From assembly GCA_965232515.1 (NCBI GenBank), contig CBDDPY010000002.1, positions 6,016,001 to 6,080,000 of the forward strand: a stretch of 64,000 nt of DNA. The letters are read 5' to 3'. A program made the position numbers and the translations under genes. Below the pieces are notes generated by a model, which was not told where the DNA came from, made no database searches, and was given only the letters and a program-made list of their open reading frames with translations. Positions 1 through 64,000 of this stretch are shown here, one piece after another. Origin of the DNA: Alphaproteobacteria bacterium. GTDB lineage: Bacteria > Pseudomonadota > Alphaproteobacteria > GCA-2731375. The number at the start of each line of letters is the position of its first letter. Position 1 is the first letter of the stretch.

Positions 1-310
1 CGGTATCGGGCGATGACAACGCTTCGGCGATGGCCGCCAGGCCACGATCGGGAAACCGGCAGTCGGCATGCAGAAACAGCAGCACGTCGCCCCGGGCCGC
101 CGCCGCGCCGGCGGCGAGTTGCTGACCGCGTCCGGCCGGCGTCGTCAGGCAGCGCGTGCGGTGGTCTGCCGCAACCTCGAGCGTGGCATCCGTGCTGCCG
201 CCGTCGACGACGACGATGTCCGCCGCTTGGCGCTGGCGTTGCAGGCTTTCGAGCAAGCCCGGCAGGCGCGCGGCCTCGTTCAGGGTCGGGACGATCACCG
301 ATATCAGCAT
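1..310 (-). CDS. GT2 glycosyltransferase, TIGR04283-like (runs off window; N-terminal part only)
   Basis: Manual translation from ATG at 310: MLISVIVPTLNEAARLPGLLESL...IVVVDGGSTDAT...GRGQQLAAGA...GDVLLFLHAD; not in the ORF track because it has no stop inside the window. Confidence 0.85.
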   Translation of the reverse strand, partial: MLISVIVPTLNEAARLPGLLESLQRQRQAADIVVVDGGSTDATLEVAADHRTRCLTTPAGRGQQLAAGAAAARGDVLLFLHADCRFPDRGLAAIAEALSSPDT

Positions 311-355
311 GGCAAGACCGGTATTCTAGACCGGATCGTCGCCGGGGCGTCCGCG

Positions 356-1285
356 TCAGATCGCGGCCTGTTGCGGTGGCTGTTGTTGCGGCGCCGTCGG
401 TGTCATCGCCTGCCGTGGCGGCGCAGCCTTCTGTTGAAACAAAGCCAGATTGTGGATCGACTGCGTCAGTTCCTGCTCGTAGCGGTGGCGCTCTTCGAAG
501 CTGGGCGGTCGACCGCCGAAACGGCCATCGCCATACCAGCCGTAGAGTTTGCCGCCGCGGCCCATTTCCCGGGCGGCCCGGGTGGAGTCGATGAGCGCGG
601 CTGGCAGATCGACCGGCGGCGCGGCGGAACTGGCCGGTTGCTCATCTGTCGCCGGGGCCTCCGGGGGCCCGGCCGTGGCGTCGGCCGCGGCATCGGTGGT
701 TCCCGTCAGCAGCGGTGCGGCCCAAGGGTCGCTGCGGCGGAGCCGGCGGCGGCAGGTAATGTCGATGCGTCGGGACCAGAGCATGTAGGGCAGCCAGAGT
801 ACGTTGACCGCGGCGACATTGACCTGACCCAGCAACTCGAGCGGCGTCGCGACTTGCGCGACATAGCCCAGATAGGCCAGCACGCCGGCATAGGGCAACA
901 CCACGAAGACGGTGAAGCAGCCAAACAGCAGCGGCAGGTAGGGCGACGTCAGGAACAACAGGGCCGAGAGAAGCAGGCAGGAACCGATAATGACGAAGTC
1001 GGCCGCCGGTAGACCCTGCAGCGGCGCCGGTACGTTCGTGAAATCCCGCAAACCGATCTGTAGCACCGGTCCGGCCCCGAATTCGGTGACGCCGACGTTC
1101 AGCAGGCTGAGCAGCGGTGCGAGCGCGAGGCTGACCACCGCAATTCCCGTCCAGCCCGACATCCCGAACAATGGATGCCGCCGGGCCGTGGCGCGGTCGA
1201 CCGGCACGACGTCGTCGCCGGCGCCGTCGGCGTCGGTCGTCTGGTCCGTCGCGGGATCGGAGGCCGCTGGGGTCGGTCGCTTCAT
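356..1285 (-). CDS. Membrane protein, DUF2569-like, with low-complexity C-terminal extension
   Basis: HPLFGMSGW start, several hydrophobic segments, WLPYMLWSRRI motif. Confidence 0.6.
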   Translation of the reverse strand: MKRPTPAASDPATDQTTDADGAGDDVVPVDRATARRHPLFGMSGWTGIAVVSLALAPLLSLLNVGVTEFGAGPVLQIGLRDFTNVPAPLQGLPAADFVIIGSCLLLSALLFLTSPYLPLLFGCFTVFVVLPYAGVLAYLGYVAQVATPLELLGQVNVAAVNVLWLPYMLWSRRIDITCRRRLRRSDPWAAPLLTGTTDAAADATAGPPEAPATDEQPASSAAPPVDLPAALIDSTRAAREMGRGGKLYGWYGDGRFGGRPPSFEERHRYEQELTQSIHNLALFQQKAAPPRQAMTPTAPQQQPPQQAAI

Positions 1286-1491
1286 ACAGGCTTAACCGTA
1301 TCTCAAAGCTTTTCGCCAACGCTCGCCGGCGTCGTCTGCTGACGTCACCGATACCGCATCGTGGTGAACCAAGCGTTACCAAGCACGCGGCGTCGGCTCG
1401 CGGCGGAAAGATTTGATCGGTCGGCGACGACGCCGACGAGCGTGCCGCCGGCTGTCTGGCCTGTGTTTCGAGATTTCCGGGAGCTGCCCGT

Positions 1492-2343
1492 ATGAGCCTT
1501 GCGAGTGAAAGCGTCGGTCACGACGAGGTGCGCACCTTCTATGCCGCAGCGCCCGCCGATCACCGCTGCACGATCGACGCGGCCGTCGACGCGATCCGCG
1601 CCCAGGACGCGGTCGCCGCGTTCCCGGTGCTGCCGCGGCTGCTGACGCCGGAGACTCGCGTGTTGGACGTCGGCTGCGGCGATGGTTTCTTCAGCAACAG
1701 CATCGCCTTGAATTACGGCGCCCCGGTCACCGGGATCGACTTCGAGCCGTCGGCCCTGAAGCGCGCGCGCCAGGTGGCGCAGGCGCTGGAGGTCGAGGTC
1801 GATTACCTGCAGGCGGATTTGTTCGACCATGTCGTCGATACCCCCTTCGACGTGACGATCTCGCTTGGCGTGCTGCATCACACGGGCGACTGCCATGCCG
1901 GCATCCGGCGCCTTTGCCGAGACTTCGTTCGGCCGGGCGGGCACGTGATGATCGGTCTTTATCATTCGCACGGCCGGCAGCCGTTTCTCGACCATTTCCG
2001 CCGGCTTCGGGACGACGGCGCCAGCGAAAGCCAGTTGTTCGAGCGCTTCCGGCAACTGCACAGCCAGCCCGTCGACGAGGCGACCCTGCGCTTCCGCTTT
2101 CGCGAGCAAGTCATGCATCCCTGCGAGACGCATCATACGCTGGCCGAGATCGTGCCGGTGCTCGAAGCGGCCGGCGTGACGCTGACCGCGACGTCGATCA
2201 ACTGGTTCGAGCCGTTCTTCAGCGTCAAGGATCTGTACGCCCTGGAGCCGACCTACAGCCGCATCGCCGAGCAGCGCCTGGCCGCCAACCGCTACTTCCC
2301 CGGCTTCTTCGCGGTGCTGGGGCGGCGCCGGACGGATGGTTAA
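1492..2343 (+). CDS. Class I SAM-dependent methyltransferase
   Basis: VLDVGCGDG motif I, SLGVLHH, FREQVMHPCETHH. Confidence 0.9.
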   Translation: MSLASESVGHDEVRTFYAAAPADHRCTIDAAVDAIRAQDAVAAFPVLPRLLTPETRVLDVGCGDGFFSNSIALNYGAPVTGIDFEPSALKRARQVAQALEVEVDYLQADLFDHVVDTPFDVTISLGVLHHTGDCHAGIRRLCRDFVRPGGHVMIGLYHSHGRQPFLDHFRRLRDDGASESQLFERFRQLHSQPVDEATLRFRFREQVMHPCETHHTLAEIVPVLEAAGVTLTATSINWFEPFFSVKDLYALEPTYSRIAEQRLAANRYFPGFFAVLGRRRTDG

Positions 2344-2409
2344 CCCGCCGTCAACCTAACGGTGCCACCATCGCACGGCGTGTATTGCAAGTTGGTGCAA
2401 AGGTTCGGC

Positions 2410-2550
2410 ATGGATATCTTGAAGCTGCTGCTGCGGGATTGGCAACGCCAGATCCGGACGGTGTTCGGCCGCCGCCAGCGCCGGTCCGGCGATGACGACT
2501 ACCGGCTGATCCAGGGACGCCCGCCGGAGAACATCTACCCGATGTGGTGA
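2410..2550 (+). CDS. 46-aa small protein ending ...PPENIYPMW
   Basis: ATG at 2410 with upstream AAGG; GC3-rich codons; fills the gap between two + strand genes. Confidence 0.6.
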   Translation: MDILKLLLRDWQRQIRTVFGRRQRRSGDDDYRLIQGRPPENIYPMW

Positions 2551-2646
2551 GCGCGCCGCCCACGTCGATGCGGGCGGTGGATCAATTTGAGGATGTGCTA
2601 ATCTCTCCCGTGCCGGCCGGCATGGCCGGGGGCGGGAGCACATCGA

Positions 2647-3570
2647 TTGACGGAATTCCAAGAAATCACCTCGGACCTGCGGTTTCCGGAAGGGCCGATC
2701 GCCATGGCGGACGGGTCCGTCCTGCTGGTCGAGATCGCCCGCGGCACGCTGAGCCGGGTGACGCCCGACGGCGCCGTCACGGTCGTCGCCGAGACCGGCG
2801 GCGGGCCCAACGGCGCGGCCATCGGACCCGACGGCGCCTGCTATATCTGCAATAACGGCGGCTTCGAATGGCGCGAACGGCACGGCATGCTGCACCCCGT
2901 GCGGCAGGCCGAGGACTATAGCGGCGGCCGGATCGAACGGGTCGATCTGGAGACGGGCGAGGTGACGGTGCTCTATACCGGCACCGAGCACGGCCCCTTG
3001 AGCGGCCCGAACGACATCGTCTTCGACGGCGACGGCGGCTTCTGGTTCACCGACATCGGCAAGCGCCGCGACCGGGACCAGGACCTGGGCGGGATCTATT
3101 ACGGCCGCGCCGACGGCAGCCTGGTCAAACAGGCGATCTATCCAATGGTGACGCCGAACGGCATCGCGCTGTCGCCCGACGATTCCCGGCTCTACGTGGC
3201 CGAGACCATCACCGGTCGCCTTTGGGCCTTCGATATCGCGGGGCCCGGTGAGATCGCGCGGCGGCCCTGGCCGGCGCCGAACGGCGCGGAACTGGTCTGC
3301 GGGCTGCCGGGCTATCAGCTGTTCGACTCGATGGCGGTCGACGCCGATGGCAATGTCTGCGTGGCGACGCTCTGGAACGGCGGTATCACCGTCGCCGCGC
3401 CGGACGGCAGCGCGGTCGAGCACGTGGCCCTGCCCGACGCCTATACCACCAACATCTGCTTCGGCGGACCGGACCTGAGGACGGCTTATGTGACGCTGTC
3501 CGGCAGCGGGCGTTTGGTCAGCATGCCCTGGCCGCGGCCGGGTCTCGCCCTGCACTATCTGAACAAGTGA
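2647..3570 (+). CDS. SMP-30/gluconolactonase family protein
   Basis: [42 protein letters not shown]; TTG start with GGGAG RBS. Confidence 0.92.
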
Positions 3571-4613
3571 GCAAGCGTATGGCGCCTCCAGATCTGCCCG
3601 ACCGGTTCGACGACGTCGAAACGCTGGAAGAGTTCATGACCCGGCCGAGCCCGGCGCTGGTCGAGGATCTGGCCGCGGTCGACGGCGACCTCATAGTGTT
3701 GGGCGCCGGCGGTAAGATGGGGCCGACGCTGGCACGGCTCGCCAAGCGTGCGTCGCCCGACCGGCGCGTCATCGGCGTCGCCCGGTTCAGCGAGGCAGGC
3801 CTGCGCGAGCAGCTCGAGAGCCATGGGATCGAGACGATCCAATGCGACCTTTTGGACCGCGCCGCAGTCGCCGACCTGCCGAAGGCGGGGAACGTCGTGT
3901 TCATGGCGGGCCGCAAGTTCGGTTCGACCGGCAACGAGCCGCTGACCTGGGCGATGAATGCGCTGGTCCCAGCGATCGTCGCCGAGACCTTCGCCGCCTC
4001 GCGCATCGTCGCCTTCTCGACGGGCTGCGTGTATCCGTTCGTGCCGGTGCTGGGGGGCGGCGCGACCGAGGCGACGCCGCCGACGGCGCCGCCCGGCGAG
4101 TACGCCAATTCCTGCGTCGGCCGTGAGCGCATGTTCCAGCACTTCTCGCAAACGCATGGCACGCCGGGGCGGATTATCCGGCTGAACTACGCCATCGACC
4201 TGCGCTACGGCGTGCTGCACGACGTCGCCACCAAGGTCTTCGCCGGCGAGACCATCGACCTGACCATGGGACATGTGAACGTGATCTGGCAGGGCGACGC
4301 CAACAGCCAGGCGTTGCGCGCCTTCCGGCACTGCACGACGCCGCCGGCGCCGTTGAATGTCAGCGGCCCGGAGACCGCGGCCGTGCGCACGCTCGCCGAG
4401 GAATTCGGCGCCCGGTTCGGCCGCGCGCCCGTCTTTACCGGCTCGGCGGCCGAGGCGGTCTGGCTGGTCAATACCGAGCTGGCCGCCAGTCTGTTCGGTT
4501 ATCCCTCTGTCTCGCTGGCGCGCATGATCGACTGGGTCGCCGACTGGGTCGCGCACGACCGCGAGAGCCTGGGCAAGCCGACCCATTACGAAGTCCGCGA
4601 TGGCACCTATTGA
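3567..4613 (+). CDS. NAD-dependent epimerase/dehydratase
   Basis: LGAGGKMG Rossmann motif, FSTGCVY, EYANSC; GTGA overlap with the upstream gene. Confidence 0.88.
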
Positions 4614-5457
4614 ACCGGCGGCGTTCCGCGCGCTGACCGACGCCGATTTGACCGGCGCCCTCGCGCTGTCGACCGAGGCCGGCTGGAACCAGACCGCCGA
4701 CGACTGGCGGTTGATGCTGGGGTTCGGCCGGGGCATCGGCGTCGCGGCGCCGGACGGCCGTCTGGTGGCGACGGCGCTGACGTTGCCGTTCGGCGGCCGT
4801 TTCGCCTGGATCGCCATGGTCCTGGTGACGGCGGACTGGCGCCGCCGGGGCCTCGCCACCGAACTGCTGCGGCGCTGCATGGCCCAGGCCGAGGCCGTCG
4901 GCTTGATCGCCGGCCTCGACGCCACCGAGGCCGGCCGTGAGGTCTACCGGCCGCTCGGCTTCAACGACATCTACAGCCTCAGCCGCTGGCGGGCCGAACG
5001 ACCGGTTGCGACGACACCGTCCGACGCCGACATCCGGCCGATGACGCCAGCCGACCTCGACGCCGTCGCGGCGCTGGACCGCGCCGGCTTCGGCGCCGAC
5101 CGGCGGCATCTGCTGGCGGCGTTCCTGGAGCGCGCGAACGGTCGCGCGTTCGTGGCTTTGCGTGAGGACGGCATCAGCGGTTACGTCCTGACCCGCGATG
5201 GCCGGGCCGCCAGCTATATCGGTCCGTTGACGGCCGAAGATGGCGTCGGCGCCGTGTCGTTGCTCGAGCATGCCCTGGCCGCTGCGAGCCGACCTATGAT
5301 GATCGACCTCGCCGACCATCACGACGAATTGCGCAAAAGGCTGGAGTCCGCCGGCTTCACCCGCGAGCGCGGTTACACCCGCATGCTTCTTGGCCGCACC
5401 GGCCCGCTCGACGACCCTACACGCATCTTCGCAATCGCCGGCCCGGAGTTCGGCTAA
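4600..5457 (+). CDS. Tandem GNAT acetyltransferase (YitH-like)
   Basis: [32 protein letters not shown]-terminal GPEFG. Confidence 0.88.
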
Positions 5458-5465
5458 TTTCCGGT

Positions 5466-7424
5466 TCACTTACGGTCGATGGCGATATGTAGTTTGGATT
5501 GCTCGGCGACGTGGTCCAGAAATCGGTTGAAACGTTGGATCTCGCCGACGGCGATTCGGGCAGCCGGCATCGCGAGTTCAGTGATGACAACCAGCCCATC
5601 ATCGGTCGCGTTTACACGGCGTCGGAGGTAGCCGTAGGGTGCCACGAAGTTTATCTGTGCGCCGCGATGCTCGACACGCCAGTTCGACGGCAAGAGAAAT
5701 GTGGTTTCACTGCGATAGCGCAAACCGGAGAAGTTGTAAGGATAGTGGCTGTTGGTCGTCTTCACCGATCGGGCTTCGGCAGCCAGCCAGACATCTTCGT
5801 CGACATAGTTGTCGTAATCGGCCGGATCGAACAGCTGCGGGTACTTTGCGACGGAACGGATCGTCACGGGACGTGACGTATCGTCGACGCCGTCGAGCTC
5901 AAGGCTGGGTTCGACGCGATTGCTGACATTCGTCTGGTAATCGTCGCGCGCCCACTCCAGCCGCTCGCTGGTGCTTCGTCGCTGCAGTCCCGCGCGCATG
6001 TCCACGCCGTAGCCTTCGGAGTAGATCCGAGTCTGCCGTTCCTCCAGCAAACCGTCGTCCTGAAACCGGTTTTGCGTCGAGACGTCGTAGATCCAACGAT
6101 ATTTGACCTTGCCGAAATGAACCGGTTCCCGCATCTCGTTCGTCAGATCGAGGCGAATGGCTCCATGAAGGCTATGTGAGAACTGGTCGGACGGCGTATG
6201 CGGATCGGTCAGGTCGTAGCACGTCTCTCTGCCATCCGGCAGCCTGACGCAGGCCACCATGTGGTCGAAATAGCTGGCTGCCGGCAACAACAGCTTGCTG
6301 CTGTCAAACCGCTCGAACGTCGTCAGAACGGGATAGGCCCCGATCCCGATGTGGTTGACCATCGCCACGAACAGGGCCGTCTTGTCCTTGCAATCGCCGA
6401 ACCGGCGCTCCAGCGTGGTCTCGACCGGGCGCGGAACTATGCCGCCGAGGCCGGCCTCGAGGCCGACATAGCGGATCTCCTGCGCGACGAAGCGATGGAT
6501 GCGCGACAGACTCTCGTCTATCGATGTCGCATCGGCCAGTAGATCGTCGAGCACGTCCTCCAAGCCGTCGTCCTGCATCAGTGCCGGCTCGAACAGCGAC
6601 CGCACCAACAGTCCGAGCCCCTGCCATGTCGTTCGTTCCGAGATGACCAGCGTCGGCAGAACGTCCCGATAGTAAATGTTTTGATCCCAGGGGCGGGCCG
6701 CCAGATGCCGCGCACTGCAGCTTAACGCCCGTGGGCCTTCCCTGCGGCAGTCCAGGTCGTCTAGATCGCTGCGCCATTGCGGCACCACGCCGCCGGTCTC
6801 CCACCTGACGTTGACCTCGAATGCTTCGCGCGGCCGGAATATCTGGGGAAAGAATATTCGGGACCATGGCAGCGGCCAGAGGCCGGCCTTGCGCTCGGTC
6901 TTGGTCACCAGGACGGCGATGGCATCGACCGTGAGGCCCGGAAATGGCACCACGACCTGGTATGAATCCGTGAAGACATCGTCGTCCGAATCCGCCAGCA
7001 CCTGTAGCGTGACGGGATCGACATCGATGCGTCTGCCGTCGGGTAGCAGCGTATAGGCTTGCTCGATGACCGCATGCTGGCTGTAGGCATCTACCCAGAA
7101 GCTGATGTTGCCGGCTTCACGAACGGCGGAGGGGTTGTTCAGAAGCCGGGTGATGACCCGGGTCTCCTCAATCCTGCCATCGGCCCGGAGAGTCAGATCG
7201 GCGCGAAACAGCGGCTCGACAAAGTCCGCATCCTGTTCATCGACCGCGTCCTTCCGCTCCGGTGCGATTGCCAGATCGGCATAACCGAAAGCCGGCTCCT
7301 GAGGTCGCCAGGAGACAAACTCGACCGGCATTCCATTGATGGTCAGCGCCCGACCGGTATCGATTTGCGCAACGGCAGATGTCCAGAGCCCGACCAGCGC
7401 ACAGATAAGCAACAACTGCTTCAT
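5466..7424 (-). CDS. Secreted DUF3857 + transglutaminase-like domain protein
   Basis: Signal peptide; IRYVG, GDCKDK (Cys), FDHMV (His), YDLTD (Asp) triad. Confidence 0.85.
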   Translation of the reverse strand: MKQLLLICALVGLWTSAVAQIDTGRALTINGMPVEFVSWRPQEPAFGYADLAIAPERKDAVDEQDADFVEPLFRADLTLRADGRIEETRVITRLLNNPSAVREAGNISFWVDAYSQHAVIEQAYTLLPDGRRIDVDPVTLQVLADSDDDVFTDSYQVVVPFPGLTVDAIAVLVTKTERKAGLWPLPWSRIFFPQIFRPREAFEVNVRWETGGVVPQWRSDLDDLDCRREGPRALSCSARHLAARPWDQNIYYRDVLPTLVISERTTWQGLGLLVRSLFEPALMQDDGLEDVLDDLLADATSIDESLSRIHRFVAQEIRYVGLEAGLGGIVPRPVETTLERRFGDCKDKTALFVAMVNHIGIGAYPVLTTFERFDSSKLLLPAASYFDHMVACVRLPDGRETCYDLTDPHTPSDQFSHSLHGAIRLDLTNEMREPVHFGKVKYRWIYDVSTQNRFQDDGLLEERQTRIYSEGYGVDMRAGLQRRSTSERLEWARDDYQTNVSNRVEPSLELDGVDDTSRPVTIRSVAKYPQLFDPADYDNYVDEDVWLAAEARSVKTTNSHYPYNFSGLRYRSETTFLLPSNWRVEHRGAQINFVAPYGYLRRRVNATDDGLVVITELAMPAARIAVGEIQRFNRFLDHVAEQSKLHIAIDRK

Positions 7425-8530
7425 TAAGGTTCGACCTTTTCCACGAGCGACAAGCTCTTCACCAATCGCTCGATATCACTCTCGATTATCGGTCCTTCTG
7501 CGGTTCGGGCGATGACTTCGATAATGGTGTCGTCGGTGAACAGAACCGCGATCCAGTATGTCTGGTCTGTATCGAAAGTATTGGCGTTGCGGTATCGGGT
7601 GAACGAAACCGGGATAAGGTCATCCGTTCGCAGGACCCGAATTTCATCCGATGAAGATGAAATCATTTCTTCGTCGATCATCTGTCGATGGGCATTGACC
7701 AACTGGTCCATCGTCAGATCGTCGCGTTTGTTCGTGTGGACGACGGCCCAGGTTTCGACCGTCGGACCCAGCAGCTCGAGATCGGCTTTGGCGTCGAGCG
7801 TGCCCGGCTTAGCCCGAGCCCAACCATAGTCCGGCACGCTCAGCGTGTAGCTGCCGCTGGTGCCGCTGACACGGGCATCGACCTCTAACCGCTCGCCGCC
7901 ACGTCGGTCGACGTGGACGGATATCCCAAAGGCCATAAGGGCAATAAGTGGAAAGCCGCAGGCCAGCGCGGCGTATTGCAGTTTGGTGTAGCGGTACGGC
8001 CGGCTGGTCCAGGCCGGGTCCGTCAGCGACAGCTTGTGATGGTTGAGCTGCCGTTGCAGCAACATCCAGGGAAGCGGCGAAACGGTCACCGACAGCAAGA
8101 GCACAATAGCGTATGAGGTTCCGTCTTTGATATCTGTGAATGTCATGGCAACGCCGATGATGCCGGTGATCACCGCCGTGCCGACAATGACCATACGGGG
8201 CGGTCCGACGCGCGGCGCCAGCATCTCGTCCAACCGTTTCAGCAAACCGGTCATCCGCCAGGCGAGAAACGGCGGCGCCATGGGCACACACAGCGCCACG
8301 ACGTACAGCCATGGTCGAATCTTTGGATCAACGTGACGTCGCATGTCAGTAGCGAAACGCCACGACCAGAAGAGTTGGTAGATACCGATCGTGGACACGA
8401 ACAGCAGGTAGAGTTGCCACAATGCAATCGGTGGATACCACGGCGGCAGTTCGGGCGGCTCGTTCTGCTGAGCAGCCCGCTCATCCTGCTCGACTGGGGC
8501 GGTTTCCGACGGCGGTGGCGTGCTGTTCAT
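7424..8530 (-). CDS. Multi-pass membrane protein (DUF4234-like N-terminus) with C-terminal soluble domain
   Basis: STIGIYQLFW motif, ~5 TM segments; TAATG overlap with the transglutaminase gene; start uncertain (8530 or 8566). Confidence 0.65.
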   Translation of the reverse strand: MNSTPPPSETAPVEQDERAAQQNEPPELPPWYPPIALWQLYLLFVSTIGIYQLFWSWRFATDMRRHVDPKIRPWLYVVALCVPMAPPFLAWRMTGLLKRLDEMLAPRVGPPRMVIVGTAVITGIIGVAMTFTDIKDGTSYAIVLLLSVTVSPLPWMLLQRQLNHHKLSLTDPAWTSRPYRYTKLQYAALACGFPLIALMAFGISVHVDRRGGERLEVDARVSGTSGSYTLSVPDYGWARAKPGTLDAKADLELLGPTVETWAVVHTNKRDDLTMDQLVNAHRQMIDEEMISSSSDEIRVLRTDDLIPVSFTRYRNANTFDTDQTYWIAVLFTDDTIIEVIARTAEGPIIESDIERLVKSLSLVEKVEP

Positions 8531-8700
8531 TGAGCGGACCGATTTACATTGAGAACGCGTCAGCAAAGACTGACCTAGCCCATGACCGCCGACGGTACAA
8601 CTCTAGTCAACAAATCTGGTGTGTCTATCTTCCTCTGGGTTGATGACAAAAGCGTAAAACGGCCGTCGATCCGTCGCCGGTTGCGATGGTTAACCGGGAC

Positions 8701-8739
8701 AAAGCAAAAATAACGGCCGCAGCCCGGGGGCGGCGGCCG
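8701..8739 (-). terminator. Probable intrinsic terminator of the ABC substrate-binding gene
   Basis: CGGCCGC...GCGGCCG stem (8714-8739) followed on the minus strand by TTATTTTTGCTTT. Confidence 0.6.
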
Positions 8740-8775
8740 AATTGTACGCGTGCGCCCGTTGGCCGGGCGGCGGTG

Positions 8776-9777
8776 TTATTTGGTCATTTTGAGCGACGTG
8801 TCGAGGAAGTCGTTTGAGTAGGCATCCGTGATGTCGAACGGCTTCTCGAGGCTGAAGTAGGTCTCGATCAGCTTGTAGTCGTCCTGCATGCGGGTCGGAT
8901 CGAAATGGCCCAGGGCGACGGAGCGCGAATTCTTGTCGCTCATCAACTCCTCGACCAGCTGCCAGTTGGCGACGCTGTCGGGGCGCTTGAGGCCGCTGTT
9001 GGCCTCGATCAGCGCGTCGATGCAGGGATCGGGATCGGCGACGCAGGCGTGATAGGCCTTCTGCGTCACCTGCACGAAGGCCTTCACCACGCCAGGCTTC
9101 TCCTTCAGGAAGGCGCCGTTGGCGATCACCGAGTTGCCGTAGGGGTTGATGCCGATGTCGCGCAGGGCGAGGAAACCCATGTCGTCGCCGAACACCCGCT
9201 CGAAGATGAAGTGGATGTTATAGAACGACGTCGTGACATGGATGCTGTCGGACTTCAGCGACGCGATCTTCGCGTTCGGCTGGACATTCACCCAGGTTAC
9301 CGAGTCCGGATCGATGTCGGCCGCCTTGGCCATGGCCGGCCACATCTGGCGCGCCGCGTCCCAGGGCGGGTTGCCGATCTTCTTGCCGGGGAAGTCCTTC
9401 AGCCCGGTAATGCCCGAGCTCTTCTTCCAATAGAGGCCGTAGGGCGAGTTGGCGTAGATGTTGAAGACGGCGACCAGATCGGCGCCCTTGCCGCGGTTCA
9501 CGAGCGCGGTGCCGAGATCGGCGATGCCGAGCTGGTTCTTGCCAATGCCGACGCGCTGGGACGAGAGGGTCGAGCCCTTGCCCTGCTCGATGGTCAGGTC
9601 GATGCCGGCATCCGCGTACCAGCCCTGCTTGTGGGCGTAGTAGATCGGGGCATGATCGCCGCCGGCGACCCAGTTGAGGATAAAGCTGACCTTTTCGGCC
9701 GCCTGGGCCGGAGCCGAGGCCACGGCGGCCATGGCCATGGCGATGCCGGCGCCGATGGCGACGAAGTGGCGACGCAT
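8776..9777 (-). CDS. NitT/TauT (NMT1/THI5-like) ABC transporter substrate-binding protein
   Basis: Signal peptide MRRHFVAIG...AQA; LNWVAGGDHAPIYYA, GLKDFPGKKIG; GGGAG RBS. Confidence 0.9.
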   Translation of the reverse strand: MRRHFVAIGAGIAMAMAAVASAPAQAAEKVSFILNWVAGGDHAPIYYAHKQGWYADAGIDLTIEQGKGSTLSSQRVGIGKNQLGIADLGTALVNRGKGADLVAVFNIYANSPYGLYWKKSSGITGLKDFPGKKIGNPPWDAARQMWPAMAKAADIDPDSVTWVNVQPNAKIASLKSDSIHVTTSFYNIHFIFERVFGDDMGFLALRDIGINPYGNSVIANGAFLKEKPGVVKAFVQVTQKAYHACVADPDPCIDALIEANSGLKRPDSVANWQLVEELMSDKNSRSVALGHFDPTRMQDDYKLIETYFSLEKPFDITDAYSNDFLDTSLKMTK

Positions 9778-9850
9778 GCTGTTTCTCCCTGTTACGCTGC
9801 CCGCGCCGTCAGGCCGGTCTTGCCAAGGGCGCGGCGTTACGTTACCTGTT

Positions 9851-9866
9851 GTAACCAGTTGGTTAC
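9851..9866. promoter_or_regulatory. Putative TetR operator, copy 1 (GTAACCAGTTGGTTAC)
   Basis: Perfect 7-2-7 inverted repeat in the divergent SBP/tetR intergenic region. Confidence 0.8.
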
Positions 9867-9887
9867 TCAACAGAATAGATAGACCGC

Positions 9888-10565
9888 ATGGCTTCTGTCA
9901 ATGAATCCGCCACCGAGGCCGGGACCGGGACGACGGCGACGGCAACGACGTCCCGGCGCGATCCCGAGCGCACGCGGGAGAACATCCTGCAGGCGGCGCT
10001 GGCGGAATTTGCGGACAAGGGCCTGGGCGGCGCGCGGGTCGACGAAATCGCCCAGCGGGCGGGCGCAAACAAGCGCATGCTGTACCACTATTTCGGCAAC
10101 AAGGAAGACCTGTTCCTGGCCGTGCTGGAGCGGGCCTACGAGCGCATTCGCGGCGCGGAGACACAGCTGCATCTGACCGAGCTGGAACCGGTGGCGGGCA
10201 TGCGCGAGCTGATCCGCTTCACCTTCAACTATCTGGTCGAGGCGCCGTACTTCATCCGCCTGCTGAACAGCGAGAACCTGCATCAGGCCCGGCACTTGAA
10301 GCAGTCGAAGCGGGTGCGCGAGCTGCATTCGGAGATGCTGGACATGATCGGCGACCTGCTGCGGCGCGGCGCCGAGCGCGGCGATTTCCGCGACGACGTC
10401 GATCCGACCCAGCTGTTCATCTCGATCACCGGCGTCTGCTACTTCTACTTCTCCAACATCCACACGCTGTCGACAATCATGGGCGCCGACCTGAGCACCA
10501 AGGCGGCCCTGCAATCGCGCGAGGCGCACGCCATCGCCGTCATTCTGGGGTATCTCAGGCCATGA
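9888..10565 (+). CDS. TetR/AcrR family regulator (NicS/RutR-like)
   Basis: EFADKGLGGARVDEIAQRAGANKRMLYHYFGNKEDL HTH; LLNSENL C-terminal motif. Confidence 0.93.
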   Translation: MASVNESATEAGTGTTATATTSRRDPERTRENILQAALAEFADKGLGGARVDEIAQRAGANKRMLYHYFGNKEDLFLAVLERAYERIRGAETQLHLTELEPVAGMRELIRFTFNYLVEAPYFIRLLNSENLHQARHLKQSKRVRELHSEMLDMIGDLLRRGAERGDFRDDVDPTQLFISITGVCYFYFSNIHTLSTIMGADLSTKAALQSREAHAIAVILGYLRP

Positions 10566-11650
10566 GCCTGCACTGGAGCGATCTGCCGGCCGAGGTGATG
10601 TCCGTGCTGCGCAAGGGCGCGGTGATCCCGGCGCATCCGCTGGCGTTGACCGCGGCGCGCCAGCTCGACGAGCGCCGGCAGCGGGCGCTGTCGCGTTACT
10701 ACATCGATGCCGGCGCCGGCGGCCTGGCCGTGGGCGTGCACACGACGCAGTTCGCGATCCGCGAGACCGGTCTCTACGCGCCGGTGCTGCGGCTGGCCGC
10801 CGAAGAGATGGACGGCTGGACCGACCGGCCGCTGGTGCGCATCGCCGGACTGGTCGGCCGCACGGAGGAGGCGCTGGCCGAGGCGGATGTCGCGCTGGGC
10901 CTGGGCTATCACGCCGGATTGTTGAGCCTGGCGGCGTTCCGCGGCGCGGCTGAGGACGAGATCATCGCGCATTGCCAGGCCGTGGCCGCGCGCATCCCGC
11001 TGGTCGGCTTCTATCTGCAGCCGGCGGTCGGCGGCGTGCTGCTGCCGCCGACGTTCTGGCGCCGCTTCGCCGAGATCGACAATGTGGTCGCTATCAAGAT
11101 GGCGCCCTTCAACCGTTACCGGACGCTGGACGTGGTGCGCGGCGTCGTCGCCGCGCGCGCCGAGGAACGGGTCACGCTCTATACCGGCAACGACGATCAT
11201 ATCGTCCTGGATCTGCTGACGCCGTTCGCGGTGTGTCGCGGCGGCGAGAACGTGGTGGTGCGGGTCCGGGGTGGCCTGCTGGGCCATTGGAGCGTCTGGG
11301 TGAAACGGGCCGTGGAGCTGCTGGCGCGCACGCAGGCCGCGGCCGAGCACGGCGTGGTGACGGCCGATCTGATGCAGCTCGACTCGCAGGTGACGGATTG
11401 CAATGCCGCCATCTTCGACGTCGCCAACGACTTCCACGGCTGCATTGCCGGTTGTCACGAGGTGCTGCGGCGGCAGGGACTGCTGGAAGGCATCTGGTGC
11501 CTCGATCCGAACGAGTGGCTGAGCCCGGGGCAAGCGGGCGAGATCGACCGGGTCTGCGCCGACTATCCACACCTGATCGACGACGACTTCGTCGCCGAAA
11601 ACCTCTCGCGCTGGCTGGACGGCGAAGTTCAACAGGCAGCGAGGGCGTGA
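10562..11650 (+). CDS. Dihydrodipicolinate synthase-like (class I aldolase fold) protein
   Basis: GVHTTQF, FYLQP, AIKMAPFNRY (Schiff-base Lys candidate), YTGNDD. Confidence 0.87.
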   Translation: MSLHWSDLPAEVMSVLRKGAVIPAHPLALTAARQLDERRQRALSRYYIDAGAGGLAVGVHTTQFAIRETGLYAPVLRLAAEEMDGWTDRPLVRIAGLVGRTEEALAEADVALGLGYHAGLLSLAAFRGAAEDEIIAHCQAVAARIPLVGFYLQPAVGGVLLPPTFWRRFAEIDNVVAIKMAPFNRYRTLDVVRGVVAARAEERVTLYTGNDDHIVLDLLTPFAVCRGGENVVVRVRGGLLGHWSVWVKRAVELLARTQAAAEHGVVTADLMQLDSQVTDCNAAIFDVANDFHGCIAGCHEVLRRQGLLEGIWCLDPNEWLSPGQAGEIDRVCADYPHLIDDDFVAENLSRWLDGEVQQAARA

Positions 11651-11652
11651 GC

Positions 11653-12396
11653 ATGGCGCTGACAACGGAACAACAAGCCGCGTATCGCCGCACCGGCCAC
11701 CTGACGGTGCCCGACGTGTTTACGGGCGCACGCATGGACGCGGCCATCGCCGATGCCGAGGCCTGGGGACGCGAATTCGTCGCCGGTCTGGATGCGGCCG
11801 AACGCGATTGGTACCTGGAAAGGGCCGTCGGGGCGCCCGACGTGCTGCGCAAGCTCGACCAGCCGGTGTTCCACCGGCCGGCGTTTCGCGCGCTCGCCGA
11901 GGACGACGCGTTGCTGGCGATGGTGGCCGACCTGATCGCGCGGCCGGCCGGCGTCGCCTTCAGCCAGATCTTCTTCAAGCCGCCGCACGGCGGCGGGCCG
12001 AAGCCGGTGCATCAGGACAACTACTATTTCGGGCCAAACGACCGTGAAGGCATGGTCACGGCCTGGGTGGCGCTGGACGCGGCGACCACGGAGAACGGTT
12101 GCCTCTATTTCGGCGACGGCAGCAACAACGGGCCGGTTTACAACCACGTCGCGCCGGCGGATGAGCCGTTCAATCTGCAGGTCCCGGCCGAGGAGGCGGC
12201 GCGGCACCCGATGACGCCGGCGCCGGTGCCCAAGGGCGGTGTCTCGTTCCACCACGGCAACACACTGCATCAGTCGTCGGACAACCGTTCGGACAAGTGG
12301 CGGCGCGCGGTCGCGATCCATTACTACGCCGCCGGTACCGACCTGACGACGCCGGCGCTGCGCTATGATCGCGACAAGTTCGTGACTCTGGGCTGA
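11653..12396 (+). CDS. Phytanoyl-CoA dioxygenase (PhyH) family Fe/2OG dioxygenase
   Basis: FFKPP, HQDNYY, WVALDAAT.ENGCL, HHGNTLHQS, RRA; true start lies inside the long ORF 10972-12396. Confidence 0.88.
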   Translation: MALTTEQQAAYRRTGHLTVPDVFTGARMDAAIADAEAWGREFVAGLDAAERDWYLERAVGAPDVLRKLDQPVFHRPAFRALAEDDALLAMVADLIARPAGVAFSQIFFKPPHGGGPKPVHQDNYYFGPNDREGMVTAWVALDAATTENGCLYFGDGSNNGPVYNHVAPADEPFNLQVPAEEAARHPMTPAPVPKGGVSFHHGNTLHQSSDNRSDKWRRAVAIHYYAAGTDLTTPALRYDRDKFVTLG

Positions 12397-12407
12397 CAGA
12401 ACGCCGC

Positions 12408-13172
12408 ATGGAGAACCGCAAGGAACGGATCGGCCGTTGGGTCCTGATCGTCGTCATGCATCTGGCGGTGATCGCGGTCTGGCAGCTCTGGATCACGCTG
12501 GGCGAGGTCGAGGCCTATATCATGCCGACGCCGCTCGCCACCTTCGCGACGCTGTTCGAGGACTATGACTGGTGGTCCAACACGCTGGTGACCGCGGCCT
12601 CGGTGTTCGGCGGCTTCTGGCTGGCGGTGGTGGTGGGCGTGCTGCTGGCGCTGGTGTTCTCCTGGTCGAAATGGCTGAACGACGCCTTCATGCCGGTGAT
12701 CGTGAGCTTGAACATGATCCCCAAGGTGGCGCTGGGGCCGATCTTCATCGTCTGGTTTTCCTACGGCATCGGGCCGAACATCATCATCGCCTTCAGCATC
12801 TGCTTCCTGCCGATCCTGATCACCACGGCGCGCGGCCTGAACGAGGTCGAGCCGGAGCTGATCGATCTGGTCCGCGCGCTAAAAGCCTCGCGCTGGCAGG
12901 TGTTCGCCAAGATCCAGCTGCCGGGCGCACTGCCGTACATCTTCTCGGGCATGAAAGTCGCCGTGGTGCTGGCCGTCGCCGGCGCCATCGTCGGCGAGTT
13001 CATCGCCTCCGAAAAGGGCCTCGGCTATCTGATGCTGCAGGTGCAGGTGACGCTCGACACGGCGGCGATGTTCATGGCGGTGCTGCTGATCACCTTTGTG
13101 GGCGTCGTGCTCTACGCCCTGGTGTTGCTGCTCGAGCTGATGCTCGTCGTGCGTGACGCGCGCGTCGAATGA
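12408..13172 (+). CDS. NitT/TauT ABC transporter permease
   Basis: IPKVALGPIF, LPGALPYIFSGMK, AIVGEFIASEKGLG. Confidence 0.93.
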   Translation: MENRKERIGRWVLIVVMHLAVIAVWQLWITLGEVEAYIMPTPLATFATLFEDYDWWSNTLVTAASVFGGFWLAVVVGVLLALVFSWSKWLNDAFMPVIVSLNMIPKVALGPIFIVWFSYGIGPNIIIAFSICFLPILITTARGLNEVEPELIDLVRALKASRWQVFAKIQLPGALPYIFSGMKVAVVLAVAGAIVGEFIASEKGLGYLMLQVQVTLDTAAMFMAVLLITFVGVVLYALVLLLELMLVVRDARVE

Positions 13173-13948
13173 GCGGGTCCGACGCCACCGACGCGTTCAT
13201 CCGGCTGGAGAACGTCCGCAAGGTCTACCGCACGCGCGGGCAGGAGTTCCTGGCCGTCTCCGACGTGACGCTGAACGTGGCGGCCGGCGAGCTGGTCTCG
13301 CTGGTTGGGCCGTCGGGCTGCGGCAAGACCACGGTGTTGAAGATCTTGGCCGGCCTGCACGGCCACGACGCCGGCAGCGTCGAGATCGGCACGTGGGCCG
13401 ATCCGTTCGATCCGGGGCGCGATATCGGCATGGTGTTCCAACAGTCGCTGCTGCTGAAATGGCGGCGGATCATCGACAACGTGCTGCTGCCGACGGAAAT
13501 CCTGGGCCTGCCGCAGGCCGAGAGCCGGGAGCGGGCGCGCGACCTGTTGCAGATGGTCGGCCTGGAAGGGTTCGAGGACAAATTTCCCTATGAGCTGTCG
13601 GGCGGCATGCAGCAGCGGGCGGCGATCGCCCGGGCGCTGGTGCACGATCCCAAAGTGGTGCTGATGGACGAGCCGTTCGGCGCGCTCGACGCGCTGACGC
13701 GCGAGAAGATGAACCTGGAGCTGCTGCGCATCTGGTCGGAAAGCCGCAAGACCATCATGTTCGTCACGCACAGCATTCAGGAAGCCGTGTTCCTGGGCTC
13801 GCGCTGTGCCGTGCTGACAGCGGGGCCGGCGCGCATGGCCGATAATTTCGAAATCGATCTGCCGTATCCGCGTCTTCTGGACATGAAGACGCACGAGAAT
13901 TTTGGCGTCTACACGCGGCGGATCTACAAACTACTGGGCATGGAGTGA
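13169..13948 (+). CDS. NitT/TauT ABC transporter ATP-binding protein
   Basis: GPSGCGKT, LSGGMQQR, LMDEPFGALD. Confidence 0.95.
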   Translation: MSGSDATDAFIRLENVRKVYRTRGQEFLAVSDVTLNVAAGELVSLVGPSGCGKTTVLKILAGLHGHDAGSVEIGTWADPFDPGRDIGMVFQQSLLLKWRRIIDNVLLPTEILGLPQAESRERARDLLQMVGLEGFEDKFPYELSGGMQQRAAIARALVHDPKVVLMDEPFGALDALTREKMNLELLRIWSESRKTIMFVTHSIQEAVFLGSRCAVLTAGPARMADNFEIDLPYPRLLDMKTHENFGVYTRRIYKLLGME

Positions 13949-13951
13949 GAC

Positions 13952-15109
13952 ATGAGCGAACGCCGCCTCGGCATCATCATGAACGGCGTCACCGGCCGCA
14001 TGGGCACCAACCAGCACCTGATCCGCTCTGTTCTGGCGATCATGGAACAGGGCGGCGTTCTGCTGGCAAACGGCGAGCGGGTGATGCCGGATCCGATCCT
14101 GGTCGGCCGCAACGCCGCCAAAACTGGCGACCTGGCCCGCCGGCACGGCATCGAGCGCTGGACCACCGATCTCGACGCGGCGCTCGACCATGCAGACGAT
14201 GAATTGTTCTTCGACGCGGCGACGACGCTCGCCCGCGCCGACCTGCTGCGCAAGGCCATCGCCAAGGGCAAGCATATCTACTGCGAGAAGCCGACGGCGG
14301 CATCGCTGGCCGACGCCATCGACGTCTATCGCCTGGCACGCGACGCCGGCGTCAAGCACGGCGTCGTGCAGGACAAGCTCTGGCTGCCGGGCCTGCGCAA
14401 GCTCAAGCTGCTGAACGACGCCGGCTTCTTCGGCCGCATCCTGTCGGTGCGCGGCGAGTTCGGCTACTGGGTGTTCGAGGGCGATCTGCAACCGGCGCAG
14501 CGGCCGTCCTGGAACTACAAAAAGGACGAGGGCGGCGGCATCATCGTCGACATGCTGGCGCATTGGCGTTACGTGCTGGACAACCTGTTCGGGCCCGTGC
14601 GCTCGGTGACCTGCCGGGGCGCCATCCACGTGCCGACGCGCTGGGACGAGCAGGACCAGGCCTATGACGTGACGGCCGACGACTCGGCTTATGCCATCTT
14701 CGAGCTCGACGGCGATATCATCGCGCAGTTCAACTCGTCCTGGGCCGTGCGCGTGCGGCGGGACGACTTGCTGACTCTGCAGGTCGACGGCACGTACGGT
14801 TCGGCCGTCGCGGGCCTGCGCGACTGTCGCACGCAGTCGCGCGTCAACACGCCGAAGCCGGTCTGGAACCCTGATGTCCCGTCCAGCATCGATTATTGGG
14901 CGAACTGGGACGAGGTGCCGGACAGCATGGACTACGACAACGCCTTCAAGGCGGAGTGGGAGCTGTTCATCCGGCACCTCTACGAGGGCGGCGACGACCC
15001 GTTCCCCTGGAACCTGCGCGAGGGCGCCAAGGGCGTGCAGCTGGCCGAGCTGGGCCTGCAGAGCTGGGCCGAGCGCCGCACCATCGACGTTCCCGAGCTG
15101 GAGGCCTGA
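13952..15109 (+). CDS. Gfo/Idh/MocA oxidoreductase
   Basis: NGVTGRMG, YCEKP, GGGIIVDMLAH. Confidence 0.9.
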   Translation: MSERRLGIIMNGVTGRMGTNQHLIRSVLAIMEQGGVLLANGERVMPDPILVGRNAAKTGDLARRHGIERWTTDLDAALDHADDELFFDAATTLARADLLRKAIAKGKHIYCEKPTAASLADAIDVYRLARDAGVKHGVVQDKLWLPGLRKLKLLNDAGFFGRILSVRGEFGYWVFEGDLQPAQRPSWNYKKDEGGGIIVDMLAHWRYVLDNLFGPVRSVTCRGAIHVPTRWDEQDQAYDVTADDSAYAIFELDGDIIAQFNSSWAVRVRRDDLLTLQVDGTYGSAVAGLRDCRTQSRVNTPKPVWNPDVPSSIDYWANWDEVPDSMDYDNAFKAEWELFIRHLYEGGDDPFPWNLREGAKGVQLAELGLQSWAERRTIDVPELEA

Positions 15110-15112
15110 GCC

Positions 15113-16279
15113 ATGCCGACCCTGAACCTGCCGACGTCGGATGGCGCGCTCGCGGCCTATACGACGCAGCCGGCGCGCGGCCTGCCGACGCGGGCGAACC
15201 GGCCGTTCAACCGCATCGCCTATTCGGCGGCGCATGTCGTCGCCGATCCGCTGGCCGATGTCGACCCCTGGCTGGAGCCGGCGCTGGACTGGGACGCGAC
15301 CATCGCCTATCGGCAGCGGCTCTGGGACCTGGGCCTGGGCGTGGCCGAGGCCATGGATACGGCGCAACGCGGCATGGGCCTGGACTGGAAAGCGAGCCAG
15401 GAGCTGATCCGCCGCTCGCTCGCCGCCGCCCGCGGCTTGCCCGGCGCGCTGATCGCCTGCGGCGCCGGCACCGACCACCTGACGCCCGACCCGTCGCTGA
15501 CCGTCGACGATGTCATCGCGGCCTATGAGGAGCAGGTCGGCTTCGTCGAGGGCGAGGGCGGCCGGGTGATCCTGATGGCGAGCCGGGCGCTCGCCGCCTG
15601 CGCCCAGTCGCCCGACGACTATGGCCGCGTCTACGACCGGATTTTGAGCCAGGTGTCGCAGCCCGTGTTGATCCACTGGCTGGGCGAGATGTTCGACCCC
15701 GCGCTGGAAGGCTATTGGGGCCATGGCGACCACATGGCGGCCATGGACGTCTGCCTGGATATCCTGAACCGCAACGCCGCCAAGATCGACGGCATCAAGA
15801 TCTCGTTGCTGGACAAGGACAAGGAAATCGCCATGCGCCGGCGGCTGCCGGACGGCGTGCGCATGTATACCGGCGACGATTTCAACTATGCCGAACTGAT
15901 CGCCGGCGACGCGGTCGGCTACAGCGATGCGTTGCTCGGCATCTTCGATGCCATCGCGCCCGCCGCCTCGGCTGCGCTCGATGCGCTGGCGGGCGATGAT
16001 CTTGAGACGTTCCACGGCGTGCTGGCGCCGACGGTGCCGTTGAGCCGGCATATCTTCGAGGCGCCGACGCGGTTCTACAAAACGGGTGTCGTGTTCATGG
16101 CCTGGTTGAACGGCCACCAGGACCATTTCGTCATGGTCGGCGGCCAGCAGAGCGCGCGGTCGCTGCTGCATCTGGCCGAATTGTTCCGCCTTGCCGACGC
16201 GGCTGGGCTGCTGGCGGACCCGGATCTGGCCTCGGACCGCATGCGACAGATCCTGGCGCTGCACGGCCTCGAGGGCTGA
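15113..16279 (+). CDS. DUF993 / DHDPS-like TIM-barrel protein
   Basis: AEAMDTAQRGMG, GAGTDHL, HWLGEMFD, GIKISLLD, YTGDDFNY. Confidence 0.88.
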   Translation: MPTLNLPTSDGALAAYTTQPARGLPTRANRPFNRIAYSAAHVVADPLADVDPWLEPALDWDATIAYRQRLWDLGLGVAEAMDTAQRGMGLDWKASQELIRRSLAAARGLPGALIACGAGTDHLTPDPSLTVDDVIAAYEEQVGFVEGEGGRVILMASRALAACAQSPDDYGRVYDRILSQVSQPVLIHWLGEMFDPALEGYWGHGDHMAAMDVCLDILNRNAAKIDGIKISLLDKDKEIAMRRRLPDGVRMYTGDDFNYAELIAGDAVGYSDALLGIFDAIAPAASAALDALAGDDLETFHGVLAPTVPLSRHIFEAPTRFYKTGVVFMAWLNGHQDHFVMVGGQQSARSLLHLAELFRLADAAGLLADPDLASDRMRQILALHGLEG

Positions 16280-16287
16280 CTGGACAT

Positions 16288-16309
16288 AATAACTAACTGG
16301 TTAGTTATT
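16288..16309. promoter_or_regulatory. Putative TetR operator, copy 2 (AATAACTAAC-TG-GTTAGTTATT)
   Basis: Perfect 10-2-10 inverted repeat containing TAACTAACTGGTTA; abuts candidate promoter TTGACG(16311)-N18-CATGAT. Confidence 0.75.
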
Positions 16310-16384
16310 CTTGACGGCGGTCGAAGCGACTCCGCATGATTGCGCCATGAACCCGGCCTTGCTGAGCAAACGAGAACAAGGGGA

Positions 16385-17404
16385 ATGACGTCCATGAAAC
16401 GCTGGCTGCTTGCCGCGCTCGCCGCGGGCGCGACGGCCATGATGGCGGTATCCGCCGTCGCGGCCGATTATCCGTGGAAACCGACAAAACCGCTGACCAT
16501 CATCGTGCCTTGGTCGGCCGGCGGCTCGACCGACCAGGTGACACGCGTCATCGCCGGCGAGCTGGGCGACGCGCTGGGACAGAAGGTGGTGGTCGTGAAC
16601 CAGCCCGGCGCCTCCGGCTCGATCGGCACCAAGAACGCCTGGGAAGCGCCGAAGGACGGCTATACCTGGGCCGCGGGCGCGGCGGGCGATCTCGGCACCT
16701 ACGTGGTGCTCGGCATGCTCGACACCAAGATCACCGACTGGCATCTCTACCTGGATGTCGCCAACGTCGCCGTCGTCGGCGTCAACGCCGATGCGCCCTA
16801 CAAGGACTTCGGGGAACTGCTGGCGGCCATGAAGGCGAGCCCCGGCAAGATTTCGGTCGCGACCGCCGGTATCTCCTCCGGTGGCCACAACGCCATGGAG
16901 CTGATCTCGCAGGCGACTGGCGCCAAGTACAAGCACGTGACCTATGACGGCGGCAACCCGGCGGTGATTTCCACCGTCGCCGGCGAGACCGAGGTGACGA
17001 CGCAGCTCGCGTCCGAGCAGGCCGAGATGATCCGGGCCAAGAAGCTGCGGCCGTTGGCCGTGCTGGCCGACAAGCCGCTGGAGATCGCCGGTCACGGCAC
17101 GATCCCGGCGATCACCAACTGGATCCCGACGCTGCAGGTGGCGACGAACTATTTCGGCATCTGGGCGCCGAAGGGCATTCCCGGGGACGTCGCGAAGACC
17201 ATGGAGATGGTCTGGAAGGACAAGATCTCGTCCTCCGATGCGCTGATGAAATACGCCGCCAACCGTGGCGCGCAGTTCACGCCCTACTACGGCGATGAAG
17301 CGCAGAAGCGGGTCATGGGCATGATCCAGAATAACGCCTGGACGCTGTACGAAGGCGGTAAGGCGAAGATCAAGCCCGACACGGTGGGTATTCCGAAACC
17401 TTAG
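16385..17404 (+). CDS. tctC: Tripartite tricarboxylate transporter substrate-binding protein (TctC/Bug)
   Basis: Signal peptide; IIVPWSAGGSTD, VNQPGASGSIG; start 16385 or 16394. Confidence 0.9.
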   Translation: MTSMKRWLLAALAAGATAMMAVSAVAADYPWKPTKPLTIIVPWSAGGSTDQVTRVIAGELGDALGQKVVVVNQPGASGSIGTKNAWEAPKDGYTWAAGAAGDLGTYVVLGMLDTKITDWHLYLDVANVAVVGVNADAPYKDFGELLAAMKASPGKISVATAGISSGGHNAMELISQATGAKYKHVTYDGGNPAVISTVAGETEVTTQLASEQAEMIRAKKLRPLAVLADKPLEIAGHGTIPAITNWIPTLQVATNYFGIWAPKGIPGDVAKTMEMVWKDKISSSDALMKYAANRGAQFTPYYGDEAQKRVMGMIQNNAWTLYEGGKAKIKPDTVGIPKP

Positions 17405-17415
17405 ATGTCGTCGTC

Positions 17416-17452
17416 GCGGCCGGGCGCAGAAGCGCGCCCGGCCGCCTTTTTT
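17416..17452 (+). terminator. Intra-operon terminator-like hairpin after tctC
   Basis: 12-bp stem GCGGCCGGGCGC/GCGCCCGGCCGC followed by CTTTTTT. Confidence 0.8.
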
Positions 17453-17466
17453 CGGTTGGGGGCAGC

Positions 17467-17964
17467 ATGACGCCTGCGCGCATGGCGAAGGCCGATTTCG
17501 TGACCGCCATCATCCTGATCGCGGTCAGCCTGGGCGCCCTGGTCGAGTCCTGGCGCATGCCGCGCCTCGAACATCTGTCGATCAATCCCTATACCGTGCC
17601 GGGCATCGTGCCCGGCCTGCTGAGCGGCGTCCTGCTGCTGTTGGGCATGGTGCTGCTGGTGCGCGCGATCCGGCAAGGCGGCTGGCGGTTCGACGCCGCC
17701 ACGATGACGTCGGCCGTCGGCGCGCGGCTGGTCCTGATGTTGCTGTTGACGCTCGGCTATGCCGCTGGCCTCGTCGGCCGGCTGCCGTTCTGGCTGGCGA
17801 CCGGTCTGTTCGTGTTTCTTTTCGTGCTGCTGTTCGAATGGCGCGGCGACCGGCCCCCGGCGGGCCACCTGAAGAGCGGCGCTGTTGCCCTGGTGCTAGC
17901 CGTGGCGGTGTCGGTGGGCGTCAGCGCGCTGTTCCAGCACGTCTTCCTGGTCCGGCTGCCTTAG
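17467..17964 (+). CDS. tctB: TTT small permease
   Basis: 4-5 TM segments; C-terminal FQHVFLVRLP. Confidence 0.88.
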   Translation: MTPARMAKADFVTAIILIAVSLGALVESWRMPRLEHLSINPYTVPGIVPGLLSGVLLLLGMVLLVRAIRQGGWRFDAATMTSAVGARLVLMLLLTLGYAAGLVGRLPFWLATGLFVFLFVLLFEWRGDRPPAGHLKSGAVALVLAVAVSVGVSALFQHVFLVRLP

Positions 17965-17968
17965 GATC

Positions 17969-19477
17969 ATGCCCGAAGGCCTCACGCTTTTCGCCCAGGC
18001 ACTTGTCGGCTTCCTGACGCCGGCGCAGCTTTTCAACGTGCTCTGGGCGACGCTGCTGGGCATATCGGTCGGCATGCTGCCGGGCCTGACGGCGACGTTG
18101 GGCATCGCGCTGATGACGACGCTGACCTTCAAGATGGCGGCGGGCGACGCGATTCTGATCCTGATCTGCATGTATGTCGGCGCGATCTATGGCGGCAGCC
18201 GCAGTGCCATCCTGCTGAACATCCCCGGCACGCCGGCGAACGCGGCGACCACGCTGGACGGACATCCGCTGGCGCGGTCGGGCCGCGCCGGCCGCGCCAT
18301 GGGGCTGGCGACCAGCGGTTCGGTGCTGGGCAGCGTCGTCGGCATCATGTTACTGGCGACGATCGCGCCGGTGCTGGCGGACTTCGCGCTTGCGTTCGGC
18401 GCTTTCGAATTTTTCTGGCTGGCCGTGTTCGGCATCGTCATCGCCGGCCATCTGACGGCGCTGCAGGACCCGCTGAAAGGCTGGATCGCCGGCTTCCTCG
18501 GCCTGCTGGTCGCGATGATCGGGCAGGAGGGCATCCACGCCTATCAGCGGTTCAGCTTCGGCTATCTCGATCTTGCCGGCGGCATCGGCCTGCTGCCGGC
18601 GCTGATCGGCGCCTTCGGTTTCGCCGAGGTGCTGATGGTGATGACCGACCCGTCCTACCAGGTGGTGCGCGGCAAGGTCGAATCCGTGATCCCGAAGCTG
18701 CGCGAGCTGTTCCGCTATTGGCGCAGCATCATCCGTTCCGGCTTGATCGGGACGCTGATGGGTCTGATCCCCGGCGTCGGCGAGGACATGGGCGCCTGGG
18801 CCTCCTATGCCGCGGCGCGGCGCGCCAGTAAGGAGCGTGACCAGTTCGGCAAGGGCTCGACCGAAGGCCTGTTGGCGGCCGAAGCCGGCAACAATGCCGC
18901 GGTGCCCGGCGCCATCATCCCGGTGCTGACGCTGGCCGTGCCGGGCTCGGCCCCGGCGGCCGTGCTGCTGGCCGCCATGTTCATCCACGGCGTGCGGCCG
19001 GGCCCGTTGATCATGATCGAGTTCCCGAGCTTCGTGTACGAGGTCGTGGCCATGGTCTTGCTGGCGACGCTGGCGATCCTGGTGCTGGGCCTGCTGCTGA
19101 CGAAGCCCTTGCTGCTGGTGCTGCGGGTGCCGCGCGAGCGCCTGATGCCGGTGATCTTCGTGCTCTGCACCATCGGCGCCTTCGCCATTGCCTCGCGCAC
19201 GTTCGACATCTGGGTCATGCTGTTCTTCGGCGTGCTGGGCTACGCGCTCCGGCGCATGGATTATCCGATGGCGCCCCTGGTGCTGGGAATCGTGCTGGGC
19301 AGTATTCTCGACAAGAGCCTGCGCCGGGGCCTGGTGCTGACCGACGGCGACCTGACGCCGTTCTTCACCCGGCCGATCAGCCTGGTGCTGTGGCTGGTGA
19401 CGTTGGTGACGATATTGTTGAGCTTTGGCGCGGTTCGACGGTTGGCGACACGTGTGCTGGCGGGGAGGCGGGAATGA
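17969..19477 (+). CDS. tctA: TTT large permease
   Basis: GMLPGL, YGGSRSAILLNIPGTP, EAGNNAA, HGVRPGP. Confidence 0.94.
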   Translation: MPEGLTLFAQALVGFLTPAQLFNVLWATLLGISVGMLPGLTATLGIALMTTLTFKMAAGDAILILICMYVGAIYGGSRSAILLNIPGTPANAATTLDGHPLARSGRAGRAMGLATSGSVLGSVVGIMLLATIAPVLADFALAFGAFEFFWLAVFGIVIAGHLTALQDPLKGWIAGFLGLLVAMIGQEGIHAYQRFSFGYLDLAGGIGLLPALIGAFGFAEVLMVMTDPSYQVVRGKVESVIPKLRELFRYWRSIIRSGLIGTLMGLIPGVGEDMGAWASYAAARRASKERDQFGKGSTEGLLAAEAGNNAAVPGAIIPVLTLAVPGSAPAAVLLAAMFIHGVRPGPLIMIEFPSFVYEVVAMVLLATLAILVLGLLLTKPLLLVLRVPRERLMPVIFVLCTIGAFAIASRTFDIWVMLFFGVLGYALRRMDYPMAPLVLGIVLGSILDKSLRRGLVLTDGDLTPFFTRPISLVLWLVTLVTILLSFGAVRRLATRVLAGRRE

Positions 19478-20502
19478 AGCCGTCCGTACTGCAGATCGGC
19501 TTCGGCGGTTTCGGGCTGACGCATCTCAAGGCCTGGACGGCGCTTGGCCATGGCGAGCGCCTGTATGTGGCCGATCCGTCGCCGGCGGCACGCGACGCCT
19601 GCCGCCGTCACGGCCTGTCCGAGGACCGCATTGGCGCTGACTACGAGGCCTTTCTCGAGGCTGTCGATCTGGTCGACGTGGTGGCGCCGACGGACCAACA
19701 TGGCGCGATCTGCGACCGGGCGCTCGATGCCGGCAAGGATCTGTTCATCGAGAAGCCGATGACCGCGACATTGGCCGAGGCCGAGCATCTGGCGCAACGG
19801 GTGCTGGCCGAAGGACGCGTTGCCCAGGTCGGATTCTACTTTCGCTGTCACCCGCTGGCGCAGGCGGCGCGAACGCGGGTACGCGATGGCGGAATCGGTG
19901 AGCTGCGCTATCTCTCGGGCCGGTTCCTTGGCTTCAAGCGCGCACGCACCGATTCCGGCGCCGTGCATAACGACGCGGTTCACTTCATCGATCTGTTCAA
20001 CTGGCTGACCGATGCCTTTCCGGTTCGGGTCTACGCTGTGACGCGGGACCATTTCGGCCGGGGGCGGGAGGACTTCGCACTGTTGCAGCTGACCTATCCG
20101 GGCGACGTGATCGCCAGCATCGAGGTCGGCTACATCCAGCCCGGCCGTTGGAACGACGTGTTCGTGCCGGGCGCGCGGGCGACAAAGGAGATCGCGGTCT
20201 GCGGCAGCGCGGGCGCGTTGGAAGCCGATTTCGTCACCGACACGTTCGTTATGCATGACGTGCATCACGCCGACAAAGACGGCACCTGGCGGCCGGTGTT
20301 CGGCGACCGGGTCGAGCCGCATTTCGGCGCCATCGATCCGGTCGACGTCGTCACGGCCGAGCTGCGGCAGTTCGTCGACAGCGTCGACCGCCGCGCGCCG
20401 CCCGAGGCCGGCGTGGTCAATTGCGGGGTTCGGGTGGCGCAGACGCTCGACGCGATCTTCGCCTCGGCCGCACAGGGCGTGCCTGTGGAAGTGGAGCACT
20501 GA
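19474..20502 (+). CDS. Gfo/Idh/MocA oxidoreductase
   Basis: IGFGGFG, FIEKPM, GAVHNDAVHFID; ATGA overlap with tctA. Confidence 0.88.
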   Translation: MKPSVLQIGFGGFGLTHLKAWTALGHGERLYVADPSPAARDACRRHGLSEDRIGADYEAFLEAVDLVDVVAPTDQHGAICDRALDAGKDLFIEKPMTATLAEAEHLAQRVLAEGRVAQVGFYFRCHPLAQAARTRVRDGGIGELRYLSGRFLGFKRARTDSGAVHNDAVHFIDLFNWLTDAFPVRVYAVTRDHFGRGREDFALLQLTYPGDVIASIEVGYIQPGRWNDVFVPGARATKEIAVCGSAGALEADFVTDTFVMHDVHHADKDGTWRPVFGDRVEPHFGAIDPVDVVTAELRQFVDSVDRRAPPEAGVVNCGVRVAQTLDAIFASAAQGVPVEVEH

Positions 20503-20503
20503 C

Positions 20504-21331
20504 ATGCGTATCGCGCTTTGCAACGAGGTCGTCCGCGATCTGTCCTTTTTCGAACAATGCGAGCTGGCGGCGGGACTGGGCTATGACGGCATCGAGCTGG
20601 CGCCGTTCACGCTTGGCGAGACGCCGCATCTGCTGTCGGCCGACGATCGCGCCGCGCTGCGGCGGGTTGCCGAGGACAACGGCCTGACCATCGACAGCCT
20701 GCATTGGCTGCTGGTGACGCCCGCCGGCCTGTCGATCACGTCGCCGGACGATGGCGTGCGGGGACGCACCATCGATGTCATGTGCCGCCTGGTCGGTCTC
20801 GCGGCCGACCTCGGTTGCACCGCCATGGTGCACGGCTCGCCGGCGCAACGACAACTGGACCTGGGCGACGAGGACGCAGGCCGGGCCAGGGCGCAGGACT
20901 GTCTTGCCGCCGTCGCCGACGAGGCGGCCGCGGCCGGTATCGCCTATTGCATCGAACCGCTGGCCGGGCGCGAGACCAATTTCATCAATTCGGTGGCGGA
21001 GGCCGCCGCGCTCGTCGAGGCGATCGGCAGTCCGGGCCTGCGCACCATGGTCGATTGCAGCGCCGCTGCGGTGGACGAGGCCGAACCGGTGGCAGAGTTG
21101 CTGGACCGCTGGCTGCCGACCGGCATGATCGCCCATGTCCAGGTGAACGACCGGAACCAGCAGGGACCGGGGCAGGGTGACGACCGGTTCGCGCCGGTGT
21201 TCGCGGCGCTAGGACGGCACGGCTATGACCGCGTCGTCGCCGTCGAGCCGTTCGACTACCGGCCCGACGGCGCTACCTCGGCGGCGCGCGCTATCGGCTA
21301 TATCCGCGGCATTCTGGAGGCCTTGCCATGA
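20504..21331 (+). CDS. Sugar phosphate isomerase/epimerase (D-tagatose 3-epimerase/AP-endonuclease-2 TIM barrel)
   Basis: MRIALCNE, GYDGIELAP, CIEPL, HVQVND, VEPF. Confidence 0.88.
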   Translation: MRIALCNEVVRDLSFFEQCELAAGLGYDGIELAPFTLGETPHLLSADDRAALRRVAEDNGLTIDSLHWLLVTPAGLSITSPDDGVRGRTIDVMCRLVGLAADLGCTAMVHGSPAQRQLDLGDEDAGRARAQDCLAAVADEAAAAGIAYCIEPLAGRETNFINSVAEAAALVEAIGSPGLRTMVDCSAAAVDEAEPVAELLDRWLPTGMIAHVQVNDRNQQGPGQGDDRFAPVFAALGRHGYDRVVAVEPFDYRPDGATSAARAIGYIRGILEALP

Positions 21332-22752
21332 CGAGTACCCACGCGCCTGCGTTCAGCGTCGAGGAGGTGCGGCTCTACGAGCGCGACCAGAAGCTGCGCA
21401 TGCCGTTCCGCTTCGGCGTCGCGACGATGACGGAATCGCCGCAGGCCTATGCCCATGTCCGCATTCGCCTCGCCGACGGACGTGAGGGTTGGGGCGTCGC
21501 CGGCGAGATGCTGGCGGCGAAGTGGTTCGACAAGGATCTGTCGCTCAGCAACGAAGACAACTACCAGCAACTGCGCACGGCGCTCGGGATTGCCATCGAC
21601 GCCTACCGGGCAGCCGGGCCGGCGACGGCATTCGATCTGTTCGCCGGCAACTACCGGGCGCAGATCGACGCCGGTGCGGCGGCCAAGCTCAATCCGATCA
21701 CCGCCTGCTACGGGCCGGCGCTGCTCGACCGCGCGGTGCTGGACGCGCTCTGCCGGCTGCACGACGTATCGTTCGCGGATGCGATCCGGCGGAACCTGCC
21801 GGGCATCCGGCAGAGCGAGCTGACGCCGGATCTGGAGGATTTCGATCTCGACGCCTTCCTTGCCGGCCTGAAACCCGGCGACAGCATTCACGCGCGCCAC
21901 ACCGTGGGCATGGTCGATCCCATTACCAGCAATCCTGAGCCGGTGAATGACGGCTTACCGGAGACGCTGGCGGATGTGATCGCCACTTACGGCCATCGCT
22001 ATTTCAAGATCAAGGTCGGCGGCGACCTGACGGCCGACCTGGCGCGGCTGGCGGAGATCGCCGCGGCGCTTGACGTCATCGACGGGGAGTATCTCGTCTC
22101 GCTGGACGGCAATGAGCAGTACCGCGAGGCGTCCACCGTGATCGAGCTGCTGCGGGCGATCGCGGCGCGGCCGGAGCTGACGCGGTTCAGCGAATCCATC
22201 CTGTTCGTCGAGCAGCCGATCGCCCGGGCCGTGGCGCTGGAGGGCGATATCTGGGCGCTCAGCACCTACAAGCCGGTGATCGTCGACGAGTCCGACGGCA
22301 CGCTCGACATCTTCCCGAAGGCCAAGGAGCTTGGTTACGCCGGCGTCTCGTCGAAGACCTGCAAGGGCTTCTACAAGTCGATCCTGAACCGGGCGCGCTG
22401 CGAACGCTGGAACGCGCGGGCGGACGGGCCGCGCTATTTCATGTCGGCGGAAGACCTGACGACGCCTGCCGGCGTGACGGTGCAGCAGGACTTGGCGTTG
22501 GTCAGCCTGCTCGGCATCGGCCATGTCGAGCGCAACGGGCACCACTACATCAACGGCATGGCGTCGGCGCCGGCGGCCGAGCAGCAGGCCTTCCTGGCGA
22601 CGCACCCGGACCTCTACCACGAGGCCGACGGCACCGTGCGGCTGACGATCCGCGACGGACAGATCGCGCTTGGCTCGCTCGGCTGCGCCGGATTCGCGAC
22701 CGCGGCGATGCCGGACTTCGATTCCTTGCGTGAGATGCAGATCCCGGACTAA
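21328..22752 (+). CDS. Enolase-superfamily (mandelate racemase-like) protein
   Basis: FKIKV, LDGNE, FVEQP, IVDES, SSKTCKG. Confidence 0.8.
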   Translation: MTSTHAPAFSVEEVRLYERDQKLRMPFRFGVATMTESPQAYAHVRIRLADGREGWGVAGEMLAAKWFDKDLSLSNEDNYQQLRTALGIAIDAYRAAGPATAFDLFAGNYRAQIDAGAAAKLNPITACYGPALLDRAVLDALCRLHDVSFADAIRRNLPGIRQSELTPDLEDFDLDAFLAGLKPGDSIHARHTVGMVDPITSNPEPVNDGLPETLADVIATYGHRYFKIKVGGDLTADLARLAEIAAALDVIDGEYLVSLDGNEQYREASTVIELLRAIAARPELTRFSESILFVEQPIARAVALEGDIWALSTYKPVIVDESDGTLDIFPKAKELGYAGVSSKTCKGFYKSILNRARCERWNARADGPRYFMSAEDLTTPAGVTVQQDLALVSLLGIGHVERNGHHYINGMASAPAAEQQAFLATHPDLYHEADGTVRLTIRDGQIALGSLGCAGFATAAMPDFDSLREMQIPD

Positions 22753-22820
22753 GCCGCCCACTTGCTTCCGCAACTTGACCGACGTTCAATGAGGCAAAGC
22801 AACCGATCGCGGGAGGGGAC

Positions 22821-23663
22821 ATGCAGATCAAGCCGCTCGGCGACGTGCTCGGCGCCGAGGTCGTCGGTCTCGACCTGACGACCGATCTTGCGCCCGATGT
22901 GATTGACGCGCTCACCGACGCCTTCCTGACGCATCATCTCCTGTGCTTTCGGTCCGCGCCGTTGCCGGCGGCCGACTTCGTGCGCGTCGCTCGGCATTTC
23001 GGCGAGCCGCAATTGCAGTTGCTGCGCTATCGCTGGCACGAGGACGTGCCGGAGGTATCGTTCCTGGAGAGCACTTACAAGACCGCCGAGGACAAGCCGG
23101 ACGATTTGCGCCAGGTGCGGCTGTCGGGCTGGCACACGGACGATTCCTATTTCGCGGTGCCGGCCAAGGCGACGATGCTGCAATCGCTGGCGATCCCCGA
23201 CAGCGGCGGCGAGACCAAGTTCGCCAACACGCGGCTGGCCTATCTCGATCTGTCTGATGCGATGAAAGCGCGGATCGATGGCCGGGGCGCCGTGCATGCC
23301 TACGACACGAAGCGGGCGCCGGCGCGGGCTGAGAAACGCACGTCGGAAGAAGCCGAGGAAACGCCGGATGTCGTGCATCCGCTGGTGCGCACGCATGACA
23401 ATTCCGGCGACCGGGCGATCTACTTCAATCCGAACCGCACCGATCGGGTCGTCGGTCTCGACCGTGCCGAGAGCGATGCGCTCTTGGACGCGCTCTACGA
23501 CCACGTCACGCAGGCGCGCTATCAGTACCACCACAATTGGCGGCTCGGCGACATCTTGCTCTGGGACAACCGGTCGCTGATCCATGCCGTGAACACCGAC
23601 TTTCCGGTCGGCCAGACCCGGCGGCATCAGCGCATTTTGCTAAAGGGATCGGCGCCCGTCTGA
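22821..23663 (+). CDS. TauD/TfdA family Fe/2OG dioxygenase
   Basis: WHTDDS, GGETKFAN, HPLVRTH, WDNRSLIH. Confidence 0.92.
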   Translation: MQIKPLGDVLGAEVVGLDLTTDLAPDVIDALTDAFLTHHLLCFRSAPLPAADFVRVARHFGEPQLQLLRYRWHEDVPEVSFLESTYKTAEDKPDDLRQVRLSGWHTDDSYFAVPAKATMLQSLAIPDSGGETKFANTRLAYLDLSDAMKARIDGRGAVHAYDTKRAPARAEKRTSEEAEETPDVVHPLVRTHDNSGDRAIYFNPNRTDRVVGLDRAESDALLDALYDHVTQARYQYHHNWRLGDILLWDNRSLIHAVNTDFPVGQTRRHQRILLKGSAPV

Positions 23664-23679
23664 GCAGACCGCCGACGGC

Positions 23680-24471
23680 TCAAAAGCGATAGACGATGGC
23701 GGCGCCCGCCTCGTAGGTCACGCGCGACCCGAAATCGTCGATAAGCGGACTATCGGCGGCCTCGTCGCCGTAATACTCCACTTCGGCCTCGGCGCGGAAT
23801 TGCCAGTGATCCGAAATGTCGAAGCTGAGTTCGAGTCCGCCGGTCGCCGACTTGAAACCGCCATCCGGGTCATAGGCGCGAAACCCCGATCGACTGGCCT
23901 CGGCCTGGCTGATGCCGAATTCGGTGCGCATGTGCCGGCCGCTGGCGAAACTGATGTCGGCTTTCGGCGTCAGGGTCAGCCGGTCGCTGAAGGGATAGGC
24001 GTAGCGCGCGGCGAGGAAGCCGACCGTGCCCTTGTCCGACCGGCCGGTGTATTGCTGCAACTGCACGCCGAACTGCCATCTGTCGATGTCGTAGCGCAGG
24101 GCGGCGACGAACTCCGCGTCATCGTCGATCTCGTCGAGGTCGCGCAGCACATCATTGTCGTCGCGTTCCCGGCCTTCTTCGTATTCCACGCCGAGCTGCA
24201 ACGTGAGATCGTCGCGCAGATGCCAGAAGTACCCGATTTCCAGGAAACCGATGTAAAACCGGTCGTCGTAAACAGCGCGAAGGATCGGCTCCGCTTCGAC
24301 CTCGTAGTCGTTGGAGCCGGTGTAGTCCGGTTCGATCTCGGCGCTGAGGCCGATGGTCAGGTCGAGTCGATCCCATATGGTGGACTGATCCTGGGCAATC
24401 GCGATGGAAACCAGGAACGCGAAATAGGCGACGAAGACGGCGCCGATGAGAACAACAACGATACGTGTCAT
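23680..24471 (-). CDS. MipA/OmpV family outer-membrane protein
   Basis: Signal peptide; PDYTGSNDY, FGISQAEASRSG..AY, AADSPLI, terminal YRF. Confidence 0.88.
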   Translation of the reverse strand: MTRIVVVLIGAVFVAYFAFLVSIAIAQDQSTIWDRLDLTIGLSAEIEPDYTGSNDYEVEAEPILRAVYDDRFYIGFLEIGYFWHLRDDLTLQLGVEYEEGRERDDNDVLRDLDEIDDDAEFVAALRYDIDRWQFGVQLQQYTGRSDKGTVGFLAARYAYPFSDRLTLTPKADISFASGRHMRTEFGISQAEASRSGFRAYDPDGGFKSATGGLELSFDISDHWQFRAEAEVEYYGDEAADSPLIDDFGSRVTYEAGAAIVYRF

Positions 24472-24633
24472 TTGCCGATGTCCGTTTGCTGTGAATCCTG
24501 CAACGGCCATCGACTATGAGCATGGTGGGCGGCCCGGCAACGCGGCTTACTTGAAACGCATCGGTCATTCCCGAGTTGACGAACATGTCAATGAGACCTT
24601 AGTAAAATCAGAGACTTGTCGAATTCGCGCAGC

Positions 24634-25458
24634 ATGAAAGATCTGCCTTCCAGGATTCCGATCGGTCTTGCCTGGACGGTCGTGGTGAGTGCTTTCGCCG
24701 CGATCACGGAGACCGACCTGCCGGACGACACCAGCTTTCCCGTCGCCTTCGGCTTCTGGTTCGTTTTCTTTGGCGCCACGGTGTTTTTGATCCTGCAGAT
24801 CGACCAGTCCGTGACCCGCCTGCTGCGCGGTGTCCGCGGCGCGGCCGTCTTGCGCCCCGTTGTCACCATCGCGCTGGTCACGGTACCGGCGACGCTGTTG
24901 TCCCTGGCCTTGGATCCGCTGACGACGAATTCCGAAGAGATCGGCGTTTTGCTGCAAAGCCAGAGTCCGTTCATGGACTTCTGGCCGATCTTTCTGGACG
25001 AGATGGCGCCGGTGCTGCCGAACGTGGCGCTGGTCTGGGCATTCTTCTGGGTCGTGGACGCGCATCTGATGCGGGCCCGGAACGCGGGCGCGGCGGCAAC
25101 GGCGGCGGCGCCCCGGCCGGACACGCCGGACACTTCGGTCCAAACAGCCCCGTTGTTCCGCCGCCACCCGGAACTCGGCCAACGGCAGCTCTTAGCGATC
25201 GAAGCACAGGAACACTACATCAAGGTCTATACCGATGAGGGCGCCGATCTGATCCTCTACCGCTTCAACGACGCGGTGGAGGACCTGAAGGACTATCCTG
25301 GCCTGCGCGTGCATCGCTCGTTCTGGATCGCCAACGCCGCCGTGACCGAGGCCGTCCAGGACGGCCGCCGGGTCTTCCTGCATCTGGTGAACGGCCTGCG
25401 CATCCCGGTGAGCCAAAGCTACCTGCTGGCGGTCCGCAAGCAGGGCCTCGTGCCATAG
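24634..25458 (+). CDS. Membrane-anchored LytTR DNA-binding protein
   Basis: N-terminal TMs; AIEAQEHYIKVYT, GLRVHRSFW, IPVSQSY. Confidence 0.9.
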   Translation: MKDLPSRIPIGLAWTVVVSAFAAITETDLPDDTSFPVAFGFWFVFFGATVFLILQIDQSVTRLLRGVRGAAVLRPVVTIALVTVPATLLSLALDPLTTNSEEIGVLLQSQSPFMDFWPIFLDEMAPVLPNVALVWAFFWVVDAHLMRARNAGAAATAAAPRPDTPDTSVQTAPLFRRHPELGQRQLLAIEAQEHYIKVYTDEGADLILYRFNDAVEDLKDYPGLRVHRSFWIANAAVTEAVQDGRRVFLHLVNGLRIPVSQSYLLAVRKQGLVP

Positions 25459-25485
25459 GCGACGGCTGCCTGGCCGACTGGGGCG

Positions 25486-26514
25486 TCAGGCGGCTTGCGT
25501 CCGCGACCGGCCCTCATAGAGATCCCGCCCTGCCACCAGCGCCCGGATCTTGGCGTCCGCGATGGGGCGTTTCAGCATCCAGAAGCCGCAGTCCGGGTGG
25601 ATGTAGCGGACGCGGCCGGCGCCCAGCACGTCCTCGGCGCGCTCGATGGCCCGCGCGATGTCGTCGGCGCTCTCGATGTCGGTCTGCTTGATGTCGACGA
25701 CGCCGAGTCCCATGCCGATCTCGGTCCGCAGCTCCTTGAAGGCGGCCAGTTCCTCGACCGGACGGTGCGCGTTCTCCATGACGATATGGTCGGCGTGCAG
25801 GCTGTTGAGATAGCCGAGCAGGCGGTCCCAGGAGCCCTTCTGAATGGTCTGGCCGCCGTAATTGCCGAAGCAGAGATGCACGGCCGGCGTGCCGGGCACG
25901 GCGTCGAGCACCTTGTTGATGGCGGCGGCGGCCCAATCGGCCTCGTCCGGGTGGCCGGGCAGGTTGGCCTCGTCGAGCTGGATGACGTCGGCGTCGCAAT
26001 GCCGGACCTGCTCGGCCAGCGCCTCGGCAATGGCGTTGGCAAGCGCGGCGACATCGCCGTAGTGATGGTCGACCAGGGTCTTGGCCAGCATGTGCGGGCC
26101 GGTGACGGTGAACTTGAGTGGCTTGCTGGCGATGGCGCGAGCCTGCCGGCAGGCGACCGGCAGGTCCAGCGTGCCGCTGCCGACCGGGCCGTCGACCACG
26201 CCGGGCGGCCGGGTGCGGAACTGCATGCCGGGCTGGCTGCGGAAGGCCAGCGCCTCGTCAAAGGTGACATCCGTGCGCACGCCGGCCATAGGGCGCACGA
26301 AATACTCGATCATGCCGTTGGTTTCGGGGTGGTTGACGTCGAAGCGGTAGAGCTCGCCGTCGCAGACCAGGTCGATGCCGGCCTGTTCCTGGGTGTGGAT
26401 GACGACGCGGGTGGCGTCGGCGAGCGCCTGCTCGGACGGCAGCGCCGCCAGCCAGTCCGGCACGGGATAGGACCCGACCACGGTGGTTTTTATGCCTGTT
26501 TCGACCTCAGCCAT
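25486..26514 (-). CDS. Cobalamin-independent methionine synthase II family protein (C-terminal barrel only)
   Basis: TTVVGSYP, DGELYR, IQLDE, HLCFGNY, HPDCG zinc ligands; ~342 aa. Confidence 0.88.
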   Translation of the reverse strand: MAEVETGIKTTVVGSYPVPDWLAALPSEQALADATRVVIHTQEQAGIDLVCDGELYRFDVNHPETNGMIEYFVRPMAGVRTDVTFDEALAFRSQPGMQFRTRPPGVVDGPVGSGTLDLPVACRQARAIASKPLKFTVTGPHMLAKTLVDHHYGDVAALANAIAEALAEQVRHCDADVIQLDEANLPGHPDEADWAAAAINKVLDAVPGTPAVHLCFGNYGGQTIQKGSWDRLLGYLNSLHADHIVMENAHRPVEELAAFKELRTEIGMGLGVVDIKQTDIESADDIARAIERAEDVLGAGRVRYIHPDCGFWMLKRPIADAKIRALVAGRDLYEGRSRTQAA

Positions 26515-26525
26515 GCCGTACTCCA

Positions 26526-26547
26526 TAAGTATCCAACTGGTTACTTA
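26526..26547. promoter_or_regulatory. Putative TetR operator, copy 3 (TAAGTATCCAACTGGTTACTTA)
   Basis: 22-bp palindrome with one arm mismatch; core matches copy 1 (reverse complement) at 15/16 positions; just upstream of the RBS of the MetE-like gene. Confidence 0.75.
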
Positions 26548-26567
26548 GCATAAGCGCGACGGCATTG

Positions 26568-29204
26568 TCAGGCGAGCGATTTGCTGGCGATTTCGTAGAC
26601 GTCCTTCGACAGCTTCGGCTCGGCGAGGATGCGCTTCAGCTCGGCCTGCATCAACGCCTGACGCGCAGTATCGAAGCGCCGCCAACGGCCGAGCGGGCTG
26701 GCGAGGCGCGCGGCGACCTGCGGGTTCATGGGATCGAGCTCGAGAACCCGGTCGGCGAGGAACCGGTAGCCGGCGCCGTCGGCGGCATGGAACCGGAGCG
26801 CGTTGCCGCTCGCGAAGGCGCCGATCAGCGAGCGGACCTTGTTGGGGTTGCGGATCGAGAAGGCCTCGTGGCCGAGCAGCGCCGTGACCTGGTCGAGCGT
26901 ATCGGGCAGCGACGACATGGCCTGCACCGCGAGCCACTTGTCGATCACCACCGTGTCGCCGGCAAACCGGCGGTAGAAGTCGTCCAACGCCTCGGCGCGG
27001 GCCGGCTTGTCCTTGTTGCTGAGCAGCGCCAGGGCCGCCATCCGGTCCGTCATGTTGTTGGCGCCGCGGTATTGCTCGATGGCGAGATCGAGCATGCCCG
27101 CGTTGTCGAGCTCGACGAGATAGGCGAGCGCGCCGTTCTTCAAGGCCCGCTGGCCGGCCGACGCCGCGTCGGGCGAAAACGGCTCGTTGCTCTGGTTGCC
27201 GCGGTAGACCGTCAGCAATTGGTCTTTCAGGCGTTCGGCGATGGCGCGGCGCAGGGCCTGCCGCGCGGTGTGGATCGCGTCGACGTCGATCGTGTCCATC
27301 TGATCGCCCAGATAATCTTCAGACGGCAGCGCCAGGACCTGGGCGCGGAAGGCCTTGTCCTGGCCGTCGTCGGCGAGGCTGTGCGCCAGCGCGTCGATGA
27401 AGGCGGTATCGGCCTCGGGCGCGCTGCCGGCCTGCACGGCCTCGACCATGCCGAGCAGCATATCGGTGGCGTATTGCTGGCCCGCCTCCCAGCGGCTGAA
27501 GGGATCGGCGTCGCGCGCCATCAGGAAGGCGCGGTCGGCGGCGTTTTGGTCCGACTTGACGGTCACCGGCGCGGTGAAGTCGCGGTTGACCGATAGCACC
27601 GGCGCCGTCGCGACGTTGGCGAAGCGGAAGGTCTGCTCGGCCTCGGTCAGATGCAGGAGCGGCTCGGACGTGGCGGCGCCGTCGATCTCGACGGTCATGT
27701 CGTTGCCGCCCGTGTCGAGGAGGCCGACAGACAGCGGAATGTGCATCGGCGCCTTGTTGCTTTGGCCCGGCGTGTCGGCGAGGTGCTGCGCCACGGTGAG
27801 GTCGTAGGTCCGGGCGTCGGCGTCGTACTCGCCGCTGACCCGCAACTCGGGCGTGCCGGCCTGGCTGTACCAGAGCTTGAACTGCGAGAGGTCGGCGTTG
27901 TTGGCGTCGGCCATGGCGGCGGCGAAATCGTCGCAGGTGACGGCCTGACCGTCATGGCGCTGGAAATAGAGATCCATGCCCTTGCGGAAACCGTCGCGGC
28001 CCAACAGCCGGTGCATCATGCCGATGACCTCGGCGCCCTTCTCGTAGACCGTGGCGGTGTAGAAGTTGTTGATCTCGATATAGGAGTCGGGCCGCACGGG
28101 ATGCGCAAGCGGGCCTGAGTCCTCCTGGAATTGGCGCGCTCTCAGCGCGCGCACGTCCTGGATGCGCTTCACCGGCCGCGAACGCATGTCGGACGAGAAT
28201 TCCTGGTCGCGGAAGACCGTCAGGCCCTCCTTCAGGCTGAGCTGGAACCAGTCGCGGCAGGTGACGCGGTTGCCGGTCCAGTTGTGGAAGTATTCGTGCG
28301 CGACCACGCCCTCGATGAAGCTGTAGTCGGCGTCCGTCGCGGTCTCGGCGTTGGCGAGGATGTATTTCGAATTGAAGATGTTGAGGCTCTTGTTCTCCAT
28401 CGCGCCCATGTTGAAGTCGCCGACGGCAACGATGTTGAACAGGTCGAGGTCGTATTCCAGGCCGAACCGTTCCTCGTCCCAGCGCATGGAACGTTTCAGC
28501 GCGTCCATGGCGTAGGCGCAGCGGTCCTCGTTGCCGTGCTCGACGTAAATGCGCAGCGTGACGTCGCGGCCCGACGCGGTGGTGAACCGGTCCTCGACAT
28601 GCGCCAGGTCGCCGGCGACCAGCGCGAACAGGTAGGCCGGCTTGGGGAACGGATCGTGCCAGACCGCCATGTGGCGGCCGTCCGGCAGTTCGGCCGTCTC
28701 CAACAAATTGCCGTTCGACAGCAGCACGGGATAGGCGGCCTTGTCGGCCCGCATGGTGACGCGATAGACCGACATCACATCAGGCCGGTCTGGGAAGAAG
28801 GTGATGCGGCGGAAGCCCTCGGCCTCGCACTGGGTGCAGAAGTTGCCGCTGGAGACATACAAGCCTTCGAGCCTGGTGTTGGCCTTCGGATTGATCTCGG
28901 TCTCGACGGTCAGCGTGAAGGCGGCGGGCGGCGCGGGGATCGTCAGGCTCTCGTCGGTCAGCGCGTAGTCGCCGGGGCCGAGATCGCGGCCGTCGATGGC
29001 GATGCCGAGCAGCCTGAGCTCGTCGCCGTCGAGCACCAGTGGCGCCGGGCCGTCGCCTGCGGCGGGGTTGCGTTTCAGCTCCAGTTGCGCCGTGACGCGG
29101 GTCGCCTCGGGGATCAGGTCGAAGTCCAGCGTGACCGTCTCCACCAGATAATCCGGCGGCCTGTAGTCGGCGAGACGGATGACGGCCGGTTGATCGCTCT
29201 GCAT
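26568..29204 (-). CDS. pepN: Aminopeptidase N
   Basis: TQCEAEGFRRIT, GAMENK, HEYFHNWTG, NFYTATVYEKG. Confidence 0.97.
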   Translation of the reverse strand: MQSDQPAVIRLADYRPPDYLVETVTLDFDLIPEATRVTAQLELKRNPAAGDGPAPLVLDGDELRLLGIAIDGRDLGPGDYALTDESLTIPAPPAAFTLTVETEINPKANTRLEGLYVSSGNFCTQCEAEGFRRITFFPDRPDVMSVYRVTMRADKAAYPVLLSNGNLLETAELPDGRHMAVWHDPFPKPAYLFALVAGDLAHVEDRFTTASGRDVTLRIYVEHGNEDRCAYAMDALKRSMRWDEERFGLEYDLDLFNIVAVGDFNMGAMENKSLNIFNSKYILANAETATDADYSFIEGVVAHEYFHNWTGNRVTCRDWFQLSLKEGLTVFRDQEFSSDMRSRPVKRIQDVRALRARQFQEDSGPLAHPVRPDSYIEINNFYTATVYEKGAEVIGMMHRLLGRDGFRKGMDLYFQRHDGQAVTCDDFAAAMADANNADLSQFKLWYSQAGTPELRVSGEYDADARTYDLTVAQHLADTPGQSNKAPMHIPLSVGLLDTGGNDMTVEIDGAATSEPLLHLTEAEQTFRFANVATAPVLSVNRDFTAPVTVKSDQNAADRAFLMARDADPFSRWEAGQQYATDMLLGMVEAVQAGSAPEADTAFIDALAHSLADDGQDKAFRAQVLALPSEDYLGDQMDTIDVDAIHTARQALRRAIAERLKDQLLTVYRGNQSNEPFSPDAASAGQRALKNGALAYLVELDNAGMLDLAIEQYRGANNMTDRMAALALLSNKDKPARAEALDDFYRRFAGDTVVIDKWLAVQAMSSLPDTLDQVTALLGHEAFSIRNPNKVRSLIGAFASGNALRFHAADGAGYRFLADRVLELDPMNPQVAARLASPLGRWRRFDTARQALMQAELKRILAEPKLSKDVYEIASKSLA

Positions 29205-29273
29205 GACGGTGTCCCCACGATGGCGCTGTGCTGGGACAATAGATAGGCGAGGGGACCGGGACGGTCCAGCGCG

Positions 29274-30911
29274 TCAGCCGGCCTTCGCCTCTTCCTCGTC
29301 GCGCAGGTCCTTGCGGCGGATCTTGCCGGTGGCGGTCATGGGCAAGGCGTCGCGGAACTCGACGGCGCGCGGGTACTGGTGGCCGGAGAGGCGTTGCTTG
29401 ACGAAGTCCTGGATCTCGGCCGCAAGGTCGGGACTGCCGTTCAGACCGGCCGGCGGGACGATGAAGGCCTTGACGATGGTGCCGCGCACGGGATCGGGCG
29501 CGCCGATCACGGCGGCGAGCGCCACGGATGGGTGCTTGATCAGGCAGTCCTCGATTTCCGACGGGCCGATGCGGTAAGCGCCGGACGAGATCACGTCGTC
29601 CTCGCGGCCCTTGAACCAGAAGAAGCCGTCGTCGTCCTTGTGGGCCAGATCGCCGGTGACGATCCAGTCGTCGAGGTATTTGCCGGCCGTTGCCTCGGGG
29701 TTGCGCCAGTATTCCAGCAGGAAGACCGGATCGGGGCCGCGCGCCGCCAGCACGCCTTCCGTGCCCGGCGGCAGCACGTTCCCCGCCTCGTCGATCACCT
29801 CGACATCATGGCCGGGGAGCGCCACGCCGATCGAGCCGGGCCGGTGCGCGCCGATGACGCCGCAATTGCCGGTCAGCAGGTTGGCCTCGGTCTGGCCCCA
29901 GAATTCGTTGATGGTGAGGCCGAAGGTCTCGCGGCCCCAGTCCAGGAGCTCGGCGCCGAGGCTCTCGCCGCCGCTGCCGATGGAGCGCATGGCGAAGTCT
30001 TGCCGCGCCTTGGGGTCTGGCACCTGGCGCAGCATCTTCAGGGCCGTCGGCGGCAGGAAGCTGTTGCGCACGTTGTGCTTCGCCAGCAGGTGGAAGGTCT
30101 GTTCGGGATCGAACTTGGGCGCGCGGTGGGCCAGCACCGGCACGCCGTAGTGCCAAGCCGGCAGCAGCACGTCGAGCAGGCCGCCGCCCCAGGCCCAGTC
30201 GGCCGGCGTCCAGAACAGGTCGTTCGCTTGCGGAAAGAAGTCGTGGGTGAACTCGATCGACGGGTAGTGGCCGAACATCACCCGATGGGCGTGTAGCGCG
30301 CCCTTCGGCGGCCCCGTCGTGCCCGACGTGTAGATGATCAAGGCCGGTTCTTCACCGGTCGTGTCGACCGGCGTAAAGGCGTCGCGGGCGTTCTCCAGCA
30401 GCGCCCAGAATTCGTGGTCGCCGGCCACATCGTCCGGTTCGGTCACGATGACCGTTTGCAGGTCCGGCAGGCGGTCGCGGATCTCGGCGAGCTTGCCGAC
30501 GTTGGCACCGTCGGTGACGACGGCCTTGGCGCCGCTGTTGCCGAGCCTGTATTCGAGCGCGTCGGGTCCGAAGAGCGTGAACAGCGGCAACGCGATGGCG
30601 CCCATGCGGTAGAGCGTGATGTGGGTGAGCGCCGTCTCCGGCCGCTGACCGAGCAGAATGCCGACGCAGTCGCCGGGGCCGATGCCGAGCGCGGTGAACG
30701 CGTTCGCCAGGCGGTTCGACAGCTTCTGCAGCTCGGCGAAGGTGTAGCGCCGGACCGCGCCGTCCGGGTCCTCGTAGATCAGCGCCAGCTTGTCCGGATC
30801 GCCGGCATGGCGGTCACAGGCATCGACGCCGATGTTGAACCGGTCGGGTATTTGATGGCGAAATGTCGCCTTCAGTTCCGCATAGGTCGATCCCGGCCGC
30901 AGCAAACGCAC
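29274..30911 (-). CDS. Acyl-CoA synthetase (AMP-binding)
   Basis: YTSGTTGPPKG, WGQTE, TGD, GREDD, TATGKIRR; probable GTG start with GGGGA RBS. Confidence 0.9.
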   Translation of the reverse strand: MRLLRPGSTYAELKATFRHQIPDRFNIGVDACDRHAGDPDKLALIYEDPDGAVRRYTFAELQKLSNRLANAFTALGIGPGDCVGILLGQRPETALTHITLYRMGAIALPLFTLFGPDALEYRLGNSGAKAVVTDGANVGKLAEIRDRLPDLQTVIVTEPDDVAGDHEFWALLENARDAFTPVDTTGEEPALIIYTSGTTGPPKGALHAHRVMFGHYPSIEFTHDFFPQANDLFWTPADWAWGGGLLDVLLPAWHYGVPVLAHRAPKFDPEQTFHLLAKHNVRNSFLPPTALKMLRQVPDPKARQDFAMRSIGSGGESLGAELLDWGRETFGLTINEFWGQTEANLLTGNCGVIGAHRPGSIGVALPGHDVEVIDEAGNVLPPGTEGVLAARGPDPVFLLEYWRNPEATAGKYLDDWIVTGDLAHKDDDGFFWFKGREDDVISSGAYRIGPSEIEDCLIKHPSVALAAVIGAPDPVRGTIVKAFIVPPAGLNGSPDLAAEIQDFVKQRLSGHQYPRAVEFRDALPMTATGKIRRKDLRDEEEAKAG

Positions 30912-30976
30912 GTGTCTGTCCCCCAAGAGATTTGGTTCATGCAAGCCTATTCACCGTCCCTGAGCCTGTCCACGCC

Positions 30977-32149
30977 ATGACCGCTAGCCGCGACCGCGCC
31001 GTCATCGTCGGTGTCGGCGAGAGCGTTTACGCCAAGTGGGGCGGCAGCGCCGACCGGAGCCAGTTCGCGCTCGCCTGCGAGGCGATCCTGAACGCCGCGG
31101 CCGATGCCGGCCTGCCGCCGTCGGCGATCGACGGCTTCGCGTCCTATTCGGACGACGCCAACGATCCGTCGCGGCTGATGATCGCGCTCGGCATCGACCA
31201 GCTCAGGTTCGCCTCCATGGTCTGGGGCGGGGGTGGCGGCGGGTCGTGCGGCGCGCTGGCGCATGCGGCGGCGGCGGTCGAGAGCGGGCAGGCGACGGCG
31301 GTCGCCGTGTTCCGGGGTCTGTGTCAGGGCCAGTCGTTCCGCTTCGGCCAGTACCATGCCTGGTCGCCGGACGCGGCCTTCACGGCGCCGTTCGGCCTGT
31401 TCGCGCCGGCACAGATGTTCGCCCTGCTGGCGCGGCGGCACATGCATCTCTACGGCACCACGTCGGAACAGTTCGCCGAGGTGGCGTTGGTCTGCCGCGA
31501 CAACGCCCAGCGAAATCCGCGCGCGGTGATGCACGACCGGCCGCTGACGATGGCGGAGCACCAGGCGTCGCGGATGATCGCCGATCCGCTACGGCTCTAC
31601 GATTGCTGCCTGGAGAGCGACGGCGCGGCGGCGGTGATCGTGACCTCGGCGGAGCGCGCCCGCGACCTGAAATCCCGGCCGGTGCACGTGCTGGCGGCGC
31701 AGCAGGGCAGCAGCAAGGGTTGGGGCAGCGGCATGCTGGGCGGCCACAACATGCCGGACGAGATCTACGCCTCGGGCAACGCCAGGGCGATGGCGGAGGA
31801 GATGTTCGCGCGGGCCGGCGTGCGGCCGGACGAAATCGACGTGGCGCAGCTCTATGACGCCTTCACCGCGACGGTGATCTTCTCGCTGGAAGACTATGGC
31901 TTCTGCGGCGTCGGCGAGGGCGGGCCGTTCGCGGCCGACGGCAACCTGCGCTGGCCCGACGGCCGCCTGCCGGTCAACACCTCGGGCGGCAACCTGTCGG
32001 AGGCCTATATCCACGGCTTCAACCTGGTGGTCGAGGGCGTGCGGCAGCTGCGCGGCGAATCGACCAGTCAGGTGCCGGACGCCAGGCTGTGCCTGGTCTC
32101 GGGCGGGGAAAGCGTGACGCCGACCAGCGCCGCGATCCTGGGGGTCTGA
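30977..32149 (+). CDS. Thiolase-like lipid-transfer protein (Ltp2/SCP2-thiolase type)
   Basis: DCCLESDG, QLYDAFT, NTSGGNLSEAYIHG. Confidence 0.88.
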   Translation: MTASRDRAVIVGVGESVYAKWGGSADRSQFALACEAILNAAADAGLPPSAIDGFASYSDDANDPSRLMIALGIDQLRFASMVWGGGGGGSCGALAHAAAAVESGQATAVAVFRGLCQGQSFRFGQYHAWSPDAAFTAPFGLFAPAQMFALLARRHMHLYGTTSEQFAEVALVCRDNAQRNPRAVMHDRPLTMAEHQASRMIADPLRLYDCCLESDGAAAVIVTSAERARDLKSRPVHVLAAQQGSSKGWGSGMLGGHNMPDEIYASGNARAMAEEMFARAGVRPDEIDVAQLYDAFTATVIFSLEDYGFCGVGEGGPFAADGNLRWPDGRLPVNTSGGNLSEAYIHGFNLVVEGVRQLRGESTSQVPDARLCLVSGGESVTPTSAAILGV

Positions 32150-32152
32150 GCC

Positions 32153-32575
32153 ATGCCGTATCTGCCCGACAGCCTGCCCTTTCCCGAGCCCGACCTAGAC
32201 GCGGCGGAGTTCTGGGCGCATTGCCGGGATCGCCGGCTGATGTTCCAGGCTTGCGGCGATTGCGGCGTGGCGCAACACCCGCCGCTTCCGGTCTGCCCCG
32301 CCTGCCAGTCGGCGAACCGAACCTGGGTGCCGGCGCCGGCCGAGGCGCGGGTGTTCAGCTATACTTTCGCGCACTATGCCTCGCACGCGGCCGTGCGCGA
32401 CCGGCTGCCCTACAATGTCGCGGTGATCGCGTTTCCCGCGCTGCCGGGCGTGAAGCTGATTAGCAACGTGATCGACGCCGCGCCCGGCGCGCTGGCTGTG
32501 GGTTCGGCCGTCGAGCTTGCCTGGGACGAGGGCCCGGACGGCCAATGGCTGCCGCGGTTTCGGTTGCTGACGTAG
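32153..32575 (+). CDS. DUF35 Zn-ribbon/OB-fold protein (ChsH2-like)
   Basis: FW....DRRLMFQACGDC, CPAC, PY, LISN. Confidence 0.9.
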   Translation: MPYLPDSLPFPEPDLDAAEFWAHCRDRRLMFQACGDCGVAQHPPLPVCPACQSANRTWVPAPAEARVFSYTFAHYASHAAVRDRLPYNVAVIAFPALPGVKLISNVIDAAPGALAVGSAVELAWDEGPDGQWLPRFRLLT

Positions 32576-32594
32576 CGCCTTTTCCCGCGGCGCG

Positions 32595-32688
32595 CTTCGA
32601 GACGCGCCCTATGGGCGCTCCTCAGCGTGAGGCTGTGCAGTAGGAGCCACGGCCTCAGCCTGAGGAAGGCCGAAGGCCTGTCTCGAAG
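32595..32688. repeat. Cruciform intergenic repeat (RIME/REPIN-like), copy 1
   Basis: CTTCGAGAC-hairpin-TCCTCAG.TGAGG...CCTCAGCCTGAGGA-hairpin-GTCTCGAAG. Confidence 0.85.
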
Positions 32689-32704
32689 GCGGATATTGTG
32701 GCTC

Positions 32705-32733
32705 TTGACAACGCGGCGGCTAGATGCAGTCTT
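32705..32733 (+). promoter_or_regulatory. Candidate sigma70 promoter for the small ORF unit
   Basis: Consensus TTGACA at 32705 and weak -10 (CAGTCT) 16 nt downstream. Confidence 0.55.
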
Positions 32734-32769
32734 TCCGCATCGGTGCAACAGCAGAAAGGAGGTGATCCA

Positions 32770-32868
32770 ATGTCTGACGTTTTGGTGACGGTGAGTACTG
32801 CGCCCGCGTTCGGTGGCGGATCCAACACGATGACTTGGACGACGCCTTCTCGAACGGGGATTGCATAG
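32770..32868 (+). CDS. 32-aa small ORF (MSDVLVTVSTAPAFGGGSNTMTWTTPSRTGIA) or sRNA with extended SD
   Basis: AGAAAGGAGGTGATCCA directly before ATG; own candidate promoter and terminator. Confidence 0.55.
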   Translation: MSDVLVTVSTAPAFGGGSNTMTWTTPSRTGIA

Positions 32869-32935
32869 GCAGCACTCACTGCCGACCGGCGGTCGCCAAG
32901 AACGGCCCCGGCTTCACCTAACGTGAAAAACTGCG

Positions 32936-32968
32936 ACGCCGCGCCTCCCGGTGCGGCGTTTTTCTTTT
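32936..32968 (+). terminator. Intrinsic terminator (possibly bidirectional)
   Basis: ACGCCGCGCC-TCCC-GGTGCGGCGT followed by TTTTCTTTT; A-run upstream. Confidence 0.8.
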
Positions 32969-32983
32969 GCGTCGATCGGCGCC

Positions 32984-33313
32984 TCAGACGACCAGCGCGG
33001 CGAGCGTCGGGACCTTCTTGGCGATCTCCATGGCCACCGCGCCGAGGCGTTCGACGCGGGCCTTGAGTTGCGCCTGCGACCAGTTTCGCGCCGAGGCGAG
33101 CTCGACCGTCTTGATCAGCTTGGCGTAGGCCGCCTCGTCCGCGGTGTCCGGCGTGATGCCCTTGATCACGTCGCCGGTGAGGTTCTTCAGGTCCGCCAAC
33201 TGGTCCTTGTAGCGGCCGTTCACCGCCGCCACCGAGACCTCGAATAACTCGTCGAGATAGGCGTCGATATCGGCGTCGTCGCCGAAGGTGGGATTGCCGC
33301 CGGTGTCGCTCAT
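32984..33313 (-). CDS. Hypothetical helical protein, 109 aa
   Basis: GAGGG RBS; strong codon bias; last gene of a 3-gene operon. Confidence 0.8.
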   Translation of the reverse strand: MSDTGGNPTFGDDADIDAYLDELFEVSVAAVNGRYKDQLADLKNLTGDVIKGITPDTADEAAYAKLIKTVELASARNWSQAQLKARVERLGAVAMEIAKKVPTLAALVV

Positions 33314-33332
33314 GACGTTGTCCCTCGCGTCG

Positions 33333-34052
33333 TCATTCGTTCGTGATGCGCTGCTTCAGCTTGTCCAGGCCCTCGCGCAGGGCCTGGACCTTGGCCACCG
33401 CGTCGCCGACGCTGTCGGCTTTGGATTCCGCCTCGCTGGTGATCTTGGCGATGTCATCCGACAGCCGTGTCAGCGTCGAGGTAACCCTCTCGCGCAAACC
33501 ATCGGCGCCGACATCGGCCAGGATCTCGTCTTGCGCGACTTGCACCTGTCGGATCGAGGCGAGATGGCCGGCGACCACGGAATAACCGCGCTGCATGCGC
33601 TGGTAGGAGGCGTCGATCGCGGCCATGTAGTCGCGCCGCTGCTGCTCCAGCGGATCCAGCAGCTCGCGGCGCTTGGCCTCGGTCTCGCGCTGCTGCCGGC
33701 GGATGAAGCCCTGCATCAGCCGGAGCGCCGTGTTGTCGGGAACGGCGGCCGAATCTCGAAGGTGCTCGACGAAGGTCTTGTTGCCGAAGGCCGGGATGCG
33801 GCGGGTCAGCGCTTCCTGGGTCAGGGCCGGGCTGTAGGTGTTGTCGATGAAGTTGTTGATGGTCTGCCGGTTCTGATCGAAATAGACCGTGGCCAGATCG
33901 CGGTGCGCCCGCTGCATCTCGGCCATGTCTTGCGAGACCAGGTCGGACAGCTCGACAGCCTCCTGGGGCACGTCGGCGCAGGCCGCAAGGCCGAGCGCGG
34001 CGGCGGCACAGAGGGCGATCCAGGCTCGGACGGGCTTCGAGATACGCTGCAT
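33333..34052 (-). CDS. Hypothetical coiled-coil lipoprotein
   Basis: Lipobox LAAC at residue 25; long amphipathic/heptad helices. Confidence 0.8.
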   Translation of the reverse strand: MQRISKPVRAWIALCAAAALGLAACADVPQEAVELSDLVSQDMAEMQRAHRDLATVYFDQNRQTINNFIDNTYSPALTQEALTRRIPAFGNKTFVEHLRDSAAVPDNTALRLMQGFIRRQQRETEAKRRELLDPLEQQRRDYMAAIDASYQRMQRGYSVVAGHLASIRQVQVAQDEILADVGADGLRERVTSTLTRLSDDIAKITSEAESKADSVGDAVAKVQALREGLDKLKQRITNE

Positions 34053-34084
34053 GACGCTTTACCGTTGGTTGTTGGTCTTGGTTG

Positions 34085-34555
34085 TCAGGCCTGCATGATC
34101 TCGCCGGGGAAGCCCGGCGAATAGTGCTGGCCGTCATAGGTCAGGACCTCGCGGCGGTTCTGGTCGGGGCCGACATAGCTGCAATGCACCCAGCCGGCGG
34201 TGGGGTTGCCGTCGACCCAGAACTCCAGGATCAGCTGGTCGAAATCCAGATTGTCGGCGATGTGCCGGGCCAGCTCGATGTTCGAGATGCCGGGGATCTC
34301 GAAATCGACGGCCTGGCCCTTCACGTGCTGAGAGCGGTTGGACGAGCCGATGGCCCGGTTCAGCTCGGGCCCGCGGTACCAGGAGCTGGGCGAGAACGGC
34401 CGGGCGAAATGGTTCCGGCAGGGCTCGAGGATATGCTCGGCGACCAGCTTCAGCGCCTTGAGCGCTTCGTCGTCGGGCTTGTTGTCGATACCCTTGCGCA
34501 GCGCAGTCTGCGACTTGATGGCTTCCGCCAGCGTGAAGTGCGGCGAAATATTCAT
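34085..34555 (-). CDS. Peptidase M15A (D-Ala-D-Ala carboxypeptidase-family Zn metallohydrolase)
   Basis: SPHFTLAE, SWYR, SQHVKGQAVD, FDQLILE, WVHCS. Confidence 0.9.
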   Translation of the reverse strand: MNISPHFTLAEAIKSQTALRKGIDNKPDDEALKALKLVAEHILEPCRNHFARPFSPSSWYRGPELNRAIGSSNRSQHVKGQAVDFEIPGISNIELARHIADNLDFDQLILEFWVDGNPTAGWVHCSYVGPDQNRREVLTYDGQHYSPGFPGEIMQA

Positions 34556-34655
34556 GGCAGCCCCCAACAGATCAGTTGTTTTTGTCTTTGTGCTTTGTCG
34601 GTCGGATTAGCCTATCCCGCCGCCGTTCCTTATCAAAGTGTCGCGGTTCACATGC

Positions 34656-35678
34656 CTATGCGCCGACGATGTCGGTGACGAGGTGGGCGATGCAGTCACC
34701 ACGCTCGACCCGGGCGAAGTGGCGCTTGCAGATCAACATACCGCCGGCCTTGAAGCTGACGGTGACGGGCTCGCGGCCGGGATCGTCGACGAAATGGATG
34801 CAGCCGGCGGGCGCGCCCGCCTCGACCTCCGCGCCGAGCTCATGGAACGGCTCGAACAGCCCGGCGTCGGGTGCATAGACGAAGTAGTCGCGGGTCGCGA
34901 TCTCGACCAGGCGGATCTTCTCGGGCGGGCCGACGTCGGGAAAGCGGTCGCGGTTCTTCAGCACGCCGAAATAGTCGAGCGCCCGGACGGCGCCGTTGCG
35001 GGTCAGCTGCACGCCGGCCGGGCTGACGCGGCCGCCGCCGCCGGCTTCGGTGCCGAGGTAGATGACGTTGTTGTCCTGCGCCGTGCTGCGGGCCAGGCGC
35101 TTGTCGTCGAAATAGTCCCAGATCACGCTGATCGGCGCGCCGAACGCCATCAGGGCCTCGCGGGCCCGCGCGTTGTAGTCGGCGTCCTCGGTCAGATAGC
35201 ACATGGCCATGGGCACGTAGTCGAGTGATGAGCCGCCGGAATGCAGGTCGATCCAGCCGTCGCACATGGGCGCCAGGACGGTATGGATGTAGTGTGCGAT
35301 TTCCTGCGTCGGACCGCGACTGGGGTCGCCGGGGAACGAGCGGTTCAGGTTGCCGCCGTCGAGCGGGGAGACGCGGGCGCCGGCCATGGCGGCGGGATAG
35401 TTCGCGGCCGGCATGACGATGACGCGGCCGGAAATGTCCTCGGGTTGCAACTCGCGGATCAAGCGGCAGAGCGTGACCTGGCCTTCATATTCGTCGCCGT
35501 GGTTGCCCGACATCAGCAGCACCGTCGGGCCCTCGCCGTTGCGGATCACCGTTAGCGGGATTGAGATGTTGCCGTAGGCCGAACGCGTGACCGAATAGGG
35601 CATTTGCAGATAGCCGTTCTGCTTGCCGTCGGCCTCGAAGTCGAGCTCGGTCCAGATCCGGGATGGTGTCGTTGTCAT
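34656..35678 (-). CDS. Succinylglutamate desuccinylase/aspartoacylase family (DoeB-like deacylase)
   Basis: GNHGDEYEG, NLNRSFPG, DLHSGG, TEAGGG. Confidence 0.9.
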   Translation of the reverse strand: MTTTPSRIWTELDFEADGKQNGYLQMPYSVTRSAYGNISIPLTVIRNGEGPTVLLMSGNHGDEYEGQVTLCRLIRELQPEDISGRVIVMPAANYPAAMAGARVSPLDGGNLNRSFPGDPSRGPTQEIAHYIHTVLAPMCDGWIDLHSGGSSLDYVPMAMCYLTEDADYNARAREALMAFGAPISVIWDYFDDKRLARSTAQDNNVIYLGTEAGGGGRVSPAGVQLTRNGAVRALDYFGVLKNRDRFPDVGPPEKIRLVEIATRDYFVYAPDAGLFEPFHELGAEVEAGAPAGCIHFVDDPGREPVTVSFKAGGMLICKRHFARVERGDCIAHLVTDIVGA

Positions 35679-35701
35679 TCTTGTTCCCCACTCGTTACGG
35701 A

Positions 35702-37042
35702 TTATTGGTTCTTCAGCGCGGCCTCGACGGTGGCGGCGATCGACAGCACGCGATGGTCGGCGCCGTGCTCGCCCATGATCATCAGGCCCACGGGGAGGTC
35801 GCCTGGCGCCTGGCAAGGCAGCGAGGCGGCGCAGCGGTCGAGGAAGTTGCCGACGGTGCAGTTGCGCAGGCTCAACAGGTTCAGGCGGTAATAGTCGTCG
35901 TCGACCTCCAGATCCGCCATGCGCGGGGCCAGGATCGCCACGGTCGGCATCAGCACCGCGTCGAACGGCGCGGTCAGCTTGTGGACCCGGGCGATCAGGT
36001 CGGCGCGCGCGTTCACCAGATCGATATAGTCGGCGGCGCTCATCTCGGCGCCGCGGCGGATGCGGCTGCCGACGCGCGGGTCGTAACGATCGCCGGCGCG
36101 GTCGAGCAGGTCGCGGTGCCAGGCATAGGCCTCGGCGGCCGGGAAGCCGCCGTTGACGCTGAGCTGCGGGATCTCATGCAGCTCGGCCAGCGGAATGTCC
36201 GTGATCGTCGCGCCGGCGGTCGACAGCCGCGACAAGGTCGCGTCGAAAGCACCGGCGACGGCGTCGTCGAGATCGTCCAGGACATATTGTTGCGGCACGG
36301 CGAAACGCAGGCCGGTGAGCGGTGCCTCGTCGGGTAGGCGGATCGGCACACCGGCCAGCACGGCGTCGAGAATGGCGCAACAGGCGACGCTGGCCGCGAG
36401 CGGGCCGATGCTGTCGAGCGAGAAGGACAGCGGCGCCGCGCCGTCGAGCGGCACGCGCGCTTGCGTCGGCTTGAAGCCGGTGATGCCGCAGAAGGCCGAC
36501 GGGATGCGCACCGAGCCGCCGGTATCGGTGCCGAGCGCCGCGACGGCCATGCCGTCGGCCACCGACACGGACGCGCCCGAGGACGAGCCGCCCGGCACGC
36601 GGGTCCGGTCGTGCGGGTTGCCGGGCGTGCCGTAATGCGGGTTGGCGCCGATGCCGGAAAAGGCGAACTCGGTCATGTTGGTGCGGCCGATCGGCACCGC
36701 GCCGGCGGCCCGGACACGGGCCACCACGGGCGCGTCGGTCGTGGCAGGGGCGGCATCCTTGAGGACCACCGAGCCGGCCGTGGTGACCTGGCCCGCGACA
36801 TCGAACAGGTCCTTGATCGAGACCGGCAGGCCGGCAAGGGGTGAGGGCGTGACGCCGTGCGCGCGCAGCCGGTCGCTCGTGTCCGCCATAGCCAAGGCCG
36901 CCTCGCGGTCGACATGCAGGAAGGCGCGCTGGCCCTCGCCGGACGGGTCCTCGATGCGGGCAAGCGCCCGTTCGGTCAGCGCCCGGCTGGTGGTGCGGCC
37001 GGCCGCGAGGTCGGCGGCGAGGTCAAGGACGGTGTCTGGCAT
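35702..37042 (-). CDS. Amidase-signature family amidase
   Basis: SIKDLFD, PGGSSSG, GTDTGGSVRIPS. Confidence 0.93.
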   Translation of the reverse strand: MPDTVLDLAADLAAGRTTSRALTERALARIEDPSGEGQRAFLHVDREAALAMADTSDRLRAHGVTPSPLAGLPVSIKDLFDVAGQVTTAGSVVLKDAAPATTDAPVVARVRAAGAVPIGRTNMTEFAFSGIGANPHYGTPGNPHDRTRVPGGSSSGASVSVADGMAVAALGTDTGGSVRIPSAFCGITGFKPTQARVPLDGAAPLSFSLDSIGPLAASVACCAILDAVLAGVPIRLPDEAPLTGLRFAVPQQYVLDDLDDAVAGAFDATLSRLSTAGATITDIPLAELHEIPQLSVNGGFPAAEAYAWHRDLLDRAGDRYDPRVGSRIRRGAEMSAADYIDLVNARADLIARVHKLTAPFDAVLMPTVAILAPRMADLEVDDDYYRLNLLSLRNCTVGNFLDRCAASLPCQAPGDLPVGLMIMGEHGADHRVLSIAATVEAALKNQ

Positions 37043-37129
37043 GCGAAAAGGTTCCCTGGCGGATTTTCGGACGGCGCGGGCATGCTATCATGGCCGAGCG
37101 TCGGAAATAGAGTTGGAAGGAGAGGCGGC

Positions 37130-38062
37130 ATGAGCGCCGTGCAGATCGTCGAGGTGGGGCCGCGGGACGGCCTGCAATCGGTCCCGACCTGGGTGCCGAC
37201 CGAGGACAAGGTCGCGTTCATCCGGGCTCTGCTGCGCGCGGGCGTCAGCCGCTTCGAGATGGGCTCGTTCGTCAGCCCCAAGGCGATCCCGCAGATGAAG
37301 GACATCCGCGACGTGATCGCCGGCCTGGGCCCGCTGGGCGATGTGCGGCCGATGGTGCTGGTACCGAACACGCGCGGCGCGCGGGATGCGGTCGAGGCCG
37401 GCATGAACGAGATCATCTACGTGGTCTCGATGTCGGAATCCCACAACCAGAGCAACGTGCGCCGGCCGGTGCAGCAATCGATCGACGATCTCGGCGTGCT
37501 CTGCCGCGAGGTCGACCCCGACGGCAAGCTGCGGCTGCGCATTGGCCTCGCGACCTCGTTCGACTGCCCGTTCGAGGGCCGCACGCCCGAGGCCAACGTG
37601 CTGCGTAATATCGAGCAGATCCTAGCCATCCGCGAGGATGTCGAGCTGGTGCTGAGCGACACGACCGGCTTTGCCATGCCGGATCATGTCGGCGGTCTCG
37701 CCAGGCAATGCATCGCGCAGTTCGGCGACGGGATCACCTGGGGCTTCCACGGCCACGACACGCTGGGTTTTGCCGTCGCGAACGTGCTGGCGGGCCACGA
37801 GGCCGGGCTGACGGTGTTCGACGGCTCGGCGGCGGGACTGGGCGGCTGCCCGTTCGCGCCGGGCGCCACCGGCAACGTCGCGACCGAGGACCTGATCTAC
37901 CTGTTCCACCGCATGGGCGTCGATACCGGCATCGATCTTGACCTGTTCCTGGAGGCGGCCGACATGGCGGCCAAGATCCCGAACGGCGTCACCGGCGGCC
38001 ATGTCCGACAGATCCCGCGCGAGCGGCTGAAGCTGGAGGGCCCGCGTTACGCTGCCGAATAG
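37130..38062 (+). CDS. Hydroxymethylglutaryl-CoA lyase family protein
   Basis: EVGPRDGLQ, HGHDT, GLGGCPFAPGATGNVATED. Confidence 0.92.
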   Translation: MSAVQIVEVGPRDGLQSVPTWVPTEDKVAFIRALLRAGVSRFEMGSFVSPKAIPQMKDIRDVIAGLGPLGDVRPMVLVPNTRGARDAVEAGMNEIIYVVSMSESHNQSNVRRPVQQSIDDLGVLCREVDPDGKLRLRIGLATSFDCPFEGRTPEANVLRNIEQILAIREDVELVLSDTTGFAMPDHVGGLARQCIAQFGDGITWGFHGHDTLGFAVANVLAGHEAGLTVFDGSAAGLGGCPFAPGATGNVATEDLIYLFHRMGVDTGIDLDLFLEAADMAAKIPNGVTGGHVRQIPRERLKLEGPRYAAE

Positions 38063-38123
38063 CGGAACGTACGGCTGACCGCGTTGTCGGGCGCGGGCGG
38101 TCGATGCAACGAGAGGGGTCATC

Positions 38124-39257
38124 GTGGCTGAGATTGGCATCGGTCTGATCGGCGCCGGCTGGATGGGCAGGGTGCACGCCACGGCTTACCGCAACGTGCC
38201 GATGGCCTTCGGTCCGGCGCCAGCCGTGCCGCGGCTGGAGGTCATCGCCGACATCGACGAAGACGGGGCCCGCGCCGTCGCCGAGAGCTTCGGCTTCGCG
38301 CGCTGGACCACGGACTGGCGCGAGGTGGTGGCCGATCCGCGGGTCGACGCCGTCGACATCACGGCGCCGAACGACCTGCACCCGGAGATCGCCATCGCCG
38401 CCTGCCGGGCCGGCAAGGCGGTCTATTGCGAGAAGCCGCTGGCGCTGACCGCGGCGGGCTCGCGGGAGATGGCCGAGGCCGCGCGCGAGGCTGATGTCGC
38501 GACCATGGTGGGGTTCAATTATCTCAAGAATCCGGCCCAGGGTTTCGCCCGGCAGCTGATCGAGGCCGGCGAGATCGGCGACGTCATCCAGTTCCGCGGC
38601 ACCTTCGATGTCGATCACATGACCGATCCCAACATGCCTTTTACCTGGCGCACGGAAAAGGCGCTCGCCGGTTCCGGTGCGCTGGGCGATCAGGCCTCGC
38701 ACACCATGAGCTTCTCGCAGTATCTCGTCGGCGATATCGAGGAAGTCTGCGGCATGACCGGCACGTTCGTTGCCGAGCGACCGGTCGGCGCGGGCGCCGA
38801 GATGCGGCAAGTCGAGAACGACGATGTCGTGATGGTGCTGGTACGCTATGCCAATGGCGGCATGGGCTGCATCGAGGCGAGCCGCGTGGCCACCGGTCGC
38901 AAGCTCTGGGCGAGCTATGAGATCCAGGGCACGAAGGGCGCGCTGTTCTTCACCCAGGAACGCATGAACGAGCTGCAGCTTTATCGCCACGGCGATCCGC
39001 CGGCCGAGCGCGGCTACAAGACCATCTATACCGGGCCCGAGCATCCGAACTACGCCGCGTTCCAGCCGTTGCCGGGCGTCGGCCTCGGCTATAACGAACA
39101 GAAGATCATCGAGGCGCATGATTTCATCGTCGCCGTGGCGGAAGGCGGGCGGGCCGAGCCCGACTTCGACTTCGGCCACCGGATCTCCCGCGTGATCGAC
39201 GCGGTTCTGCTGTCGGTCGATGAACGGCGCTGGGTGCGCATCGACGAAATCGAATAG
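38124..39257 (+). CDS. Gfo/Idh/MocA oxidoreductase (inositol dehydrogenase-like)
   Basis: IGAGWMG, YCEKPL, GALGDQASH. Confidence 0.9.
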   Translation: MAEIGIGLIGAGWMGRVHATAYRNVPMAFGPAPAVPRLEVIADIDEDGARAVAESFGFARWTTDWREVVADPRVDAVDITAPNDLHPEIAIAACRAGKAVYCEKPLALTAAGSREMAEAAREADVATMVGFNYLKNPAQGFARQLIEAGEIGDVIQFRGTFDVDHMTDPNMPFTWRTEKALAGSGALGDQASHTMSFSQYLVGDIEEVCGMTGTFVAERPVGAGAEMRQVENDDVVMVLVRYANGGMGCIEASRVATGRKLWASYEIQGTKGALFFTQERMNELQLYRHGDPPAERGYKTIYTGPEHPNYAAFQPLPGVGLGYNEQKIIEAHDFIVAVAEGGRAEPDFDFGHRISRVIDAVLLSVDERRWVRIDEIE

Positions 39258-39263
39258 CGGCGT

Positions 39264-41083
<1,820 letters not shown>

Positions 41084-41087
<4 letters not shown>

Positions 41088-41422
41088 AGCCGTTCGTTCG
41101 GTGGGGCGATTTCGGTGACGAGGTCGCGGATGAGCGGCTTGTTCGCGAGCGGTTCGAGGGTCATTTCGCTGGCCTGCAATTTCGTCGTGCAGGCATAGGC
41201 GACTTTGCCGTCGATGCGCATCATGCATTCCTTGCAGGCGTTGGCGTTGATGCAGGAATAGCGCACGCCGATGGTCGGATCGGCGTGGATGCGCAGCCAG
41301 CGCAGGCCGTCCAGCACCGACTGGCCCGGCTCGAACGGCGCCTCGAAACGGTCGTAGCGCGGTTGCTCGTCCGGGCCGCCACGCCGGATCTTCAGAACGG
41401 TGGTTTCGGTCGGTGCGGTCAT
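41084..41422 (-). CDS. Stand-alone 2Fe-2S protein (SdhB/FrdB N-terminal-like)
   Basis: [13 protein letters not shown]...YAC, LEPL...IRDL. Confidence 0.85.
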
Positions 41423-43107
41423 GCCATTGCTCGCTCCGGCTCTCCAACGGCCTGTCGCCGCACGTTTAGTTGCCCCTCATGCAGGGACACGACCTGGTTC
41501 ACTTGCCAGGCCGGATCGCTGTCGGGGAAGTCTTCGCGCTGGTGCGCGCCGCGGCTCTCGCGACGTTGCAGGGCCGGCAGCGCGACGGCTTCGGCCGTGA
41601 GCGCCATGTTGCGCAGTTCCAGCCAGTCCATGAAGGCGGCGTCGTAGCCGGTGACGCGCGGCGGCTTGCGCTCGGCGATTGCCGCCCGTAGTTCGCGGAT
41701 ACGTTCGAGCGCGGCGGTCAGCCGGCTCTCGTCACGGAACGGACCGACATTGTCCGCCATCAGCGCCTGCAGGTCGGCGATATCGGCCGTGGCGTTGCCC
41801 GTATCGTTCGCCGGCCCAGATGCCTGCAGCACGTCGCGCATGGGCGCGGCGGCGGCATCGGTCCAGGCCTGCGGGCGGCCGCTTGCGGCCCGCGCGGCGG
41901 CGCGGCCGGCACGCTCGCCGAAGACCAACGCTTCGGTGATGGCGTTGCCGGAGAGGCGGTTGGCGCCGTTCGGGCCGCCGATGGCCTCGCCGGCGGCGAA
42001 CAGGTTGGCGACGCCGGTCTGCATGTCCGTGTCCACGCGGATGCCGCCCATGTGGTAGTGGGCGATGGGCGCGACCTCGACCGGCATTTTCGTGAGATCG
42101 ATGCCGTTGGCGGCCAGCCGGTCGATGACGGGCCCGAAGGCGGCGCGCAGATCGGCTTCGGCCACGTGCTCGAAGCTGAGATAGGCGCCGCCGTGCGGGC
42201 TGCCGCGGCCGGCTTCGGCCTCCTTGACGATGGCATAGGTGGCGAGATCGCGGGTGGCGACATACTTGCCGTCCTCGGCGACGCCATAGGCGTCCAGGAA
42301 CTCGGCGCCGTCGGCGTTCAGCAGCCGGCCGCCGAGCTTGTAGCGAAACGGGTCCCACATGATCGGGTCCATGCCGATCAGCCGGGGCGCCAGATGGCCG
42401 ATGGGGAAGAACTGCGGGAACTCCATATCGACCAACTCGGCACCGGCGCGGAGCGCCAGCGCATAGCCGTCGCCGCCCATGTTGACGGACGCGCTGTTGC
42501 GGCGGTAGAGCCGGGTCAGGCCGCCGGTGGCGATGACGACCGCCTTGGCCGCGATGGTTACGGTCTCGCCGGTCGTGTTGTGCAGCGCCATCGCGCCGAC
42601 CGCCGCGCCGTCGCGGGTGACGATGTCGGTGACGCAGAGGTCGCCGACGCGGCGGATGCCGTCGCTTCGGTTGAGCCGGCCGCGCAGCGTCTTAGAGACG
42701 GCCGGGCCGGTGTTGAGGAAATCCACATAGACGCAGCGGCTGACGGAATGGCCTGGCGCCATGACCTGACGGATGCGGTCGCCGTCGCGGGCCCAGCCGA
42801 CCTTCCAGTCGTCCATCTCGAGGATGCGCGTCGGACCCTCCCGGCAGAGAATTTCGGCGAGCGCCGGATCGCAGAGGCCGCGGCCGGCCGCGATGGTGTC
42901 GTCGAGGTGGCGTTGCCAGTCGTCGGGTTCGGCATGGCCGATGGCCGCCGCCACCGTCATCTGTGCCATCACCGTGGCGCCGCCGCGGCCGATCAGGCTC
43001 TTGTCCAGCAGCAGCACGTCGGCGCCGGACCGGGCGGCCGAGATGGCGGCATACATACCGGCGGCGCCGGCGCCGACGATCAGGACATCGGTCTCAAGAT
43101 GGGTCAT
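41419..43107 (-). CDS. SdhA/FrdA/NadB-family flavoprotein
   Basis: GAGAAG, ATGG, AHYHMGG, AGE, GANRLSGN, RRESRGAH. Confidence 0.88.
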   Translation of the reverse strand: MTHLETDVLIVGAGAAGMYAAISAARSGADVLLLDKSLIGRGGATVMAQMTVAAAIGHAEPDDWQRHLDDTIAAGRGLCDPALAEILCREGPTRILEMDDWKVGWARDGDRIRQVMAPGHSVSRCVYVDFLNTGPAVSKTLRGRLNRSDGIRRVGDLCVTDIVTRDGAAVGAMALHNTTGETVTIAAKAVVIATGGLTRLYRRNSASVNMGGDGYALALRAGAELVDMEFPQFFPIGHLAPRLIGMDPIMWDPFRYKLGGRLLNADGAEFLDAYGVAEDGKYVATRDLATYAIVKEAEAGRGSPHGGAYLSFEHVAEADLRAAFGPVIDRLAANGIDLTKMPVEVAPIAHYHMGGIRVDTDMQTGVANLFAAGEAIGGPNGANRLSGNAITEALVFGERAGRAAARAASGRPQAWTDAAAAPMRDVLQASGPANDTGNATADIADLQALMADNVGPFRDESRLTAALERIRELRAAIAERKPPRVTGYDAAFMDWLELRNMALTAEAVALPALQRRESRGAHQREDFPDSDPAWQVNQVVSLHEGQLNVRRQAVGEPERAMA

Positions 43108-43160
43108 GATGCGGATTATAGGCGGATTGCCGCCGACCGGGCAGATCAAGAGGCCGCCAC

Positions 43161-44003
43161 ATGCTCGACCCCAATCTTTCCGTCACGCTCGGCGCGCACC
43201 GCTATGCGGTGAACCGGCGCTGGGGCACGCCGCCGTCCGGTGTCTCGCCGGAGCTGTTGTCGGCGATCGGCGTCGATGGCCAGGGCCGTGTGCATGCGGT
43301 CCGGCGGCTCGATCCGCCGGTGCTGGTGTTCGCGACCGACGGAACATTCGTGCGGACCTGGGGGCAGGGGCAGATCGCCGATCCGCACGGCCTGCACATG
43401 GCGACGGATGGGCGTATTTTGATCGTCGACCGGGATGCGCATCAGGTGCTGGCCTTCGACGCCGACGGCGGGCTGCAGTCGGCTTTGGGAGAGCGGCACG
43501 TGGCGGCGTTCCAGGCGCCGTTCAATCATCCGACCGGCGTCGCCGTGGCGCCGGACGGCGAGGTTTACGTGTCGGACGGCTACGGTAATTCCTGCGTGCA
43601 CCGCTTCTCGGCCGACGGCCGGCATTTGCAGAGTTGGGGCCGGCCGGGCGCGGGGCCGGGGGAGTTCACGACGCCGCACGCGGTCTGGGTCGACCGGCAG
43701 AACCGCGTGCTGGTGCTGGACCGGGAGAACAACCGGGTGCAGGTGTTCGACCGCGACGGCGCATATCTGGACGAATGGCCGGACCTCTACCATCCGATGG
43801 ACGTCTACGAGGATGCCGACGGCTTCGTCTATGTGACCGACCAGATCCCGCGGCTGTCCATGTTCGCGCCCGATGGTACGCTCGTTGGCCGCTGCCGGCC
43901 GGTCTTCAATGGCGCGCACGGCATCGCCGGCGACGCCGACGGCAATCTCTACATGACCGAGATGTCGCCGCCCGGCATCACCAAGCTGACACGGCTGGAC
44001 TGA
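43161..44003 (+). CDS. NHL-repeat protein (PAL-like beta-propeller)
   Basis: PHGL, FNHPTGVA, SDGYGNS, FTTPHAV, DRENNRVQVF. Confidence 0.88.
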   Translation: MLDPNLSVTLGAHRYAVNRRWGTPPSGVSPELLSAIGVDGQGRVHAVRRLDPPVLVFATDGTFVRTWGQGQIADPHGLHMATDGRILIVDRDAHQVLAFDADGGLQSALGERHVAAFQAPFNHPTGVAVAPDGEVYVSDGYGNSCVHRFSADGRHLQSWGRPGAGPGEFTTPHAVWVDRQNRVLVLDRENNRVQVFDRDGAYLDEWPDLYHPMDVYEDADGFVYVTDQIPRLSMFAPDGTLVGRCRPVFNGAHGIAGDADGNLYMTEMSPPGITKLTRLD

Positions 44004-44040
44004 CGGTCAGGTCTCAGCACACGTTTGCAGGAGCAGCTTC

Positions 44041-44334
44041 ATGACGATCTATGTCATCCTCGACAACGAGATTCACGATGCCGAGGCCTACGACCGCTAC
44101 AAGGCCGCGGTGCCGGCGCTGGTCGCCAAGCACGGCGGGGAGTATCTGGCGCGCGACGGCGCTTTCGACGTCATGGTCGGGGACTGGAAGCCCAACCGCA
44201 TCGTCATCTTCAAATGGCCGAGCCGAGAGGCGCTGAACAACCTGATGAGCGATCCCGAATATCTGCCGTGGAAGGAACTGCGGGAGTCGGTAACCACGAC
44301 CAACAATCTGATGATCGTGGACGGGATCGACTGA
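44041..44334 (+). CDS. DUF1330 family protein
   Basis: Y..Y...V...HGG.YL.R, GDW.P.RIV, PEY. Confidence 0.88.
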   Translation: MTIYVILDNEIHDAEAYDRYKAAVPALVAKHGGEYLARDGAFDVMVGDWKPNRIVIFKWPSREALNNLMSDPEYLPWKELRESVTTTNNLMIVDGID

Positions 44335-44335
44335 G

Positions 44336-45349
44336 CTAACCGGCGGCCGTCGTTTCGCTGTTCAGACCGGCGCCGGCGGCGAAGCGGTCGGTGCGGTAGT
44401 CGTGCACGCTGACCGGCGCATACTTCGCCGGGCGTTCAGCGCTCTGGCAGGTCGGCAGGCATTCGACCATGGCGTCGTAGTTGGGGCCGACGAAAAAGCC
44501 GATGGACAACCGTTCACTGCCGGCTTTCAGGTCGTCCGGCGGCAGCGCGACCCGGTGCGGCGTCGAGACCCAGCGGTCGTTGGTCCAGCGCATCATCAGG
44601 TCGCCGAGATTGACCACGTAGGTCTCCGGGATCGCCGGCGCGTCGATCCAGACGCCGTCGCGGCGGCGCACCTGCAGGCCGCCGGGCGCGGCTTCGTTGC
44701 GCAGCAGTGTCATCATGCCGAGGTCGGTGTGCACGCCGCAGCGCAGCTGGTCCGGCAGCACCTCGCCCGCGATCGGCGGGTAGTGCAGCAGGCGGAGCTG
44801 GCTGGTGTGCCGGTTGAGCCGGCTTTGGAAGTAGTCGTCCGGCAGGTCGAGTGAACGGGCGAAGGCCCGCGCGATGAGCTCGACCAGGTGCTCCATTTCG
44901 GTCCAATAGGCCAGCATCGCCGGGCGCAAGCCGTCGGGCGCATCCGGCCAGAGGTTGGGCGCAAAGCTGGGATAGGCGCTGGGACCGGTGTAGTAGGGCG
45001 TGTCCGGCACGTCGTCCGGGCCGATGGCGAAGACCTCCTTGACGTCGGGCGGCGTGTCGCCGCCGTGCATCCGCGCCAGCGTCTCCTCGCCATAGGGGAT
45101 GTAGCCGCGGTTCTGATCGTCGCGCGGCCGCCGCACCGTCATCTTCTGGTCGAGCGAAAGGTCGAAGAAGGCCATGGCCCGGTCGTAGAGCCGCTCGGCG
45201 GTCGTTTCCGGCACGCCGTGGCCGGCGACGACGAAGAAGCCGATCTGCTCGCAGATCAGGCCGAGCTGCCCGGCGACGGCGTCCTGCGCTGTGCGGTCGT
45301 CGCCGCGGAATGGCGACAGGTCGACGATGGGAACGCGATCGAGATCCAT
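44336..45349 (-). CDS. Isopenicillin N synthase-family Fe/2OG oxygenase
   Basis: GFFVVAGHG, LRLLHYP, HTDLG, NLGD, STPHRV, RLS. Confidence 0.92.
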   Translation of the reverse strand: MDLDRVPIVDLSPFRGDDRTAQDAVAGQLGLICEQIGFFVVAGHGVPETTAERLYDRAMAFFDLSLDQKMTVRRPRDDQNRGYIPYGEETLARMHGGDTPPDVKEVFAIGPDDVPDTPYYTGPSAYPSFAPNLWPDAPDGLRPAMLAYWTEMEHLVELIARAFARSLDLPDDYFQSRLNRHTSQLRLLHYPPIAGEVLPDQLRCGVHTDLGMMTLLRNEAAPGGLQVRRRDGVWIDAPAIPETYVVNLGDLMMRWTNDRWVSTPHRVALPPDDLKAGSERLSIGFFVGPNYDAMVECLPTCQSAERPAKYAPVSVHDYRTDRFAAGAGLNSETTAAG

Positions 45350-45415
45350 GACGACACCCCTCGGCTGCCCAATGCCCGAATAGCCTTGAAGTATCCGGGG
45401 CGGCGTTGCCGGGCG

Positions 45416-46792
45416 TCAACCGTCGGCGAGCGGGGCCTGCGGTTTGTAGCCGGTCCAGGCGAACCAGTAGGCGATGTGGCCGCCGAGGCGGACGAGGCGC
45501 GTGCCGTCCGCGCCGATCAGGCCTTCCTCGTCGATCTGCCAAATGCTGCCGTCGCCGGCGTCGCGCAGGCTGCCCTCGCCGGCGGCCTCGAAATCGCGGC
45601 CGCCGGCGTCGTAAGCGCGCACCGTGCGGGTGGCGGCGTTGCCGATCAGGACCACGTCGATTTCGCCGACGCTGTCGTTCAGCACCTTGCCGCCCTCGAA
45701 GTCGGTGAGACGCCATGCCTTCTCGGCCAGGCCGACGCGGAGCGCGAAGACGTAGTCCTTGGGATTGAGCGCCTGGTCCAGGACCACGGCGGGGAACATC
45801 AGGTCGGGACTGGCGAAGTATTCGCCGTAGGGCCGGCCCGGCTCGTAGACGCGGTTGAAGCCGGTGTTGAGCGACAGCACCTTGGTGTCGGGATGCCGCG
45901 TCAGCCAGTCACGCCAGCTCGTGATCGTCACGGGGCGGATCTTCAGCTCGATGCCGGAACCGGTTAGCTCTCCGACCACTGGCCGGCCGGTGAACTGGTT
46001 CCAGAGCGACTTGGTTTCGTGGTCGTACATCAGCTTGTTGGATCGGTAGAGGAAGCCGGAGGAGCCGAAGACGAACGGCAGCTGGCGCGGCGGCACGGTG
46101 GTCTCGTAGAGAATGCCCGAGCCGCAGAGCGTGCAGTAGGCGAGCGCCACCGGCACGCCGCCGATGATGTCGTTGAACATCTCGTGCCAGTCGAGCATCC
46201 GCAGGGGATAGGCGCGGGCGTCCCCGTTGATCTCGACGCCGAACACCAGCTCGTCGTCGGTGATGTAGCTGGCCTCGGCCGGCGAAATCAGTTCCGGATT
46301 GTTCAGTGCGGGGATGCCGTCCTTGACCACGCCGCCCCAGGCAATTTCCTCGAGCCGGATCTCATGCTCGACGCCGCGCCAGAGGAACTCGCGGAAATGC
46401 GGGTCGATCCGCGCCATCAGGTCGGCCTTGAAGCCGTCGAAGCCCTCGAACGGCTTGATCTCCGGATGCGCCTGCTGCCACAGCATCCATTGATGCCAGT
46501 CGCCTTCGAGATATTCGCCGGTCAACGCCGAGAGCGCGCGGCTGAGCGCGCCATCGTCGGGCACGAAGCGGAGCGCCTGGATCAGCGCCGGCACCACGTC
46601 TTTCTCGCCGCGGCGGACCAGCAGGCCCAGCGCCAGATCGCGTTCGCCGGGGTTCGGCGAGAAGACCTGCCGGACGAGGATCTCGACCTGCTCCGGCGTG
46701 ACCTTGGGCTTGCCTTCTTCCGCCGTCGCGGCGACGACGGGTGTCGCCAGAATGACCGTCGCGGCCAGGCCGGCACGAATCGCTCGGAGCAT
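45416..46792 (-). CDS. Exported DUF3179 domain protein with N-terminal helical extension
   Basis: DGIPAL, RAYP, HEMFND, YCTLCGS, SGFLY.SN, YWFAW. Confidence 0.88.
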   Translation of the reverse strand: MLRAIRAGLAATVILATPVVAATAEEGKPKVTPEQVEILVRQVFSPNPGERDLALGLLVRRGEKDVVPALIQALRFVPDDGALSRALSALTGEYLEGDWHQWMLWQQAHPEIKPFEGFDGFKADLMARIDPHFREFLWRGVEHEIRLEEIAWGGVVKDGIPALNNPELISPAEASYITDDELVFGVEINGDARAYPLRMLDWHEMFNDIIGGVPVALAYCTLCGSGILYETTVPPRQLPFVFGSSGFLYRSNKLMYDHETKSLWNQFTGRPVVGELTGSGIELKIRPVTITSWRDWLTRHPDTKVLSLNTGFNRVYEPGRPYGEYFASPDLMFPAVVLDQALNPKDYVFALRVGLAEKAWRLTDFEGGKVLNDSVGEIDVVLIGNAATRTVRAYDAGGRDFEAAGEGSLRDAGDGSIWQIDEEGLIGADGTRLVRLGGHIAYWFAWTGYKPQAPLADG

Positions 46793-46868
46793 GTCTACGC
46801 CTCCGCTGTTTGCGCTCTAACCTAGGCGCGGGCGCGGCGGTTGCCAAACACGACCGTTCACATCGCCA

Positions 46869-47615
46869 TCAGTCCGCCGGCGCGCGGTGGTCGGCGAGCT
46901 CGGTCTTCGGCAAGCCGGTCGGGCGTTCGTCGGCGATTTCTTCGATCATCTTGGCCAGGATCGCCTCGGCGAAGTTCGCCCGCGTTTCGGCGACCATGAC
47001 GAAAGCGCCCTGACCGCCGATGACGTCACGATCGTAGTGGGCGTCGAGCGGCATGCCGCCGGGGCCGGGATAGCCGCCGCCCGGCGATTTGATGACGAGC
47101 GCGTTGATGGTGATGCCGTCGGCCAGCGCCTCGGCCCGCGAAATCGGCAGCGGCCGGCCGCCGATCTGCGGCCCGTCGCCGGATATGTCGATTACCAGGC
47201 GCGCGCCGTCGATGCCGTTGCCGCGGATCAGATCGGCGGCATGGTCGATGGCGCCGCTGATCGAATTGTAGCCCTGGGCCACGCGCGGCGCCGCCATCAG
47301 CTTGTCGGCGAAGGCCTGGGCCGAGGCGGCATCGCTGATCACCATCCAATCGACAATGGTGTGCTGCGAGAACGGGCCGCCCCATTCCACATGTGCCAGC
47401 GCAATGCGGCCGTGATAGCCGGACTGGATCGCGGCGAGCACGCCCGGACTGGTGATGGCGGCGGCGTAGCCGGCGCGCTGGAGCTGGAATTCCTGGTCAT
47501 CGATCGAGCCGGAGCCATCGGCGGCCAGCACCAGCTCCAGGTCGACGCGTTCGGCGACGGCCGGGCCGGCCAGCAGGCAAAAACTAGCGAACAGGGCGGC
47601 AAGAGATGTTTTCAT
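46869..47615 (-). CDS. DUF1194 (VWA-like) exported protein
   Basis: LVLAADGSGSID, IDISGDG, ITINAL, VIGG.GAF. Confidence 0.9.
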   Translation of the reverse strand: MKTSLAALFASFCLLAGPAVAERVDLELVLAADGSGSIDDQEFQLQRAGYAAAITSPGVLAAIQSGYHGRIALAHVEWGGPFSQHTIVDWMVISDAASAQAFADKLMAAPRVAQGYNSISGAIDHAADLIRGNGIDGARLVIDISGDGPQIGGRPLPISRAEALADGITINALVIKSPGGGYPGPGGMPLDAHYDRDVIGGQGAFVMVAETRANFAEAILAKMIEEIADERPTGLPKTELADHRAPAD

Positions 47616-47692
47616 CGTCTACGGCTCCGAAGGGATTACGATGGTCGCAAGGTTATGTTGCGATGCGCGCGTGACAAAGAAAGGGGTCGGAT

Positions 47693-48151
47693 ATGTCCGA
47701 GATCAAGACCGAGCTGCTGTTCACCATCACGCTGACGGTGGAAGGGCCGACGCCGCTCGGCGATACGCCGTTCGGCGATCGCCGCATCGCGCTGGTCACG
47801 GGCGGGACGTTCGAGGGACCGAAACTGCAAGGCACCGTGCAGCACGGCGGCGGCGACTGGCTGCTGTTCCGCAACGACGGCGCGACGCAGCTCGATGTCC
47901 GGGTCACGCTGGAGACCGATGACAATCACCTGATCTACATGACCTATCGCGGCATCCGGCACGGTCCGGACGCGGTCATGGCGCGGCTGAACCGGGGCGA
48001 GGCCGTGGATCCGTCGGAATACTATTTCCGCACCGCGCCGTTCTTCGAGACCTCGTCCGGCAAATACGGCTGGCTGAACCGCATCGTCGCCGTCGGCACC
48101 GGCGAGCGCCGGCCCGAGGGGCCGGTCTACAGGGTCTACGAAGTGCTTTGA
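47693..48151 (+). CDS. DUF3237 family protein
   Basis: GGTFEGP, GGDW, LDVR..LETDD, YYFRTAPFFET. Confidence 0.92.
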   Translation: MSEIKTELLFTITLTVEGPTPLGDTPFGDRRIALVTGGTFEGPKLQGTVQHGGGDWLLFRNDGATQLDVRVTLETDDNHLIYMTYRGIRHGPDAVMARLNRGEAVDPSEYYFRTAPFFETSSGKYGWLNRIVAVGTGERRPEGPVYRVYEVL

Positions 48152-48309
48152 GCCTCGGCCGCCGGCGCGTCGCCGCCCTCGGCTTCTGACTGGGCCGCAT
48201 CATGCTTCCGCCGTTTGCAGGCGGACATGGCGGCGACGGCAAGCAGGCCGACGCCGATGCCGGCGGCGAGATGTGCGGCGGCGTTAAGACCGAGCCTGAC
48301 AAGCATCAT
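48136..48309 (-). CDS. Small single-TM protein, 57 aa
   Basis: GGGGAG RBS; ATGA overlap with the upstream small ORF; hydrophobic segment followed by CKRRK. Confidence 0.6.
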   Translation of the reverse strand: MMLVRLGLNAAAHLAAGIGVGLLAVAAMSACKRRKHDAAQSEAEGGDAPAAEAQSTS

Positions 48310-48422
48310 TTGTCTCCCCGTTTGCGGGCTTTTCGGGCCCGACAGGCGGCGCAACCGAGCGCCACGCCGACGGCCGCGCCCTTCACGAACGCGGATGTGG
48401 CGACGAGATACGACAGGATCAT
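48306..48422 (-). CDS. Small single-TM protein, 38 aa (MILSYLVATSAFVKGAAVGVALGCAACRARKARKRGDK)
   Basis: GGGAGG RBS; hydrophobic segment, CxxC and basic tail. Confidence 0.55.
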   Translation of the reverse strand: MILSYLVATSAFVKGAAVGVALGCAACRARKARKRGDK

Positions 48423-48501
48423 GGGCCGACCCTCCCTTTGGACCAATCCTGATGTGATAGGTAAGGGGATGCGCGCGAAAGTGAAGGAGGCGAGGCGCCC
48501 G

Positions 48502-48792
48502 ATGTTGGAACTACGACCGAACTGCGAGCATTGCGACAAGGACCTGCCGCCGGACAGCACGGCGGCGCGCATCTGCACCTTCGAATGCACCTTCTGCGCC
48601 GATTGCGTCGAAAGCGAGCTGCACAATGTCTGCCCGAACTGCGGCGGCGGTCTGGTGGCGCGGCCGATCCGGCCGAAGGCGATGCTTGCGAAGGCGCCGG
48701 CATCGACCAAACGCGTGCACAAGCCCATCGACGCGGCCAAACACCACGACTTCTTGCAACGCTACCGCGATATGCCGCCGGAGCAGCGGTAA
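48502..48792 (+). CDS. DUF1272 family Cys-rich protein
   Basis: MLELRPNCEHC, ICTFECTFCADC, CPNCGG; AAGGAGG upstream. Confidence 0.92.
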   Translation: MLELRPNCEHCDKDLPPDSTAARICTFECTFCADCVESELHNVCPNCGGGLVARPIRPKAMLAKAPASTKRVHKPIDAAKHHDFLQRYRDMPPEQR

Positions 48793-48820
48793 TCGATCGA
48801 CGCACCGATTCCAGCTGCCG

Positions 48821-48906
48821 CTGGATGCCCGGATCAAGTCCGGGCATGACGGATAGGGGCAAATCGGAACAACATCGTCATTGCCGGGCTTGACCCGGCA
48901 ATCCAG
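48821..48906. repeat. Inverted REP doublet (CGTC-tagged type)
   Basis: CTGGATGCCCGGATCAAGTCCGGGCATGACG (48821-48851) and CGTCATTGCCGGGCTTGACCCGGCAATCCAG (48876-48906). Confidence 0.85.
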
Positions 48907-48927
48907 GGACGGACTTGTGGCGGCCGC

Positions 48928-50517
48928 CTATTGCACCTGTTCCTTGGTGGCCAGGAGCTTGATATCGGGCCAGTCCTTGGCGGTGCTGTCGAGGTGCCAG
49001 CCGTTGCGGGCGAGGAAGACCATCTCGCCGGCGTGATCTTCCGCTAGAGCGGCACGGTTGGCGTCGCTGAATTTCTTGAGCGCCACTTTGTCCGGCGCCT
49101 CGACCCAACGGGCGGTGTGCAGCGAGGTCGGCTCGAAGCGGACGGGGATGTCGTATTCCGTGCGGATGCGGTCGGCGAGCACGTCGAACTGGAGCGCGCC
49201 GACGACGCCGACGATCCAGTCCGTGCCGATCGTCGGTTTGAACACCGACGCCGCGCCCTCCTCGGCCAGTTGCTGTAGCGCGCGGCCGAGATGCTTTGCC
49301 CGCATCGGGTCTTCCGGCCGGACGTTCTGCAGCAGCTCGGGCGCGAAGCTGGGGATGCCGGTGAAGCGGATCTCCTGGCCCTCGGTCAGCGTGTCGCCGA
49401 TGCTGAGATTGCCGTGGTTCGGGATGCCGATGATGTCGCCGGCCCAGGCTTCCTCGGCGATTTCACGGTCCTGAGCCAGGAACAGCACGGGATTGTGCAC
49501 GTTCAGCATCTTGCCGCTGCGCACGTGGCGCATCTTCATGCCGCGCTTGAAATGGCCCGAGCAGAGCCGCATGAAGGCGATACGGTCGCGGTGCTTGGGG
49601 TCCATGTTCGCCTGGATCTTGAAGATAAAGCCGCTGACCTTGCCGTCGCCCGGCTCGATCGCGCCGTTGAGCGTCGGCTGCGGCCTGGGCGGCGGGGCCA
49701 GCTCGGCGAGGCCCATGAGCAATTCGCGCACGCCGAAGTTGTTCAACGCGCTGCCGAAATAGACCGGCGTCAGGTGGCCTTCGCGGTAGGACTGGAGATC
49801 GAATTCGGGACAGAGGCCGCGCGCCATCTCGACCTCCTCGCGAAGCTGCGCCACGGCATGCTCGGGCAGCAGCTCGTCGAGCTTGGGATCGTCCAGGCCG
49901 CGGCATTCGATGCCCTCGTCGACGGCGCCGTTCTTGCCGCGTTCGACCAGGATCAGCCGGTCGCGGAACAGGTCGTAGCAGCCGAGGAAATTCCGGCCCA
50001 TGCCGATGGGCCAGCTCGCCGGCGTGACGTCCAGCGCCAGCGACTGCTCGATCTCGTCCAGCAGGTCGAAGGGATCGCGCGCCTCGCGGTCGAGCTTGTT
50101 GACGAAGGTGATGATCGGCACGTCCCGGAGGCGGCAGACCTCGAACAGCTTGCGGGTCTGGCTCTGGATGCCGCGGGCGGCGTCCAGCACCATCACCGCC
50201 GAGTCGACGGCGGTCAGCGTGCGGTAGGTGTCCTCGCTGAAATCCTCGTGGCCCGGTGTGTCCAGCAGATTGAAGGTGCGGCCGGCATAGTCGTAGGTCA
50301 TGACCGAGGAGGCGACGGAAATGCCGCGCTCGCGCTCGACCTTCATCCAGTCGGAATGCGCGCGCCGCTGCTCGCCGCGGGCCTTGACGGCGCCGGCAGC
50401 CTGAATGGCGCCGCCGAACAGCAGCAGCTTCTCGGTCAGCGTCGTCTTGCCGGCATCCGGGTGCGAGATGATCGCGAAGGTGCGCCGGCGCGCGACGGCG
50501 TTGGTCAAATCAGACAT
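48928..50517 (-). CDS. prfC: Peptide chain release factor 3
   Basis: RRTFAIISHPDAGKTT, DTPGHEDFSEDTYR, NKLD, QANMDPKHRDR. Confidence 0.97.
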   Translation of the reverse strand: MSDLTNAVARRRTFAIISHPDAGKTTLTEKLLLFGGAIQAAGAVKARGEQRRAHSDWMKVERERGISVASSVMTYDYAGRTFNLLDTPGHEDFSEDTYRTLTAVDSAVMVLDAARGIQSQTRKLFEVCRLRDVPIITFVNKLDREARDPFDLLDEIEQSLALDVTPASWPIGMGRNFLGCYDLFRDRLILVERGKNGAVDEGIECRGLDDPKLDELLPEHAVAQLREEVEMARGLCPEFDLQSYREGHLTPVYFGSALNNFGVRELLMGLAELAPPPRPQPTLNGAIEPGDGKVSGFIFKIQANMDPKHRDRIAFMRLCSGHFKRGMKMRHVRSGKMLNVHNPVLFLAQDREIAEEAWAGDIIGIPNHGNLSIGDTLTEGQEIRFTGIPSFAPELLQNVRPEDPMRAKHLGRALQQLAEEGAASVFKPTIGTDWIVGVVGALQFDVLADRIRTEYDIPVRFEPTSLHTARWVEAPDKVALKKFSDANRAALAEDHAGEMVFLARNGWHLDSTAKDWPDIKLLATKEQVQ

Positions 50518-50600
50518 CGTTCAGGTCTGTTACGTTGGCCGGCCGCAACCTAGCGGCTTTTACGGCTTATACCAATCGGTGATGCCGTACACCGACATCG

Positions 50601-50705
50601 CATGTTTCGAGACGGGCCCTTCGGGCCCTCCTCAACATGAGGTAAGAGACTGATATTGAACACAAACCTCACCCTGAGGAGGCCGCGCAGCGGCCGTCTC
50701 GAAGG
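50601..50705. repeat. Cruciform intergenic repeat, copy 2
   Basis: TTCGAGAC-GGGCCCttcGGGCCC-TCCTCAACATGAGG...CCTCACCCTGAGGA-GGCCGCgcaGCGGCC-GTCTCGAAG. Confidence 0.85.
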
Positions 50706-50711
50706 GGCGGC

Positions 50712-51815
50712 TTAATCAAGCGCCGCCATGACCCGGGTCAGCAGGCCGGCGATGGCGGCGTCCTGGATCCAGCGGGCGACCACGACCAGCCTGGACGGCG
50801 CGTGCAGCCAGACGATGCTATTGCCGGCGCCGACGGCGGAGACGCTGTCGGCCGGCACGCGCGCCCAGTTCGCCTGATCGGTGTTCAACCACCAGAGATA
50901 GCCGTAGATGGGGTTGGTCTCGGCCGGCGTCAACATCTCGTCGATCCAGGCCGGATCCAGGATCTGCCGGTCGCCCCAGCGGCCGCCGTCGGCGATCAGC
51001 AGGCCCATGCGCGCATGGTCGCGCGAGCCGATCCACATGCCGCCGCCCCAATGCGCGCCGCCGGAGACCGACTGCATGCGCCTGCCGTCGATCTCGACCC
51101 AGGAGTTGCGGTAGCCGTGCCATTCCCAGGCGTCGGACGCGCCGATCAGGTCCATGACGCGGTCCTTCAGGACCTCGGGCAGCGGCCGGCGGAAGACCTG
51201 CATCAGCGACAGGCTGAGCCGGTTCACGCGGACGTCGTTGTATTCCCAGTAGGTGCCCGGCGGTTGCAGATCGCGGTGCGTGCCCTTCTGGGCGTTGGAT
51301 TTGCCGGGGCCGACCTGGCGGTGACGGTCGACCTGGTCGGGCTTGTCCCAGAGCGTGCCTTCCCACTCGCTGGTCTGCTGCAGCAAGTGCCGCCAGGTGA
51401 TGGCGCCGTTGTGTTCGCTGTCGAAACCGTCATCGAGCGCATAGTCGCGGACCGGGTCGTCGACGCTGCGGATCAGGCCGTCGGCCACCGCAATGCCGGC
51501 CAGGATCGCGAGATAGCTCTTCGTGACCGAGAACGTCAGGTCAGTGCGGGCCGTATCGCCCCATTCGGCGACGATGCAGCCGTCGCGCAGGATCAGGCCG
51601 TTCGGTCCGCCGCGCGGCTTGGTGGGGCCGAGGATCTCGTTCCACGGCGCCGGCTCGAAGGCGCCCTTGGCGATCTGCTCGGCGAGGTCGCGCGACCATT
51701 CGGTCTCGTGGTCCTCGGCGAATTTAGTGGCCTCGGCCAGCCGGTTGGCGTCCATGCCGGCGGCGGCCGGCGTCATGCGTTCCCAATCGTTGCCGGGCGG
51801 CGGCACGTAGGTCAT
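50712..51815 (-). CDS. Serine hydrolase (beta-lactamase class C/NylB-like)
   Basis: FSVTKS (SxxK), WEYND, YGYLWW. Confidence 0.88.
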   Translation of the reverse strand: MTYVPPPGNDWERMTPAAAGMDANRLAEATKFAEDHETEWSRDLAEQIAKGAFEPAPWNEILGPTKPRGGPNGLILRDGCIVAEWGDTARTDLTFSVTKSYLAILAGIAVADGLIRSVDDPVRDYALDDGFDSEHNGAITWRHLLQQTSEWEGTLWDKPDQVDRHRQVGPGKSNAQKGTHRDLQPPGTYWEYNDVRVNRLSLSLMQVFRRPLPEVLKDRVMDLIGASDAWEWHGYRNSWVEIDGRRMQSVSGGAHWGGGMWIGSRDHARMGLLIADGGRWGDRQILDPAWIDEMLTPAETNPIYGYLWWLNTDQANWARVPADSVSAVGAGNSIVWLHAPSRLVVVARWIQDAAIAGLLTRVMAALD

Positions 51816-51824
51816 CGGACAATC

Positions 51825-52937
51825 CTATTCCGCGGCCCGGCGGTGCGCGAAGGCCTGGGGCCAGCGCGCGGGATGGCAGCGGGCGTATTGCGGCGCGTAT
51901 TCGGTATCGGCGCCCAACGCCTCGGCCGCGTGCCAGGCCCAACGCGGATTCCACATCATGCCGCGCGCCAGCATGACGAAATCGGCCTGACCTTCGGCGA
52001 TGATCTCGTTAGCCTGCTGCGGCTCGGTGATCATGCCGACCGCCATGGTGGTGATCTCGGCTTCGGCCTTGACCTTGGCGGCGAACGGCACCTGATAGCC
52101 CGGTCCGATCGGGATCTGCTGGCGTGGATCGAGGCCGCTGGTGGTGAGGTCCATGAAGTCACAGCCGAGCTTCTTCAGCTCCCGGGCGAACATCACCGTC
52201 TCCTCGGGCGTCCAGCCGCCGTCCACCCAGTCGGTCGCCGAGACGCGGACACCGAGCGGCTTGTCCGCCGGCCAGGCGGCGCGCACGGCGGCGAAGCATT
52301 CGAGCGGAAAGCGCATGCGGTTTTCCAGGCTGCCGCCGTAGTCGTCCTCGCGCCGGTTGCTGATCGGCGACAGGAACTGGTGCAGCAGGTAGCCGTGGCC
52401 CGCATGGAACTCGATCAGATCGAAGCCGATGCGGATGGCGCGTGTCGTGGCGTCGACGAACTGCTGCTTGACCTCGTCCAGACCGTCGCGGTCGAGCGCC
52501 TTGGGCGTGTGCCAGCCGTCTGCATACGGCAGCGCGGAGGGCGCCACGGTCTCCCAGGGGTCTTCGCCCGGACCCAGCGGCTTTCCCCCGGCGCCCGGCG
52601 GATGGGTCGATCCCTTGCGGCCGGCATGCGCCAACTGGATGCCCATGGCGGCGACGCCGTGGGTCTTGCAGAAGTCGATCACCCGCTTGAGCGTCGATTC
52701 ATTCTCGTCGGAATAGAGGCCGAGGCATTTGTGCGTGATCCGGCCAACGGGCGAGACGTGCGTCGCCTCGGTGATCACCAGGCCGGCGGCACCCATGGCG
52801 AACTGGCCGAGATGCATCAGGTGCCAGTCGTTGGCCGAGCCGTGTTCGCTGATGTACTGGCACATGGGCGAGACGACGACGCGGTTCGGCAGGCCGAGCC
52901 CGCGCATTTCGTAGGACGTGAACAACGGTACGCTCAT
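51825..52937 (-). CDS. NADH:flavin oxidoreductase (old yellow enzyme, YqjM-like)
   Basis: NRVVVSPMCQY, QLAHAGRKGS, HAGHGYLLHQF. Confidence 0.93.
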   Translation of the reverse strand: MSVPLFTSYEMRGLGLPNRVVVSPMCQYISEHGSANDWHLMHLGQFAMGAAGLVITEATHVSPVGRITHKCLGLYSDENESTLKRVIDFCKTHGVAAMGIQLAHAGRKGSTHPPGAGGKPLGPGEDPWETVAPSALPYADGWHTPKALDRDGLDEVKQQFVDATTRAIRIGFDLIEFHAGHGYLLHQFLSPISNRREDDYGGSLENRMRFPLECFAAVRAAWPADKPLGVRVSATDWVDGGWTPEETVMFARELKKLGCDFMDLTTSGLDPRQQIPIGPGYQVPFAAKVKAEAEITTMAVGMITEPQQANEIIAEGQADFVMLARGMMWNPRWAWHAAEALGADTEYAPQYARCHPARWPQAFAHRRAAE

Positions 52938-53020
52938 GGCGCGGATATCCCTGGTGCGGTTCGGGAAAACGGCGGAAGTGGCGATCTTATAGCAAACGGT
53001 AGACGCGGAAACCGATATCG

Positions 53021-53123
53021 CATGCTTCGAGACGCGGCTTCGCCGCTCCTCAGCATGAGGTAAGGTATTGATATCAATATATAACCTCATCCTGAGGAGG
53101 CCCGCAGGGCCGTCTCGAAGGAT
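53021..53123. repeat. Cruciform intergenic repeat, copy 3
   Basis: CTTCGAGAC-GCGGCttcGCCGC-TCCTCAGCATGAGG...CCTCATCCTGAGGA-GGCCCgcaGGGCC-GTCTCGAAG. Confidence 0.85.
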
Positions 53124-53137
53124 TGGCCATCATGTGC

Positions 53138-54133
53138 CTAGTCGCGGCCGGTGGTGAGCACCACCTTGCCGACGACCTGGCCCTGTTTGATGACGTCGAG
53201 GGCGTCGGCGAAGCGTTCGAGCGGGTAGGTCGCCATCACGTGCGGGCGGATCTTGCCCTGTTCGTAAAGGTCGAACATCTCGGCCTGGGCCCGCGCCACG
53301 GCCTCGGGCGTGCGCTCGCGGTAGTCGGACCAGTGGCAGCCGGTGGCGGTCAGGTTCTTGACCAGGAGATAGTTTGCCTTGACCTCGGGGATGCGGCCGG
53401 CGGCGAAGCCGATGATGACGATCCGGCCGGACCAGGCCAGCGCACGTAGCGCCGCGTCGAAGACGTCGCCGCCGACGGGATCGATGACGATGTCGGCGCC
53501 GTGGCCGTCCGTGGCCTCGCGGACCTGCCGGCGCAGGGAGTCGCGCAGATCGTCGGCGGCGAGGTCGATGATGTGGTCGGCGCCGGCCTGGCGCACGGCG
53601 TCCGCCTTGGCCGGGTTGGTGATGCCGGCGAGCGCGACGCCGCCGAGCGCCTTCACCAGACTGATGGCGGCGATGCCGACGCCGCCGCTGGCGCCGGTCA
53701 CCAGCACGCTCTCGCCCGGTTGGAAGCGGCCGCGCTCGATGAGCGCGAAGTGCGCGGTCTGGTAGGTCAGGCCCATGGCTGCGGCATCCACAAAGCTGAT
53801 GGACGGCGTCATGGGATAGGTGTGCGCCGCCGGCGCGACGATCTGCTCGGCATAGCCGCCGTATTCGAGCTGCGCGGTGACGCGGTCACCGGGCTTGAAG
53901 TTGTCGACGTCGCTCCCGACCGCGGCAATCACGCCGGCGACTTGCTTGCCCGGCGAGAACGGTGCCGGCGGCAGGATCTGGTAAGTGCCGCCGATCACCA
54001 GCAGATCCGGATAGTTCACGTCGATGGCGTGCACGTCGATCAGCACCTCCCGGGCGCCCGGTTCCGGCGTCGGCAGGTCCTTGATGACACAGCTTTCGGG
54101 CGGGCCGTGCCGCTCGACAACGACAGCGCGCAT
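53138..54133 (-). CDS. NADPH:quinone oxidoreductase (MDR family)
   Basis: VNYPD, GTYQ, TGASGGVG, DPVGG, GFAAG; true start lies inside the long ORF. Confidence 0.9.
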   Translation of the reverse strand: MRAVVVERHGPPESCVIKDLPTPEPGAREVLIDVHAIDVNYPDLLVIGGTYQILPPAPFSPGKQVAGVIAAVGSDVDNFKPGDRVTAQLEYGGYAEQIVAPAAHTYPMTPSISFVDAAAMGLTYQTAHFALIERGRFQPGESVLVTGASGGVGIAAISLVKALGGVALAGITNPAKADAVRQAGADHIIDLAADDLRDSLRRQVREATDGHGADIVIDPVGGDVFDAALRALAWSGRIVIIGFAAGRIPEVKANYLLVKNLTATGCHWSDYRERTPEAVARAQAEMFDLYEQGKIRPHVMATYPLERFADALDVIKQGQVVGKVVLTTGRD

Positions 54134-54138
54134 GCCGG

Positions 54139-55305
54139 CTAGCGCTCGATGAAGCTGCGGCCGATGAGCTGGCGGTGCACCTGGTTGGTGCCTTCCCAGA
54201 TCTGGCAGATCTTGGCGTCGCGCATCAGCCGCTCGACCCGGTAGTCCGCGCAGTAGCCATAGCCGCCGTGGAGCTGCACGGCGTCGGTGGCGATACGCAT
54301 GGCGAGGTCCGCCGCACGCATCTTCAGCATCGAGGCCTCGATGTTCACGTCTGTTTCGCCGCCGTCGATCATGCCGGCGACGCGCCAGAGCCAGCTTTCG
54401 CACATGGCGAGGTCCGTCGCCATGTCGGCGAGCATGAACTGGATGCCCTGGAACTCGATGATCGTACGGCCGGACTGCCGGCGCTCGTTGATATAGCCGA
54501 CGGCGTCCTCGAAGGCGGCGCGTGCAATGCCGAGCGCCTGGGCCGCGACGGACGGACGCGACTTGTTGAGCGCCGCGAAAAGGATCTTCAGGCCGTCGCC
54601 CGGCGCGCCGATCAGGTTCGCGCGCGGCACCCGGCAATTGTCGAATGAGAGCGCGGCGGTCGACGAGGCGCGCACGCCCATCTTTTCCTCTTTGCGCAGC
54701 ACATTCAGGCCCTCGGTGCCTTTCTCCATGGCCAGCACCGAGATCGCGCCGCGGTCGTCGTCGATCTCGGACCACTTGCCGAAGACCAGCAAAACGTCGG
54801 CGACGTCGCCGTTGGTGATGAAGGTCTTGCCGCCCGTAACGACGATCCCGTCGCCATCGGGGGTGAACTTGGTCTTCATGCCGGTGGCGTCCGAGCCGGC
54901 GGACGGCTCGGTGATGCAGAGCGAGGCGAGGCCGCCCTCGGCGATGACGGGCAGCAGGCGCCGCTTCTGTTCCTCGCTGCCGAAGTCGATCACCGGCTTG
55001 ATGCCGTGAAACGTCGTCGACCAGATGATGCCGGTTGCTGCGCAGGCCTTGGAGATCTCGCGCACGCATTCGAGATAGACGGCGTAGGACAGGCCGACGC
55101 CGCCATAGTCCTCGGGGATGAACAGGCTGTTCAGCGCCAGTTCGTTAATGTCGTTGACATTGTCCCAGGGGAATTCGGCCGAGCGATCGTAGGCCTCGGC
55201 CCGGGGCGCGATCCGGTCCCGGCACATCGCCCGCACGGCGTCCAGCAGCAGACTTTCCTCGTCATCGAACGGCGGCGAGGCGTCGAGGCGGTGAAACACT
55301 TTCAT
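54139..55305 (-). CDS. Acyl-CoA dehydrogenase
   Basis: TEPSAGSD, GGKTFITN, KMG, HGGYGY, QIWEGTNQ. Confidence 0.94.
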   Translation of the reverse strand: MKVFHRLDASPPFDDEESLLLDAVRAMCRDRIAPRAEAYDRSAEFPWDNVNDINELALNSLFIPEDYGGVGLSYAVYLECVREISKACAATGIIWSTTFHGIKPVIDFGSEEQKRRLLPVIAEGGLASLCITEPSAGSDATGMKTKFTPDGDGIVVTGGKTFITNGDVADVLLVFGKWSEIDDDRGAISVLAMEKGTEGLNVLRKEEKMGVRASSTAALSFDNCRVPRANLIGAPGDGLKILFAALNKSRPSVAAQALGIARAAFEDAVGYINERRQSGRTIIEFQGIQFMLADMATDLAMCESWLWRVAGMIDGGETDVNIEASMLKMRAADLAMRIATDAVQLHGGYGYCADYRVERLMRDAKICQIWEGTNQVHRQLIGRSFIER

Positions 55306-55315
55306 GTACGGCTCC

Positions 55316-56062
55316 TCAGTGCGCGATGCCCTGTCCGCCATCGATATAGATCGTTTCGCCGGTCAGGAACGGCAGATCTTCCGACAACAGCATGGCGATC
55401 AGGCGGGCGATCTCTTCCGGTTCGCAGGGGCCGCCGGTCGGAATGCGCTGTTCCAGAAACGTCCGCATCTTGTCCTGCGCCAGATGTTCCTTGTTCAGGT
55501 CGGTGGCGACGAAGCCGGGCGCGACGCAGAGCACGCGGATGCGTTTTTTCGCCCATTCGACGGCGAGGCTACGGGTGAGGGCGTCGATCGCCGCCTTGGA
55601 GGCCGTGTAGGCGAGCGCGGACTTGGTGCCGAGCTTGCCGAAAAACGAGCCCAGGTTGACGATGGTGCCGCCGCCGGCGGCAACTAGGTGCGGGTAGGCC
55701 TCGCGGCACATGACGAACGGGCCGGTGACGTTCGTCGCCAGCACGCGCTCGAAGTCGGCGGTGGCGACCTCGTGGCTCCGGCCCTCGAGGTAGAGGCCGG
55801 CATTGTTGACGAGGCCGTCGATGCGGCCGGCCTTGTCGGCGAGCGTTTGCAGCGCGGTTCTGACCTGGGTCTCGTCGGTGACGTCGCAAGCAATGTCGAT
55901 GCAGCGCGCCGCCAGCGCCGACGGCAGGGTCTTGTTTTCCGGCCCGACGCCCTTGCGGCTGAAGCAGCCGACCGTGAAGCCGCGCCGCGCCAGTTCCACG
56001 ACGATGCACGAGCCGATGCCCCGGCTGGCGCCGGTGACGGCGATGACGGCTTCCTCGGCCAC
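55316..56062 (-). CDS. SDR family oxidoreductase
   Basis: TGASRGIG, NNAG, YTASK. Confidence 0.93.
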   Translation of the reverse strand: MAEEAVIAVTGASRGIGSCIVVELARRGFTVGCFSRKGVGPENKTLPSALAARCIDIACDVTDETQVRTALQTLADKAGRIDGLVNNAGLYLEGRSHEVATADFERVLATNVTGPFVMCREAYPHLVAAGGGTIVNLGSFFGKLGTKSALAYTASKAAIDALTRSLAVEWAKKRIRVLCVAPGFVATDLNKEHLAQDKMRTFLEQRIPTGGPCEPEEIARLIAMLLSEDLPFLTGETIYIDGGQGIAH

Positions 56063-56063
56063 C

Positions 56064-56831
56064 TCAGCGGTCCTTGAACGCGGGCTTGCGCTTCTCCAGG
56101 AAGGCCGACGTGCCTTCCATGGCGTCCTCGGTGCGGAACGACAGCGTGTTGAGGTCGGCCTCGACGCGCAGGCCTTCGGTCAGCGTCGTTGTCGCGGCGC
56201 GCTGCACGGCCTCGCGGGCGAGGCGCAGCGCCGGCAGGCCGAAGCCCGAGAATTCGCGCGCGTAGGCGATGCCGGCCTGCACCGGATCGCCCTCGACGAC
56301 GCGGTTGATCAGGCCGATCTGCAGGGCTTCCTCGGTATCGACCATGCGGCCGGTCATGACCATGTCCAGGGCCCGGCCTTCGCCGACGAGACGCGGCAGG
56401 CGCTGGGTGCCGCCATAACCCGGGATCAGGCCGAGCTTGATCTCCGGCAGCCCGAGCCTGGCGTTGGGCGTGGCGATGCGGAAGGTGCAGGCGAGCGCCA
56501 GCTCGAGACCGCCGCCCAGCGCATAGCCGTTGATCACGGCGACGGACGGGATCGCCAGGCGGTCGAGCTTGGCAAACGTTGCCTGGCCACGCTCGGCGCC
56601 GGCCTTCTCCTCGATGATGGTGCGGCCCATCAGCTCGCTGATATCGGCGCCGGCGCAGAACGCCTTTTCGCCGGCGCCGGTGAACAGCAGCGCGCGGGCG
56701 TCGCTTGCCTCGGCCTCGTCGATGGCGGCGCCGATCTCGCGCACAATCTCGAAGCTGAGCGCGTTCAGCGCTTCCGGCCGGTTCAGCGTGATGAGGGCGA
56801 ATTCCTCGACGCGGGTCAGTTCGACGGGCAC
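56064..56831 (-). CDS. Enoyl-CoA hydratase
   Basis: FCAGADI, GGGLE, PEIKLG (both catalytic Glu). Confidence 0.93.
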   Translation of the reverse strand: MPVELTRVEEFALITLNRPEALNALSFEIVREIGAAIDEAEASDARALLFTGAGEKAFCAGADISELMGRTIIEEKAGAERGQATFAKLDRLAIPSVAVINGYALGGGLELALACTFRIATPNARLGLPEIKLGLIPGYGGTQRLPRLVGEGRALDMVMTGRMVDTEEALQIGLINRVVEGDPVQAGIAYAREFSGFGLPALRLAREAVQRAATTTLTEGLRVEADLNTLSFRTEDAMEGTSAFLEKRKPAFKDR

Positions 56832-56847
56832 GGGTGTCTCCTTAGCA

Positions 56848-58509
56848 TCAGGCCTGCTTGGCGGGGTCGACGAAGCGCACCGGTTCCGGCGCGATGCGGC
56901 CGGACCGGGCCCAGTCGGCGAGCTCGCGCTTCAGGATCTTGCCGCTGGCTGTGAGCGGAAATTCGGGCAGGGCGATGAAGTATTCCGGCATATCGTATTT
57001 CGACAGGCCGGCCGCGAACAGGTGCCGCAGCACGTCGTCGGCCGCCGGCGCCGCCGGCGTATTGGCGATGATGGCGAGGCAGACCCGCTCGCCCAGCCGC
57101 TCGTCCGCCACGGCGAACGCGGCCGACTTGTCGATCTGAGGATGCGTCACGGCCAGGTCCTCGATGCGCGCCGGGTGGATGTTGTGGCCGCCACGGATGA
57201 TCAGGTCTTTCAGCCGTCCGACGATCTGCAGGCAGCCGTTCTCGTCGATACGGCCGAGATCGCCGCTCATGAACCATCCGCCGCGGTTAAAGGACTGCTC
57301 GGTGGCCGTCTGATTGTCGAAATAGCCCAGCATCAGGCAGGCCCCACGGCCGCCGATCTGGCCGACCTCGCCCGGCGGCAGTTCGACGTCGGGATCGGCC
57401 TGATCGAAGATCCGCACCTTGTAGTGACGGCCCGAGCGGCCGCAGGTGTTGACGATGGTCGCGGCGTCGTCGCTCGGCAGCGTGTACTGGTGCGAGGAGT
57501 TCTCGGTCATGCCATAGATGTTCTGCGGCGTGATGCCCTGGCGCAGGAACGCTTCCGCCGTGCTGGGCGGGATCGGCGCGCCGGCCATGTAGAAGATCTT
57601 GCATTCGCCGATGCGGTCTAGGCCGCGCGCGGACTGCTCGGCCAGCACGTCCATGGCGTGCGTCGGCACGCCCATAACATAGGTCGCGCCGGTCTCGATG
57701 ATCCAGTCGATCGGCTTCATGCCGGCCGGTGGATCGTTGACCACCAGCTCGCAGCCCGCGACCAGCCACTGGCCGACCGCGACCCAGGCGATATGGTGGC
57801 TGAGCGGGCTCAGGCTCAACAGCACGGTTTCGTGGTCGTGCCCCCAGTCTTCGACCATGGCGCGCGGATTGGCCAGCAGCGTGTTGTCGGAATGCATCAC
57901 GCCCTTGGGTAGGCCGGTGGTGCCGGAGGTGAAGGCGAGGTAGCAGACCTTGTCGGGATTGGCATCTACGGCCGCGTGAGGGGTGGCGGCGGTGTCCCCG
58001 TTCGGGAAATTTGCGCCGGCGTCACGTTCGCTCGGCAGTCGGAACACGCGGCGCATGGCGGGCAGACCGTCGGCCGGACCGAAGATGTCGCGGCTGCGGC
58101 CGTCGGCGCCATGACCGTCCTCGGCGATGAACGCCGTCGCGCCGATGCGGTCCAGCAGGCCGAGGATCTCGTCGACGGTGTAGTTCACGTGCAGCGATGG
58201 GTTGCAGACATAGCCGTTGCGGGCGCAGGCGAGGAAGGCGATCACCGCCTCGGCCCGGTTCGACAGCCAGATCGAAACCCTCTCGCCCTTGTCGACGCCG
58301 GCCGTGTGCAGCTCGGCGGCGACGGCGTCGGTCCAGCGTTTCACTTGTCCCCAGGTCAGCCGGCGCTCGCGGTCGTGCAGCGCCAGGGCGTTGGGCCGGG
58401 CTGCGGCCTGATCCGCCATGAGCGTATAGAACGTGTCGTCCCGCCAGAGACCGGCGTCGTAGTAGGCGCGGGCGGTCGCCGGATCGTGCGTCGTCAGCAG
58501 CGGCTTCAT
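56848..58509 (-). CDS. Acyl-CoA ligase (cyclohexanecarboxylate-CoA ligase-like)
   Basis: FTSGTTGLPKG, YGMTE, SGDLG, GR.KD.IIRGG, TASGKI. Confidence 0.88.
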   Translation of the reverse strand: MKPLLTTHDPATARAYYDAGLWRDDTFYTLMADQAAARPNALALHDRERRLTWGQVKRWTDAVAAELHTAGVDKGERVSIWLSNRAEAVIAFLACARNGYVCNPSLHVNYTVDEILGLLDRIGATAFIAEDGHGADGRSRDIFGPADGLPAMRRVFRLPSERDAGANFPNGDTAATPHAAVDANPDKVCYLAFTSGTTGLPKGVMHSDNTLLANPRAMVEDWGHDHETVLLSLSPLSHHIAWVAVGQWLVAGCELVVNDPPAGMKPIDWIIETGATYVMGVPTHAMDVLAEQSARGLDRIGECKIFYMAGAPIPPSTAEAFLRQGITPQNIYGMTENSSHQYTLPSDDAATIVNTCGRSGRHYKVRIFDQADPDVELPPGEVGQIGGRGACLMLGYFDNQTATEQSFNRGGWFMSGDLGRIDENGCLQIVGRLKDLIIRGGHNIHPARIEDLAVTHPQIDKSAAFAVADERLGERVCLAIIANTPAAPAADDVLRHLFAAGLSKYDMPEYFIALPEFPLTASGKILKRELADWARSGRIAPEPVRFVDPAKQA

Positions 58510-58524
58510 TGGTACCGGCGGGAT

Positions 58525-59304
58525 CTAGTGGCCGAAGGACGAAGGGTCCGGCTTGCGTCGTTCGCCGAAGGCCTCGCGCAATTCCTTCGATTCGTCGCTG
58601 TCGAGATAGGTGCGGAGCAGCATGTCGTGCGTCACGCGCGAGAGGCCGCCGACGCCGCCGTGGCGGGCGTTGAAGGCGCCCTTGATGGCGGCGAGCGCGA
58701 ACGAACCGCGCTCGGCGATCTCGAGCGCCCAGGTCCGGGTTTCCTCGGCCAGCTTGTCGTCCGGCACCACGCGGTTGATCAGGCCGATGCGCTCGGCCTC
58801 GGCGGCGGGCAGGCGCGGATTGCCGTACCACATCTCCTTGGCCTTCTTCTTGCCGATCAGGTCTTCGAGATACCAGGTGCCGTAGCCGGCATCGAAGCTG
58901 CCCATCATCGGCCCGACCTGGCGGAACACGGCGCTTTCCTTGGCGATGGTCAGGTCGCAGACGACCTGCAGCACGTTGCCGCCGCCGACGGCGAAGCCGT
59001 TAACCGACGCGATCACCGGTTTCTGCAGCTTGTCGATGGCCTCGTACATCTCCAGCGTCGGCAGCACGCCGGCATACATCAGCGTGTCGTCCAGGCCCTC
59101 CTTGCGGCCGCCTATGCAGAAGAAGCGGTCGCCGGCGCCGGTCAGCACGACGACTCGGGTGCGCGTCTCCTGCCGGATCGCCTCGATGCAGTCGCGGATC
59201 TCCAGGCACATCTTGGCCGTGAACATGTTGCCGTCGTCGGGCCGGTTCAGCGTGATGGTGCCGATGGGGCCGTCTTCTTCGTAAAGGATCTGCTCGTAGC
59301 TCAC
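58525..59304 (-). CDS. Crotonase-family BadI/MenB-like ring hydrolase
   Basis: FCIGG, AVGGGNVL, QVGPMMGSFDAGYG, GKKKAKEMWY. Confidence 0.85.
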   Translation of the reverse strand: MSYEQILYEEDGPIGTITLNRPDDGNMFTAKMCLEIRDCIEAIRQETRTRVVVLTGAGDRFFCIGGRKEGLDDTLMYAGVLPTLEMYEAIDKLQKPVIASVNGFAVGGGNVLQVVCDLTIAKESAVFRQVGPMMGSFDAGYGTWYLEDLIGKKKAKEMWYGNPRLPAAEAERIGLINRVVPDDKLAEETRTWALEIAERGSFALAAIKGAFNARHGGVGGLSRVTHDMLLRTYLDSDESKELREAFGERRKPDPSSFGH

Positions 59305-59355
59305 CGGAAAGGCACTCCCGTCGGAAATAGGATCTGACCCAAAGCTAACATGGCC

Positions 59356-60027
59356 TTAGTCGGTCAGGGTGTACATCAGGCGATAGAGGCCCGACCGGGC
59401 ACCCGGCGCCGCGCCGCGCGACCGCAGCTTCGCCACGCCCAAGTGCTTGGCGCAGGCCGCGCGCACCTGCTTGGCATCCGTGCCCTCGACCAGCACCACC
59501 CAGTCGACGAGGTTGTCGGCGCCGCCGCGCAGCTCGCGCTGCTCGGTGGTGCCGCCGCCGGTCGCCGCCAGGTCGGCGATCCAGAACTGGCCGCCGACGA
59601 TGCCGCGCTCCTTCGCCACCGCCGGCAGAGCTGTTTTGGCGAGCCAGGTCTCGAGCTCGCGCCGGCGTCCGTCGGCCGGCGACAGCCGGATCGTCGCGGC
59701 GAACGCGCCCCGGCCCCGGCTTTCCCGGTGCCGCAACCGGCAGACCGTGCGCGTGACGTCGCGCATCTTCGGCATGACCTTGCGGGTCCAGTCGGTGGGG
59801 TTGTTCAGCCGGCGCTTATAGGCGCGGGACTGAAACGTGCCAACCTCGTCGGCCTCGTAGAAGGTGAAGTATCTCGGCTTGCCGCCGACGGACTGATAGC
59901 GGGCGCCGCTGCGAAAGCCGGGCACGTCGACCCGCTCGAGCAGATGCTGGCGGTTGTACCACTCGTTGAAGTCGTTCTCGGCCCTGGGCACGATATCCGT
60001 CCAGAAGGCCATGATCCCTTTTGCCAT
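59356..60027 (-). CDS. DUF4286/EthD-like dimeric alpha-beta barrel protein
   Basis: FNEWYNRQHLLERVDVPGF..G.RY, PTDWT. Confidence 0.8.
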   Translation of the reverse strand: MAKGIMAFWTDIVPRAENDFNEWYNRQHLLERVDVPGFRSGARYQSVGGKPRYFTFYEADEVGTFQSRAYKRRLNNPTDWTRKVMPKMRDVTRTVCRLRHRESRGRGAFAATIRLSPADGRRRELETWLAKTALPAVAKERGIVGGQFWIADLAATGGGTTEQRELRGGADNLVDWVVLVEGTDAKQVRAACAKHLGVAKLRSRGAAPGARSGLYRLMYTLTD

Positions 60028-60098
60028 CGGCATTCCCTCCCACTGTCCCGCGCGCGTTGGCGCGGCGGGAGATGGTAGGAGATCGGACGCCGGGAAAT

Positions 60099-61688
60099 CT
60101 AGGGCGCGATGGCGGTCTGTTGGGATTGGCCGGCTTCGCGGACGCGGACCCGGTTGGCCGGGAAGGTCAGCGTCACGGCGGTGCCGACGTCAAGCTCGCT
60201 GTTGAGTTCAAGGTTGCCGCCGTGCAGCTCGATCAGCGATTTCACCAACGGCAGCCCAAGTCCGGTGCCGGCTTCCAGACTGCTGCGTTCGGCGCCGGCG
60301 GCCTGCCCGAACGGCTCCATCACGGTTTCCAGGCAATCCGGCGCGATGCCGATGCCGGTGTCGCGGATCGAGATGCGCAGCGATCCGGCAGGGCTGACCA
60401 GGAATTCAACCGAGATCCGGCCGTCGCCGGGCGTGAATTTTACGGCATTGGACAGCAGGTTCAGGAACATCTGCCGCAGGGAACGGCTGTCGGCAAACAG
60501 ATGCGGCAGGTCGGCGGGCAGGTCGATATCGATGGGCGCGCATTCGGTGTCGCGCCGGGCCCGGGTCAGGCGCACGGCCTCTTCCAATACCGGCTGGATG
60601 TCGATTTCTTCCTCGGACAGCTCGAAACGATTGGCTTCGATCTTCGCCAGATCCAGAAGCCCATTGATCAGGTCCAACAGGTGATCGGCGCTGCTGTAGA
60701 TCAACTCGGCATATTCCTGATAGCGCGGCTCCAGCTCGCCGAACATGCCGAGTTTCATGGTTTCCGAAAAGCCCATGACGGCGTTGAGCGGCGTCCGCAA
60801 CTCGTGGCTCATATGGGTCAGAAATTCCGACTTCGCCTGGCTTGCTGCCTCCGATTCCATCATCGCGTCATAAAGCGCGCCCTCGGCCCGCTTGATGGCG
60901 CTGATATCCTCCGTCAGGGAATAGAAACCGGTCACCGCGCCGTCGTCGCTCAATTTCGGGATGAACGACGTCCGCACGAAGCGTGGACCCGCCGTCTTGT
61001 AGCGCAGCTCTTTTTCGAATTCCGTCGACTTGCCGCTCAGCACGCTCTGAACGTGCGGCCGCAATTCCATATAGGCGTCGTAGCCGACGACCTCGTGCAT
61101 CGCCTTGCCGACAATATCTTCACGGCTGGCCTCGAACCATTCCTCGTGCTGGCGGTTGACCAGCAGATAGCGCTGATCCGCGTCCATGTCCGCCAGCAGA
61201 ACGGGCACCGCATCGGCCACGGCTTGAAGCTCGCCGTTCGTCGATTGCGCGGCCGGTTTGTCGGCGGCGCTTGCCGTCAACACGGCGGCCCAGCAAACTT
61301 CGCCACTCTGCGGGTCTGTCAGACAGAAAGCCTGCACCCTGACCGGGCATTCGCTGCCGTCCTTGCGTTGGAGGATCAGTTCCCCGGCAAACCGCTCGCC
61401 CTTTGTCAGGACAGCCCGCAGACGGGCAAGCGCCGCGCGGGACGTTTTTGCGTCCTGCAGCAACGATGTCGGCTTGCCGACGGCTTCGTTGGCCGCATAG
61501 CCCGTGAGCGCTTCGAACGCGGGGTTCACGTAGACGATTTCCGGCTGCGACGAACCGGTACCGGCCGTGGTGACAACAAGCGCGTCGCTGAGCGCAGCCG
61601 AAAGGGTCTGGACAATGTCCAGCATATGGCTTCCCGGCGGTGCGGCCTCCGCGGAGAGCATTTCAGGTTTCCTCACAGCGTGAGACAC
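60099..61688 (-). CDS. PAS-PAS sensor histidine kinase (PleC/DivJ-like core)
   Basis: YVNPAF PAS, MSHELRTPLNAVMGFSE, NLLSNAVKFT, DTGIG, GTGLGL; start uncertain. Confidence 0.92.
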   Translation of the reverse strand: MSHAVRKPEMLSAEAAPPGSHMLDIVQTLSAALSDALVVTTAGTGSSQPEIVYVNPAFEALTGYAANEAVGKPTSLLQDAKTSRAALARLRAVLTKGERFAGELILQRKDGSECPVRVQAFCLTDPQSGEVCWAAVLTASAADKPAAQSTNGELQAVADAVPVLLADMDADQRYLLVNRQHEEWFEASREDIVGKAMHEVVGYDAYMELRPHVQSVLSGKSTEFEKELRYKTAGPRFVRTSFIPKLSDDGAVTGFYSLTEDISAIKRAEGALYDAMMESEAASQAKSEFLTHMSHELRTPLNAVMGFSETMKLGMFGELEPRYQEYAELIYSSADHLLDLINGLLDLAKIEANRFELSEEEIDIQPVLEEAVRLTRARRDTECAPIDIDLPADLPHLFADSRSLRQMFLNLLSNAVKFTPGDGRISVEFLVSPAGSLRISIRDTGIGIAPDCLETVMEPFGQAAGAERSSLEAGTGLGLPLVKSLIELHGGNLELNSELDVGTAVTLTFPANRVRVREAGQSQQTAIAP

Positions 61689-61793
61689 GCCGCTATTGTT
61701 AGGCTGGAGTGCAGAAAGAAACGTTAAAGACTGGGGTTTTGTTGCCGCGGTTATGTCCGCGCAAGTCGTGTCTTGCTCATATTTTAGGAAACA

Positions 61794-62408
61794 TTATGTG
61801 TTGTGTTTCTCGCGCACCGCCGCGATTTCGGCTTCAAGTTCGGCAATTCGGGCGTGCAGCCTGCCGATCGGCTCGGCGAGGTCGGCCTCGGTAAACCGCG
61901 GCGTGATGTGCTGCGGGCAATTGATGTCCCACATTTCTACCTGGAAGAGGATTGCTCGTTGGGGGACCGCCTGGTCCGCCTCGGGCGCGAGGCTGTGCAG
62001 CAATGCCGGATCGTCCTCCACCACCCGCAGGCGTCCCCACAGCTTGACCCGGCGGCGGTTGGCGTAATCCATGAAGAATATGAAGGCCTTGTCGTTCTCG
62101 GACGCATTGCCGATGGTGATGTATTGCTGGTTGCCGGCGAAATCGGCGAAACCCAGCGTTCGATTGTCCAGGACCTTGATGAACCCGGTCGGGCCGCCGC
62201 GGTGCTGGATGTAGGGCTGGCCGTCGGCGCTGGCGGTGGCGAGATAGAAGGAGTCACGAGCCGCGATAAAGGCCGCGAGATCGCCGTCGATCCGGGTCCG
62301 CCATGAGCCTTTGTCGTCCCGACCGGCATAGGCGGCGCGGGAGCCCAGCCGCTCCTGCACGGCTTTCACGGCGGGACTGAAGGCGACGTCGCTGACGTTT
62401 TCGGGCAT
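61794..62408 (-). CDS. Pyridoxamine 5'-phosphate oxidase-family FMN-binding protein
   Basis: PYIQHRGG, DFAGNQQY, MDY..RRRVK, DINCPQHITPR. Confidence 0.9.
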   Translation of the reverse strand: MPENVSDVAFSPAVKAVQERLGSRAAYAGRDDKGSWRTRIDGDLAAFIAARDSFYLATASADGQPYIQHRGGPTGFIKVLDNRTLGFADFAGNQQYITIGNASENDKAFIFFMDYANRRRVKLWGRLRVVEDDPALLHSLAPEADQAVPQRAILFQVEMWDINCPQHITPRFTEADLAEPIGRLHARIAELEAEIAAVREKHNT

Positions 62409-62434
62409 AAGGAAATCCTTTTATCGACAATGGC

Positions 62435-63892
62435 TTACAGGTCTTTGAACGGCGGCAGTTCCGGCAGCACCTTGCCCGGATTCATCAGATCGTCGGGATC
62501 GAGCGTCCGCTTGAGCCGCCGCATCAGCTCGAGTTCCGTCGCCGACTTGTAGCGGCCGATGGTCTCCCGCTTCAGTTGGCCAAGACCGTGCTCGGCGCTG
62601 ATCGAGCCGCCGAGCACGACGGCAGTCTCTTCCACCGCGTCAATCAAAGCCGGCCAGTGCGCCATGAAGGCGTCCGGCGGCATGGCCAGCGGGCGGCTGA
62701 GATTGAAGTGGATGTTGCCGTCGCCGATATGGCCGAACGGGATCGGCCGGACGCCCGGCACCAGGCCGGCAACGACGGCGCTGGCCCGGTCGATGAAGTC
62801 GGGAATTGCGCCGACGGGCACCGAGGTGTCGTTCTTCAGGTTGCCGGGGTCTTCGACCTGCGCGACGGCCAGACCCTCGCGATAGCGCCAGAGCGCCGCC
62901 GTCTGCCGGGCCGACTGCGCGATCACCGCATTCAGCACGAGGCCGTCATCGATGGCGGCGGCGAGCGCGGCTTCGAGATCCCGAGGCAGGCCGGCCTGCG
63001 CGGCCGCGCCCTAGGCTTCGAGCAGCACCTGCCAGTCATGGCGTTGCCCGAACGGCTCGTGCACCGCGCCGATATGGTCGAAATGCAGGTCCAGCCCGCT
63101 GCGCGGGATCAGCTCGAACGCCGTCACCGTCTCGCCGACGGCGCTTTGCAGCCGGCGCAGCAGCCGAATCGCGTCGGCCGGGTTGGCGACGGCGGCGAGC
63201 GCCGCGGCTTCCACGCCGGGCCGGCGTTGCAGCCGAAGGACGGCGGCCGTGACGATGCCCAGCGTGCCCTCGGCGCCGATGAAGAGCTGCTTCAGATCGT
63301 AGCCCGTATTGTCCTTGCGCAACCCCCTGAGGCCATCCCAGACGCGGCCGTCCGGCAGCACGACCTCGAGGCCCAGCACCTGCTCGCGCATGTTGCCGTG
63401 GCGCAGCACGGCATTGCCGCCGGCATTGGTGGCGATATTGCCGCCGATCTGGCTGCTGCCTTCGCCGCCATGGCTGACCGGAAACAGGCGGTCATGCTCG
63501 GCCGCGGCGGTCTGTGTCTGGACCAGCGTGCAGCCGGCCTCGACAGTGATCGTGTCGTTCGCCAGATCGATGTCGCGGATGCGGTTCAGGCCGGCGAGCG
63601 CGACGACCACCTGGTCCCCGCTTTCGTCGGGAATGGCGCCGCCGCAGAATCCGGTATTGCCGCCCTGCGGTACCAGGGCCACGCCCGCATCCCGGCAGGC
63701 CCGGACGACGGCGGCGACCTGTTCGGTGGTCTTCGGCCGGGCGACAGCGGCCGGTCGGCCCTGATGCAGGCCGATGACATCGCGGCCGAAGCCGGCTAGG
63801 TCTTCCGGCGCGCGCAGCAGGCCGCCCGGTCCCAGAATGGCGTCGATCCGGTCGAGGGCGATCTCCAGATCGGGCTTGGCGGTGCGTCGCAT
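62435..63892 (-). pseudogene. FAD-linked oxidase (D-2-hydroxyacid dehydrogenase-like) with one in-frame TAG at 63011-63013
   Basis: PQGGNTG, GGNIATNAGG, KDNTGYDL, GHIGDGNIH, SAEHG, NPGK in one frame across the stop (WQVLLEA*GAAAQAG). Confidence 0.8.
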
Positions 63893-63979
63893 GGGCGCAT
63901 TAGAGGCGGGCCGACGCCTGTCGGCAAGCGTGCTAAGTTCCCGCCAACGTGGAATTCGCGGGGAAAGAGACGGCGAGAC

Positions 63980-64000
63980 ATGACCTGGATAAAGACGGTG
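63980..64000 (+). CDS. Start of next gene (MTWIKTV...), product not determinable
   Basis: ATG after a purine-rich leader; only 7 codons visible. Confidence 0.4.

Follow-up and report, generated by a model that had tools for sequence, protein, structure and literature searches.

In the cryIIIA mRNA of Bacillus thuringiensis, a Shine-Dalgarno (SD)-like sequence that is a perfect complement of the 16S rRNA 3' end (STAB-SD) has 30S binding, not downstream translation, as its main effect, and it stabilises its own mRNA with no start codon after it. In the rre small mRNAs of Alphaproteobacteria, a contiguous complement of at least 16 nucleotides to the 3' end of the host's own 16S rRNA adjoins the start codon of a small ORF, and the unit possesses its own promoter and terminator. 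The rreB RNA of Bradyrhizobium japonicum is a 165-nt mRNA with a 14-codon ORF and a 17-nt 16S complement that includes the G of the GTG start codon; it was recovered from the P100 fraction, sediments together with 30S subunits, and the 5' extension of its SD is required for this P100/30S localisation (PMC5711450). Fusions of rreB to egfp were weakly translated, being limited by the extended SD together with the GTG codon, and changing GUG to UAG prolonged the half-life of the RNA from 10 to 37 min (PMC5711450). Start-codon engagement thus shortens the half-life of rreB RNA (PMC5711450). STAB-SD, by contrast, is stabilising, and the two systems also differ in phylum and RNase set. The rreB promoter is putatively RpoD-like, with the RNA being present in exponential phase, stationary phase and nodules, and analogues with 16-17-nt complements occur in Caulobacterales, Rhizobiales, Rhodobacterales (rreR, 18 codons) and Rhodospirillales (PMC5711450). 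The function of rreB was termed 'elusive' by Hahn et al. (RNA Biol 2016/17; PMC5711450). Likewise built on the SD/anti-SD code are the alphaproteobacterial sRNAs of the CCUCCUCCC 'cuckoo' family, whose anti-SD loops, according to the accessible part of their description, imitate the 16S tail and bind the SDs of mRNAs (PMC3927594).

The mini-gene presented here is of opposite polarity to the 'cuckoo' sRNAs as described there, in that its RNA imitates a perfect SD for the 16S tail. It lies in a 64,000-nt stretch, called the window below, of an alphaproteobacterial genome. We assign a probability of roughly 0.8 to the mini-gene being an rre-type small mRNA of the rreB/rreR kind, overlapping with Rfam CC2171, that is made as an independent transcript of ~215-220 nt and, by homology, docks on the 30S subunit. 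Added here are a member that diverges from the rest, with ATG as its start and an ORF of 32 codons, from a genus outside the coverage of the Rfam model; the joining of the rre genes and Rfam CC2171 into one family; and comparative evidence that the docking site, start codon, frame, length and RNA sequence are under selection and the peptide is not, at least in the usual way, which narrows the range of worthwhile experiments.

A 17-nt complement of 16S rRNA before a 32-codon ORF

Table 1. Features of the mini-gene, in window coordinates.
Feature	Position	Strand	Basis
Putative promoter: CTTGAC 32704-32709, 17-nt spacer, CAGTCT 32727-32732	32704..32732	+	Sequence; geometry as in same-family relatives
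CA-rich 5' leader CAACAGC, equivalent of family CAACAA	32746..32752	+	Family columns; Rfam CC2171 model begins here
Extended SD AGAAAGGAGGTGATCCA, 17-nt exact complement of 16S 3' end	32753..32769	+	Sequence comparison with own 16S
GGAGG core of extended SD, 7 nt 5' of ATG	32759-32763	+	Sequence
Family-wide conserved core GAAAGGAGGTGATCC	32754-32768	+	Flanking A32753 and A32769 vary in relatives
Small ORF MSDVLVTVSTAPAFGGGSNTMTWTTPSRTGIA: ATG (32770), 32 codons, TAG (32866-32868)	32770..32868	+	Sequence, ORF list
Possible weak internal 16S-tail mimic (TTGGA ... CCTTCTC), could pair with leader	32835..32851	+	Predicted duplex
Long irregular hairpin enclosing ORF from ~codon 3 plus 3' region	32776..32934	+	Predicted fold
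Intrinsic terminator: hairpin 32935-32960 and T-run TTTTCTTTTGC	32935..32968	+	11 pairs, 8 G-C, loop of 4

The genome carries two rRNA operons. Given that both of its 16S genes end in ...GCGGCTGGATCACCTCCTTTCTAAGG, the extended SD of the mini-gene (Table 1) pairs exactly with 16S positions 1500-1516 (L001) over 17 nt, of which the 17th pair (A32753) presupposes a mature 16S rRNA that retains its last U, the remaining 16 nt being independent of that. The exact complement directly before the ATG had been proposed in a preliminary description of this DNA from the letters alone, and it holds against the genome's own 16S rRNA; the 32-codon ORF, the intrinsic terminator and the 3' region (given as ~70 nt and measuring 66 nt from the ORF stop to the terminator-like hairpin) were likewise found where it had placed them. 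Its suggestion that pairing could extend far beyond a normal SD is borne out by the 17-nt length, and the homologue rreB shows both 30S binding and impeded translation (PMC5711450). The predicted duplex with the 16S tail reaches -30.1 kcal/mol, compared with -8.7 for GGAGG alone. To our knowledge, the rre/CC2171 family represents the longest natural SD:anti-SD pairing.

Chance is excluded as the origin of the 17-nt complement. An approximate-match search of the 64-kb window allowing up to 2 mismatches returned 1 match with 0.01 expected, and the 15-mer GAAAGGAGGTGATCC occurs three times in the 7.39-Mb genome, once in the mini-gene and once on the antisense strand of each rRNA gene. When all 9,479 GGAGG sites of the genome were compared, contiguous complementarity elsewhere did not exceed 12 nt (5 sites), and no site fell between 12 and 17. 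Because the 17-mer equals the antisense of an rRNA gene end, it could be read as an antisense-rDNA remnant, an origin that the preliminary description had itself named as speaking against a functional gene. However, the identity breaks off at exactly 17 nt on both sides, and many genera keep the motif as a single-copy unit with its start codon, promoter geometry and terminator. A chance match or rRNA remnant was rejected on these comparative data, and its probability is negligible.

The ORF caller reports the small-ORF frame as 32698..32868, starting at an upstream GTG. Upstream of the mini-gene lie a thiolase-like gene and a gene for a ChsH2-like OB/zinc-ribbon protein, and the downstream gene is convergent to it. 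Among all fetched family loci, the flanking proteins of the window recur in the congener (L011) only. Since the flanking genes are shared with the congener only and the downstream gene is convergent, a role as cis-leader with conserved neighbours was rejected. The view of the locus as a stand-alone small transcription unit, taken in the preliminary description, gains support. Neither the 56-aa extended frame nor an antisense 74-aa ORF matched a Pfam or NCBIfam profile. A type-I-toxin-like mRNA, one of the roles put forward earlier, finds no support: the peptide MSDVLVTVSTAPAFGGGSNTMTWTTPSRTGIA is not hydrophobic, lacking any long stretch of that kind, it shows no conservation, its locus is single copy, and rreB overexpression revealed no toxicity (PMC5711450). 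No antisense partner was seen either, the minus-strand ORFs being free of Pfam matches and the minus strand of promoter or terminator matches.

As to the putative promoter, the TTGACA noted earlier is present at 32705-32710, overlapping the CTTGAC of Table 1, and the spacing is 17 nt; the -10 hexamer matches at 3 of 6 positions, and a sigma-70 promoter scan by the program's own rule found none at the locus. The alphaproteobacterial sigma-70 consensus is given in the accessible part of PMC2873474 as CTTGAC-N17-CTATAT. CTTGAC at -35 and the 17-nt spacing fit this consensus, to which the -10 CAGTCT is a poor match. Same-family relatives display the same promoter geometry, namely a -35 hexamer, 16-17 nt, a -10-like hexamer and 23 nt to AAGG. 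Many family promoters read CTTG-N16/17-CCATAnT and resemble the groES and hsp20 promoters of the window's genome; the pattern also resembles the RpoH1/2 motifs of S. meliloti as far as these appear in the available text of PMC4843759. An RpoH promoter was nevertheless dropped as a candidate, with strict patterns fitting 13-25 of the 144 family sequences and not the promoter of the window, and it was further weakened by the equally good fit of the sigma-70 consensus CTTGAC-N17-CTATAT and by the putative RpoD-like promoter and the expression pattern of rreB (PMC5711450).

At -94.8 kcal/mol (z = -3.73), the predicted fold of 32746-32965 is more stable than that of any of 200 shuffles, and its minimum-energy form leaves the leader mostly open (mean P(unpaired) 0.57). 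Sequence of the mini-gene was also found in RNA-library contigs. Record 13 of X5, a 217-nt contig from a near relative, spans 32748-32959 plus 5 nt, although contigs of this kind fix neither ends, strand nor level of an RNA. Record 9 of X2, from the same study, ends at 32748 as well, contig ends being no proof of RNA ends. In X1, positions 32716-32945 showed 0 differences, compared with 39 differences in 567 nt of the flanking gene. The mini-gene sequence is thus present in RNA libraries of near relatives, where it may in part reflect DNA carry-over.

Relation to rreB and rreR and the link to Rfam CC2171

Judged by its sequence, the mini-gene is a divergent member of the published rre family and not novel in kind. 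Its host is alphaproteobacterial, its complement to the host's own 16S 3' end is contiguous over 17 nt, and no gap separates that complement from the ATG at 32770. As regards an own promoter and terminator, a terminator-like site, a CTTGAC-N17 promoter-like site and the 217-nt contig, whose ends need not be RNA ends, were found. Like rreB and rreR, it appears to form a solitary small transcript, is single copy in its genome and lacks conserved neighbours outside close relatives. It differs from them in an ORF of 32 codons, compared with 14 in rreB and 18 in rreR, encoding an unrelated peptide, and in starting with ATG where they use GTG. The last paired base of rreB and rreR is the G of GTG, whereas the complement here stops before the start codon; with ATG as the start, it is shifted one base in the 5' direction (to A32753). 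The 32-codon length is confined to the mini-gene and its congener, which jointly have the longest ORF among 144 family sequences, a set limited to ORFs of up to 32 codons. Two ORF classes recovered independently here, of 14 aa in Bradyrhizobium and 18 aa in Rhodobacterales, are rreB and rreR themselves. Beyond the leader, the body of the mini-gene aligns poorly with same-family relatives and has few conserved columns, with 4 of 20 predicted pairs showing a double change. Its membership in the family therefore rests on the leader, the architecture and the single-copy status.

In a permissive Rfam scan, the single meaningful match was RF01867 (CC2171), at 24.8 bits and E = 0.0079 and thus below the cut-off of 75. 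The first 30 consensus positions of this model, cAAcaAucGAAAGGAGGUGAUCCAGUGUCU, are nearly identical to 32746-32775, and ~80 model positions are deleted in the alignment. The mini-gene is the best RF01867 match in its own genome, followed by the two 16S ends; it was not among the matches reported by a stricter class-wide run with RF01867. RF01867 matches 19 of 20 clear family loci at E<=0.01. As no more than 6 of the 20 reach the cut-off, the model spans just part of the family. The preliminary description had taken the gene to be unannotated, and had counted a match to an already described family against that view. Such a match has essentially been found, in that the leader matches CC2171, although below threshold, and the locus fits the published rre definition. 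It was partly right, as the mini-gene does appear to encode a ribosome-binding small mRNA, though one of a published family.

The leader is widespread. A DNA search gave matches in 21 of 41 genomes, the window's genome included; the congener matched at 92% over 274 nt, and all other genomes aligned over 22-40 nt around the leader, none of these being rRNA. Within the same GTDB family, 17 of 24 genomes contain the leader motif, every site being non-rRNA. The search for the motif in relatives that had been proposed as a check came out positive at the level of the class too: of 401 genomes sampled evenly across the class, 44 (from 36 of 295 genera) carry the leader plus NTG (AAGGAGGTGATCCANTG), all but one of them as a single copy, compared with 0 for a reversed control pattern. 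The start codon begins with A at 20 of the 45 places concerned, with G at 19 and with T at 6, and never with C. A scan of named genomes yielded at least 116 stretches with the leader motif, and the hosts listed are nearly all Alphaproteobacteria, with three outliers. Hosts among the matches listed comprise Bradyrhizobium, Pseudolabrys, Bosea, Methylobacterium, Ancylobacter, Caulobacter, Brevundimonas, Hyphomonas, Rhodobacterales, Acetobacteraceae, Azospirillum and others. The rre/CC2171 RNAs are among the most widely conserved small transcripts of Alphaproteobacteria.

CC2171 itself is said to be the Caulobacter sRNA of Landt et al. 2008. It appears as an sRNA without assigned function that was validated by Northern blotting in Methylorubrum in the accessible text of bioRxiv 10.1101/2022.01.24.477521, and as a prediction in Mesorhizobium in that of PMC5596092. 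The CC2171 papers found do not mention the rre genes in the parts available, and the rre paper (PMC5711450) mentions neither Rfam nor CC2171. Other literature containing both rreB and Bradyrhizobium was unrelated to the rre genes, and a search with the motif in RNA letters retrieved, as far as the texts were accessible, oligonucleotide tables and a paper on anti-SD evolution only; further literature searches turned up nothing on this RNA. On the evidence of the shared leader and of the family loci that match the model, the rre genes and Rfam CC2171 are one family, and no statement to that effect was met with in these papers. The RF01867 model comprises an unpaired leader, a long-range helix around inner hairpins that encloses the ORF region, and a terminator. 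The mini-gene is predicted to fold with an open leader, a long-range helix and a terminator, but its helices align neither with those of the model nor with those of its relatives. Rfam classes the family as a non-coding sRNA, whereas the mini-gene has a 32-codon ORF.

Conservation of leader, reading frame and peptide

For comparative analysis, 151 unique family sequences were collected and the 144 with ORFs of up to 32 codons were kept; because the relatives are not independent, counts from this set overstate their statistical weight. The CAACAA element at -10..-5 is conserved at 65-83% per column in the 144 sequences. In covariance-model matches, which are independent of the exact pattern, the core GAAAGGAGGTGATCC is almost unchanged. 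Pairing is preserved as a wobble in three of the four changes seen (two A>G, one C>T), the 16S tails of the three genomes concerned being unaltered. With a nearly invariant core and variable bases on both sides of the 15-mer, the conserved part is the complement of the free 16S tail.

The reading frame is also constrained. In frame 0 of the 144 sequences, first stops cluster closely, at codon 14 or later throughout and with an interquartile range of 21-25 codons, compared with 7-37 and 1-44 codons in frames 1 and 2. A conserved TGG lies in frame with the start codon in 64 of 85 sequences, at a distance of 36, 39, 42, 45, 48 or 57 nt, and the Bradyrhizobium type accounts for 12 of the 21 exceptions. 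These properties could be explained by an ordinary micropeptide gene, in which the 32-aa peptide would be the effector and the giant SD would set the level or condition-dependence of its expression. In line with this, the start codon is kept as A/G/T-TG and never CTG, frame and ORF length are kept, and TAA, TAG and TGA interchange at the same codon in the 25-aa class. RreB-EGFP was detected, and the authors regarded the rre peptides as conserved within clades (PMC5711450). Moreover, two former Caulobacter ncRNAs, named only in a supplement, were reported to be translated, according to the accessible part of Schrader et al. (PMC4117421).

However, the pattern of substitutions does not resemble that of a selected peptide. 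In 21 ORFs of the 25-aa MSHC class, the variability per codon position is 0.27/0.34/0.30, showing no third-position relaxation. Among the 13 Bradyrhizobium-type loci, 11 have identical nucleotides throughout codons 5-14, and codons 3-4 change non-synonymously. A flanking protein gene served as control, compared between one Bradyrhizobium-type genome and three others, since no flanking gene is common to all 13 loci and 4 was the maximum for any gene; 44-52% of its third positions differ, while the small ORF differs at 3-5 of 45 nt in the same comparison, evenly over the codon positions. Between the mini-gene and its congener, 3 non-synonymous and 1 synonymous codon changes were counted in 32 codons. 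Peptides of different clades are unrelated, and Pfam and NCBIfam profile scans of six family peptides gave no match, the 32-codon ORF likewise having none. Synthetic RreB and RreR peptides were unstructured, and their presumed overproduction was without effect on growth (PMC5711450). Taken together, these comparisons suggest that the docking site, the start codon, a fixed frame and ORF length and a stable fold are selected, with the peptide not being selected in the ordinary manner, and an ordinary micropeptide gene is rather improbable.

Conservation at the nucleotide level beyond coding needs would also be expected of a dual-function or base-pairing sRNA, in which the body or the SD-like leader would pair with CCUCC-loop sRNAs or with mRNAs and ribosome loading would gate the activity. 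CC2171 is treated as an sRNA by Rfam and in the original reports, so far as their text is available, including the Northern validation in Methylorubrum cited above, and the fold of the mini-gene is very stable at the z-score given. Internal motifs are enriched too: in the region +30 to +70, CCTC[CT] is present in 72 of the 144 sequences as against a background of 17%, and TGGAT in 46 of the 144 as against 10%. The family as a whole is thus enriched at +30 to +70 in an interrupted internal mimic of the 16S tail. The predicted duplex between leader and body is modest across the family (mean -15.3 kcal/mol, with -13.4 in shuffles and -13.0 in genomic background; median z -0.9) and weak at the mini-gene (-14.8, with -12.7 and -14.0, respectively). 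Against pairing with other RNAs, the body is not conserved between clades, so that there is no common seed besides the leader, and no target is known. The 15 conserved leader nucleotides match 16S rRNA exactly, whereas sRNAs of the CCUCC type would constrain ~5-6 nt, which speaks equally against the earlier idea of a decoy for such sRNAs. A base-pairing role is accordingly distinctly unlikely.

Proposed ribosome docking by the rre-type mini-gene

For the rre-type small mRNA that we favour, a course of events can be proposed largely by homology with rreB. The single-stranded CA-rich leader would present a 15-17-nt complement of the entire free 16S 3' tail, and this open leader would seed pairing with the tail, after which the helix would zip to 15-17 bp and reach the start codon. 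The RNA would thereby be docked very tightly on the 30S subunit beside its start codon, 30S binding having been shown for rreB. Because the SD:anti-SD helix would extend up to the start codon, initiation and clearance would be slow and inefficient, and the short ORF would be weakly translated, as shown for rreB. Engagement of the start codon by the ribosome would then couple decay of the RNA to the ribosome, the 'ribosome-regulated expression' shown for rreB. From the comparative data, a ribosome on an ORF of fixed frame and length inside a stable fold would matter more than the peptide that it makes. The suggestion of a ribosome-protected RNA in the preliminary description is contradicted in the case of rreB, where removal of the start codon stabilised the RNA.

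The extreme duplex energy raises the possibility that the RNA acts as a ribosome sponge or hibernation RNA, which would titrate or park 30S subunits, or shield the anti-SD tail, under stress. Two further properties fit such a role, namely that the conserved part is exactly the part that pairs with 16S rRNA, and that rreB co-sediments with 30S subunits. However, growth was unchanged when 17c-rreB was overexpressed 20-fold, and the authors judged ribosomes to be in large excess over rreB RNA (PMC5711450). A pure sponge would need neither a conserved start codon nor a conserved frame or stop position, and no solid sign of stress-specific induction was found, the RpoH reading of the promoter not having held. 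The sponge, which had been among the first proposals for this locus, is thus disfavoured and very unlikely.

As a more tentative extension of the rre-type reading, with a rather low probability, rre/CC2171 RNAs may be ribosome-gated devices that report free 16S 3' tails, and by these 30S quality or translation capacity, to the decay or rescue machinery, the peptide being irrelevant. A 30S subunit would be captured through its whole 16S tail, in many lineages in competition with the internal tail mimic, and the ribosome would run a fixed ~14-32 codons into the stable fold, remodelling or destroying the RNA. A device of this kind would be recognisable by an ORF that is conserved at the nucleotide and not the codon level and is strict in its frame and length.

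The state of the leader varies among members of the family. For the representatives from Bradyrhizobium and Rhodobacterales, pairing of the leader with an internal UCACCUC or CCAUCUCC element is predicted, and the rreB leader lies largely in a hairpin (PMC5711450), whereas that of the mini-gene is predicted to be mostly unpaired. Given the ATG start and the predicted open leader, weak translation may not carry over from rreB, and the mini-gene may be translated better than rreB.

Start and second codons behind the leader

ATG was a common start codon, present in 49 of the 151 unique family sequences, and the whole GTDB family to which the window's genome belongs falls among these. The rre paper gives an ATG start as a peculiarity of Azospirillum (Hahn et al., PMC5711450). 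The second codon was TCT in 124 of the 151 sequences, a preference that represents conservation at the nucleotide level. TCT is a rare codon in GC-rich genomes.

In three Azospirillum-labelled loci (L093, L110 and L164), the extended SD of the family is likewise present, but the ORF behind it, which begins with MSH, has 59-60 codons and encodes a signal-peptide-like N-terminus (MSHGA.PVVAA.FGLA.LLTAGIA.A...). The same leader precedes a predicted product of a different kind in these records. Outside Alphaproteobacteria, the 21-nt pattern occurred, among the matches listed, in a Streptomyces (L112), a Gemmatimonadetes MAG (L066) and a Gammaproteobacteria MAG (L102). The ORF behind it is 51 aa in length in L112. 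L102 has a family-like ORF of 26 aa (MSSEISRV...) and may be a mis-binned contig.

Promoters of rreR-type and heat-shock genes

In rreR-type loci of Rhodobacterales (L061, L071, L079, L081, L089, L120, L122, L145 and L174), TTGACA is followed by a conserved palindrome, approximately ACACAAAATCTGTGT, residing within the spacer, some 45-20 nt 5' of the leader. No such palindrome occurs in the non-Rhodobacterales lineages. It looks like a candidate operator for a regulator.

The upstream regions of heat-shock genes in the window's genome contain clear promoters of the CTTGA(A/C)-N14-17-CC(A/T)TAT type (see table), and those of both groES genes also contain CIRCE-like inverted repeats.

Repeats upstream of the window's rre promoter

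Two short repeated intergenic elements precede the window's rre promoter (see table), and both stretches were also found in several unrelated contigs of the RNA libraries. They look like REP-type repeats.

Intergenic repeats of the window and heat-shock genes of its genome (C2, a contig of that genome)
Feature	Position	Location or promoter	Genomic copies (at least 87% identity)
Repeated element 1	32594-32633	between upstream gene and rre promoter	about 9
Repeated element 2	32653-32690	between upstream gene and rre promoter	about 4
groES	C2:6763712	CTTGA(A/C)-N14-17-CC(A/T)TAT type, upstream region	
hsp20	C2:2617635	same type, upstream region	
hsp20	C2:3878005	same type, upstream region
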